Source: Atractiella rhizophila (Eukaryota). Taken from it: 64,000 nt of DNA. Every line of letters begins with the position of its first letter. The stretch's first letter is position 1. Of this stretch, positions 1 through 64,000 are shown piece after piece. The DNA is taken from contig MU271391.1 in the NCBI GenBank assembly GCA_021432655.1, forward strand, positions 1 through 64,000, given 5' to 3'. The notes under the pieces are model-generated. The model had not been told where the DNA came from, did no database searches, and worked only from the letters and a program-made list of their open reading frames with translations. The position numbers were made by a program, and so were the translations under genes.

Positions 1-767
1 TCATATTCCAAAACGCTTCTCTTAGCGGCTCAGAATCGCAGGACCTGTGTGATTCAGGACAGCTAATGGCGCCTGTCATCCGCAATATTTTCCACCAATT
101 TTCCACATACACTCAGTGTATCCGTTCTCAAAGATGTCAGAAGGAACTTTTCTCTTTGTCCACAACCTCCTCGCACATTATATCTTGATGAACCAAGCCG
201 ATTGCCTCCCACCCAACCAATTGATTGTTCTGGAAGCTCTAAAATTTACTAGCTTCTCCCACTAGCTCCCACCCAGTGCTTATACAATGGGATTGATTCA
301 CACCGTGCATTGTTTGTCACACTTTCTCAAAGCGCACAACCCTCCCGCGTAAAATGAGGGTGCCAGGTAACACTGGGGCATAGTGGTACAAATGGTTGCG
401 GCGTCGTAGTTGAGAGAGTGACAAGACTTAAATATCTTAAAATGCACAGAAAGAAATATCGCGAAACGTAGAAATGCTTCAGAAAATGATTAATATGATT
501 GCTAGCAACTCGAACTTGGGACAACCAAGCATTGCACTTTCATGCTAAAACCTGCTCAGAGACATGACATGCATGGATGACACCCAGTGTCTAAAGGAAA
601 AGAAGGCGCACCAGGGGGAGCCTGGTAGATAGAACACGACTCCTGCTAGGACTCTTGTAGCTTCCCACTCTTTCCTGGTTTTATTTGGCGTGGGAAAGGT
701 TTTGAGACATTGCCACGCGACGCCGCGACGCGTCCCGTCAATAAGCATGAGCTCACAAAACGGCCGT

Positions 768-776
768 TATATAAAA
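768..776 (+). promoter_or_regulatory. TATA box of the glycosidase gene
   Basis: TATATAAAA about 50 nt upstream of the ATG at 825. Confidence 0.55.
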
Positions 777-824
777 GGGCTCTAGAAACATTCCCCTGAT
801 TTATCCTCCCCTGCACCTACCAAA

Positions 825-3800
825 ATGCCTCCCAAACGAAAAGTCTCGCAGAAAAAGGCACGTCAAGAGCCGTCGACTTCTTCTGAGACGTCTGAGCTGA
901 CGACGCCAACGCCTTCCACCTTTCGCTCCCACGACAAAAGCGACAAAAGTAGCAGAATCGCCAGGGACGACTCCAAGGGGATCGGAGGCGGAAAGGACAT
1001 CGGTGCACAGGGACTAGGCATTGGAGCGCCGCCTCAAGGCAACCTCTTGGACTGGTTGCGTGCTGAGATACTCCGAGGAAATGCGGGAGATCAAAATGCG
1101 AACGATAATGCTGGATTTCCTTCGACATCATCGCAGAAGGTTCCAGCGTCACAAAAATCGTCTTCCGGTGGCAACGAGCGAAGGGTTACGAGCGCAGAAC
1201 TAGACTCTTCTTCAACAGTTAGACCGGGTTCGACCACCAACGTTCAGGCATCCCGTTCAATAGATTCTCTCGCTCTCCTCGCAATGGATTCCTCCAGGCC
1301 TTCGTTGCATCTTCGTACCTCCACAGGAGGGACGCACCATCGACCCTCTTCCTTCGTCTATACTCCCAGTTCTTCCTTCTTTAATCCGCATCATCCCCGT
1401 TCCAGGACGCAGAGCCAGATGTCCAGCTTTTCGATGGGGAGCAATACCAGTAGTTGGAAGCCATTTCCAACGCCTGGATTGAAGATGCCCGAGTGGGAGA
1501 GGGAGGAGGATCCGCTGAATAAGTGGATCAGCACGGAGGAGAGGAGGCTGAAGGATACGGCGGACACAGGGAGCGATGAAGAGAACAGGAAGAAGAGGTG
1601 GCATTGGAAGAGGTGGGGTCCATATTTAAGCGAAAGAAGTTGGGGAACGGTGAGGGAGGACTACTCTGCTGATGGTGCGTTCTGTTCTTCATTTGGCCAA
1701 GTATGGTGGGGAAATGTTGATTTTTTTGAGTGCAGGAAATGCTTGGACTCCTCAGAGGCTAGCCTGACAGGTCTCTGATGGTACAGACAAGTCAGCTTTA
1801 TTGTATTTTGCTCATTTTGTTGAACGGTAGTTACAGCCTCTACAAGGCGCTCTGGTCTAGGGAGGCCACAAACTACTTGGTCAAGTAGGAGGGCAATTTC
1901 GGAAACTTCAAAAACTCTCGGCTTCCAAGCTCGCACTCTCAGCGTATTTCCCCCTAGTTAGGATGCTCGCTCGCTTGTCCTTAAACAACCGAACTCAATC
2001 CTGGGGTGCATTACCGGATGTTCGCCACAGTCTGTTGAGCGGACGTACTGTTCTTGTGTACGTAGTATTATCTTTGGCAGGAGGAGCAAGGTGTCTGAGA
2101 GGAGAGCGGGTAGAAGTCTAGCTAACTTCCACTCCCGCAGTCTTTACTTCTCTTTCACAAGTTTTTTGAAGCTCCGCTATAGAAGCATACAAAACAACAC
2201 GAAACGGTTGAGCTCGCGTTACAAGTCGGACAGTACCAAAGTCAATCGAAGGGGAGGGTGTTACGTGTTGCGTTTACACTGGTTGTACAACTCACTCATC
2301 TTCCGACCCCAACCATAGTCACTGTGATGTACAATTATAGCTTTCGCGCGTGGGTAGGTTGGGCAAGGTAGGCGGACGGAGTTCGAAGGTGGTCATCCGT
2401 TGCCAAGCGAAGACAACTTGTCTGGCTATAACAGTTCTGGATTCTTTGGCGGAAGCTTTTACAAGCGGGGACGGCATAGAAAGGCCAATTGGGTGGTTCA
2501 CTTTAACTCGTCGTCAAAGACCTTCTGCGAGAGTTCTTTGACCTCCAGAAGATGAGGCACGTAGAATGCGACCTAAAACTTCTGCGCCTTTCAGCGGGTA
2601 CGCACATGGCCTCCCAACTGCAGCGGTTTTAAGGTGAGTATCGATGTAGTTGGTTTACTGTAAACTCCACTCACCCTAACTTCCCTCTTTTGCTGGATGC
2701 GACCCTAACGAGGCAGCCCAAAGTACATGGTAAGTGCCCACTCGTTCAGATCAACGAAGAAGCGTTTCAGACCTAGCTGGTATCGTTCTCCCTACCACAC
2801 CTTCCGTCTTAGGGTACGACGCTTTTTTCCCATGAGGGTAAATAGGCCGTACGATTCCTATAGGGACCGCATTTTCACAAAGGTTAGGACAATTTGTTAG
2901 TCGAGTAACAGTCCATTCGTGCTGTTCTTCACTGTGCTTGTACTAAAGACTAGGTGAACGCGCTACGACCTCCAAAGCCAACAGGCAATAGGGGTAGGAC
3001 GGTGAGGAATACTCACTCTATTATCTTGACAAATGAGGTGTCGTAAGGACGGTTGCGGACGGAGTACTATAAGCTGTTCAGCCGTAACTCCGGTGGTGTC
3101 GAGAGCTTTGCTCTTATCTTGAGCAGGCGAAGAAGGGAAGAGGATAGGTATAAAAGTAGTTTGTCGAGGAGCAGGACTTATCGGCCTAGGAGTCTTTCCA
3201 AAAGAAGCAGTTGAACTGAGCGTGCTGGCGCGTAGGGGGCAAACGACCGTGCAGGCTCTTCTGCTTTACCCGTGGGTAAAAGCAAGGAAGAAACCGTCCT
3301 AACTATTTCGGCCCGTAACACGCGACCCATGCTACACGTCTTCTCTCAAAACCTCAAAGACGGGGACTCGAACTTGGCCTCCTCGGTCTACTCAGGCACG
3401 AGAGTCTGGAACATACCGGCAGACGTAGAGGTAAGCCGTGAGGTAATCCGTACACACGTAAGTTTAAGGTGTGAAGGAGGAACAGACGTTTGACGGTGAG
3501 GAAGCCGGATACGACTCCCTGCTATACTAGCACCTTCCGCAGGAACTGCTTTCCACATTGCAACAAGGGTGGCATCTCTGCAAATATTAACGAGAGCAAG
3601 AGGCATTTGTAGTTGAGCCCTTGTTGTTGAAGAAGTCACCAGACCTACGGCAACGGCACTGGTAACCTTATAGGGAACCCGTACCCCCCTGGTCATCCTC
3701 GTCCCCTAAGCAACTACACCTTCATCTTAGCAGGTTCTAGGCCTAGGAGCTCGCAAAGTCAAGCTACCAGTTAAACATGTCAGCGCCATCTCGTGGCAAG

Positions 3801-5439
3801 CAGCTAGCTTTGCCAAAGGAAGTAGAACCCATATTGGAACCCTGCTCCTCTACAGGTGCTGGTCGACAAAGCCTTCTCCTAGACTCCTTGTTATACATTT
3901 CACCGCCCAAGCCCAGGAGCTAACTTCCGACACTATGCCTACCTGCAACGTAAACCCAGTAGCCTTAGAAATCGTATGATATAATCCACGTTATTGCGAA
4001 AGTGTGGCCAGGTCTATATTCATTCTCTTTCCTGCTTGGAGCTGTTTGTGTAGGGTTATGAATAGCAGTAGCTTTCGCAGCCACAGTTCCTAGAGTATGA
4101 GACGTTGTAGGGCAGGGGAGAAAGCTAAGAGAAGATTGTTGACCAGTATTCCTTTGCGCCTAACGCCCATGAACATCTCTTTAAAGTACATACTTACGCA
4201 GCCGCACGACAGATCTATCATCATTTCGAGAAACTGCAGAAGAGGCACCAAAGGATTGTGTTAAGTAGAGTCGAACCAAGAAAGTTTGAGTTTCTCTTGG
4301 GTGGAAGCACTAATGGTTGAGGTTTGTTTGCGAGGAAGTCGTAAAACAGGAACGGTAAGGTGTCGCGTTCTCTCTTTCGCTCCGCGACTACTAATAGTCT
4401 CATTGGTCGTTACGGTAGGAGAGGGGTAGATTTGTGAGACGAGGACCTTTGTAGTACCCCTTTCACCNNNNNNNNNNNNNNNNNNNNNNNNNNNNNNNNN
4501 NNNNNNNNNNNNNNNNNNNNNNNNNNNNNNNNNNNNNNNNNNNNNNNNNNNNNNNNNNNNNNNNNNNNNNNNNNNTGTCACCTTATGGTATCCGCTCTCT
4601 CTCCGTCGAACACAAGGAAAAGCCGTACTCCATGACTGTCAACAATCAAGAATTCAGTGTGAACTACTGGCCAGGAGACTCCCACAGTCCTATGTTTGGC
4701 GGCAACAGCAATTGGAGAGGACCTATCTGGCTCGCAACTACATTCCTTCTGATTGAGAGTTTGCAGAGGTTCTATCAGGTTCGTTGTCCACATCTTGATG
4801 CTGAAATTGCTCAGAGGATTATGTAGTATTACGGCGATTCCTTCACTATCGAGTGCCCGACTGGCTCAGGGACGATGATGAATCTCGCTCAAATCGCTGA
4901 CGAGATCCAGAAGCGTGTCATTAAGATTTTTGCTAGAGATGACGAGGTCGGTCTTCCCATCCTAAGTCGTCCAACTGGCTTTACTTAGAAGTGTGCAGGG
5001 GAGAAGAGCATACAACGGAGGAAATGATCGCCTAGACCACGATCCTCACTTCCGCGACCACATCCTCTTCTACGAGTACTTCCACGCCGACAACGCGAAG
5101 GGGATCGGTGCTTCGCATCAAACTGGATGGTTGGTCATTTCCTCTTCCAATCAGACCGGATGGTGATGCTCTTCACACAGGACTGGTTTGGTAGCGTGGA
5201 TGATTTGGCAGTCGGGAAGGAACATCCCTGTTCCTCAGACGCCGAAATCTGCTGCTGCTCACTACTTGTGAGTCGCTTCCTTACCACCAGAGACCAATGG
5301 CTTATTCTGCGCGTGTAGCGACGAACACGTCCCTCCTACGCCTGGAGGATCGGAGTATGGGGACAGCTTGAGCATGTTCAGCAACTACAGTGCTTACGCT
5401 CCGAGCGAACCTGCCAACTTGGAGCCGGATGAGCTTTAA
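825..5439 (+). CDS. YMR196W-like / MGH1-like six-hairpin glycoside hydrolase (GH63-related), multi-exon; central part is present only as reversed sequence
   Basis: Exon 1 ends [24 protein letters not shown], followed by an intron at 1675-1735. The reversed block supplies [49 protein letters not shown] and [15 protein letters not shown]. After the gap come [24 protein letters not shown] and [21 protein letters not shown]; stop TAA 5437-5439. Confidence 0.9.
1749..4467. other. Reversed (non-complemented) segment of the glycosidase gene
   Basis: Reading 4467->1749 without complementing gives C CAC TTT CCC CAT GAT GTT TCC AGG AGC AGA GTG TTT AGA TGG GGA GAG GAT ([17 protein letters not shown]). 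This continues the frame of ...AAT GCT TGG AC at 1738-1748 and contains GT..AG introns. The left boundary is uncertain by about 2 nt. Confidence 0.95.
4468..4575. other. Assembly gap (108 N)
   Basis: Run of N directly after the reversed block. Confidence 1.
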
Positions 5440-5877
5440 GACAATGCATACACATGGCATGGACTCAAAAGTGTGCTATCTGGCGTTTTCTGGAGATTTG
5501 GACTGAAAAGGATTACAGGAATTTCATGATTGGTTTTGTGGGCTCAAAATAGAAGGATTTGTGACTGTATACTCGACATTCTTCAATTGTAGATTTCTTA
5601 TGGTGTTTCCGATAAGCGTGTGAGAGGTTCGATGGAGTTTGGTTAGATGGCCGCGTGAGACAACACGGAGACGCAACGAGAAAGCGGATAAGATTCGATA
5701 TTGAAGGCAGGAGTGGTGATACATCTCACAATTACACTAAAATTCCAAATCACAAACACGAACGGTGGTCAGACAACCATTCTTCGAAAGTCCATACAAC
5801 GAAACGGAACGCGAAATCCATGGATGTCTCTGAAGGAAGCGAAACCAAAAGCACAAATCCCCCCGTCGTCATTGCTC

Positions 5878-6869
5878 TCACTGCAAGCCAGACTCTCCCA
5901 ATGCACCGGCTCCCGTGACGCGCCTCAACTCCTCTTCGAACTTCTCCGCCTTCTGCTTCCACGCGTCCCTCTCGTGCATCAACTTGTTCACTTCGTCTTC
6001 CAGCGACTTCACGTGTTCCTGCTTCCTGGCTCGGGATCGGCGAGCAGCTAACCTGTTTCCGGAAGACTGTGGTAAGTATATATTGGTCATGGAAATGAAG
6101 GAATGACGGACGTATTCTGCCGCCGTTTGATTTCGATCGAGGAGAGGAGGGATTGTGGGAGCTCTTGTCCGTCATCCCCGAGGTTGGAACCGTCTGCTGC
6201 TCGTACAAACATGAGTGTCAGCCGAGATGGCCTATTCTAAAGTGAAGTGAAAGGGAGACAAACCTTGCAATGAGTCGTCGATTGGAACTTCGTCGTTCGC
6301 GGTTCGTCGTTTCTTGGTTGGATTTCCACTGTTCAGCACGTGAGTGATTGGTTCCTCCCGATCAAGAGTCAAAGGAAAGGCGTACATCTGAGGGTCCGGC
6401 TTCCGAGAAGTTGCAGACGGCGTAAGGTACGTCCTGTGGAACAAGGGTCAGCCCTTGCGTTCATAGACAATGACGGATAAAGGACAAAGGGAACATACCT
6501 GGTTTGGGTGGGAGCGTCATACTCAATCAGTGGAGCCATCTTCCTCATCCCTCTCACCCTCCTGGTATTGTCACCGTCGTCCTTCAAGCTATTTACGGTT
6601 CGTTGAGTGTTCGACTGTCTCGCGCCTCCCGTGCTCCTCTTCCTCTTTCCGCTGGCAGTCACCTGCTGTGGCTCGTCTTCTTCCTCTAATTCATCCGCGA
6701 TGGTAGGATCGACGTCGTCTTCCACGTCGCCATCATGATTCGTGAAGAAGTCGAGGCCGGAAACGGGTATGTCGCCTGAATTACGATTGGTCTGGAGGAA
6801 GCCAGTAGCGGCTGCGAGTTTCGCGAGTTGCTCGGCTGATGCGTTCGCTGAGAAAGGGACGGTAGACAT
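5878..6869 (-). CDS. bZIP transcription factor (multi-exon)
   Basis: N-terminus MSTVPFSANAS...; the last exon has the basic region and zipper NRLAARRSRARKQEHVKSLEDEVNKLMHERDAWKQKAEKFEEEL. Confidence 0.85.
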
Positions 6870-7161
6870 GGTTTCTGTGGCTCTTCAAGGTAGACTGGGT
6901 TGAGGCGAGCCAAGGTTGTTTGGTAAACGTGATTCGCTTTCGAGGGCGAGATTCGATGGCGATGGTGACTCGTTGGGGAGTCACAAAATTTGAAGGGAGT
7001 CAGGGTTTTATGCGGACTGCGCGCGGCTGCGGAGTGAGTCAGTTCCCGTGGCAAACCTAATCCGGACAGCCTTCTTCTGCTCCGGCGGACACGGCACGCA
7101 AACACAAACAACTAAGCGAACAAGAAGCTCTGAAAGTGACTTGAAAGCTTGAATTTTGGAG

Positions 7162-8007
7162 ATGGTCTTGCAAAACAAACACAAGGCGAAAGCTTCGTAT
7201 AGATACAAGAAGGCTCATGGCATACCTACACGGCGTGAAGGTGTAAAAGGGAAGGAGGCAGAGCAGTTTCCCGCACTTCCCAGCCAAGATGTCGTGCACA
7301 CTGGCAGTGGAAGCGAGGGAGATGCTGAAGAAGCAGAGGAAACAGGCGAAGCTGCGAACGGTATCGTACCACCTCTATTGATCGTGCAGATGCTGATGTT
7401 TAGGCAGACTCGAAGGCGACGGCGGCAGAGGAACAGAAAGCAGAGGAATCTGAACCAGAACCAGAAGTCGACCTCTCCTCCTTCCTAGCCAAGCAGCTCT
7501 CTCTGTCCTCATCTTCTGTACCACTGGGTTTCAAACCTGCCGATGACGACGATTTGGACTTACGTTACGTGAAAGATCGCTCGTCTCTTCCAAAGAAGCC
7601 TCTTGAAATATTGTCTGAGGAGGAGATGAAGAAGGTTGAGATCATGGATGAGGACAGGAAGAAGAGGGAGGCGATACAAGAGATCAAACAACGGCTAGGG
7701 AAGGGATATGTGGAAGAGAAGAAGAAGAGGAAGTTTGATCTGAAGAAGAATGTTGATAAGGAGCAAGAGGATCAGTTTGACATTGACGAGTTCCTGAATG
7801 AACCACCGTCTAGTATAAAAGAAGAAGGAGTAACAGCGAAGAGCGCAACTCGTCCGTCTTCTTCCTTCATCTTCGGCTGTTTGAAGCTGACGTTTTGGCG
7901 GAACAGGATCATTGACTCATTCTGCTCCAACGGACACTCCGATCGATGACTTTCTTGATGAAGTGCTACGAGACTCTTCCGGGACATTCGGAAGGGTAAA
8001 ACGCTGA
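7162..8007 (+). CDS. Hypothetical charged protein (about 3 exons), divergent from the bZIP gene
   Basis: MVLQNKHKAKASYRYKKAHG start, E/K-rich ORFs joined by short GT-AG introns, ending IDDFLDEVL...VKR* at 8005-8007. Confidence 0.65.
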
Positions 8008-8519
8008 TGATACTTCTTGTGTGTATTTCATCAAGTATAGGTGTTCTGTAAATGCTTTACTGTTGTACCATCGCTATGTCCCATGAGAACCATTGTGCCG
8101 TACGAGCCTGTCACATTTCTCCAGTTGGTACAGTGGAGAGCTATTTATGAGGGAAAGGAAAGGTGTTGACGGATTTTGAACGCTTTGGAAGATTGAGGCT
8201 TCAATCCTGTCTGTGTTTTGAATTTGTTATTCATATTCAGATTGGCTCAAGCCAGTGATTAATATGATTTCGCGAATTTTGTTGCAAGATGTTGAAGGTT
8301 AGCTGACCGTGGCTAACTTTGACTGTATGGGCTGACTTCTCCCCCTTCTCCCCCAATCAACTTCTTCTCTATCCTTCATAGGGCTAACTTCTCCATGGCG
8401 TCGTCTCCCGCCGCGTAATCTTGCAACCGATGCGGTCCCACAATCTACCTCTCAGAGATCTCATATCTCATCATTTCTACGCCGATGCTTCATTATCCCT
8501 CGTGAGCCAAACCAAGCTG

Positions 8520-9986
8520 ATGTCGAACAACTCCATATTGTCCATCGTGATTGTTGGTGCCGGGCTCGGTGGTCTCTCAGCGGCCATTGCCTGTGCGATC
8601 GCAGGTCATTCAGTAACGGTACTGGAAGCCGTCGCTGAGCTTGCTGAAGTCTGTCCCCCTTCTCCTTTCTGTTCGATAGACAGCTCATACCGAGCCCGAG
8701 TGCTATAGATTGGCGCAGGTCTTCAGATCACACCAAATGCCGCAAAAATCCTGCGCACATATGGGCTAGGTTCTTCTCTGGAAGAGCTGGGTGCTGTTCC
8801 CACCTACATCGCCGTTCGTCGATATTCAGATGGCAAGATCCTGGCGTACGAGGATGGTTTCGATATCAATCTGAAGCGCAAATATGGCGAACCCTTCTTC
8901 GACATCCACCGCGCTGATCTCCAAATCATGCTCTACAACAAAGCAGTCTCCCTCGGCGTCAAAGCCATCTTCAACGCTCGCGTCGAGAAGGTGATCACGT
9001 CTCCCACTCCCCAAGTCGTGTCTTCCAAGGGAGATGTGTACACAGCCGACCTCGTCGTTGGTGCTGACGGTCTGTGGTCAAAATGCCGTGAATGTCTCCT
9101 TAATGCGGTCGACAAGCCACTCCCCACCGGCGATTTAGCGTACAGGATTGTCCTTACTCTGGAACAAGTGGATGATCCTGCCATCAAGGAATTGATCACC
9201 AAACCGTCCGTAAACTTCTGGATCGGCCCAGGCGCACATTCGGTTGGTTATTCTTTACGCGCAGGAAGGATGTATAACCTTGTCCTCCTCTGCCCGGACG
9301 ATCTCGACGAGGGAGTCGCGAAGCAAGCTGGGACGGTGGAGCAGATGAAAAAGCTCTTCGAGAACTGGGATCCACAGTTGAGGAAGTTGTTGGATCATGT
9401 CAAGACGGCTGGAATAGACAAATGGAAGCTCATGCATCGAGAAGAGCTGGAAGCGTGGACCAACGAGGGGAAGAATTTCGTCTTGATGGGCGATGCATGC
9501 CATCCCATGCTTCCCTATCTAGCACAGGGAGCAAATTCTTCTATTGAGGATGGAGCGGTTCTCGGGAGATTACTGAGTTATGTGAAGAGAAAGGACCAGC
9601 TGAGGACTGCAATTAGTCTGTACGAGAAGTTGAGGAAAGAAAGAGGAGAGCGGATCGCAAGGGAAACATTTAAACAGGTTCGTGCCATACAGTTCTCAAG
9701 CACACGCCACGCTAACCGACCGCTGCCTTCCACTCTGATAGAGACATCAATTCCATATGCCGGATGGGAAGGAGCAGCAAGAACGCGACGCAATTTTCGA
9801 GGGATGGCTTGGAAAGGAATTGACAGAGCCGTTTCCAAGCAGGTGGTAAGCGTCCCACTCAGCTACCTTCGGAAGATAGCACTAAGGATGAAATGTAGGA
9901 CTTGCCCCGAGGTTCAGCCGTGGTTATATGGTTATGACGCGTTTAATGAGGCAGATGCCGCTGCAAAGGATTTGTGCTCCCCGTAA
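8520..9986 (+). CDS. FAD-dependent monooxygenase (salicylate hydroxylase-like, group A)
   Basis: IVIVGAGLGGL Rossmann motif, EIGAGLQITPN across intron 1, ADLVVGADGLWS, VLMGDACHPMLPYLAQGANSSIEDG. Confidence 0.92.
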
Positions 9987-10153
9987 CTGCCAGCGAAACT
10001 GATTCATGCCACCCTACAATCACTCCGTCGAAGTAGCGCAACAACATTGATGAACAGTGGTATAAACGACAACATAGCTACAGCACTGCTGCTTATTAGT
10101 TACAGAAACGGAACAAAAGTTGATTTCCCTGCGTCTCCAGACACAGATTTTGC

Positions 10154-11890
10154 CTACCACCTGGGATCGGCAACGTCTTCATCCCCTTTCTCGTTCCACA
10201 ACACCTCAAAGTAGCTCCCTTCGTAACGGTAAACACCTTCAGCCACATTGCAAGGCTTGAATCCTTGTTCCGTGTTATGAACGTCATAATCCAGCGCAAG
10301 AAGCCTCGTCGCAAAAGTGTCGAAAGCCCACGGGAGGTCACCGAACAATGGGGTGATGGATAGAGAAAATCGCCGAGACGCGTATTTCCTTCGATTCGCA
10401 AGAAACCTTGGGATCGTTTCGGGTTCGATGAAGGACCAATGGATGTCAAGTCCAACGAGAAGAGGGAAATTTGCAAGATCGTTCAGAAAATGCTCTGATA
10501 TCACTCCCGATCGCTCGTGTCCACCATCGATAAGAATTTGGCCAAGGTCTGACGGGGTGTAAGCACAAATTGATACATAGAAAACGCACTTACTTTGCAA
10601 AAGACAAAAATGGCGATCGAGAGGCTCCGACATCAGTGGACCGAGTTCAATTTGAGAATCAGAGTGTGGACGAAAGTGACATGCGAGCCCGTACAAGTGA
10701 GGTCGGAGACTGGACGTGATCCCCAGAAGTTCCAGGGGACTCAGGAGACCAGGCCAAAAGCTTTCGAAGCTAAAATTAAAACCAAATCCATGTTTCTCTG
10801 ACGGCGCAGTTGGCAGAAGAAAGGGCAAAAAGGCTCGCAATGTGGTAGCATGGACAGGGCATGCTCGAATCGTCAAAGTTCGCAAGTTTGGAGCAACCTG
10901 TCCAGTGCAAAAATTGTTCCTCAACCGCAAGTCCCATCCACAGATAACGAGAGCCTTCACTGTAAGTCCTTTTGAAAGAAGGAAAGCGAGATCGTCCGTC
11001 GTCCATCGACAAGTCTGATGCCTTCTCGTATTCGTCATCTGAAGTACATCCAACGGCGGAAGGGACATTAAACAGCTTAAAATTCGGGTTCGGACCTCCC
11101 TCTTCGGTGGCGGTTTAACAAAGAGATAGATCGAAGTCAGCTTCGTGCACAAAGTGAAGACGTCTTCTAGAAGAGCCCACGTAATGTTCTCGTGTTCGAA
11201 AGACTGATCTCTGACAATGATCTGACGCAAGTGCGGTGCAGCAGCGGAGGGATATTGCCTGAAAAAATTTAGGGGAGATATCTGAGGATCGCTTACTTGA
11301 GGAACACGAAGTGGCCAAGACGCTGCAGATTTACCACAACCTATCGTTCCTAGGACGCGGCAGAGAGAAGCGAGGGCTGTTTTCGCAAAATATCTGTTAA
11401 CGAGACGAATCTGTTGGAGGTATCGAGGGAGATGAGATCTTCCACGACTTTCCATATCCACATCATCGGCTGCGATCATGGAAGTGAAAATCATGTGCAT
11501 GAGTTCAGGAGGGAGGTCCATGAAAGGGTCACATTCGCATTTTTCTTGCAACAGAACTGTAACCGTGACTGAAAAACGATCCTCGACGACCGGAGACATC
11601 TTCCAATTTGGCGTGGCATTTGCCAGTACCATTGACTGAGACTCTTCGTGGTGTAATAGGACAAAAATATAGTCGGTTGCTTCACTTTGTTCAATCTCGA
11701 ATGTGACAGGAAAAATGGATTCGTCCCTGGGCTTTCTGAATTGGAATTCATCATCCCAAGAAAAGCAATTGACGTTGAGTGAGCATTGTTTTGCGGTCCA
11801 TAAAGCGCGAGCGCGATTCGTAAAGTTGTAACTGATCCGTTCAGAATCTAGTTGACGACCTGCGGAAGCTGACACAAAAGCGAGAAGCAT
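10154..11890 (-). CDS. F-box-like / leucine-rich protein, member 1 of a local family (578-aa ORF; an upstream exon is possible)
   Basis: Long intact ORF with PFMDLPPELMHMIF F-box-like motif, LRR-like segments (LTSIYL, VKALVI, LRTLTI), and DGGH and TPLFG motifs. Confidence 0.7.
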   Translation of the reverse strand: MLLAFVSASAGRQLDSERISYNFTNRARALWTAKQCSLNVNCFSWDDEFQFRKPRDESIFPVTFEIEQSEATDYIFVLLHHEESQSMVLANATPNWKMSPVVEDRFSVTVTVLLQEKCECDPFMDLPPELMHMIFTSMIAADDVDMESRGRSHLPRYLQQIRLVNRYFAKTALASLCRVLGTIGCGKSAASWPLRVPQVSDPQISPLNFFRQYPSAAAPHLRQIIVRDQSFEHENITWALLEDVFTLCTKLTSIYLFVKPPPKREVRTRILSCLMSLPPLDVLQMTNTRRHQTCRWTTDDLAFLLSKGLTVKALVICGWDLRLRNNFCTGQVAPNLRTLTIRACPVHATTLRAFLPFLLPTAPSEKHGFGFNFSFESFWPGLLSPLELLGITSSLRPHLYGLACHFRPHSDSQIELGPLMSEPLDRHFCLLQSKCVFYVSICAYTPSDLGQILIDGGHERSGVISEHFLNDLANFPLLVGLDIHWSFIEPETIPRFLANRRKYASRRFSLSITPLFGDLPWAFDTFATRLLALDYDVHNTEQGFKPCNVAEGVYRYEGSYFEVLWNEKGDEDVADPRW

Positions 11891-13108
11891 TATCTGTTTG
11901 CGATGATCAAGCGGTCTCTAACCAAATCCTGATATGGGTCGCGAGGGTAGGAGCGAGTCTTGAGGTCTTTTAACCAAAGAACTGTAACATTCTAGTTGAG
12001 CCCAAGTGCCAAGTCAAAGACCATATTTGTGGCTTGGGGTATTATTAATGGTTCCTACTTCTTTTGATAGTGATCCAGAAAGAAAACAGAATGAGCACAC
12101 CGGTCTCCGAACCTCAGCTATGACATAACTGCAACCAGCAACAAGGTGGATTGATGGATGCAACGGATGTGCTTCTATAAAGTTTAAATGGGCTTCAGCC
12201 GCTCGCACAGCAAAGGCAGAACAGAACCGGATAGTTGCTGCTCAGCCCAATTCGTGCTCCAGTGCAAACTGCACTATGGCCGTGCTGCATCACTGCATCA
12301 CGAGCCAAATCTAGCACTTCAAACATAGGGAAGCAACCGCAGTGCTTCGACCTCTTGTCGGCGACGGGCACAGAGCACGGCCATTCGCGTATAAGGATGT
12401 AGATGGAGGCTTCGGGAAAGAGAGAACCGGACTCTTCTCGCGTTTGTCCCATCAATGGTGGGGCTGAAAATTTGAAAGCACAGCGACAAACATCCAAACA
12501 TTCAATACCACCGAGCAATGGAGCAATGGATTCAGCTGGATCCAGTATTGTTCATTGTTCAACCGTCCTCTCACCGTCGCTCTGATGGGGATCTCTCCAG
12601 CCTTCATAGCTTCAGGCCATGCTGAAGGACGTGAAAGAAAAAAAAGCCAATAGAAAAACACGGACGAGCTAAGCGCATTTGCTTGCCCTGCAATCCATCA
12701 AGGAGGCTCCATCAACTTCACAAAGGCTTCAATTTTCCCCATCCTACTGCTTGACTCTGAACGTTTGGAAACGTCCTCTCTCGATGACTGAAGCTTCAAT
12801 TTCAACATTGAATATTGAGCACTGAATAGTGAGTATCATTGGACAGAGTATTGAGTACTGAAGCCTCACAGGCCTCACCTCGTGTCGAACATTGATACAA
12901 TCGCGCTGAGCACGTGGGGGGTCTAGGAGAATTCTTTCTGAAGGGAAATGAAGATTAATCTTGCCTTTTCGCTCCTTCTTAAGAGACATAAATACGCGTG
13001 AATAGTACAATGTCCTTTTATAAAGCCACAATATTCGAAAATCTGAGTACACGCGTCTTGCTCAGGGTTCCGGGTTCTCTTCTGCTCTTCCCGCTTCCTT
13101 TGCTTTCC

Positions 13109-14271
13109 CTACAAATTCTTCTCTTTCAGGATTCCATCCATTTCCCACTCCACGTTCTCAAATACGTCTCTTTCAGACTTCCCATGCCATCCCAACTTCC
13201 TCAATCTCGTCGCTCTACTCCTGCTATTCCCACCAAATTGAATAATAGAGCCTCTGCTTCCTCCAAAAACATCCCTCTCAAAGCTCTTCGCACTCCCTTC
13301 CCTCACTTTCCCTCTTTTCTGCAACGCATTCCCAATAGCTGCAGCAATATCCTTCCACTTATGTTCACCAGTTTCAGCAAAGTAGTAGAGGGAGGAGAGG
13401 TCGGGAGTCGATGACTGAAGGTTGGTGAGGATGAGCAAGTAGCCGTCTACAAGCGCCTGGACGGAGATATTGTCTGTTTCGTATCGCTGTCAGCCGATCT
13501 TTTGGATACGACGTTGATGAGAACCTACTCCAGTAAGCCTCTCCTTTCCCCCAATATCCTGAATATCCTTCTTTAACCTGAGTATCCAGTGAGGTCAGCA
13601 CTGCCTCTAACCTGAAATTGAGGACGAACGGCAAGCTCCGTGAGAACAGGAATCTGAATACTACGCTGATTGAACGGTCCCTCTCCCTTCCCATAAATGA
13701 GCGGAGGCAGAACGATCTGGATCCTGGCTCCACTTCCTCCCTTCTTCTCGTCGACGAACCGCTTGATCTCCAAGTCGATCTCTCGATGTATGTTCTCCGT
13801 TGTCAACCTCTCATCCATTGCTGAAGGCACCGAATCGTCGTGGATGTAGGTGGACTCCTCCCCATTATCCATGTTGCAGAGCACACCAGTGCCACTCGTG
13901 TGGATGTAGACGACTGGTTTGGATAGATCGGAGCGGGAGGCGATGCCTGCGAGAATGGCTTGAGCGGAAGGGAGGTCATCCGCGGTGGCAGTATGGATTA
14001 TCTGGCCCAACACAAATGTCAGACAAAACTTACTCAGAATAGAATGAGGACGCACGACATCGCTCTTAATGGTTTGCTCCTTGATCACATCGAAATCTGC
14101 TAACGAGCCCTTAATCGGTGTAACACCCAAACCCTTCAACACAGTGGCCTGTTCGTCCCTCCTCGTCAGGGCGAAAAAGTCAAACTTTTCTTTGTGGGTT
14201 TCGAGGAGACGGGTGAGGAGGGTGCCACCGATGAAACCCGTGCCTATCAGGAACAAGGATTGTTTTGGCAT
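13109..14271 (-). CDS. NAD(P)-binding extended SDR / NAD-dependent epimerase-like protein
   Basis: LFLIGTGFIGGTLL, IIHTATADD, YIHTSGTG, VLPPLIYG, FGGNSRSRATRLRKLGW; short introns; TATAAAA on the minus strand at 14353-14359. Confidence 0.88.
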
Positions 14272-16058
14272 ATTGTTGTTCTTCACGCTTTCAAGTTGGA
14301 ACAGTTTGCGAGCTGAGTGACAGGCTCGAGTGAATGAAAGGCTGGGCGGCCCTTTTATACTGTCAATAGCGCAATTTGCGTCATCGACACGGTGCCGTCG
14401 CCGTCACGGTTATTGCTTGAACAGGACCACCACTGTCAAGAGATGACAAAGCAAGCGGGGTGGAAGTGGTGCAGGCAACAGTTCTCGGTAAACATGACGC
14501 GAAAATCATTGCTTGCTAGTTCCTACGAAGCATGACTCTGCATAGGTGGTGCAACTGACAGCCTCGTAAACATGGAGGCGTTGCCGAAGAGCGAGCGGAA
14601 GATGGCTCGTGGATTGCGGAGCTGTAAGTCGCTCGATCTCTGGGGGGTGTCGCAGGGAAGCGCGGGGCGGCGCGTTGACTGTCCTCCACGATACCAAGTG
14701 AATTCTATTCTGTTCTGGAGGCTAATATCCCTCAACCGGATTGAGATTAACGCGTGGTGTCGAGCGGTGGGCTGAGAAGGTCCGGTACGTCGCGAGGTTT
14801 GGGAGAGAGTTTCATTGTTATCATCATGTCCGCAGCTCATCTACCTTCTCCTTTGTTAATTCCATTAGATGTGTGCGGCGATTATGTGCTCACGAACGGG
14901 TTCAAGATTCGCATCGCATTTTGAAGGTTTGGATGAGAACACGCCTCTGACGCTTGAGCGTGCATCTGTTCAATGCCTGTTCTGATGCTACGATAGCACA
15001 AGAAAGGTGAATGACTGGACTGCTACTACAGTATGGCTTGCCGACAGCGAAGAGGGGTTTTAACTGTTCGAAGTTGAGCCAAGTCAGCCATGTATTATTG
15101 TCCCGGCCGATCCAGACACTGGCCAAAGGGGCTCGACAAAAGTGCCTTGAGAGAAAGTAGCAGGCAACTTGAGGAACTTTCTTCTTAAAGTCTTAAAGAG
15201 GACTTTACTCATGCGATACATCCTAAGTAAAATATCGAGCTCATTTGATTTGTTTTTTGGTGGTCCAACTCTCGGAATAATTGCTGCGTAATTCCCTTGC
15301 TCGTGTTAGTGCTGATTGTGCAGACCATGGTGTAATATTCATGTGACTGAGTGAATTTCCCCAAACAAAGGCATTATTACCAAAGATGGAGCATAATGGA
15401 CCTACTCCTTCATCCATCCAAAGTGGGAAGTCTTTTTGTTTTCAACTTGTAGGCCACGCCCTGAACTATGTCATTAATTTTATCCTTTTCCCCATATATG
15501 TAGCTCCCTTTTGTTACCTCGTCCATTTCATTTCCCATACAACCGCTCTGCCTTTTTACGAAACTCTAGTTAATGAAGCGAAATGCTATATTCCACGTCG
15601 AAATGCACTGAAACTTGCAGAAGGATGTTTCGTCTATCTAATGTTTCTTTTATCTAATGTTTCTTCTATCTACTATTGCTCTCTCATCAGAATGGGCCTC
15701 CATTTCCTCTTCGCCTTTACGTTCGACATGTTTGCACCTAAAGCGTAGAGTCTGATTCAACATTCAGGATAACAACAAAGTTCGGGTTGTTGTCTGAACA
15801 AATTTGTACTGTATCTTTCGCACGATTGAATGTTCGTCACTGAAGACAACGCCTTTCCTCCTTGCGCGATTACATTTGGCCTCACCTCGGCAACAATATT
15901 GCAAGGAGTCCCGCACGCACTATTCTGCCTCTTCGCATGAATATTCCACATGCACTCAACGGTCATGACGAAGCTGAGGTTACCCTTCCTCTTTCTCCTG
16001 CAGGGACTATATAGGCTGGAGTTTGAGGGTGAGGGAAGACCACCAAGGAGTTCGTAAA

Positions 16059-19000
16059 ATGCTGCTCCCTCTGCTTCTACCTCTCTTGCTCAACACCAAC
16101 ACAGTTAGCGCGCAAGGTGTCGCAAACTGTCCAGGTTATAATGCCAACATAACACAGGATGGAAACACATTCACAGGACAACTTACGTCTGCTGGTCCTT
16201 GCAATGTATACGGAGACGATATTCCTCAGCTCACGCTGAAGGTAGAATACGAGACAGGTGCATTCTTTTCTTCTCTCACTCCTTTTGCTGTTCCCGAACT
16301 CATACTCATAAAGTGTCGTGTCATAGACACAAGACTTCGCGTATTAATCCGTGACATTTATCAAGAACGCTACGAAGTGCCAGGGACCGTCTTCCCACGG
16401 CCATCTAAAGGAGAAGTTACTACTCCACAGCTCAAATTCGTGTATACCGAATCGCCATTCTCGTTCGAAGTAAGGCGAACCGAGTCGGACGAGATACTGT
16501 TCAAAACAGACGGACCACTCGTGTTTGCAGATCAGTATTTGAGAATCGCAACTAGTTTGGGGGAGAATGCAAATATCTATGGGCTCGGTCAACATGTGAG
16601 CGTGGATTCTCCTGTTGGGCCTCGAGGAGATATTTACGCATAAGTGCAGAGCGAGACGTTTCGACTTCCCACAGAGAACCTGACGCGGTAAGTGTGCACA
16701 TATCTTTTGGCATCTGATAGCATCGTTAACCGTCGGTCGTCGCAGAACACTTTGGAATGTCGACGGTTGGGATACGCCTGTCGGTACGAATCTGTACGGA
16801 TCTCACCCCATCTACTTCGAACAACGCGAGAGCGGGACGCATGGAGTCTTCCTCCTCTCTTCGAATGGAATGGACGTCAAGAGATCACAGTCTCTCCTGG
16901 AATACAACGTAATCGGTGGCGTTTTTGACTTCTATTTCCTCGCCGGTCCAACCCCTGCGGACGTCGCCAGGCAATACGCTCAAATTGTTGGATTGCCAGC
17001 GGAGATGCCCTATTGGAGTTATGGCTTCCATCAGTGCAGATATGGATATCACGATTGGCTTCAGGTGCGATTAACCTTCATAACTTGTGGACTTGCTATT
17101 GATGCTGTGTCAGGTGGCTAATGTCGTCAGGAATTATTCCATTGCTGGAATACCTCTAGGTAAGCATTTTAGTCACGAATGGGGCCTGAATTAAGGAGAT
17201 TCAGAAACCATGTGGGTGGATATCGATTACATGGACCGTCGTCTCATCTTGTTAACATTTTCGTTATCTTGAATGATTTTTGCGCTGAAAGAGGAACAGC
17301 ACTACCGATCCGGACTACTTCCCGCTAGACAGGATGCGAGAGCTTGTTGCTAGACTTCACGAAAATGGTCAGCAGCTTATTCAGGTTGGTTGCTCTGTCA
17401 CACACAAACTGATGAAGGTCTGAGTTTTTGAAAGATGGTTGATCCTGGAATCGGGGTACAACCAGACTATGGGACGTACGCGAGAGGTAGAGACTTAGAC
17501 GTCTACCTTAAGGAGTCGAATGGAAGCGAACATCATGGGACCACTTGGCCTGGTGGTCAGTTTCTCTTATATTATTAGATTTAGGAGACTGATGCGCAAC
17601 CTAGTTGTTGTTTGGCCGGATTGGTGCGCGGCTGTGACCTCTCCTTCATTCAAGCCTACTAATTGTTCATTGCTGATAGGTTTGACCCTGTGCGCTTTAT
17701 CTGTATATAAGCGCATCCTCTCACTAGGAGGAGACGACAGAAAGCAACTGATTTCTGGACACATGAGCACCAACTTTTCTACAACGCTGAAACGGGCATT
17801 GATATTGACGGCGAGTGGAGTAAGTCTTCCCAAATTGCCATTTTCGTCAGACTGAGCATTGCGGAATGCGGAAGATGATCTCAATGAGCCAGCATCTGGT
17901 TGCCAGTATCCCTGTGATAACCCATCAGGCATGTTGCTGGCTCACTTTTTCAGAATGCACTTTCTAATATAGGTTCAGGTGGACCGCCACCAAGGGATGG
18001 AAACCCTCCTCCGTTAGTTTGTGCAATCCACATAGCGAAACTGACAGAGACCATGTAGGAAAGATGCTCCTCTGCCTGACTGGCCAGTTACTACGCAGAG
18101 TGCTCTCGTAAAACGACTACCTAATCCGGAATACGAGCAGAAGCTCCTGAATCCACCATACAACATCAATAATGTCTGCATGACATTTCTCTCGTGTGAG
18201 CCGTGGATGACGTAGGGGAAATAGGTGAAGGGCGTGCTTAGCGATTTTACAGCTCATGTTGACACCCTTCATTGGGGGGTATGTTTTTTTTATCTCGTCT
18301 CTTTCCTCGAGCTTATATATCTCCAGGGTCTCTACCACTATGACGTCCGTGAGTCCACCTCTGGTATCAACAAGGTGCATTTTGTCATAGATATGTCTTA
18401 GACAATCTCTTCGGCATGATGATGACCCAACACACTTACGATGCCCTCCTGGCTCGGCGTCCAGGCCTCAGACCGTTTATCATCTCACGTTCCTCCTTCG
18501 CAGGTAGTGGCAGAAAGAACGGAGTTTGGTACCCTTTTTTTCTTCAGATCAAGTATTCAGAGCTAAAGGATGACTTAGGACGGGAGACGTCAGGAGTAGT
18601 TGGCCCAACTACGTACATACGTTCGAGAAATAGGATGCGATTACTGATATCTATGTTAGAGGAACTCTATTGCAAACCTTCTCGCTTTTTCATCTCTGTA
18701 TCAAATACCCGTGAGCGGCGCAGACGTCTGTGGATTTTTGGGCGACACGAACGAAGGTCCGTCTCTTGTCAAGGGCCCAAATTTGCTCAGTAACCCATTG
18801 AACAGTATTATGCAATCGCTGGGCGTCTCTCGGTGCCTTCTATCCCTTCTATCGAAATCACAAAGACTCAGGGGCTGCTTCGCAGGTGACTCCTTCCTTC
18901 CTCTCGTTTGGCAAAGGTGTTAAACATCTCTTCAAACTGCAGGAGTTCTACCTCTGGGAATCCGTTACAGGTACAGCGAAGAAGGCTATCGACAAGCGTT

Positions 19001-19807
19001 ATCGCCTGCTTGATTATTTCTATACCCACCAGCACCAGCAAAGTGTCGACGGGACTCCTGCTTTCCAGGTTCGTTATGCCTCACCAGACTTATCGAAGGA
19101 AGGAGCCTAACACTAACATGATCAATAGCCCCTCTGGTTCCAGTTCCCCGAAGATAAGAACACGTATGCAGAAGAACTGCAGTTCCTCTTTGGTCCTTCC
19201 ATATTAGTCTCCCCCGTCGTTGATGCGGAAGATTCGACGAGCGTCTCTGCGTACCTACCAAACGAGAACTGGTACGACTTCACTACTTATGAGAAGGTCG
19301 AGGGTGGCGGTACTGCTCACACTTTTGATGTGCCGTTGGACGAGATAAAGGTGCAAATCAAAGGTGCGTACTTTCGACATGCCTCCACAACACGATCTCA
19401 AGGGGTGGCTCTTCTCCAGGTGGAAGCATCGTCCCGCTCCGCGTAGAGAGTGCCAACACCACTCGCGAACTGAGGAAGAAGGATTTCGAGCTCCTCGTGC
19501 CCTCCCTAAAGAGGGTTCTGCTGCCGGACAACTTTACGTGGACGACGGCATCTCTATTGAACAACAAGGGACATATCATGCCACGTTCACGTTCGCAGAC
19601 GGGACACTGGAAGCTAAGATTGACGAGTCGTCCTACGATACCGCCGTACATTGGGCACGCGTTCGCTTCCTTGGATTCGCTACTCAGCCTCAAACCGTTC
19701 AACTTGACGGATCGCAAGTAGATGCAACTTGGGACGCGGAGAGAGGAACGTTGGAGATTGCTGTAGGAAAGGTATTGAGTGAAGGGTTCAAGATTCAGGT
19801 GCAATAG
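16059..19807 (+). CDS. Secreted GH31 alpha-glucosidase, about 23 exons
   Basis: Signal peptide [57 protein letters not shown], spliced nucleophile motif [28 protein letters not shown]. Confidence 0.93.
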
Positions 19808-20337
19808 GAGTGATCAATCAACAAACTCTTTAAGGTACTACTGGAAAGCAAACCTTCGTGCAAATGAGTCGTTACCTGAGCTTCCTTTAAAAGTTTCGAA
19901 TGGAAGTAAGCCTAGGGCCTAAGTGACTGTAAGCAAGCGGAAATGATCATAATTACTTGGAATATTCCATGACTATCGTCGTCCTCCACCCACAAGATTG
20001 GTAGGAATAGTTCGAACATTACAGTTGTAAATTTGAAGTAGTAAGGGGAAAAAATATGCAACGACCTCTTTAACCCAACTCACGAAACCTCTTCTCAGTC
20101 AAAAGATAACCTACAGAATGCAAGCAACCATGATACAACACGGATGGAAAGGGTTAAGTAGGTCAAATGGAATGGAAATGGAATGGAACGGAGCATTTGA
20201 TTTGATTATGGGGATGAAATGAAATCTCTGGCTCAACATCATGACATCGTCACTCGTTCTCGTTCAAACTCATAAGCAAAGCACGTAGGCTAACAGCAAC
20301 ATCTCTAACTGACTGGAGCACCACCTTCTCCATGGGC

Positions 20338-23300
20338 CTATCGACTGGTTTCCTCAAACGCCTTCCTCCTCTCCCTCACATCCACGTTGATCACCTCGGT
20401 CTCCTCGTCCTCCTTCTTTCCCTCCTGCCGGTCCGTATCCTTCGCCCAATTGCTCAATCCAAGTCCAAAACTGCCTCTAAAACTCGGCAGGGCAGGCAGA
20501 TAAGCAGGTTTATCCGGACTCCAAATCAACACTCCTTTCTTCTTCGACGTGCTAGGAGAAGCCTGGCTTTTCTTCACCGTGTCGACGTCTTTCTGGTGCG
20601 AGTGGAAGAAGCCTGTTTGTGCTCCACGAGAGGGGAGGAAGGCAGGCTTCGGATGTGGGTTCTTTGACGGTGTGCTCGGCGCAGATGTCGAACAAGACTG
20701 TGATGCGGTGAAGGTGGGGGTGGAGGCGGGAGGAGAAGGCGTTGTTGTTCCTGATGGGGTTGTAGTGGAGTGTGCCATCTGCGTAGGACTCGAATGAGGA
20801 GAGGTAGGAGAGGAGTGTGAGGACGAGGAAGAAGGCGTAGTCAACGCTGTCGTATTCGTTGAGGACGACGTGTTGGAGAAGGAAGAAGAAATGGAACTGT
20901 TCGACGCTGACATCCTGAACAAGTCTGCAATCGGGGTAGCTGTCGCTCCAAGTGGTGCAGCACCCGGTGGCGAACTAGAAGTCCGTGGCGGCGGACTTCC
21001 ATTTCCCAGTCCAAAAGAAGAAGATAAAGGAGGGGAAGGAGGAGCTTTCTCCTCAAACGCCAGCCTAAGATCTCTAACACTCGGTCCTCTCTTTAGTGCC
21101 TTCTCTCCGTCAATCCGTTCAACTTCCACCTCTTCCACCTCCTCATCCTCCTCATCTCCTCTCATCCCAACCATGATAGTCCTCCTCTTATCCTCCCAAT
21201 CCTCACCTCTCTCAACCACACGCTTCTCCCTCCTCCTCGGCGCCACATCCTCAAGCACGAAAGTCTGCGGGAACTTGTCTCCCTTCGGCGTCAGTTGCGC
21301 CGTCTCATCGCTTCCCCTTCCCTGCCCTTGTCCCTGTCCTTGTCCCTGCTGTTGCAGAGCGAACGCCTGGAACTCTCTCGGACTCCGTCTCTGGGCTGAC
21401 ACCTGCTGATACTGTTGCTGGAGCGCAAACTGTTTCTCCCCCCTCGGACTCGGACTCGCAGCCGGACTAGGAGTCCCAAACCCCTTCTTGACGTCGCCCA
21501 TCACCTCGACTTCCCAACTACCTTCCTTGATCCTCGCACTCTCACACCTCCTCGCAAATAGCGTCTCCCTCTCCGTGATCAACAGTTTGAGGAAGCTCGG
21601 AGTGAACCTGAGCGTTGGAGAGAGGATGAGGAGCAAATTTGAGAGCGTCATCTTCGTCTTGTCGGCATGTTGGGAGAGGTGGTGAAGATGAAAGGCGAGG
21701 GAACGTAAGAGGTAATAGTTCTCGGGGGGCAATGCGCCGCCGAACAAATCTTTGAGCTTGTCCAGCAAGATCGATCTGCTCTCTTCCGTCGAGGGGGACT
21801 GTGGAGAACCGGGAGAGTTGAGGGAAGAAGGGAAGGTCGCGCGGGTGGGAGTAGCGGTCGAAGGGACTAGGTTGGTCGATAGCGCGGGGTGGTTGGTGTG
21901 GGAGAAAACGAGGGAGTCGACGACTGTATCCAGGGAGTTCGACAGCACGGATTCGGGCACTGTTCTCCCAGTGTTTTAGGATCGTCTTGGTAAAGGGGAG
22001 AGAAAAGGACGCACGCTCTCGTAGCCAGCTCTTGAAGACGCTGGCGACAGCATGAGGGTCAAGATCCGCCGGTCCACATTGTAAAAGGTCGAGATCGATG
22101 CCTGTCCCATCATCCATTTGTCAGTCAACATTCTTCTCCTTCCTCATCGCATCATCAAGGCATTCAAATATCAACTTTATATATTGTGCTCAGCTTCTTT
22201 CAGCGCCTCACTTCACTCCGGAAACCAGATCGTCATACGAAAAACACTCACCAGCACCAAACACCCTCCTAAGACCGTCAATCTCCCCCCTCCCCCCAGG
22301 AACTCTATAAACGCCCTCCTCCCTCTCTCCCCAAACCTCCAAATACTCCAAACACCTAACCGCAATAGCGGGCAACCACTTCCTCGTCTCCACATCGAGC
22401 CACTGTCCATTCCTCACCCCTCCCCCTCCCCTTCCATCTCCATCCGCCCCATCCCCATCCTGTCCGATTTCCCCTCCAACGGCGACCACAGATCTAGTTC
22501 CGAGGGGTACGAGACGCGATCGTGAGACTGCAAGTTCTAAAGGAACGCCAAAGACCTCCTTTTCCACATTCGGGACGACCTCCATCCTCCTCCCAAACAG
22601 CATCTCTCCCTTCCCCTTCCCGCCCCTTCCACCCGCCGACCCGGGGCGACCGGTGGCACCATTCGCAGCGGGAGAGCACGACGCGGATGTGGAAGAAGAG
22701 GAAGAGCCGGCAAAGAGTGGTGATGTGGAGGAGGACCGGTGGCGAAGGACGGGAGGGAGGGCTTGGACGCCGGTGTTGATGCGGTCCCGGACCTTTGTTA
22801 GGTTCTGTTTGAGCCCGGCGGGGAGGGCGGGGATGGGTGGGAGTTTGGGAGGCTTGTTGAATGCTTGGCCGAGCCCGGAAAGGGAGGCGGAGGGTGTGGT
22901 GGAGGGAGAGGTCGAGGAGGGGTGGGGAGTGGTGGATGAGGAACGGACTTTGGGGAGGGAGGGAAAGGAGGGGAGGTGGTCGGTGGAGAAGGAGAGGCCG
23001 GGGAGGATCCTGTATGGAGAGCGGGAGGTGGATGGGGTCGATGCATGGGAGGCGGCATTGGGTGAGGGAGAGGGAGATGAGGATGGGAGGGGGATGGAGG
23101 GCGAGGAGAGGGAGGGAGAGGGACCGTGTGCGTGTGTGTTGGATGTGGATTTGAAGGAGGGTAGACGGATGGATTTGCGTTTTGGAGGCGCTGGATGCGT
23201 CGGCCGTCCCATCCCTAGACTTAGACCACCCCCACTTCCATTCCCATTCTTGCTCCCACTCCCACTTCCGCTTCCGCTGCCGCTCATGATCCCCAGCGTG

Positions 23301-23743
23301 GTCCCACTCCGCTCGAGCGTGACACCGCTCCTTCCATTCCCACTTCCTCCATCTCGTGGCGGAAGAGTGCGCACCTTTGCCTCCCTCACCGCACTCCCAC
23401 TCCCATTCCCACTCCCATTCGGAAACGGAGGCGCAGAAGTGGTCGTGTCGACATGCTGCAACCGCGTCCCCGCGCTCTCGTCAGAGTCCAGCTCCTCGCT
23501 CGTCGTCGACAGGGAATCGTCCGACTCGTCTCCCCTCCTCCTCCCTCCGGGACTCCTGTTCCTATCCAAGTGGTGCCCATTGGAATGGCCGCTTGACGAT
23601 GCGTGCGAGTTGGATGTGGAGGAGAGATGGCTGGATGCGGATAGATGGTGGGAAGGATTCTTGGGCGGAGGCGGGGGAGGACGAGTGGTGGAGGTGGATG
23701 AGGAGGCGGAGGAGAGATAGAGTGGGATGGTGGGCGTGGGCAT
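20338..23743 (-). CDS. RhoGAP domain protein with long S/P/G-rich low-complexity arms
   Basis: VFGVPLE, LPAIAVRCLEYL, EEGVYRVPG (arginine finger), DPHAVASVFKSWLRE, LPPENYYLLRSLAFHL, KMTLSNLLLILSPTL. Confidence 0.88.
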
Positions 23744-25221
23744 CCTCTTCTTTCTGCGAGTCCTTATAAAATGTATAGCCTCGACGATTAATGATGCTTG
23801 CACGCTTGATCCTTGCGAGTCCTCCGACAATGACAATGGCGATTGAATGTGAATATGGAATAATCAATCAAGAGACGAAAATTGCCCTCCACTCAACCCG
23901 ACTGATCAACGCGGCAGCAAGCAATGAGAATGCGTAATGAGAATGGAGTGGCTGTGATCACTCGATGCTGGATACTGGCGTATGCAGCTGCACCAAAGAA
24001 TACCTTCCCTGGGAATAGGGAACAGAGGAATGGAAGAAGAAGCTGAGCTGAGGTGGCAGCGGTGGTGGAAGAACCTTGGCCAGTTGCCGCCGGGCGATCG
24101 GAGAGCTGAAACGACTCCAAACGACGAGCTAGAAATGTCCATCTGGCCACATCTGGGCCTTTATCTCATCATCTCATCAGTATATTTCATGTCCATGTCC
24201 ATGACAGAACAGAAGCGGGCGTCCTTTCTTATTCCTATTCCTGTTCCTATTCCTATTCATGGTCGGAGCTGAGCTGAGCTGAGAATCGTGCTGAGTTCTT
24301 ACTGGGTTCTGGAATGGTCGGATAGAGCCTGGCACGGATGGTGGATGACGCAGAGCTCTCTTCTACCTTCCCAGTCGTTTTCCTCGTGCTTCGTGCGTCA
24401 GAGTGTTGGTTAACGAATCCAGCCCGTCCATGTACGGACCCAAGCACGCCTGAGAACAGGAGAATGGAGGAGCAAACCCAAACAGACCTGACCGAATTCT
24501 GCCTCCAGGCGTCCAACTTGAACGGTGAAAACAACCTGGGAGTGCAGCGTTTTTCTCTCTCTCTCTGGGTGGCAGACCGTGGAATGACAGCAAGATTTTA
24601 ACTTCCTCTTTGACTCTATTTTATGTTCAGGAGGGTAAGTGGAGCGAACGGATCTGTTAGAACCGTTCGAAAACGGCTAAGGGCATCTGAGGCGCTAGTA
24701 TCGATGGATGGACAGCATTGCAGATGACATGCATGAGCTTGGAGATGAGAGGAAAGCGTACATGTCGCCCAACAGCTTCCTTACTGTACCTCAGAACTCC
24801 TCAAGCAGCGCTCAGTGTTCGTCGTGACATGAAAGACTGCAGTCGAGAGCTCTGAAATAATGTTCAAGTCTTCTTGTGAATGATCGCAGGATTGAGTTTA
24901 CAAGTAGGGAATACCACTGTAGAGAAGTTGGTAGCATTGCCTGTTGAAGAGTGGAGTGAAGAACGAGGGAACTTGAAGTTCATGCATTCGCTCAATTCTT
25001 ACTCAGAATGGAGCTCCTAACGATATCTCGGCTTGAACCTGCAGGACTAGTATATCCGCTAGGACATGGGTCTGGAATCGTCTCTCCATATCTCGGCTCT
25101 GTAAAGTTCCCGAGCTGGGATGCTTTCAGCATGTCAAAGTCCCTTTCCTTGTAAAACGCATCCAGGTTTCGTTAGGATGTCTAGTTGCTCGAATTGTTAC
25201 TTCCCTGTTCAAAGCTTCGTG

Positions 25222-25676
25222 ATGGGATGAGGATCGCCCGACCGTTTTGAATACTCAACGTTCCGATTCCTGCAAATGCCTCATTCTAACATTGAAGGCG
25301 GAAACGAGACTTAAGGTGCAGTTTGGAGAATCCGCAGTCCTCAGTGGGCGATTAAGTGGTCCTTCTCAAAGTCTTGAGCAGTTCCAGAGATTCAGCCAAG
25401 TTGACGTGCGCTGCCGATGCCATTTTCGTTGTCGGCGTTTGCGTTCAACGGTTTTGCTGAGTTACAAGCAACTCGCCAGTGGCTTGTCGCTCTGCAGCAG
25501 TCGCTTGAGCCATAATCAATGCCGAACAACTGAAGACAAATCGCCTATGCTGCCTCAGCAACTGCCTAGACTTGGTTTGAAACCGCCTAATAATGGGATG
25601 AGGATCGCCAGACTATTTTGATAATTGACATTCCGATGCCTACAAATGCCTCATCTTCTAACATTGACGGTGGAAA
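25222..25676. repeat. Pair of imperfect ~83-bp direct repeats (25222-25304 and 25593-25676)
   Basis: ATGGGATGAGGATCGCC...TTCCGAT(T/G)CCT(G/A)CAAATGCCTCAT...TCTAACATTGA..G.GGAAA is present twice, about 370 bp apart. Confidence 0.85.
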
Positions 25677-26755
25677 GGTTCTTGTTCTTGTTCTCCTGTT
25701 AGAATGGGGATGCCACGACACTTTGGCATGACCCATCTACTCTTACCTTACAGCCCAGCGACCTCGCTTAGCACCACACGCAGGTCGACAGTGCTCTTGC
25801 CCTAGTTCTGAGATTCGAATTCTTCCTGACGCACACATGCTGACACTAAAGCTGTTAAGTCACTAGATATGCATCACCTGCTTTCGGATGGACGACCAAA
25901 GTTTTGGTGACCTTGTATCTCTCCTACTTTAGTTGAGCTCCAATGCTTCTCTTTCCCATCCCTTCTTGCCTGAACGTTTCAACATTCCCCGTCTCCCCGC
26001 AGATCTCAGAACCAGAATCGCCATCCCTTCTTCTTTAATATCCATCCATCGACCATTTCTTATTATTAACAGTGAGAAGGCTCGGGGGACTGCTTTCAAA
26101 CTTTCCTCAAACCCTCCTTGATGTTCCTACAGAACCGATCTAATCGGAGATTAGCACAAGAGGCATGGCTCGCTCTCAGAACTTTCCTCATTGCAGAATT
26201 TGCTCATGAGCCACATTTCAAGAGCAGAGCGAACTCCGTCGGTCTGAATCAGAGAACCACTTTGCGTCTGTGGCTCGTCTCCTCTCGATTGCACTGTCGT
26301 CAACTTGTGATGCTTCTGACGGTGCTTCCGACGGCGATTAATATTTGAAAGAGCGGGGGTTGCGCCCGAACAGAGGGAAACACCGACTCTCAATGAACAT
26401 CCACTTCCCGAAACACACGAGCCTTCTGATTGCTTCGGTTTGAAGCAATACAAAGTGGGTTCACCTGCGAATCAAACGTGTTAGACCTTCTATATCGGGT
26501 CGATCAGCATTATCTCGCAGGGCGCTTGTTGGCACTCGCAGCTCTTTCGGCCTAGCTTCAAGCTCAAGGTCAGACTTGTTGGCTACCGAAGTTCAAGAAC
26601 CTGTTCTCTCTCCATGAATCGTTGCTGTCTTCCGTCGCTTCAGGCAACTTGAAGCGCGAAATTGGCTGATCCGTGCTCCTGGCCACAAAAGGCGACTGTC
26701 TCTCCAAACTTCGCACGACTTCCTTGCCTTCTCTCTATATCATACTGAGCTGAAA

Positions 26756-28773
26756 ATGGCATCCACGTCTCCTGTTGACCCAATTACAGGAGCAATAACA
26801 CCTGTCCCATACACGAAAGAGCTAGCAGTACGTCCCCTGCCCCAACCATCCATCAGGCACTCACTCCCCTTGTTCCTTCCCAGTTGAAAAATGTGAGCAT
26901 CATTAGACTGAATTCTTGTGGCTCAGATTCAACTTCATAGGTCTACCCGCTGGTTTGTGATTGCCTTAATCCTCAAACATCACTTAAAGATCTGGACAGG
27001 TCGTGGGCCAGTTCTTCTCTTTTGGTATGGACTTTGTGTGTTGTCGAACAGCTCACTCAGACCGAAGTAGCTCTCTTTGGCGTATCATCGCTGCAGTTTT
27101 ACTACTGCTTCAAGTAAGGCCAAGTTCGTTCGGTTTCTTTCAGCCTTACACGTCGAGACAGGCTTCTTGCACGCTCAACGCGGAAGGAAACGTACAACTT
27201 TCTTACGCTTGTCGCCTTCGCCATTCTGGTACTCCATCCGTTCTACTTCTTACGAAGTTTTGACGAACGTGCGAACAGGATTTAGCAGATCAAATTGGGA
27301 AAGGCGAGTTTTTTTGGAAGTACATCGAGTCGGCTGTCACCCTTGGACTGTCGTCAGCCTTCGTCCCAGGACCCAAGGTCAGTTATGTGAATTCAGTTGT
27401 TGGGGGTCAGTCTGTCCTATATTCTTTCATTTTCCAGCCAGAATTCTAATCCGATCACTTGAGCAGGCGCTACTATCCCCATAGCTTGTCATATATACTA
27501 CATGGTCAGAATCTACCGCATCAGTAGGAACTGGAAGTGGCGAAATCTCGTTGTTGCAGGCCTCGGTTTTTGCTTGCTAGTCAGCATCATGGCGGTTTGT
27601 ATTTCGTCTCAACCCATTTCCCCCACTCACATCTCTCAAGTCTGTTTTCGCCTTGATCACTGGACGAGTTGGATTCCGGAAACCTATCGACTATGGACAT
27701 GATCTCAGAACGTGCGTAGAATGCTTTCGCGATAAGAAACATCTCTGAAAACTACTTTGTCTCCCTTCAGGCTTCCGTGAGTCGTGCCTGTTCCGTCTCC
27801 AGGACATCTTGCTGACGTGCCACACAGCGTTCCATGGCTCGCTGGTGATGCCTTTGTCGATATTGTCTTGTCCCTGTAATTCCTTGTTGAATAAGGGACT
27901 TGATTGATGACTGACGACGCGCTTTAGCATTTTGGTTGTTTACCTCCGATCTCAACGCTCCGAGTTCAAAGATACGAATGCTCTCATCAACAAGTGGATC
28001 TTCATTAGGCAAGCTTGATTTTTCTCTTACCACCTAATATCTGATATACTTTTAGTTTGGAGTCTGGGGTAGGTGTCTCGTCATTACGACATTTCGTCAG
28101 AGCTGAAAGGTCACCTTGAACTTGAAAGTTGCTTTCAGCAATTTGCGCTATGGGTGGTAAGTGATTCTACCTGACCTTTTCCCCCAGGCCGATGTAAACT
28201 TGTAGATTTGCTGCTTGCCGTCATCTTTCCCAACGAACCGTATCACTTTGCGTACGCTCACCCTGTGCTCTTTCGCGCCATCTAACGTTTGTGTTGGAAT
28301 GAAAGTGTGAATTACATTCTCACAAGTTTGTGTCTTCCCTTCGTATATGAAAGCCTGCAGCTGAAGATTATTGGCCGATGTAGAGGTCTATATCAACTCG
28401 GTGAGTCCTACATTTTTCAGTTCACGACTGCAAACTTATATCTTTACAGGTCCTCATTCTCTTCCACACTGTGACCCGCAACCGAGTTAAAGGTCGGGAC
28501 ACTTCTTCTGATGGCAGCACGAATCCACGTTACACCGGTTCTCTGAAGCAGGGGGTGTGTGTAACCTTTCTTTCCAGAATTGAATTTAAACATCTTTTCC
28601 AGATTACTGTTGAAACTGCTGTCGTGACGCAGAACGACGACGTACCTCATGCCCAAGTGGTCAGCTTCGAAGGCCAGCCAAAATATAAATCTCGCGATCA
28701 TCTTGACGATGAAGAGGCGTCCTACCGCGAAAAAGGGACTGTCGCCGTCCAGGTGGAAGATCACGACCGTTGA
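26756..28773 (+). CDS. Multi-pass membrane protein, DUF6534-like, with many short exons
   Basis: MASTSPVDPITG start; hydrophobic exons (LFGVSSLQFYYC, YMVRIYRISRNW, LVVAGLGFCLLVS); VYINS|VLILFH near the end; polar tail ending VEDHDR*; 9-nt microexon at 26884-26892. Confidence 0.65.
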
Positions 28774-29043
28774 TGCCTCTTTGTTTCGTCAGTTTGTTTG
28801 CATTAAGTATCGTTCAATCATCCGTCGTTGTAGTTCAGTTTCGGTATATGTCAAAATCCTCTTAAGAGGGAGCTTCTGTCTCGTCAGATCGCAATAAAAT
28901 CATTATTTGCATTGTTTCCCTCTTCCCTGTGTTCTGCGTGCTCAATCTGCCTCCGTGAGTGCGAGAGAAAGAGTTCTGAGCTGGCACCAGGTATAAAGCA
29001 ATGGAGCTTTACAACGATCACAACAGCAACCCTCGACCATAGA

Positions 29044-31503
29044 TCAGGCAACACTAGTGGCTCGACTCGAGGCTCTACTCGTTCCTCGGCTTTCCGTGCT
29101 CCTCCTACTCTTTTCTCTATACCTCCTATTGTATTCTCGTTTTTTCTCCCGCTTCTTCTCACCTTCCTTGCCTTCCGCCTTGGCTATCACACGCCTCTCC
29201 ACCTCCCTCACCATGGTCCCTAATCCTTCAAGGGATACGCCGACAAGGTCTGCTGCTTTCGAAAGAAAGATGTTGTAACGCGGCGGAAGGAGGCCAAACG
29301 GATCGTACTCGTAGACAGTGTAAGGGTTTACAAGTCTTGGCGGGAGTACGAGTGGTTGTGGTGTGCGGGGTGGGGAAAGAGTTGGCAAAACCTCTGTCTT
29401 TGAAGTGGAAGGCAGGTAGATCCTCGAGACATGAGAAATGTAGTCATCAATCTCTTCGACAGACATGTCAGGAGGCGATCGTTCAACACCCGTACTAATT
29501 TTCTTTCAGCGCTGATGAAAAGAGCAGCTCAAGAAATACTGACCAATCCTTGATTTGTTTCAACCACGTATCGATATGCTCCCTCTCCTGCTCATCGGCC
29601 CCTTCCCACTCGATGCTCATCTTGCAACAAACGACGAGTGCAGCCATGCACAACAGTTCAGGTTGTGCTCCAATCTCTCTCGAGAACTCAGCTCCACCGC
29701 GACCGCGGCTCTTACTCCTGCTCCTACTCCGGCTGACACCCCTTTGACGTGTCGTCCCACCTCTCCCTCGATTGGGGGTCCGACTCCGGCTCCGGCTACG
29801 ACTGGGGGTGCGACTTCTGCTACGTCTGCTGCCTTCGCTGCTGCTGTCCTCGTCCTCTCGACCGGGATGGGGATTGACAGTCCAGGACAGCGCATGAGGC
29901 CATTCCGAAATCATTCGCTTCGTTGCTGAGTAGATTATTGCTGCACTATCACTGAATATTTGTTAGGAATGCAGCAGCGGAACGGCTGACGAGATAAGCC
30001 TAATTGATGTACCCATCCTGCTAATAACACCTTCACTTCCAGTAATGGAAAGGAAATTCCTCGTGCCTCGAACATCCTCGCAAACCGATAAATCCAAGTA
30101 GAAAGGCCTGCAGTCTTCTTGGTCGGATGAGCTTGAATGACGTCCTACCACGCTTATAAACAATTGTGCGCCGATGCAAGAATGAAAGGACGGACGTGGA
30201 CCTCGAGTCCTTGCCACACGCTCTTGCTGATATGTGATTTGACCTCATCATCCATTCCAGCCTCTTTCAGTCTTCCGCTTGTAAGTAATCGAAGATAAGG
30301 GATGTAGCCTTCCCGAGCAAGGTTGCAAATGACTGCTACACCTCCAGGAGGAGGCAAAGGGATTCGGAGGACGTGAAATGCTAGATACAAGATGCAAAGT
30401 GTGAAGTGAAGCTTTGGATGAGAAGTATAGATCGTGTTTGTCGTGATTTGACGTTGGCGTGTTGGCAAACCCGAACGCAAGGGGAAAGGAGGGTAGCGCG
30501 GAGGAACTTCTTCATCCTCATTCCGTTCCTCCTCCTCCTGAGGCTCCTGCTCTTCATCTTCATCTTCTTCTGTGCCAGAGATAGGCTCGGAAGATGACGA
30601 ATCGCTGCTCTCCTCTTCCATCTTCAATTCTTCATCCAAATCCTGGTTTTCAACCTTCATTTGTGTGGCTCCATCCGAATCCTGCTCTTCGGTCTCAAGT
30701 GGAGTTGGTCGCAATACTTCCTCTCCTAAGCTGCTCAGGTAAATGCTCCAAAGTTCTCTAACAACAATCTAATCCACCTTGAGCTCTTTGTTACTCACCT
30801 ACCATTGAGAGATTCACCTCGAAGGTAGGCGGTAGAGAGAGTAGTTGCGTCAGCGTGTGAGCTTGCAGATGTAGTACTCGGGTGAGGAGCAGGAAATGGA
30901 GGAAGTGTGCTCTCGAACCGTGATCCTCTGTCGAAGACGACGTTCAGAATGCGAACCAAGTACTCAAAACATGTTCAATGACCGCGAGGCTAAGCAGGGA
31001 TGCAGAGCTCGATTTCATAAAATTATTTGACAGTTGGAACTGAACTGTTTTCTTAGTGCGATTGAAATAAAATGTGATGTCCGCTCTTCCCTACGTGAAG
31101 ACGCTAGAGTTTGATTTTATTGGAAGAGATATTTATCACTATTTAGGATACAAGGACTTCCCTTCTTAAAGAGCACAGACTGGAAGAGCCAAAGCAACAA
31201 TTGGATGAACGAAGCATATTCACGAACCACGCTCGTCGCAGTCCATTGATACATGTCTGAAAGGAACTTACTCAAGCTCCTCCCCCTCTCTTTCTCCCCT
31301 GCTCTCTTCCCACCTTTCCGCCCTTTCTTCACCGTTCTCCTTTGAAGCGTATACTGGCTGCCGGGGCCAACCTCCAGCTCATTTGTCTCCCGAACGTAAT
31401 TCTGCAATACATGTCCCTCGTCCCTACACACAAGGATGCTGCTGTTACCTGGAGAGCGACGCCAGCGGGTGCAGCCGCAGATGGGGCAAGGAGGTGGTTT
31501 CAT
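29044..31503 (-). CDS. RRN7: RNA polymerase I core factor subunit Rrn7 / TAF1B
   Basis: N-terminal zinc ribbon CPICGCTRWRR...LVCRDEGH, VVRELWSIYL, TLCILYLAFHVLRIP, YIPYL, PELLCMAALVVCCKM. Confidence 0.8.
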
Positions 31504-32300
31504 GTTTTCATGAGCCCTAACCCTGCTTCTAGTCGACAAACAAGGTTGGAGGAGGAACTTTTATTCCAACGAGCCAGTGCCCAGTGAATGGATGTTGTTG
31601 TACTTATTACAAGTGGTCAGCACCTCTCTCTTTTATGTTCTAGCTGCTTTGTTTCTTTCGCTATACTGTCTTCCACTTCCGTTGCGCAATACCTCTTTTT
31701 TGGTTAAAATGAACCGGAAGGGCCAAATGAGTGTGCGCATTAACGTGAAGGTAGAAAATCGAGCAATATTCATGGAAATGATGGCGAAAGAGCGGGCTGA
31801 GATGATGAAAGTTGTTAGCCCATCCGAGAACAACGACCAACAAAAGTCCCAGTGCTTGCTTCGTAGTCTGATGTAGCAAGCTATGCTCCCCGTCACTACT
31901 CCACTGATTTGCGGTATTCAGTTGTCATCCGCCCGTATTTTGCGCGAAGAAAGTTTCTGTCTGTTGTGAAAGAGCAGCCCGATGACATGAATCCATGCAC
32001 AGAGCAGTGTCATCTCCAAATAGCGCTGCAGAGTCCTGAACCTTTCAAAGAAAGCAACTTTCGGAGACCGGGCTGCGTTCAGTTCGGCTGGACGCTCTAA
32101 CTTGAAGCTTTGTTGTCGGAATGGCATTCTACTTCACTCTTTCAGTTTTTCTGAGCTTGGCAACAAGAACAAACACCACAGGCATACTAGAAGGAATGAT
32201 GTCCTCTGGCTCAACAAAAACTCGTTGCTTGATGGTGTCTTGAGCAAACAGCTAAGGAGCACCGTCTTCACGACAAAATCAGTCAACCGCAAACAAAGGA

Positions 32301-34045
32301 ATCCTGCTCGCTTTCGTCTCTACAGCCGCCAATCCTGGATCAGGTTCTGGACGGATCAATTTCAACTTCACCGATTCGGGCACGAGATTTATGGAGTTCG
32401 AAACGATGCTCGCTCCAAATCTGCCTTTCTCTTTCTGACGACGAATGCTTGCATACCCAAGCAACGGACGAATCGATCTTCCCTGTCACATTTGATGTTG
32501 ATCTCAACGAGGCAACAGCTTATTGTCCTCCATCTTTTGTTCCACGAATGCCCCAGCTCAATAGTTCTGATGAACACGGACAACAAGTCGAATAACAACA
32601 TTGTCACGAATATAGAGGACGTGGGTCTGAGGATTGATGTCCTGTTACAAGAGAAATGGAACTCCGATCCTTTCAACGACCTCCCTCCTGAACTCATACA
32701 TCGAATTTTCTCTTCTATGATTGAGGTCGACGATGTCGATGCGGAACGACGAGGATATTCTCATCTCCCGCGATACCTACAACAAATCCGCCTCAAAGAC
32801 GGCGTTGTATTCACTTTGCCGCGCCGTGGGGACGTTGTGTCACTGTTCTGGACCTGGAACTGGACGTAAATTTTGGCCACTTCGTGTCCCCTCTGCCAAG
32901 GCTCCCCAGATCTCCTCACTGGTACTGTTCAAACAATATCCGGCTGCTTCTTCTCACTTACGTCCGCTTATCATCCGAGACGAGGGTTTTGAACGCGCAG
33001 GTGCCAATTGGTGCGACCTGGAAGCTATTTTCACAACGTGCACCAGATTGAACTTGATTTATTTATTCGTTAAGCCACCAACGAAGAGGGAGACGCGAAA
33101 ACGGATCTTAAACAGCTTACTCTCTCTCCCACCTATGAAGATGCTTCAGTTGACAAACACGAGAGAACACGGTAGCTGCAGGTGGGACACCCTTGATCTT
33201 GACTACCTTCTCTCCAAGGGACTGAACCTGAACGCGCTTGCGATTTGTGGTTGGGATCTACGGAGCAGCAGCAATTTTCCATGGCTCAGAAAGCACCAAA
33301 CTTACGAACTTTAACCATTCGATCCTGCCCCGTCCTGGCCAACACTCTGCGGTCTTTTTTGCCTTTTCTCCTGCCTATTGGTTTGTCTGCAGAAAGCAGT
33401 CCTATCCCCTTCAACTGCAGTTATGAAAGCTTTTGGCCAGGCCTAGCGAACCAAAAAGACCTTTTACAGATCATAGACAGCCTTCGACCGCATTTGTACG
33501 GACTTGCTTGTCCCCTTCGCCCCTACTCGACCTCTCAAACTGCTTTGGTGCCGACGATATCCCAATCGCTCGATAGCTATTTCTATTCTCTGCGCAGTAA
33601 GCATTCTTTCCCCTACGTACTTGAGTCATAACCAGTGCCCAGATATCCGTCAGATCCTCATAGACGGCGGTCACGAACAATCTGACATGATTTCCCGTCA
33701 ATTTCTACGTGATCTGCCGAGACTTCCTTCTCTCATTGCGTTAGACGTTCACTGGTCTTTCATCGATCCGGAAACCATCCCGAAATTTCTGGCAACCCAG
33801 AAAGCAGATATATTCACGCCAACAAAGTTTTGTTTGTCCATCACTCCCTTGTTTGGTGACTTTCAGTGGAGCGTTGAGGTGTTCCAAGCCCGACTTGCAA
33901 CAGACTGCGAACTTAGTAGTTATCGTAGGTTTGAACGTTATGATGTAGCTCAAGAAGTCCTACGTTACGAAGTTACGAAGGGACGTGTTTCGAGGTGCTA
34001 TGGGACGAAGGAGGGTACGAGGATAATGCCGACCCGAGGTGGTAG
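32301..34045 (+). pseudogene. Frameshifted paralog of the 10154-11890 F-box-like gene
   Basis: Colinear fragments ILLAFVS, DESIFPVTF, PFNDLPPELIHRIF, YLFVKPP, LAICGWDLR, ESFWPGL, QILIDGGHE, LSITPLFGD and ADPRW* are spread over all three frames. There are at least 6 frame breaks, including a deletion of the VNRYFA region near 32793. Confidence 0.85.
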
Positions 34046-34249
34046 AGTGTGGATCTTTGTGTAACGGAGTACAATCTTAGGGCGGTCGAACTTAGATCAG
34101 AATACGGGTTCCTATGTAGATACACACATATAGAGTAGCGTGATGAGCCGGGTGCGATCAGCTGTAGCATTGCAGTATTGAAAAAACTTTAAAATTTTGT
34201 GCGACATGGTTCTAACCTCTGACAACTGCTTGCCAATATCGTCATTTCT

Positions 34250-36793
34250 TCAAAATGGCCACCTCTCAACCTCCTCTCCAAGTGCGACCCAGTTACTCAG
34301 CAATTGGATCATCTCTTCCTCGTCCTCCAATAACGACAACGAAACATCTGCTTTTAGCCCTGCAACGGCCTGAGTCTCGTTCCAAGGAAGCCACGGTTTT
34401 CGATCCACCTTGCAAGCCGTGTACGAATCGGGAAGAACGTCTTTGGTGAAGTAATCTTGCATGATTTTGGCAGTGCAATAGCTGGTCTGGCTAACAGCGC
34501 AATGTCCCCAACCGTCCACCTGTTCCACGAGCCGCGCATTGGAACCAAGCCTTTCAAACGCTCGTTTCGCTGCAATCAATGGGGTGGACTAGAACAACCA
34601 TGAGCTGCTGTTACTTTCTCATGAAGGAATAACGAACAGGATCGAAGTGCTGAGATGCGATGATGATTGGCATTTCCAAGGTGCCATTAGGGATACCGAA
34701 CGGACCAGGGTACCTGGACCATATGTTTAACATTGGTTTGTGCCACAAAGGCAACCAAACCTGTGCTGCCAGCTGACGTCCCATGTATCGCAATGTGCCA
34801 TAAGGTGAAATCCATCCCCTGTTCTAGGGGAATACATTTTGACGACTTTCAATAGGTACCTTGCGAACTCTTCAGTGGTCGGAGCAGGACGTTGAGCATC
34901 ATAAGGCTTTGAGTCCGCACATGCAATCGCGAGGCTACATTTAGAAGGTGCTTCATTAGTTTTGTTCATTGGTTGATAAGAAAAGCTAACCCTGCAAATA
35001 GAGTGTCGCCTGGCATCGTGGTTGCGTTGAACAGACTGATATTTGCTGGTAGGCCATCAGCAAACATCTCGACTAATGATTGTAGCGCTTCCTCGCCGTT
35101 GCGAGGGAACAGAGCTTTGTCTAGTGCATGAGACGAAGCATTCCATTGTGCTATCGAGTAAGTCGTCCGAAAGTATGCTTTGCGAACTTGTGCCGCATGA
35201 TAAGTTAGGGAAGGAACCTGCTTCGAGCTTGCTGGTTGTGGGGAGCGGTATAGAGAATCTAAAAGTGCATCCATTGCTTCCAGCAGTTTCGCGGATGTGG
35301 AGAAATGAACCGCAAGGGGACAAAGTGATGGTCCCGCAGAGAGACAGGAGGAGGCGAAGGCTCGAAACACTGCATTGGGTCAGAACGAGCTATGTCAAAT
35401 TGGGGAACTACCATGATCAACATCCTCTATCCCATCCGTTACTTCTTCGATGCTATAATCCGCCCATTTCTCGGGATCCACCACACCATCAATAAAAATG
35501 TGTCCAATTCGTGATGGTTTCAATATCTGGACGAGATATTGACCAATGATCGTTCCGTAGCTAAGGTACGAATCAGCACCATAATGAAAATAGGAAAGGT
35601 TCAGGTTACCTCACTCCCCAAAAGTTGCTGAATTTCGACTCGTATAAGTTAAAGCAAGTTAGTAGAGAATCTGCGTACACTTTCGCATCCTCGCCATCAA
35701 TGGCTGTGGCCATCCACTCAATGTCTCTCACCACATCAGCTGTCCCAAGGTATCTGAGATAATCTCCATGCACTTCCTTGCACTTCTTCGCGACACTCGT
35801 TAAGCCTGCTCGCAGGCTTCCTAGTTGAGAGTCGAGATGATACGGATGAAGCAACGATAGATTCGCAGGAATATCGAGGTAATAGGATTGGGCGGCGTTG
35901 AGAACGTATTGTTCGGCGAGCGTATCAAAGCACCTTATGCCAGGGACAGTCTTGTTGATTCCACGAGGATCGAAGCCTTTCGTATGAGCCTCAGAAGAAG
36001 AGAACACAAGTAATCAATGGCATGGACGAACCCACAATATCGTATTGGCCTTTGAAAAGTGAGTGAGCGATATTCGAACTGAAAACCAGTTCGTAAACAA
36101 CGAACCTTTCAACACCTTCCACAGCGCAGGTCCTCTGGTACCTGGAGTCCATAAGTAACGTTGTGGACGGAAGCCGATGGCATACCCTGAATCATTGCAG
36201 TACCACTTCCACCTTTAAATTTCGATTAAATATTTCTAAGTCGCAAGTGAAGCACTAACCAGGGCCACCTGGATCTGCCAGGTTGCTCAGTCCTAGGTTA
36301 GAAGGGAAGCCAACTCAGAACACAAACTGATGAAAAGAGCTCCTTTCCTCTCCTTTTTCTCAGCAGGAATCATACTGACAGCGATTTGGTAGCTCCTCTC
36401 ATCCGATAAGTTCAGGTGGTTGAGTGGAACCGGGATCATGGAACACAACCAGTTAGCCTCCTCCTTAGCAGGATTGAAACAGGGTGTCCAGACAGGAGGA
36501 ACAGGTCGTCCGGTGTGACGATTTGAACTGGACACATCTCTGGCCTCAGTCTGGTGTATAAAGACACCACCCCGTCGCGCTTCCCAAGGGGTGTAGGTAA
36601 AATAGAGAACAACACAAGCGGCAAGCAAAAACACTGATTTGGCAACAACACCATGGCTGCGGCTCTTCCCTACAGCAGGAAGTAATGGGGCGGGTCCCCC
36701 ATGCTAGCAAGTTGGAACGACAGTGTACGTGAAAAGAAGAAGACATACATTATCCGCGCGGAGTAGTGACGGCTTGTGAGTCACGTAGCACAT
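34250..36793 (-). CDS. Alpha/beta hydrolase, peptidase S33 tripeptidyl-aminopeptidase-like (TAP-like C-terminal domain)
   Basis: PGGPGG segment, GFDPRGIN, GTADVVRDIE, nucleophile motif WGVSYGT split by an intron, IDGVVD, FDPVTP, GWGHCA; N-terminal membrane anchor. Confidence 0.88.
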
Positions 36794-36897
36794 TTGGTGG
36801 GGTTGAATGATGATTTGCAGTTTATCCGAATCTTAGCATCGCTCTATCTCGGCTCTATCGATTTGTGCCTTGCTTGGGTAAACACTGCTGCAGCTTG

Positions 36898-38348
36898 CTA
36901 GGAGTCCTGGGCCGTCCAATGATCTTTCCCCCAAGTTGCTGCTACGAGCAATGGGAAGACTATTGTCTGGACACACAGCATGATGAGCCAGATTCAGGGA
37001 ATAGCAGCAGAAAGAGGGCTCACAGCTTCTGCGCAAATCTGCTCCCAGGAGAAAAGTCAGCTTCTTGACACGAAGGGGGAAAGCGCTGCATCAACGCGCA
37101 TGGAGAACGAGGGGGTGAGAGTAGAAAGGAAAGTGGAAGGCACCTTGACAGTTTCCGCGTCCCCTCGTATCTTCCCCCAGCTAACAGCCTCATCGGGGCT
37201 GGCACCAGAATCAGAGCCGTCGAACTCTTGAGCAGTATTTATGAATACTGAGTAGTCGGCACCGTTTCGCCCCTGACATCCCCAAGGACAGAAATCAGAA
37301 CTTGGCCACTGCGAGTGCTGAGGAAAGGGAAAGTAGGAGGAAGAAGGCGTACGACCAACATAGCGTTATTGATGTGATGTTTCGTGACTCCTCCTCCAAG
37401 GATGATCTGTCCCGCTTTCTTCGCTCGGAACGTCAAATCGTTTAGCTCCTTCATGTCCGCTACGATGTCAAGGACCAGACCAGGGGAGCGGAAGGAATGA
37501 AAATATATCATGTCTCCTATTGATCCATCGGTGAGAGCGGGACAGAAGACGGGAATATCATTCTTTATATCGTACACCATCGCAGCGTTAGCATCGCCAA
37601 AGGGGCGACATGAGAAAGTCACGAACTTTCCACGCCCAATAATATATCGACTCTTCGTTATTTATCTCCTCTCCCAACCGCGCGATAAACCGACGCGGAG
37701 TCCAAAGCTTCCCTTGTGTGCTTTGTTCGTCTAGCATCTTCTGTAGGAGGGGATCCAACCACTCTTGAAACTTGCAATAATTGTCATTCGGGACGAGAAG
37801 ATTTCCGATCCGATTCATGCCTTGTTTCCTCAGCGTGGCTCCATCGAGCTTGAAATCTCCAAGCAAGGTAGGACCAAGACATTTGATAATATCTTCCTCA
37901 ATCCCTCCTGCTGTCGTGACGATTGCTGAAACGTGCTTGTGCTGGACGAGGAAGCGGATGATCTCACGCAAGCCTGAGGAGACGATGTTGCTTGTGTAGC
38001 CAAGGAAGATGGTGCATTTCGTTTCTTCGCGAACGCGAGGATCAGTCCATAACTCGCTCTCGTCTGCTGGAATAGGTTCTTGCGAAAGTCGCCATTTCCT
38101 CTAGCAAATTCAGCTTGTTTCCAGATATGAAGAAATGGAAGAGTGACCATTTTATCAACGATAGAGATTCCCTTAGCCAACCCAGTCGCTTGAAATCCCA
38201 AGGTGGCGTAGGAGGAAAGCAATGACTGCAAGTCATGAGCAGAGTTGAAGTCGGGACCTCTAATCGTGATTGTGTCGGATGATGGAGGCAGCGGCGCAGA
38301 AGGGACAAGGATAGACTCTGTAAAAGCACTTTGGGCTCCAAATGACAT
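36898..38348 (-). CDS. DYS1: Deoxyhypusine synthase
   Basis: [90 protein letters not shown]. Confidence 0.95.
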
Positions 38349-38399
38349 TTCTAATAATTTCTATGAAAGAATCTCAGGCAAGCAAGTTGAAGAATGGAA

Positions 38400-38890
38400 G
38401 AGATCGTCTGCTCAAAAAATGCAAAACAATTAAAAAAACTGAAGGGGAAAACTCAAGAAGCCTGAAGGGCCCAAGGGGGACACAGAAAGAAAGACACAAA
38501 AACAAAGGGGAAGAAAAGTAAAGAAGACCAAAAAAGCAGCCAAGAGCAGCAAAGGGCGAGAAAGAACCTAAAAAAAACTAAAAAAACTGTGCAGAGAGCA
38601 CAGCATAGATGAAATCCGCGAAATTCGCGCCAATGGCAACCCGCCGAAACTCCCCCCAAGTCAAAACCAAAGGAACCGTCCCTAATCCGCGCCGCAAACT
38701 TTGAAAGGCCGGAAAAAAGGGGGGCAACGGTAACCGGGGTTAATCCCGCAACCAAAAACCCAAAAAAACGCAAGCCAACAAAAAAAAACCGGTTTGAAGA
38801 CAACAAAAAAAAATGAACTTCCAACTTAAAAAATCCCGCCCTTGCCCAAAAAAAAAAAGAACGCAAAGGGAAAACCCTTCCTTTCCCAAT
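38400..38890. other. T-depleted, homopolymer-rich stretch (probable low-quality sequence) between DYS1 and MRX11
   Basis: Numerous A5-A11, C and G runs and very few T on the + strand, unlike the flanks. Confidence 0.7.
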
Positions 38891-38949
38891 GTTGTTTAGT
38901 GGAATCGTAGCTTATTCCAGGACTAGCTTGCATGCCGTCATCACCAATC

Positions 38950-39886
38950 ATGTTCACCCGCCGCCTCTTTCAATTCCAGCCTTTCGCCCGCACCATGCGA
39001 CAGCGACCTTCCAAATACATATACCCTCAAACTCGCCAAGTCGCACAACGGCGTTCCATGTCAATTTTTCAATCCACCCTGCAGAGCTTGCGACAGAAAC
39101 ACCCAGATGTTGATCCTATATCTTTGATTGCCGCCTTTTTGATCCTTCACGAATGTACGGCATTTCTTCGCTCTTTCAGTCATGACGGGATAATATCCTA
39201 ACAATATGGGCTCTTGGAATAGTGACAGCCATTGTCCCCCTTGTACTAGGATTCTTTGCATTCGATTACCTTAACACTGGCACATGGATTGTCGAACGTC
39301 TTTCTGCTATTTCCTCTCCTCACACTTCTCCGGTACACTCATCCACATCCTCATCCACGTCAGACGAAGAATCATGGTCGGAGGGGAAAGAGACCCCGCG
39401 AAAGCCGGGGACGTCGTGGGCTGGAGAAAAGCTGCAAGAAACAGTTAGGGAGTGGATAGTGGATGGGAAGAAGGCAGCAGAGAAGGTGGGGAGGAAATGG
39501 GGGATCATGGGGTTCCCAAAAGAGGAAGGGAAGCTTTCCAAAGACCCTGAAGAGGCGGGAGGAGCGATCCCAGTGGAACTCGGCAGTGCCACTGAGGGAG
39601 GGGAGCATAAGCGCGTTGCCGAAGGAGTTGCAAACTTCGTAGCTGCTTATGCAGCGGTTAAGGTCCGCCATCCCTTCATTTCTCTGTGTCACCCTTCATG
39701 TGTTCCTGCATGAGCTGCTTATTGATGGGGATGTATGGATAGATTTTGCTTGTCCCCAGAATTTTGTTGTCTGCTTGGATGGCACCTTGGTTGGCTAGGA
39801 CAACTGTTGGACGGTGGAGAGCAGCACGTAGGATGGCACTGAAAAAGATGGAGGAGCAACCTAAGAAGAGAAATATTCGTGGATGA
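38950..39886 (+). CDS. MRX11: Mitochondrial FLILHELTA-family protein (Mrx11-like)
   Basis: Arg-rich presequence-like N-terminus; AFLILHE|VTAIVP signature; AAYAAVK|ILLVPRILLSAWMAPWLAR. Confidence 0.8.
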
Positions 39887-40199
39887 AAGGTGGGGAGGAG
39901 TTGTTAATCCAAGACTGGAGACTATCATCGTTTATTACGGATTGCCAGCTTGAATAAGAGCAGCTTGATCAAAGTCCACGTACTACGGTACTACGGTAGC
40001 ATAAGAACGACTCTATTTCGTGTTTACCTTAACCTCTTGGATATTATCCACAATTGACAATGACCACAGTCTGGTGATGCGTGGAAGATCCAGGCGGCAA
40101 GTGAGGATGTACCCAGTTGCTCCATCAAAATTTCGACCACCTTGTTCCATACGTTCGCCCCTCTTAAATCCCACTTAATCCTTCTGAATCTCGTACATC

Positions 40200-41216
40200 A
40201 TGGTCGAAACGCGCACGATAGTAACCCTCACCTCTCTCCTCCTCGGTGGCTCTTTCATTGGGTACTGCGTCTACTTCGACCATCGGCGGCGGCACGACAC
40301 TGCGTTTCGTCAGCATTTAGGTATATTCTTACCACATACATTTCGCACATTCTAACTGTGATTGGGTGTATTAGAGAAGCTACATGGCTCAAGAACAACA
40401 GGCACTGGGTCAGCTGGTGTCAAGAGTGGCTCCGGAGGTGGGAAGAAGCCACCGACGAAGGCAGAGCTTGAAGAAGCTGTGAAGGAGACGAGGAAGGCGA
40501 ATGAGGAGTTTCAAAAGAGTGGAGTGACACCTCAAGGACTGGAACGGAGGTTTATGGAGGATATCGCTATTGGAGAACAGTTGGCACAGGCTGGTTCGTT
40601 CATTTTATGCAAAAGTCACCAGAAAGGGGCGGCTGTTGATCTATGATGTGATGTGTACAGGAGAGCTCTTGAAGGCCGCTACCAGCTTCTATCGCGCTAC
40701 TTCCTTCTATCCTTCTCCTCGTGACCTCTTGGCCCTCTACGAGTCTTCCCTCCCTCCGGAAGTCTTCTCGCTGGTCATGCAGATGATGCAGATTGAGTAC
40801 GTTACTGCCCTCCTCCTTTCCTTTTCCCCAACAAACTGTTTTCAATCTCCAGTATCACGATGCCCCAAAATGCTAGCACGACTTCAACGAAGCCCAAGAA
40901 ATCCACCAAGACGAAGGGAAAGAAGTCACCATCTTCATCCAGCTCAGTGGGTACGTTGTGTCTTTCCTGCTTTTCTTCAATCCTCCTCTAATCTTCTCTA
41001 ATCTTTTTCACAGCGGAACCAGTGCCAGCCGATGCCATCCTCCAAGAAATCCTCTCTGAAGAATCTGTGTCTGTCTCGGCCCCCGAGTCTAACGCTGCAG
41101 TAGAAGCGAAAGAGGGATCACGTCCTTCTACTCCCTCGTCGATGGCTAGCGGGGAGGGTAATACGACTGTTGTCGGTGCCAGTTACGTGCAGGTAGAGGT
41201 GCAACCACAGGAGTGA
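40200..41216 (+). CDS. TOM20: Mitochondrial import receptor Tom20
   Basis: N-terminal anchor followed by GYCVYFDHRRRHDTAFRQHL, FMEDIAIGEQL and AATSFYRATSFYPSPRDLLALYESSLPPEVF. Confidence 0.9.
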
Positions 41217-41645
41217 GGTCGGAAGAAGGGACTTTGTCGAAGACAATGAAAAGTAACATATTTTCGTTTCATTACAGCTCTTAGTGTCGTATGTGCATAC
41301 AGAAGTTGTTTGAGGAGCCTCAATTTATCGCACCGTTCACCAATTCAATTTAAGGTCGAAAGCTTTGCCTTTAATGCAGTTTTCACGGCGACAAGCTCCT
41401 CCAGCTGGTCAACATTCGATGACGTTCAATGTTCTGTTCTAGCTTACGAGGCAATGGCTGATGATTGTTTGCCATCTAAGCCTGGACAACTGGATTCTGA
41501 GTTTGTATTCGAACCTTCAATTTGTGACTGTCATTTCCCCAGTATCCATGGCTCAGTCTACAGCTAGGTACAACGAGAGAGGACCATGCAGGAACATATC
41601 TATGTGATGGTTGCTACTTACTAAGTACCAGTTTCCAGAGTGAGC

Positions 41646-43227
41646 TCAGATCATATAAAACAAACCAGAGTGACCACTATTCTGCCGACTACGACGAGGA
41701 TTCCGAAATGTTGGCCGGATTGTGTTCTCGGGATCCATTTGGTGTCCGTCGATGAGGCAAAGCTCGAAAGAACGACCACGGCAGAAGTAGAACAGCAGTT
41801 CCTCCGATCTGAGGATCACAGACCTCGACAAAGACAAAGACTGAAACATCGGACCTGAGACGAGAGAATCAAAGTCCCATTCACCAAAGAAGGGGATGAT
41901 TTCAATATGTTGCACCATTTTTCTCTGGGTTTCATTTAATATGGTAAGATATTGGAACAAACTGTCGGCCGTTATGGAACAGCCACAGTAGTGAAAACAG
42001 ACATTTTCGAGCGACTCCAACAGTGCCAAGTTGAGAAACAGTTGAGAGGATACAAAGCCAGAACAGTCGTGCCCCCCATCAAGCGAAACTACTCTCAATC
42101 GAGGAAAGGGTTGGTCGAAGCAAGGTGTTTGCCCAAAGAATATCATTGGAAGCTGGAAGGCGATGGCGGAGTAGTCTTGCCAAGTTACTGAACGAGGCTT
42201 ATGGAATAATAGTGCTACAGCAAGGAGTGTAGATTGGAAATGGAGAAGGAGAGAATAAAGGGCTGGAGGTGTGATGCTAAAAAAAGAGTCAATTGACAAG
42301 AATTCTAGCTGACTGGCATTGACAAGTTCAACAAGTTGGAGTTCTTCGTCAGACACAGCGCACTGACTTAGCTTGAGACTTCGCATGGAAGGCATAAAAA
42401 TGGACTTCTTGAATCTTTTGGATGAGGAATGTAGTCCTGTGAGTACCAGACGTCGGATTCTGCATTTGCCTAAGGCTTGAAAAATGACTGCGAGAGAGTT
42501 ATGATGGCGTCCCATTGGTATTGGAGCAAACTCGAGGTAGAGATCGAAACTAGATCCGGCAAACGTAGTCTTGAGCTGCTTGAGGCACTTTGCCAGTTCA
42601 AGGTTCGGCCACGGTAGTCCAGCAAGTCTGATAGAGTTCGGCCCTGGTGGTCTAGCAAATCTGATAGAGAAGGGTTCATATCGCACAGCCAATAGAAAGT
42701 CTTTCCAGTCATCATAATTATTGGGAGGAGGGTTTCCAGCGAAAGGCATCACCAGGGTAAAGCGATATATTCGACCTAATGTCGATATATACGGATGAGA
42801 AGCGTCCAACGTTCCGTCTTCATGGCACTTTTGCAAGATCTGAAGTGCGAGTCTGGCCCAAAGTACGCAAGTGCCTCGCAGTTTCGAAACCTGCTCAACC
42901 CATTTCGCCAAGTGGAGACCCTCCTCCTCCGTGGTCGAAGGCAAACATAAGTAAAAGATTTGTAGCAAAATTTCGACAGGCAATCGTCCTATTGAGCAAA
43001 TTTGCGGAGCTCGGTAGATCCGGTGGCGGTCACCAGCAACATTAAGGCGTTCGTTGAACCGATGATAAGGGCTTTGTAGACCTGCTATTGAACTCAGAAA
43101 GGGTCATCAGTGGTGGTGTGTTTATACCAAGCTGCGTCCTTAGTCTATCGACAACGTTCTGAAGCTGATGAAGCAGGCCAGAGCGGCGTGAAAGCGGCTT
43201 GCTTTGTTTGGCCGTCGACTCGGTCAT
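41646..43227 (-). CDS. F-box-like / LRR-like protein, distant member 3 of the local family
   Basis: Short exon 1 (MTESTAK...) splices by a GT-AG intron into the frame CSIGRLPVEILLQIFYLCLP; LRR-like IRRLVL, MRSLKL, LEFLSI; LDGGHDCSG and IIPFFGEW motifs. Confidence 0.7.
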
Positions 43228-43694
43228 CAGGTAAATTCCAGCTATGTCGCTTGGTTATATCTTCATCTCAACGAAGTTAAGCAATGAGTTTTGAAATTGT
43301 CTGCAGTAAATTAGTGTCGCCGTGAGCGACAACTGAGGTGAATCGTCATGATGGTCATGCTTCAAACGCAAGCGTGCCTAGTGTATGCATGCCCTAATAC
43401 AACCTGGAATGGGACCTTTTTCAAGTTGTTCTTTAGTCGAACACTAGACAATACTCAAAGAAGGATACTCCCAATATCCAATATTTGTCTTATCGCCCAT
43501 AGATCCCGCTTGTCCGAAGGAAATGGCAGGTAAGGACTATCGCATCGGAAAAACATTTCATGCAGGTTAAATGCCACCGCATTCTCCAAAGACTAATGAG
43601 CATTACCGCGCAGTTTCCAGTCATCAGTCAACAAAGTGCGATCTGCCATGCGAGGGGGAGGTTTGTCTACTTGAGTCTTCACAGCATCCTCAAA

Positions 43695-44896
43695 ATGGAG
43701 CAACTTCACTCGGTCATGTGCTCATTCTACTCTTTACCACCCTTCGCCGCTTCAGCCTCAGAATTCGCAGAATGGAAGCCCGCAGATAATCCAGCAGGAC
43801 ATCGGTAGGCATCACGCTCAAAAGCCATACAGGCTGAACATATTGGTAATGTGAAGCGGTCGTTACCTTTGGACGGACGCCTTTGGGGTTCTCAACCTTC
43901 TCACGCTGGCCGTCAAGTGTCCTTCCCTAAAGGTCTACTACATCTCTCTCGCCTCTTCCCTGATTTCCACCGTCCACGAAACCTTGGGGATGCAGCGACA
44001 CCTTGCCCATCCATTGGTTGCAGCATCTCCTGCCCATCCGCTCAGGGGTGGACTAAGAATAGGGAAGCTAGAAGACGAAGATGATCCTGGTGGAGATGGG
44101 GACGGACAATACCACCACTATTTGACGCTCTGGATGTTTGCGCTGTACAAAATGGCTAAAATCAGCGAACAACAGCATTACCTCCTCCTTGCGGTGGAGC
44201 TTGCGAAGAGCATCCAAACTGCGTTCGTTTATCAACCCCAAGAAGGACGAAAGCGCATGTATTGGAAATGCTCCATCGACCTCTCCCGACCCCTTGTCAG
44301 GTCCGAAGGAAATCTCGACCCCGTCAATGGCTTCTGCATCTTGCGCCTATTGCAAAACGCAATGGAGGAGGCAGGAGCGGAAGGAGAATCGTTGAAAGAT
44401 GAAATTGAAGATTACAGAGAAATGGTGGAGGAAAAATTCAATTCTTATTCAAGCTCAGATGCACTCGATCTTGGTATGACGCTCTGGACGACTCATTTCT
44501 TTGCTGACAGTGAACAATGGGCAAAAACGATGCAAATCTCTGCTCTTTCCAATCTTAGTACATATTCCTGTATTTTCCTCACGATAATTGCTAACGTCTA
44601 TCTCTATGGTAGAACGTCTGTTCTCATCTAACGGAGGATACTTCTCACGTCCATCAAGCCAACGCCTCGCCTTCCGCGATTTTGGCACGGTTCTTGGTTT
44701 GCGGTGTGTTGAAGCTTCACAAACGATGAATGAGGAAAAGGAGTTCTGCATGAAAAACTCGGATCTTGTTATGAAATTCTGGGAAGAGAATGGAATTAAT
44801 GAAGAAATAAGAGGTGAGAAAGAGGATATGCTGGGATTGAGGTTTATTGATGGAGTGATGTATGCAGCGGGATTGGATGCCACCGCTTTTTTGTAA
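43695..44896 (+). CDS. Conserved uncharacterised protein (GRYLWTDAFG / DGQYHHYLTLWMFAL type)
   Basis: Spliced ORF with GRYLWTDAFGVLN, GGLRIGK, DGDGQYHHYLTLWMFAL, MYWKCSIDLSRPL, DALDLGM, RLAFRDFG. Confidence 0.8.
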
Positions 44897-44941
44897 GGAA
44901 GAACGAAACACATACATCACTCCATCGATAAACCTCAATCC
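44834..44941. repeat. 31-bp inverted repeat with a 46-nt spacer
   Basis: 44834-44864 GGATTGAGGTTTATTGATGGAGTGATGTATG matches the reverse complement of 44911-44941 at 30 of 31 positions. Confidence 0.95.
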
Positions 44942-45235
44942 AAAGTCTCGACTGCAATAAGAGTCTTGATGTGCAGATTTGCCTCACAAGGCTGACGGAT
45001 GTAGGTAACAATGAGCCAGAAGAATACGAGACTGATACACCAAATTCGACACTGATGAGATACTTACGAGAGAAATCAATCGAAGTCCTACCTTTTCAGT
45101 TTCTGTCTTCCTGTCCTTAAAACTTCAGAAGCGATATCGAGCTTGGTGGACGGACATGGGAAGTGGAAGGAACACAACGCGTCGTGGCCGGAAGGCCGGA
45201 CGGAGGCGCGGCTCTGGGGAAGTTTTGCAACGAGG

Positions 45236-46385
45236 ATGTCAGCACGAACGAGTTCGCAAGCGTTCCGCCAGCTGTTTCCACAAGCACTCACACGCTTCGG
45301 TGGTGGCCGCTTCAAGGGCGGTAGTGGAGGAGATGGCCCTAATCTAGGTGGTTTCATTGGCGGTGGAGCCGGGTTGGCGACTCTTCTCGTTGGCAGTTTG
45401 GTGGTCAGTAATGCGCTTTATAATGGTGAGAATATTCCTTCTTCGTCGCAGCATGGGATGAAAAGTGATGAATGATGCAATTAAGTGGACGGTGGACACC
45501 GTGCTATCAAGTATAGCAGAATTCATGGTGTGCGGCCTGAGGTGTATTCAGAAGGAACACATCTCCGCGTAAGCTCTTCTCGCCTCTTCTTGAACACGCT
45601 AACTTTTTGAAAGGTGCCTTGGTTCGAGACGCCTATCATCTACGACGTGAGGGCAAAACCGCGAAACATCGCTTCCCTAACAGGGACAAAAGACTTGCAA
45701 ATGGTCAACATCACCATCCGAGTTCTCTCCCGTCCACGAGTCGAGTCCCTAGCCACCATCTATCGAGAGCTAGGGCAAGACTACGACGAGCGCGTCCTCC
45801 CTTCGATTGTGAACGAGGTCCTCAAATCTGTCGTCGCACAATTCAACGCTTCACAACTCATCACCCAGCGAGAGATGGTGTCTCGTCTCGTGCGTGAGAA
45901 CTTGACGCGCAGGGCAGCCCGCTTTAATTTGGTCTTGGATGACGTATCCATCACCCACGTCGCCTTCAGCCCTACCTTCTCAGAGGCCGTAGAAGCCAAA
46001 CAGATTGCTCAGCAGACGGCACAACGCGCGGCTTACCTGGTGGACCAAGCCATTCAGGAGAAGCAGAGTATCATCGTGAGAGCTCAGGGAGAAGCGAAGA
46101 GTGCTGAGCTCATTGGTGAGGCTGTCAAACAGAACAAGGGTTTCTTGGCTCTGTAAGTGGCCGATTTTCGTTGTAGGGAAACAGAAGACTGATGAGTGTG
46201 GAAGGCGTCGGTTGGAGGCTGCGAAGGAGATTGCGGGTGCCCTTTCGAACAGCAGCAACAAGTTGATGATCAGCGCGGATACGTTGATGCTTCCAAGTGC
46301 GTCTTCACTCTTCATCGAAAGCGAGTTCTCATGAGTTGTTCCTTGTGCAGCACGTGAGGACGAGAAGAGTGATAAGAAGAAGTAA
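45236..46385 (+). CDS. PHB2: Prohibitin-2
   Basis: [77 protein letters not shown]. Confidence 0.96.
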
Positions 46386-46886
46386 TCAAAAGGACCCGCA
46401 TCTCATGCTTAATGGTTCATTCGTTTTCTTGTGCTGGATCCCAAGTCAATCCATTTAGTGCAACTCTCTTCTCCACACAAAATTTCGAAAAGAAACGCAT
46501 CTCAGTACCTTCAAGCTCGTCCGCGAAGCGCAATGCGTTAATAAATAAATTTGAGGAAGAGCACTAACCAAGTCGAAAGCAGTCAAGTTCTCAAGTTGAG
46601 CTAGGTAGGGACAAAGCATCATAAATTTCATGAAGCAAGCATGAAGTGAATTACATTTTACCGCCAAACGTGGGCTCTCCACCGCCAGAGTGAAAGGAAA
46701 TCACAGCTCACAGCACATATTAGTACCACTGTACGACAAGACGAAGCGGTCACGCAATCCCACAGAAATGATGGAGTACAGAGCACAGAAATTGAATAGA
46801 AATCGATAATGGATGCAATGAGTATTGAGCCGGTCGAGACGAAATGATATAGAACATGTCGACATCAAGATGTGAGTTTGGATGTT

Positions 46887-49101
46887 CTACATGATGAGGC
46901 AACCCCGGGAAAACCACCACTGTTCCATATTTCGCGTTTCGTCAATGATCAATGTGTTGCGACGAGAGGGAAGGATGAAAGCGTACAGAAGAACGAAGCT
47001 GAGTTATCCAGTGAACGATGAGTCTTAAACGCGTCTTTGCGCTTCTACTATCCACCCGAAACCGAACCGAACATAGTCAGCCAAAGACAAAGATAGACGA
47101 TTTTGAGGATGGGAGGCTGGGGAGGACGCACATTCGTAGCAATCTAACCTTTTCATGATCATCAATCGGCAGCACAGCGGCTATCCACCACCCAAACTTC
47201 TCCAACGCCACCCTTCTGCTCTCTGGGTCCCCATCCCCATCCCCCTCCTCCAACCCGCCGGCAGGGAATCGAACGTCGGGCATCGTCCCGAATGCCGTGT
47301 CTAGCCTCTGGAGCAGCCACGGTTGTGAGCCGCTCCGGATGGAGTCGATGAAGCCGTGGCATTCGCGGACAAGGGATGGAATGTCGTCCGGCGTTCCTGA
47401 TGCTAGCTGGGGGTTGGAGGGAGGAGGACCTGGAGGGGGGAGCGGAGGAAGTGGGGAGGAGGGGATGGAGGTGGTGGATGCTGAGGGAGGCATCACGGCT
47501 GGAGAGGAAGGGGCAGCGTAGAAGGATGGGATGGAGACAGGAAGAGACGAAGTGGATGAGGATGAGGAAGGGGCAGGTGGAACTAAAGGCAATGTCGTGG
47601 TCGCGGAATAGCTCGTCCCTGCTACGGTTGGGGTGGACGACGAAACGACCGAAGTGGACGGATATTCCCTCCCATCCTCTTCCTCATCGAAAGGCAAGTC
47701 CTCCACATCCTCCAGGCTTCCAACGATATATCCATCCACCGTCCCCCTCTTCAACACCTTGAACCTACCCACCCCAAGCGCCTCGATCCAGACTCTTCCT
47801 CCTTCCGCACTCGCACCACCACCTTCCTCGCCATCAGAAACCCGAACGACCTTCATCCAAGTCCCATACTCGCCGACACCCGCACCTCCGCTCATGTCAG
47901 GTAAACAGATCCCAAACAGGCGATCGGACGAAGCGAGGACTCTGCGGAGCAAGAGTCGATGGCGAGGTTCGTGGAGGGAAATGTAGGCTGGAAGTAGGGG
48001 GAAAACGAGGGAATGAATGAAGATGGGGGTTGGGAGGTCGTTGGGTAATTCGGATGCTATGAGTTTCAAGCGATATTCGGTATGTGGTCCAAACGGTCCT
48101 TCCAATATCGCCTCCAGAGCTAAATTCCTATTCCTCCCACCTTCCTTCTCCTTTCCCTTCCCAACATCGACTGGGAGGAAAGGTAAGAATCCTAACTCTT
48201 TGACGGGATGTCGGCAGGATGGGCAGGCTGGGTTATGGTCCAAGGAACGGGAAAGACATGTGAAGCAGAAGGTGTGTCCGCAGGAGGTGATGATGGGTTG
48301 GAGGAACAGAGAGAGGCAGATCTGACATTCGAGTGTCCCGAGGACATCGGAGGAAAACGCGTGAGCTGATTTCGGGGGTAGGAGGATGGTCCGAGCTCGC
48401 TTCTTGCCTTTCCAACGAGTTGAGCGGCGACGTCTTCGCTTCCCGAGGCTCACGCTGTTGTTGTCATTGTGGTTGTCGTCGTCGTTATCGTTGGTATTGG
48501 AGGTGGAGGAGCCGGAGAGAGGGAGAGCGGTGTCGGAAATGCCTGAGGAGAGCGAGTCGGTGCTACCTGCTCTCTCCATCGTTCTTCGTTCTAGATTTCC
48601 TCCTTCTTCGTCCTCAATTTCATGGCTGTCGACATCCAAAAACCCATCCTCCTCCTCCTCCGCACTCCACATCCGATCCTGAATCCTCTCCCATAACCCA
48701 TCTCCGTCACCGGGTAAGGAAGTGGTAAAGTCGCGCAAGAGGCGGACGAGCTTTGAAAGTACCACGTCTGTCCTCGCGGTCTCTCTCGAATCAGATAGAA
48801 CGCCGGAACAACCTAATACTGGACAACTTCTTCCTCTTCCTCGTTCTTCAGAAGGAGCCTTCACATCATCCCCAATCTTCAAAGTGAGATCCTCTTCATC
48901 CTGCCCGTGCGACGATGAAGGCGAAAAGAGACAGTTGGAGCAAACTGAGTGCGAACACGGCAGCGTTATGGGATCTCGAAGGATGCGGTGACACTTCGGA
49001 TGACAGCAGCGGAGAGAATGAACGAGAGAGAGGAAGATGAGTTTGGCGTGCGGGAGGCTGGGCATCGTCGGTAAAAGGGAAGGAGGAGGAGGAGGATGCA
49101 T
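46887..49101 (-). CDS. LON peptidase N-terminal domain and RING finger protein (LONRF-like E3 ligase)
   Basis: Two RING fingers (C..C.PITLPCSHSVCSNC..CP; CQICLSLF..TSCGHTFCFTC..CPSCR), LON substrate-binding domain (PIFIHSLVFP...HEPRHRLLLRR), and a spliced end WWFSRGCLIM*. Confidence 0.87.
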
Positions 49102-52096
49102 CGTTTGACCTTTAATGTGAACGAATTAAATGATATTTCGACCGGGGAAGATGGTATGAAATGGATGGTAAGAGGAGAATGAACAGCGCTCAGTATAAGA
49201 GACAACAGAAAAGAGAAAGACGTGACAGAGAGAGACGTATAGAAAATGAGCGGAGTTGGCAAAATCGAGATCCTCACCTTCTCGATCTTGATGTCCCTCA
49301 GCCTCAGTCTCCCTCGGAGGCGACAACCCACTCGCCACCGCCCTTCCCGCATCAGAAAGCGACGCTTCCATGACCAACACAACGCCAATTCCTAAGCGAT
49401 ATATTCCTAGCAAAAGATGCCAGTTCTTGTACCCGGCTGAATGACCTCCGCCATTTCACACTCGGCCCCTCCCCAACCCTACGCGTTCCGTAAACTAAGT
49501 CGAGACCCCAATATCAAGTTGAGACCCCGGAGCAAGCACAATGCAGCTAATTACAGTATCTAGAGAGCTAATTGCCAGGTCGCGAAAACTGTAAGTATGT
49601 GGCAAAAGTTGGTTGAGGCCAGATCGCGATTTCGGTTCCGTTGCCCAAGATCAACTTTGACTTTGACTTTGAGAAAGAGACGACGATCGTGCGAGGAGGA
49701 TTGGGGAGATTTGACGCGTTATAGTGCCGCGGTGGAGCTAGATTATCAGTCGCGAGGCAGAAGAATAGTGAGTTCTGGTGGGTGGACAGGTATAGAGAGA
49801 AGGATAAAGGTGTGTATTCCTTTGGGCACGCTTGGGTTTGGCGTGTGGGTTGTGGTTGTGCTGCAGGAGACAAGGGATGGATTTTTTATTCCTTTCCCCT
49901 CTGGGACCTCTGTATAGACCTGGATTCCTTTTCGATATTGACGTGAACAAGCGTCAGCGCTCAGTGACGCCACCTGTCAGTCTAGAGATTTCGCTCTGAA
50001 GGATCAGAAGGCGGAGAGCTCGTTAGCGCTTCTTTTCTTTTTCAATCTCCCCTTCAATCTACCTCCTTATTGAATATTCAGAATCTAGCGACCGTCTGGT
50101 CAATGGTTCATGCAACGTTCATGTCCCTCCAGACCGCACAAGACCGCTCTGTCAATTTATTCTCTATTCAAAGATCGTTTTCCGGATCTATATCGACCTG
50201 ACCCCAAATTGTTGGGTCCAGCTGGAACCAAGCTGGGTCCGCCATCGGTCCCTGTTTCTACTGATCCGACCTACGGTCGATTGAGTGGAACGGTACAGAG
50301 TTTGGAAACTACAGGAGGTCGCGATTCTTTCCCCCATCAGAATAGGAATGGGAGGGGAGTTGGATCAAGGTGGAGATCCTTCCCTGATTCTTTCACTGTT
50401 CCTAAAGGCAAAGATGTGGGTTGATTGAGCTCTCACGAGTGAAACAGCTTTCCTGGTAACACAGAGTAATCAGATTCCATCGATCCGTTCCCAATGATCA
50501 ATAGAGGAGATGGGATGAGATGGATGGAGGCAAGTTGCTTTGCGAGTGTTTAATTCCGATGCGCTCTTCAGTTGCTGAAGTGGACTCAAGGGATTGTAAC
50601 CAGGATGGGGAGATCGTGCTTCACTGTCATAATTGGACTCTTTGATTCTCCGCGCTCGTCTTCAAGTATGATACCGCTGGTGGCAGTGACAGTGGCAGTG
50701 AGGGAGACAAAGTCTCATATCCTTCAGAAGTAGGACATGTAGAAATATATGTGATCGCAAAGATCCTTATGAGCAAAAAACATGTAGCTGTAACCCTACA
50801 CCTGCGTCTGCCACAAACAAGGCTTGCCGTCTTGTCCAGGAGAGGTCTGGTGCCGGAGCAGTGTTGTTGAGGGAGGTCAAGCCTTTTTCAACAAACTGTC
50901 AAAGCTCTTGAATCGACCATTGGCACGATCTTCAAACATGCCGGGATCCTCAAATCATCTTGTTCAAACGTTACTTCTAGCTGCTCGTTTTAAGGAGAAA
51001 TGGGTAACAAGATAAGTTCCCAGCGAGGCATGATCCAAAATAGTAAAGATTGCTCAATGTGTTGTAACTTCCTTCACGTTCGTTTGTCTGCCATACATAC
51101 GAAGGTCACGGTTGGCACAGCGCGTGTTTCAAGATGATCCAGCTAGATGCTACTCTTGAACAGGTTGTAGAACGACACCTTGGCCAACGGTCTACGCTAA
51201 GGAGTCGTTGGACCATTGCTTCGTATAGGGAAGCCGTTTCTAATGCCATATATGGGAGTTGGTATGGAGATCCTTCCGGCGTCAGTGCTAGAACTTTGGG
51301 CGACAGGAGGACAACTGGCTGCATTTAGTGTGTGAACCCATCGATTAATAGGGGAAGTCGCCTTTTTGATCACAGGCTATCGTCTGTAATCATGAATACT
51401 GTGAAAGAGAGAGGCATCGCTCAGGACAAGTGAAAGCAAATCGGCTGTTCCGAGTTAGGGCTCTTTGGTTGCGTAACCTGCAGGAGAGATAATATCTGCT
51501 TCATTGCACATGTTCTACCGTATGCTCACGTCGAGGTAGTCAATGCTGTCGTGGAGCGTAATCCCGCTTACACCTTCATTAAGGTCGAACCTAGGTATTC
51601 TGGATGCTCCTCTCAGAATAAACCCTCTTTGGTGTCTTTCTGGTTGAAGTTTGGGTTCATTATCCCACCGCATCAACAGAAACGACATCATTGAATCTTG
51701 ATTATGTTAAAGGGCTGTGCTTCGTTTTCTGCGTGCTGCTGTCAACCACAACCTCAATTCATCGATATTCCCAACTTGAGGAAAGTCTTACTTCCCTACC
51801 TTCCCTTTTCAAACCAACGTTGTTGGATAGCCATTGGAAGGTTTTTCAAGGAGGGCGATGCAGAGGGTGGTTTGTATTGTCACGTGCTTTGTTACAATCA
51901 GGCTGCGAGGCCGAACGGAATAATAGGTTACTCTGGGTTACTGATTCCAATTTTGGGTCAAAAGTAGGGCGGACGTCTTGAGGCCGCGAAGGTTTCGCCG
52001 TTGCGAGAAGGGAAAACACATCATTCATTCTCCTTTCGCCCATTTCGCATGGTACCCAACACAGTTCACCTCCACGTAACGACGACCACCGCAAAC

Positions 52097-53553
52097 ATGG
52101 CTCAGTCCGCGTCAAATCAGAAACCACTCTCATTGCAGGCTTCGGTTTATGCTGATGCGAATGAGAAGCTGGGGAAGGCACACTGGGACTACAACAACCT
52201 TGGTAGGCAGGGGAGCTATTCTTTAGTCGCATGTTGATATTTTCCGTCAGTGATTCAATGGGGAAATGCTTCAGATTTTGAGATCATTCGTCGCGTTGGC
52301 AAAGGCAAATATTCGGAAGCCTTTCAAGCGATAGATTTAAAGCACAAGGAGACGTGCGTCATCAAGGTAATTGCTACAGTGGAGGAACATACTTGTTTTC
52401 CTTACCTCTCCGTGACAGGTCTTGAAACCCGTGAAGAAGATGAAAATTAAGCGGGAGATCAAGGTGCTACAGATTCTTCATGGCGGACCGAACATAGTCC
52501 GCCTCTTGGATGTCTGTCGAGATCCTCAGGTTCGGTGTTTCCCTCACACCGTGGAACCTGACTAAGATCATGGACGAGTAGTCTAAAACACCTTCAATCA
52601 TCTTTGAATACGTAGACAATACGGATTTGAGGACGCTCAACCCAGTTCTGACAGATCACGATGTATGTCTAGCCTGCCGGTCATCCCCTCTTGTTGACGA
52701 GAAGAGCAGGTCCGGTTTTACATGTTTCAGCTTCTGAAGGCATTAGATTACGCGCACAGCAAAGGTATCATGCACCGCGACGTAAAACCTGGGAACATTC
52801 TCATTGATCACAAGAAGAAGCGGGTGCGGTGTTTTCGGATCACAGAGGTGTTCCTTCTGACGATGACCTATCTAGCTACGACTGATAGATTGGGGGCTGG
52901 CTGAATTTTACCATCCGAACACCGACTATAACGTCCGGGTAGCGACGAGGAATTGGAAGAGCCCGGAACTCCTCGTTGGTTATGAATTGTACGACTACAG
53001 CTTGGATCTGTGGTCTTTAGGATGTACTTTGGCGGCGATCGTTCGTCCTTTACCTGTTCAACTTCACGCCTCTAAGCACCATCGAATCTATAGATATTTC
53101 GAAAAGATCCTTTCTTCCAGGGTCGCGACAACTACGACCAATTGTTCAAGATCACAAAGGTTCTAGGCACGGACGAGTTGTACCGGTACCTTGAAAAATA
53201 CGACATTGGGCTAGATGCTGAATTCGATAACATACTCGTTCGTTATGACAAGAAACCATGGACACGATTTGTTACAACCGAGAACCAACGCTTTATCTCG
53301 AACGATGCCATTGATCTGGTGGATAAGTTGTTGAAGTACGATCATCAGTTACGGCTTACAGCGAAGAAGGCGATGGAACATGCCTATTTTGGTGCGCTGA
53401 ATACCTCCCGCCCTCTTTCTCGATCGGTGGATTCTGATATATGAAGGTATAGAACCGATCAGGAACTTGGAGATGTGGGGGAGAAGACCAGTTCTGACGG
53501 ATGCCAGCGATAGTTTGGGTGAATCGACTGGTGAAGAGAAGGAGGAAGATTAG
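52097..53553 (+). CDS. Casein kinase II catalytic (alpha) subunit, divergent
   Basis: [89 protein letters not shown]. Confidence 0.93.
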
Positions 53554-53759
53554 AGAAAACGCAATTCTTGGAGTTCGTTTGTTCGGTCGTTGGTTTGTTT
53601 GTACAATTACTCGTTACTTAGTTGCTGGCGCATTCAGGTCTAATAGTCATTCTATATGTTTCTTTCAGCTACACCGAGACAACATGGCACATTTAAATCA
53701 TACATTCAAGTTGAATTCGTGAAGCAAGATCACCACACAGAGTTGAATACAATAGCCTA

Positions 53760-56700
53760 TTAAACTGGCATGTCTTTCCAGGAAGTGTTTTGGCTGGTCA
53801 ATAAAGTGATCTCTCCAGACCCCAGATCCCACTTTTTCCTCCCTGGCAACAAGTTGGTAATAATGAACCTTGCACCTTCTTTCAAACCGCCATCCACCAA
53901 GATCTTCGGATCGCGAACTGTGAGAGATGCCACTCGGGGTTCATCAGGACGGCATGATGTCTGATAATCCTTCACAACAATATTACGGCATAACAGTGAT
54001 CGCCTGGCAGGACAGGATTTCTAGACATGCTCACTGAGTGCAGCTTCAAATGGAGAAAGGAGCGAACACAAACCTCCAGCTCCTTTTCCACCCTTCCCTT
54101 CAACGTCTGTTGCTCAGACAACACTCGCTCCCGAACAACCTCGTATGTGGCTTGAAGGACAGAGGAAGACGCTGTGGAGAGTAGTTTGCGACGGAGAGCT
54201 GGTGAGGAAGCTTCCTCGAGATCATCAAAAAGGTCGCGGCCAGATGCTATGGGGAAAGCTTTGTAACTTAAAGTGGTATCATATACAAAGACATACCCTC
54301 GAGACTGACTGCTTCCAGTGAGCTCTTGAGTGTCTCAGTGACCTCGTCCAAAATCATTTCGAACGCTCGTAAATCTTCACCGAAATCCTGAGTAAGCTTT
54401 TGAGCGGTAGAATCCCTCAATGCTTGCCATTCATCTTGAAGTTTGGCCTCTTGCTGTTCATCCCATGCATTTTTGCCATCAGAATACGTGAGGGGGAGGA
54501 GCCGGAATATTTGGACATCGAGTATAGGTATGAACCCTCCATCTTGAGTCAGGCTGCGAAGCGTCAGTATCGGAGTTGCAGCTTTACGTCCAAGGCGAGC
54601 GTCCCACTTTGCAAGTGTGCTTGAGTTGCCTGATATCTCCAATGACGACATATCGTAGGCATCCAGCACGTCGATCCCTTCTCGAGGTCCCAGCGTCTGG
54701 AGCAATCGTCAACATTGGCAAGAGCTGCCTAAGGATAAGACAGACCTTGGCTCCAAAAATTTCGAGTTTGTGCCCAACTTGCAGCTTTTTCTTTGAAATA
54801 GCACGCCTCAAGCTATCGTCGACTGTTGCTCTCATGAAGTACCACCCATCTGTCAACTCCATCTCTTTGACCTCTGCCCCATTCTTTTTGCTCATGAGGA
54901 AACGCGAGACGCATAGAACCATGCGAACAGACGGGCAACAATCCCGTTCTTGAATTCGACGAATAATCGAGCGATGTGCCTGGAATTCGCGCTCCCATCT
55001 AGAAAGAACTCAGCTCTTGCTTGCCCAGCAGTCAGAAGACCCACCTGTAGCTAAACTGTCGCAATACCTCCTCTGCCGTCCACCAAATATGTCGCTCATC
55101 CGGTTTGAGGCGAATGTACGACGAAAGCTTCCATAGAATCAAAGACCAATGATTCTTGACCCAATTCAAAGAAACATTGGTATCTGTCCGTTGATTCAGG
55201 AAAGCGACGACGTCTGCTGGACCGAGAGGTTGCCCACTCAGATCTGGCAAGGTGAATGATAATGCATTGTCGAGATTGAACGAGAGAGGATCGTTGGCAC
55301 TGTTTAAATAAGTTCCACCTTCCAACCACACGATCTCAGGCTTACGCTAGATTATCATTCACCTGCTCGGCACATGGAGCGACATCAAAACCCCATTCGC
55401 ATAAACCCTTGCGAGGACACTTCCCGAGCCCCAAGTCAAAAATTGGCTTTCTCTTCTCCTTTGCTTCCTTCTTTGCCAACATATTGCTTCTGGCCATTTG
55501 TCTGCCTTTCAATTCCTCCAGCTCCTTCGCCACCTTTGATGACATCGCTCCATTCTTAAACGGAGTGACAAATGCCGGTTTCTTCTTTAGAGCAGAAGCC
55601 GTGTTCATGGGTGACTTCCCAAGCGACTGATATTTCGCAATGGTCCGGTGTAATGATGGTTGTGGTGCATAGATGGAAGCTGGCGTCTTGGGCCCTCCAG
55701 GCCCTGGAGGCAATGAGAAGGTTGTGCTTGGCCGTGGGCGGTTATACGGTGTCTTGGGCGGTAGGGGAGAGGCAACAAATGTCGATACAGGAGGCAGTTG
55801 TGGAGGTTTGAACGCCGACTCGGACAAGACAGATCCCGACTCTTGCCTTGATTCTGGAGAGGATGCGTCCTGAATCGACCGCACAGTCGCTGTTGAGCGT
55901 TTCTTTGGCGTGGGAGACTTTGGCTGCTGCCTCGAAAGAATGGTGGGCAGCGGACGAGTGAATAGTTTCTTCGAAATATCTTGATTTCCGGAGAAAGGCG
56001 AACCTCCGCTAAGCAGGTCTTGCGAACGAGCGAGAGCATCCGCAGACGGATCCTTCACAGGCGTCCCAGCTCCACTAGTTAGACCACTGAACGCACCAGA
56101 AGAGTTAGGCATTCGACTTGCCGACTCCATTGCTCCTCTGTTAGGATCTTTCGATGGGGAACGAGATCCGTCTGCTCTCCTCAGGACACCGAAATTGAGA
56201 GGTGTCCGTGCCAGTGCACCATTCAACAAGTGGTTCGCCTTCTGCAATGACTCTACAGATGGATCCTTGACCTTCTTGCCTGAACCGCTCATCAATCCAC
56301 CAAATCCACCACCACCAACAGCTTTCTTCACCGGAGTTGTCAGAACATTGGACGCACGACCGCCCATGAGTAAAGCGTTCGCTTTGTCCATTGCAGCCAC
56401 TGACGGTGATTTGACCTTCTTCCCAGATCCGCTCGTAAGACCGTCGAATATGGCCTTTGAACGAACTGGAGTGGATGGAAGAAGCGAGCCAAGATTGTAT
56501 TGGCTCATGTCGGGGAGTAAGCTGGGCTCTCCCTCGATATCGATTCCAAGCTTTCTCTTGAGCTTAGCGAGACGATCAGGCGATGGGTCCTTGAGAAACT
56601 TCCCGGAGGCGAGTTTAAAGCCCCCGAAAGCTTGCGTAGAAGATGGTAGGACGGCAGGCTGTGGTAGACGGCTCGAGAGGTCCACGTCCATAGCGAGCGA

Positions 56701-58132
56701 TTCATCGAAGGATTTTACTTTTGCAGTTGGGATCCAGTCCTCGCCCAATTCCTCCCAATCCAAATCCAAATCATCAAACTCGTCCGCTTCCCCTTCAAAG
56801 ACTCCATCAGCAACCACTTCATCTGCCTTTCCCTCTCCCACTTCATCTTCGGTGGTGGCAGCGTCAAGCGGCGCTTCATCACAGTCGACAGGAACGGCAA
56901 GGTCGATTTCTGCAAGTTCAGACGGGTTAAAAGACAACCGTGATCCTGTTTCGGACTGCTCATCCCCATCTCGGCAGACAAGTCCTTGACTGGGGTAGAA
57001 TCCTTTGGTAGGGGAAACTTCTTCATGGTATCCTGAGTCGTCCCCAATCGCGTTGTCGGCCCGTCCCTCCTGCGGCTCCACTTCACTAAACACTACTCTC
57101 TTCCCAAGTACATTGAAGATGTTGTCGCCTTCTTCCTCCAACTCCTCCCCCAAGTGCTCCATCTTCGCCCTAGCATCTATCCTTTCCAGCAGATCTAACT
57201 CTTGCATGAGTTCGTCGTCGTCTCCCATATCTTTAAACAGATCGCTGCTCTTGGATAGAGATTTGCGTTTCGACTGAAAGGGATTTGAGCCTCCATGGTA
57301 AACATAGGATGCTCTTGGAGACGGAGTATGTGGACTGTTCCGGGAGACGGAGTTCGAAAGCTGCCGTGGATGGGATTCGGTTGCATCTAGAAGAGAAGCA
57401 ACCGATTCCTCCTGAGACGGGATGATCAGACGTTGTTCGTCGTAAGGGATGGTACCCGATTCAACGGCTCTAACGGTCGTTCCCGTGGAGTGTGACTTAT
57501 AGTTAAAGTCACCAAGCTCCTTACTCGATGTGAAGCTTTGAAAGTTCTCGGATCCTCTTCTAAGTAGCGGTGTCCTGAGAGAATCCTCGAAAGGCATCTC
57601 CGCCTCCGTATCCGTGACCCACGTCCTCGTGCTCCCGGAAGTCCAATCTGCGCTCCGCACAACTGGAGCACCCAGTACCAACGAATGGACAGACGCTGTT
57701 GGTGCACGTCTAGAAGGGGAGGAAGGTCTGAGGGGAGAGCGTAGTGGCGATGGCTCCGGGGTCGGGGAAGGAGAAGATAGCGGAGAGGAGCAGGCATCAT
57801 TCGAGGTATTATGAGAAGCAGTGGAGACTCGTTCGTTGGTCTTGCGCCGCTTGGCGGGCCTGGGACTGGGATCAACGCGAAACGGAGGAGGTGCTGAATA
57901 CATGATCCTTTACCTCAAACCCTCACTTGACATTTGACGAAGAAAGATACACACCCTGGCTTTGCTGAGCAATCCTTGCAGACTTTCTAGACCCAGTTCT
58001 GCTCAAATCGCTGCTGCTAACGCTCTTGCCGCTCCCCATTCCCAGTCGTTGTGATTTTGACGCCACATTCTGATGAGACGGAGTGAGGCGGGGAGAAGAA
58101 GACATCCCTGTGGTTGTAGCTCGTCGTTTCAT
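53760..58132 (-). CDS. BRH2: BRCA2 homolog (Brh2-like); start could be 58132 or 57903
   Basis: BRC-like repeats; helical domain WVKNHWSLILWKL; OB1 motifs YRWERE, RMVLCVS, ELTDGWY, VGHKLEIFGA, NSSTLAKWDARLG, LTQDGG. Confidence 0.9.
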
Positions 58133-60714
58133 GCCGTGGCGCGTCAAAATCGAAGGTATAAAGCGCGAAAAAGGGCTGACTACGTCGTTTTGGACACTTC
58201 CCAGAAGGGTATTAATGTCATGTGACTTGGCACAATAAGACGCGTTCTTCCATCGATTCCGACAAAACCAACTGAACTCTTGAGTTCCCTCGACTCTTGA
58301 GCTCTATCCAACTGGTCACTGCGGCCTTTGTGGCAGAACCGTTGTACTGTACTTATCCTGTCGCTTTGCGAAGTGGCGGGGATATCAGTTCGGTGGAGGC
58401 ATCACTAAGCCATGTCATTACAAGGAAAGGAGTCGACGACAGTATGATAGATCCAGTTGTAGGACTTAGTATTGTTATCGGTATTTGAGCAGTACGTCCT
58501 CTTACTTGTACATCAGGGTCCCGCGTCTTGAAAATATTGGACTTCCTGGGACTCCTTCATTGTTGCAGAACAATGGACAACTTCAAGTTCCCAATCGCAC
58601 ATTGCCTGGTAAATTGGAGGTAATGTCGTCCTTCAAAAGAGCAGATGAATGGTACGCGGGCCGTCTATTGGCAACTCAAGGCCGTCAATACGAGAGAATT
58701 CATCGTTTTTGACAAGGATGGGGACTTCCACTTACATCTCTTCGCTCAATTAGTCGGTTATGGAGACTCTCCTTTCCTGTGCCAGGTCAGGGAGAGGGAT
58801 CGCGGACCGTCATAAAGTTGAACTCCTCCCGTCCTCGCCTCTGTCCTAGGCTTACGTGGGGTGAAGATATTGGTTCAACGTCACGCAAGTTCGCTTCCTT
58901 TACTTTAGACTGTGGCCACGATGAAGACGGGATCGAGGAGGAGATACACGAGGCGGATTCGGACCGCGAACACTAGACATTGAGTTATTCTCCTTGTACA
59001 TGGAGAGAACTCCACCCTATAAAGAGTCGACAGTTGGCCATTCTTCTCTAGAGTACAATCAAAGAAGTCTCTCCAATCATCGCTGCCCAAAGATCATGAA
59101 GTTCTCGACCCCCATCGCTGCCGCTTTGGCCATTCTTTTGTAGTCCCTGCCTTCCTTTTTATAGCTGGTCTAACGATTTTCTAAAGCGTTGGCGTCCAAG
59201 CTATGCCAGGATCGGAAAGAAGCGAGCTGCTTGCTCGCCAGGCAGGCTGTTGCGGGGACTGCGTGAGCTTCCTCTTCTTCCTCGCCGTCTGAGCTGCTCT
59301 GAAATCTTTGAAAGGCCTGCCCTTGTACGCATTCTCATGTTTAAAAGGATCAACTCACTCTGAGCTCTTGACTGCGTCCAGGTTGGGTCTGTGGGGTGAG
59401 ATCGCACTGTTCTACTAGGCGTTTATTGACTTTCAAGTTCAGGTCTTCGACTGTCAGGACATTTGTTCGACTTGAAAGAGGTTTGAAACGGGCAGAGGAA
59501 TCCCTTCTGAATACCAGGTGCAGAAGGAGACGAATACAATTCTTGTATCCGTTGGTGAATAGGTTAAAATGAGTGGACACTTGTAATATTAGGATTTTTG
59601 AAACATATTCACTACAAGGATCTTTGGATTCGATGTATTGAGCTGTGACTTCCAGCCTAACTGAACAATAAAACGTTGGGACTGCTCTATTGGAGAAAAT
59701 GTTTCACAGTGGGAAATTTACAACCATATTCAACTTATAAGAGTTGCGACATTGAACATTGATTGAATACGCCACTAAGGGATACTAGCCATCCTTATGA
59801 CAGAGAGTGCTGAAAAGGCTCATCGTAGGTTGCAATGGCCATAATTTAGCACTGCATGCAGTTTTTCATACCCCCGTGTCGACCAGACCAACCTCGTTAA
59901 ACTAACACGATTAATGGCAACATGAACCGCTTCTCAAAGGTCAAACCGTTGCTTCTGGAAGTAAAAAGTTGAACCGAGACAAATTAATTCTCTTGCCGAT
60001 ATCCTTCGCCACATTTTGGGCACTAAACAACATATTAGCATGCTAAATGAATCGAGGCAAACGCGACCGCACCTCATAATAAACGGTCGTTCCCTCGTCC
60101 GCTGATTTCTCTTGCCGTGTTTCAAAATGCATCTGCGGATGGCCACATGCTTTGCACTTCTCATCGATCTATCATCAACTCATGAATTCGTATTCTTTTC
60201 TATCAGGGAAGGAAAAATACCAAGGCACCCTTGCTCTTCTTCCCCATCTGAAATTGCACTAGTGCTTTCTTATCCTTTAATGCGCTGGGGAAAGCATCCG
60301 GTCGCGACCGTGAGCGTATCACAACGTTCTCGTAGACTATTCATTCCCTGTCTTTGCTGAGTTCTGGATGATTTGTTCATTAGAAAGGAGACAGACTTTT
60401 GGCATCCTCTACCCGACCACAGGCAGCACATTTTATGATGTCCTCCGTTGCTCCAGGGACATCAAGGAGTGTCCCGCACGCTGGACAGAAGTTTAACGAG
60501 CCGAAAGAGTTTTGAGAGGTGGGATTCTCCATATACATATCACCAAATGTTGTGGGCAAAAATTTGGGCTGAACCGACGGGTCAGGTTGTACGTTCCCTC
60601 TGAGTACGTGATCTGAAACAATCCACGTGTCAATTTTTTCTTCTTACCACATCCTCCAACAAAACCCCAACCAACCTGCAACAAAACAACCCAACCCAAA
60701 ACAACCAAAAAAAA

Positions 60715-62882
60715 ATGGCAACTCGTACCGTCCCCGGCGCTGCCCCCTCCCAGGCGAAGAAAGGGAAGCCGTCGGGCTCGACAGGAGCGCTGAACGGGAA
60801 GTCTGTTGCTTCCAAGGAAGCAGCTCCTGCGGTCGCTTCTGGGCCGATAGATTATTCAATCGGTGGAAAACCCAACAAGGAGGCGTACGATAGGGAGCAG
60901 AATGAAATTAAGAAGGAGATCGAGAGGCTGCAGAACAAATCGGTGAGGTTTTTTATTTACAGTTTGGTAGTGGATGGAAGTTAGACCTGGTCACTTGAGA
61001 GGTGCATCTTGCTCTGTTGAGCTGTTTCGATGCCTTGCAATCATCTGAGGAAGGAACAGTGAGGACCAACCTCCCCATGCTGCTTTGCGGAGCATTGCGC
61101 CATCCGATCACCCATATGTCAGATGCTCTGTTTAACCTCTGTAGTATCAAGAACGAGATTAGGATGCTTGCAGATTCTCAATTTCGTTGCTTTGCATACC
61201 AAAGCTGTGTAATTGAAGGTCCTGGTTCCTGCAAATTGGTTGCAAAATAAAACACACTTTACGAGTCGTCGTGCTGCGCAAATCCAGGTCTTTTCAGCGA
61301 ATGACGGTTTGTAACCGCGCGCTAACTCTTCTTTCTTATAGAACGAGATTCGTGCCCAAATCGGCTCGTCCTCTGGCAAGAACGCCGACGCAGAACGACG
61401 GGCTCAGCTGCGGTCTGAGCTGGACGCCGTGAAGGGAGAGCAAGCAGCGAACAAAGGTGGCAGGCAGAAAATTGTGGATCAGATCAAGAACCTGCAAGAA
61501 GTCAACCGCAAGAGGGTAGGTGGATCACTCAGTTTTTGAGGTTGCGGCTGACGATAGCCTGGGACAGATACAAGATCTTACTGCTGCTAGGAGCAAGGCG
61601 CCATTCAAGACCATGCTGGAGGTGGATAACCAAATCAAGTGTGTTTTCCCTCACCTGTCCTGACTGTGTCGGGTATTTATGACGGGGGTAAGATCGCTGG
61701 AGAAGAGGGTCGAATCTGCAACTATGAAGCTCGTTGAGGAAAAGAGGACCCTCACTGAAATATCTTCCCTCAAGCGCTCCCGGAAGGTTGTCGAAGGGTT
61801 CGCAACGCAACAACAGCAGATCGACGCTACGAAGAAAGAGATCGAAGCTCTGCAAGCCTCCGCTAATGATCCCGCCATCAAGTCTTCGTTCGACAAGATG
61901 CAGTCTCTCCGTGCGGAATTGGACGAGATCTCGAAGCGTTCAGAAACCAAACAGAAAGAGAAAAATGCGTTATTCAAGGAGAGAAATGCCTTACAGAAGC
62001 AGATTGACGAACTGTACACCAAGAAAAAGGAGAGCGTAGCCAACTTCAGATCCGCGAATGACAAGTATTTCCAAAAGATGCAAGAGGATCGGAATCGGCG
62101 GATGGAGAAGCAGAAGGCTGAGAAGGCGCAGTTTGAGGATCAAAAGAAGAAGGAGCTGCACGCGCAGTGGAGGGAGGAAGCCGCTTTCGCTGCATTCGCG
62201 GATGAGATTCAGGACTGCAATAACCTCATCTTCTACTTCAACAAGCTTCGTGGTATCAACACTCCCCTGCCCAACGGCGCTTCCGCTACCGCCACCGCCA
62301 ACGCTTTGGGTTTACCTAGCTTGAACTTGAGGGAGGTGGATGGCGCGCTTCCCGAGGGAGCGAAGGCGTTGAAGAAGAAGGGGACAGAAGATGAGGGGTC
62401 TTGGGGCGGTCTTGGAAAGAAGGGAAAGAAAGGAAAGAAAGTTGAGAAAGAGGAGGAAGAAGGAGAGAAGAAGGAGTCCGATAAACTCAACGTCCCGTTC
62501 CAGACACTCTCTGCGCTTCTGAAACTAGGGATTGAAGCGCCACTCATTTACGGTGACTTGGAGAGGACGGTGGGTGATTTGGAGAAGAAGAAACTTTACT
62601 TTGAAACCAATCAGGTATGTCCTTCCCTCGTCTGCTTGGATCCACTTTGATTCTGTCGGAATGGGACAGGAACGCGTGACCAAGGAAAAGGTCGCGGCGG
62701 TCGAAGCAAAAATTGCGGCCCAGTCGAAAGCGAATGGATCTTCCTCTCCTGCCACGGGCGATTCAACCTCCCAGCCTGCTGACACCCCTCAAACAGACGC
62801 AACCGCCGACGCAATCGCAGAAACGGCCCCTGAGGCTGTAGAGGATGCGGAGGAGAAGGAACAAGAGAAAAACGAGGACTAG
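60715..62882 (+). CDS. BFR1: Bfr1-like coiled-coil protein (nuclear segregation / mRNP protein)
   Basis: GGKPNKEAYDREQ, KAPFKTMLEVDNQIK, LEKRVESATMKLVEEKRTLTEISSLKRSRK, AFADEIQDCNNLIFYF, KLNVP, YFETNQERVT. Confidence 0.85.
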
Positions 62883-63569
62883 ATTTGATCCTCAACAACC
62901 GTTCTCAAAAGTACCATCATCGTTGGACAAAACTTTCCCTATCTACTTCATGGGATACAGCACTTAGGCAATGCCTTGGTTTCCTTGGATTGTTGGAGAG
63001 CTTCGTCGTACTATTTCTAATAAAATATTAATTTTCCAAATCTGGAAAGAGCGACAATGCGTTCCAGGAATAGCCTGGCTGTTGGTCGGAAATTTTCCAA
63101 ACCTACAACGCATGCTGCGACCATAGCAACGCCGACTGCCTTTGAATTCACGAAACGAATTGTCAGCGGGGCATGATCAGAGCAACAGAAAGCCCAATCG
63201 TTCGAGTGCATTCATCGGTCACGCCATGTATAACGCCACCATGCTCCTCCTACAAAAGGGAGCGTCTCCTCGTTCGCCATTTTTCAAGGATCTTCTTGTG
63301 ACTTCCTCGTTGAGGTTGAGTTCGCGACTCCAGTCTTTCGTTTGATCTCAGTAGAGGCTCTAGCAGCTCTCTTTACCTTTCTTTTGTGCTCAAAGTCGTC
63401 GAACGACTCTTACTCGGGAAGTCTCTCACGTAGCCTCAGGTGAGGTTGATTCTTCTCCGATCTAGTGACAACATTCTGATGTGTGAAAGCAGGAGGCAAC
63501 AAGTCCAATCCTTCACTCGTCAAACTCTGAACTCCAAGTCTCCAAGATATTGAATAAGGAAGACTCACT

Positions 63570-64000
63570 ATGAAGGCAACAACTCTCGTATCCCTCTCCA
63601 TTCTCGCCGCGCAAACACTCGCACTGCCCATCCTCCGTCCTACCCCCGCTCCTCTCCCAGCGAAGGCGAAGCGTCAAATCGGAGTATCCATTCTGTCCTC
63701 CTTCACACTTTCCGGGGCAGAACACCTTGCGCATGACTGTACATTTTTCATAATCTGGTCTGGCACACCATTGACCGTCGGAGGGGAACAGCCGCTGCTT
63801 CAGCAGCAGCAGCAGCAGCCACTGGAAACCCTGTTCTTGGTGTAGCAGGAGATGGCTCCAGTGGAGCAGCGACCGACTCTGCCTCTGCCGCCGATTCTGC
63901 GTCCGAGTCCTCCTCTGATTCCAGCTCTGCAGCGGCGGAGGCGACATCCTCATCGAAGGAGTCAAAGGCTACCTCTTCCTCGAAGGAATCCAAAACCGAA
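63570..64000 (+). CDS. Secreted Ser/Ala-rich protein, 5' part (runs off the window)
   Basis: Signal peptide MKATTLVSLSILAAQTLA, a KR dibasic site, then an A/S-rich open frame to the window end; splicing between them is not resolved. Confidence 0.6.

Follow-up and report, generated by a model that had tools for sequence, protein, structure and literature searches.

The middle of a glycosidase gene of the GH63/MGH1-like type in Atractiella rhizophila is stored backwards and uncomplemented. We are very confident that the gene itself is an ordinary one and that the reversal is an artefact which arose in software or data handling and is no feature of the DNA itself. The block covers 2719 nt at positions 1749 to 4467 of the window (the whole 64-kb stretch of contig MU271391.1 analysed here), is assigned to neither strand, and was delimited by tblastn matches, a splice model, a k-mer score and the loose ends of contigs from public sequencing runs. 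Its ends are exact to the base, the real DNA and the transcripts run through the locus in the normal direction, and the public gene models around it are broken. We regard the case as a data error because, in independently obtained sequencing data, the real DNA runs in its normal direction.

Results

The missing middle of the glycosidase appears only in letter-reversed text

A preliminary description, made from the letters of the stretch, had stated that the block holds no convincing ORF in any normal frame, and our scan bore this out. The longest stop-to-stop ORFs within 1749-4467 were 118 aa on the forward strand and 105 aa on the reverse complement, and of 141 ORFs scanned across the window, the four as-given ones of at least 95 aa in or overlapping the block had no match to any Pfam family. 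Read backwards, the block held stop-to-stop ORFs of 304, 167 and 104 aa. ORF length alone is insufficient as proof, because mirror-frame ORFs of 187-283 aa arise by chance elsewhere in the window (e.g. 22345-23193, 24179-24835, 31064-31738 and 38441-39112); as a reversal detector it was discarded as unspecific. Codon-usage log-odds were also tried for separating real from mirror ORFs and were set aside, the bias being too weak.

Homology was assessed by tblastn with P0001 (Rhodotorula toruloides) and P0017 (Puccinia striiformis) as queries against window positions 1-6600, as given and letter-reversed, on both strands. Inside the block, matches were obtained only in the reversed text and only on its plus strand (P0001 residues 316-1023, P0017 residues 240-988; 83-370 bits), as six to seven colinear HSPs with a reported E of 0.0. 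Neither strand of the as-given block was matched by either query, and the as-given matches were confined to the flanks, at 1395-1676 (residues 236-311) and 4578-5268 (residues 1057-1239). The backward block is colinear with residues ∼240-1023 of Pucciniomycotina GH63/MGH1-like glycosidases, at up to 370 bits, and the as-given flanks provide the residues that precede and follow. Along the un-reversed locus the HSPs with P0017 extend from its residue 162 to residue 1248, all on the plus strand. Simple reversal of the letters thus brings back the missing middle of the enzyme, as the preliminary description had claimed of what is presumably a 'YMR196W-like' glycosidase (its own family label), and the alignment to homologs that it proposed as a check places the reversed string in line with the as-given flanks.

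These matches also bear on the idea that an ordinary inversion has left the segment as its reverse complement, or that the segment is decayed non-coding DNA which resembles a gene backwards by chance. Mirror-frame ORFs of 187-283 aa do occur by chance in this window, but both as-given strands of the block lack a tblastn match where the reversed text gives its colinear HSPs, and the k-mer score (see below) is positive where the other mirror ORFs are located, several of them beneath normal genes with Pfam matches. We consider the chance of such an origin practically nil, and a true chromosomal inversion is rejected on the absence of a tblastn match on either as-given strand.

The un-reversed locus yields a single gene model

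Once the block is turned round, a single model of ∼1280-1287 aa spans the locus. Exon 1 (825 to 1674, plus strand) is correct as given: its translation is open, and its last ∼90 aa align with P0017 residues 162-235. It is followed by a 61-nt GT..AG intron, also as given (1675 to 1735, plus strand), which is the top-scoring junction and at which a spliced contig of one public run (X3) departs from the window at 1675 to continue with the letters of exon 2. The first 13 nt of exon 2 (1736 to 1748, plus strand; G-NAW-T) are the final stretch of correct text ahead of the block, and contigs from two further runs (X1 and X2) fit through 1748 and no further. Read from 4467 to 1749, the block then supplies ∼770 codons, from the remainder of exon 2 to the exon that ends in MVVSGQSDRRL.

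The preliminary description had also reported GT-AG introns in the backward text. Seven were found in the backward reading, at 4303-4254, 4038-3978, 2940-2888, 2699-2643, 2352-2305, 2285-2229 and 2056-2017, together with one GC-AG intron at 1826-1786. These eight introns measure 40-61 nt, resembling the confirmed downstream introns of 48-52 nt; in the as-given text they appear as GA..TG or GA..CG.

The restoration is imperfect in one respect, as the un-reversed reading contains an apparent 1-nt frameshift at a run of four A (3200 to 3203, no strand assigned), where HSPs in frames 1 and 3 overlap with both P0017 and P0001. Past this run, when reading is resumed 2 nt later, no stop is met up to the end of the block. 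The stored block may have lost one base here (a 1-nt deletion), or a 44-nt GT-AG intron could be placed at this point, at the cost of 15 residues that the homologs retain.

Between the block and the C-terminal exons lies a run of 108 N (4468 to 4575, no strand), the sole one in the window, which conceals real sequence. Loose contig ends before 4576 carry the same 30 real letters in X1, X2 and X3, encoding ..TRMLNEEEFL, and in homologs 23 residues separate DRRL from S-x-YGIRS. Beyond the gap, the C-terminal region (4576 to 5439, plus strand) is again correct as given, with exons at 4578-4776, 4825-4944, 4997-5128, 5180-5267 and 5319-5439 and a TAA stop at 5437-5439; all four of its introns are skipped in contigs of X3 and/or of a fourth run, X4.

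When the model was compared by blastp with nine homologs, which had been retrieved using the as-given exons, every one gave a single HSP (1096-1327 columns, 53-61% identity, 1293-1351 bits), showing full-length colinearity with members of the GH63/MGH1-like family. All four peptides quoted in the preliminary description occur in the model once one 57-nt intron is removed, among them MVVSGQSDRRL, which it had placed at the end of the block before the gap. The C-terminal Glyco_hydro_63 domain (PF03200) was recognized at 4578-4778 (25.8 bits; Pfam gathering score 22.4; E 5.7e-6). PF22422, the MGH1-like GH domain with which the catalytic (alpha/alpha)6 domain begins, reached 18.5 bits on the as-given exon alone, against a cut-off of 27; its link to the block is indirect, via P0017, whose residues 728-832 match PF22422 positions 1-111 and whose residues 701-943 align with the backward reading at 63% identity. 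A search of the PDB by sequence returned no solved structure related to P0017.

The un-reversed gene is like the six-hairpin glycosidases of this type known from Pucciniomycotina (PF22422 plus PF03200; P0001, P0017 and P0250 from Microbotryum lychnidis-dioicae), with end-to-end alignment, a long divergent N-terminus and conserved motifs. No biological difference from them stands out; what sets the locus apart is the backward middle, the N gap and the one apparent frameshift.

Contigs from public runs leave the as-given text at the block edge

Contigs of the four public runs were compared with the window. X1 and X2 derive from one sample and X3 from a second. Among the runs that match this stretch none is recorded as RNA; the library type is missing or a guess for X3 and X4, of which only the skipping of GT..AG introns by their contigs was used. 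In X1 and X2, one contig each runs past 1748 into a loose end, CCACTTTCCCCATGATGTTTCCAGGAGCAG, which is the exact backward reading of 4467 to 4438. The X1 contig fits positions 1-1748 and then continues for 444 more letters. In X3, whose contigs lack the introns, the loose end at 1675 reads AAATGCTTGGAC and then CCACTTTCCCCATGATGT, i.e. exon 2 directly across the true junction, so that the in-frame join of exon 2 at 1748/4467, which the preliminary description had reported, is directly visible in a spliced contig. The loose-end comparison covers 30 letters per end of the 2.7 kb. The boundaries are exact to the base: 1748 is the last position that the contigs fit, and the letter that follows in them is that of window position 4467.

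The shares of sampled words agree with this picture. Of the words sampled from window 1-4467, the best-matching runs contained fractions of 0.37, 0.35 and 0.26, where 1748/4467 = 0.39 is expected if the reads contain only positions 1-1748. Contig depth was zero in 12 of 12 bins from 1761 to 4400 in all four runs, a coverage hole that by itself proves nothing. The contigs depart from the window at several flank positions, that of X1 by five letters and two gaps over 1-1748; the runs and the assembly may therefore represent different strains or haplotypes.

Reads matching the as-given junctions had been named beforehand as evidence that would speak against an artefact. The opposite was observed: the contigs depart exactly at 1748 and continue backwards from the far end of the block. 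The backward reading is thus colinear, in frame and furnished with canonical splice sites, and the reads support the un-reversed junction and contradict the as-given one. With contig ends from two samples, the word shares and the split annotation described below all in its favour, the proposal of a computational reverse-without-complement error is upheld.

DNA strands have 5′-3′ polarity, and an inverted segment that is rejoined reads as the reverse complement, never as the plain reverse. A true mirror reversal of a strand in the fungal chromosome has the as-given text alone, and nothing else, on its side; against it, contigs of two samples pass 1748 in normal orientation and a spliced transcript contig spans the true junction, and we give it next to no credence. 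The 'unprecedented rearrangement' raised as an alternative in the preliminary description is excluded by the contigs that leave the as-given text at 1748.

A k-mer score singles out the block

Inside the block, a 5-mer orientation log-ratio was negative in each of nine 500-nt windows, with a mean of -66. For the 241 windows outside it, the mean was +62 (SD 30), and four of them were slightly negative, with a minimum of -13. By this test the remaining 59 kb of the 64-kb window contain no second reversed block.

Public gene models stop short on either side

Among the public A. rhizophila models, the gene is represented only by two fragments of 201 aa that flank the block, P0121 (N-terminal) and P0314 (C-terminal), both from a 75,253-nt contig, as had been predicted when it was suggested that standard annotation would split the gene. 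P0121 is identical to the exon-1 translation over residues 1-195; it ends inside exon 1, at residue 195 plus six spurious residues, and not at the block edge, and its evidence is therefore only indirect. P0314 begins at the first ATG past the gap, is contained exactly in the model translation and scores 22.7 bits against PF03200 (cut-off 22.4). The 120 matches listed, all of at least 498 aa, included none from the same species.

Because only these two flanking models are annotated, the error most likely sits in the deposited assembly; this placement is based on the broken public models and not on the letters of the record. Were the reversal, perhaps with the N run, added only after a correct deposit, through copying, reformatting or deliberate alteration, the gene caller should have had a correct middle to work on and have produced a model of ∼1000 aa or more. 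The two 201-aa fragments, and the lack of a same-species protein of at least 498 aa among the matches listed, argue against this. In favour of a later change, N runs can be masks instead of assembly gaps, and Logan contigs span the gap site without trouble, as their loose ends before 4576 show; on balance we consider it very improbable.

Discussion

The order of the locus, in which correct sequence is followed by the backward block, then by the 108 N and then by correct sequence again, may tell how the error came about. The 2719 letters between 1748 and the gap were entered into the sequence file in reverse order and uncomplemented, probably before deposit, when the assembly was made or its gaps were closed. 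What was flipped wrongly could have been a contig end or the partial extension of a gap, either reversed only or complemented in only one of two strand flips; the two mistakes would yield identical text. The base-exact left junction and the position of the block next to the single N run of the 64 kb fit a wrongly flipped gap extension or contig end. The A. rhizophila literature, as far as its text was accessible, held no account of the assembly method.

The block shares several traits with mis-oriented contigs or fills of draft assemblies, namely a position beside a gap, a base-exact junction, contradicting reads and broken annotation. The usual mis-orientations, however, are reverse complements that six-frame searches still detect, whereas this block, reversed without complementation, is invisible to standard homology tools and evades BLAST, HMM and gene-finding programs alike. 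Phrase searches of the literature, within the portions of text they reached, retrieved no description of reverse-only blocks in deposited assemblies. It is conceivable, albeit doubtful, that an assembly or gap-closing pipeline has a recurrent bug through which partial gap extensions are written backwards, that this block is one visible case of it, and that more such blocks lie next to N gaps in the present assembly and in other public assemblies of fungi. If so, exons would be hidden from all six-frame searches, and false gene losses and split models would result. The 5-mer orientation log-ratio might serve as a cheap screen for reverse-only errors in other assemblies.

For A. rhizophila itself, the public proteome is short of ∼770 codons, and the gene shows as two unrelated 201-aa 'hypothetical proteins', which can skew the counting of CAZymes as well as calls of orthology or gene loss. 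The finding has no biological significance and is useful mainly as a flag for curators: the gene is an ordinary and apparently expressed one, and its product, judged by sequence similarity, is probably a GH63/MGH1-like glycosidase.

Part of the glycosidase gene is stored backwards without complementation

Between correct-looking sequence and an N run, positions 1749–4467 of the window hold a block of 2719 nt whose letters are reversed without being complemented. The six ordinary frames inside the block offer longest open stretches of 118 and 105 aa, and none of the four as-given ORFs of at least 95 aa within or overlapping it gave a Pfam match (141 ORFs scanned over the whole window). Backward reading of 1749–4467 without complementing gives open stretches of 304, 167 and 104 aa and eight introns of 40–61 nt, seven GT-AG and one GC-AG (donor GCAAGT); in the as-given text, the intron ends of the block read GA..TG or GA..CG. 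The backward-stored block is a confirmed observation, and a non-biological 'feature'.

Full-length relatives were retrieved with as-given sequence only. The query, the conserved end of exon 1, returned Pucciniomycotina proteins of ∼1100–1330 aa carrying PF22422 and PF03200. When relatives were compared by tblastn with window 1–6600, in both the as-given and the letter-reversed text, the block was matched only in the reversed text, on the plus strand, by residues 316–1023 of the Rhodotorula toruloides homologue (P0001) and residues 240–988 of the Puccinia striiformis homologue (P0017), with a top score within the reversed block of 370 bits. Of the as-given flanks, 1395–1676 corresponded to residues 236–311 and 4578–5268 to residues 1057–1239. 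Along the un-reversed locus, i.e. with the block read from 4467 to 1749 between the as-given flanks, the P. striiformis HSPs were colinear from residue 162 to 1248. In the same tblastn comparison, the as-given block matched the glycosidase relatives on neither strand, which rules out an ordinary inversion.

The un-reversed gene model comprises ∼1287 aa, including the X placed at one break and in the gap; ∼770 of its residues come from the block. By blastp, it aligned with all nine homologues as a single HSP of 1096–1327 columns at 53–61% identity, and it contains all four peptides quoted in the preliminary description. The gene is an ordinary GH63/MGH1-like six-hairpin glycosidase member. Its GH63 C-terminal domain, in an as-given exon, scored above the Pfam cut-off, while an MGH1-like domain is predicted indirectly, via the homologues; a sequence search found no related solved structure.

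Within the block, the frame of the backward reading shifts at an AAAA run (3200–3203). When reading is resumed 2 nt later, no stop occurs up to the block end, and both the R. toruloides and the P. striiformis homologue align through the shift, in two frames. The simplest reading is a possible 1-nt homopolymer deletion in the stored block; a 44-nt intron at this site, which would delete 15 conserved residues, is less likely.

Public reads follow the un-reversed junction

Seven public sequencing runs were listed as matching window 1–4467. Among the words sampled from this interval, the best three contained shares of 0.37, 0.35 and 0.26, the expected share being 0.39 if reads contain only 1–1748. 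Contigs from four runs (X1 and X2 from one sample, X3 from a second, and X4) were compared with window 1–6600. X1 and X2 each yielded one contig that fits the window up to 1748 and then continues with CCACTTTCCCCATGATGTTTCCAGGAGCAG, the exact backward reading of window 4467 to 4438; the X1 contig, which fits 1–1748, runs on for 444 letters beyond that point. The X3 contigs, from the other sample, are without GT..AG introns, and one departs from the window text at 1675 to continue with AAATGCTTGGAC and CCACTTTCCCCATGATGT, which is exon 2 crossing the true junction and encodes 10 residues. The contigs of all three runs thus follow the un-reversed junction, which supports the computational reversal favoured in the preliminary description; a real rearrangement is excluded. 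Depth across the block was 0 in 12 of 12 bins in all four runs, which serves as background only, zero contig depth being weak evidence by the tool's own warning.

The N run adjoining the block (4468–4575, 108 N) is the sole one of the window. It conceals real sequence, since X1, X2 and X3 share 30 real letters directly before 4576, encoding ..TRMLNEEEFL. In the homologues, 23 residues separate DRRL from the S-x-YGIRS motif; the ∼65 coding nt needed, compared with 108 N, imply that the gap size is imprecise or that the gap also contains a ∼43-nt intron.

The X1 and X2 contigs differ from the window at scattered sites in 1–1748 and 4576–6600, X3 carries a 6-nt insertion after window 1111, and two contig variants occur at different depths in places, e.g. 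4752–4892. The differences in 1–1748 and 4576–6600 suggest strain or haplotype polymorphism. The neighbouring bZIP transcription-factor gene (PF00170; 5881–6540, minus strand) has four introns that read CT..AC, i.e. minus-strand GT..AG (∼6051–6109, 6197–6263, 6329–6385 and 6433–6497); contigs of X3 and X4 lack all four. On this gene X3 had a very high word depth, 1100–6000 versus ∼230–860 on the glycosidase.

No second reversed block of ∼1 kb or more in the remainder of the window

Outside the block, too, there are mirror-frame ORFs, the longest of 283 aa, and codon usage could not judge these. A 5-mer orientation log-ratio, in which each k-mer is set against its letter-reverse, was more informative; its model was trained on the rest of the window, excluding the block, with a jack-knife over 4-kb chunks. 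The log-ratio was negative in all nine 500-nt windows inside the block (mean −66); outside, it averaged +62 (SD 30, n = 241), with four weakly negative, isolated windows (minimum −13). By this measure, the other 59 kb contain no second reversed block of ∼1 kb or more. Ordinary genes there include bZIP, FAD monooxygenase, GH31, RhoGAP, Rrn7, deoxyhypusine synthase, Tom20, Band 7, RING/LON, protein kinase and BRCA2-like genes.

Within 22211–23863, several frames on both strands are open (551, 469 and 328 aa), as are mirror frames of 283 and 209 aa; the stretch gave no Pfam match and is probably a low-complexity N-terminal part of the RhoGAP gene (20341–21975, minus strand). The ∼6 kb at 23900–30100 hold only short normal ORFs (≤ 155 aa), with no Pfam match among those of at least 95 aa; the k-mer orientation score is positive here, i.e. 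normal, so this is not a second reversed block.

A probable error of the deposited assembly

Searching with exon 1 returned P0121, a public 201-aa protein named Atractiella rhizophila, whose first 195 residues are identical to the window and are followed by 6 spurious residues. The model (window 825–1481) ends in a spurious splice to HFQRLD-stop at ∼1461–1481. The first post-gap exon returned P0314, also 201 aa, which shares both its species and its 75,253-nt contig with P0121; this protein (window 4639–5439) begins with the first ATG downstream of the gap and agrees exactly with the as-given C-terminal exons. Among the matches listed for the conserved exon-1 end, no same-species protein reached 498 aa. 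Public annotation thus splits the glycosidase gene around an uncalled middle, as a backward block would cause, which makes the deposited assembly the most likely place of the error.

The layout is correct sequence, backward block, N, correct sequence, and the left junction is base-exact with no N on that side, which speaks against mis-placement of an entire contig. More probably, the end of a contig or a partial gap extension was wrongly flipped, by reversal alone or by complementing alone in one of two strand flips; either slip yields identical text. Speculatively, a fill of lower sequence quality would suit the possible homopolymer deletion. Phrase searches of the literature yielded no account of deposited assemblies with reverse-only blocks, the candidate passages dealing with other subjects. 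The main use of the finding is as a curation flag, and it may point to a recurrent pipeline bug.
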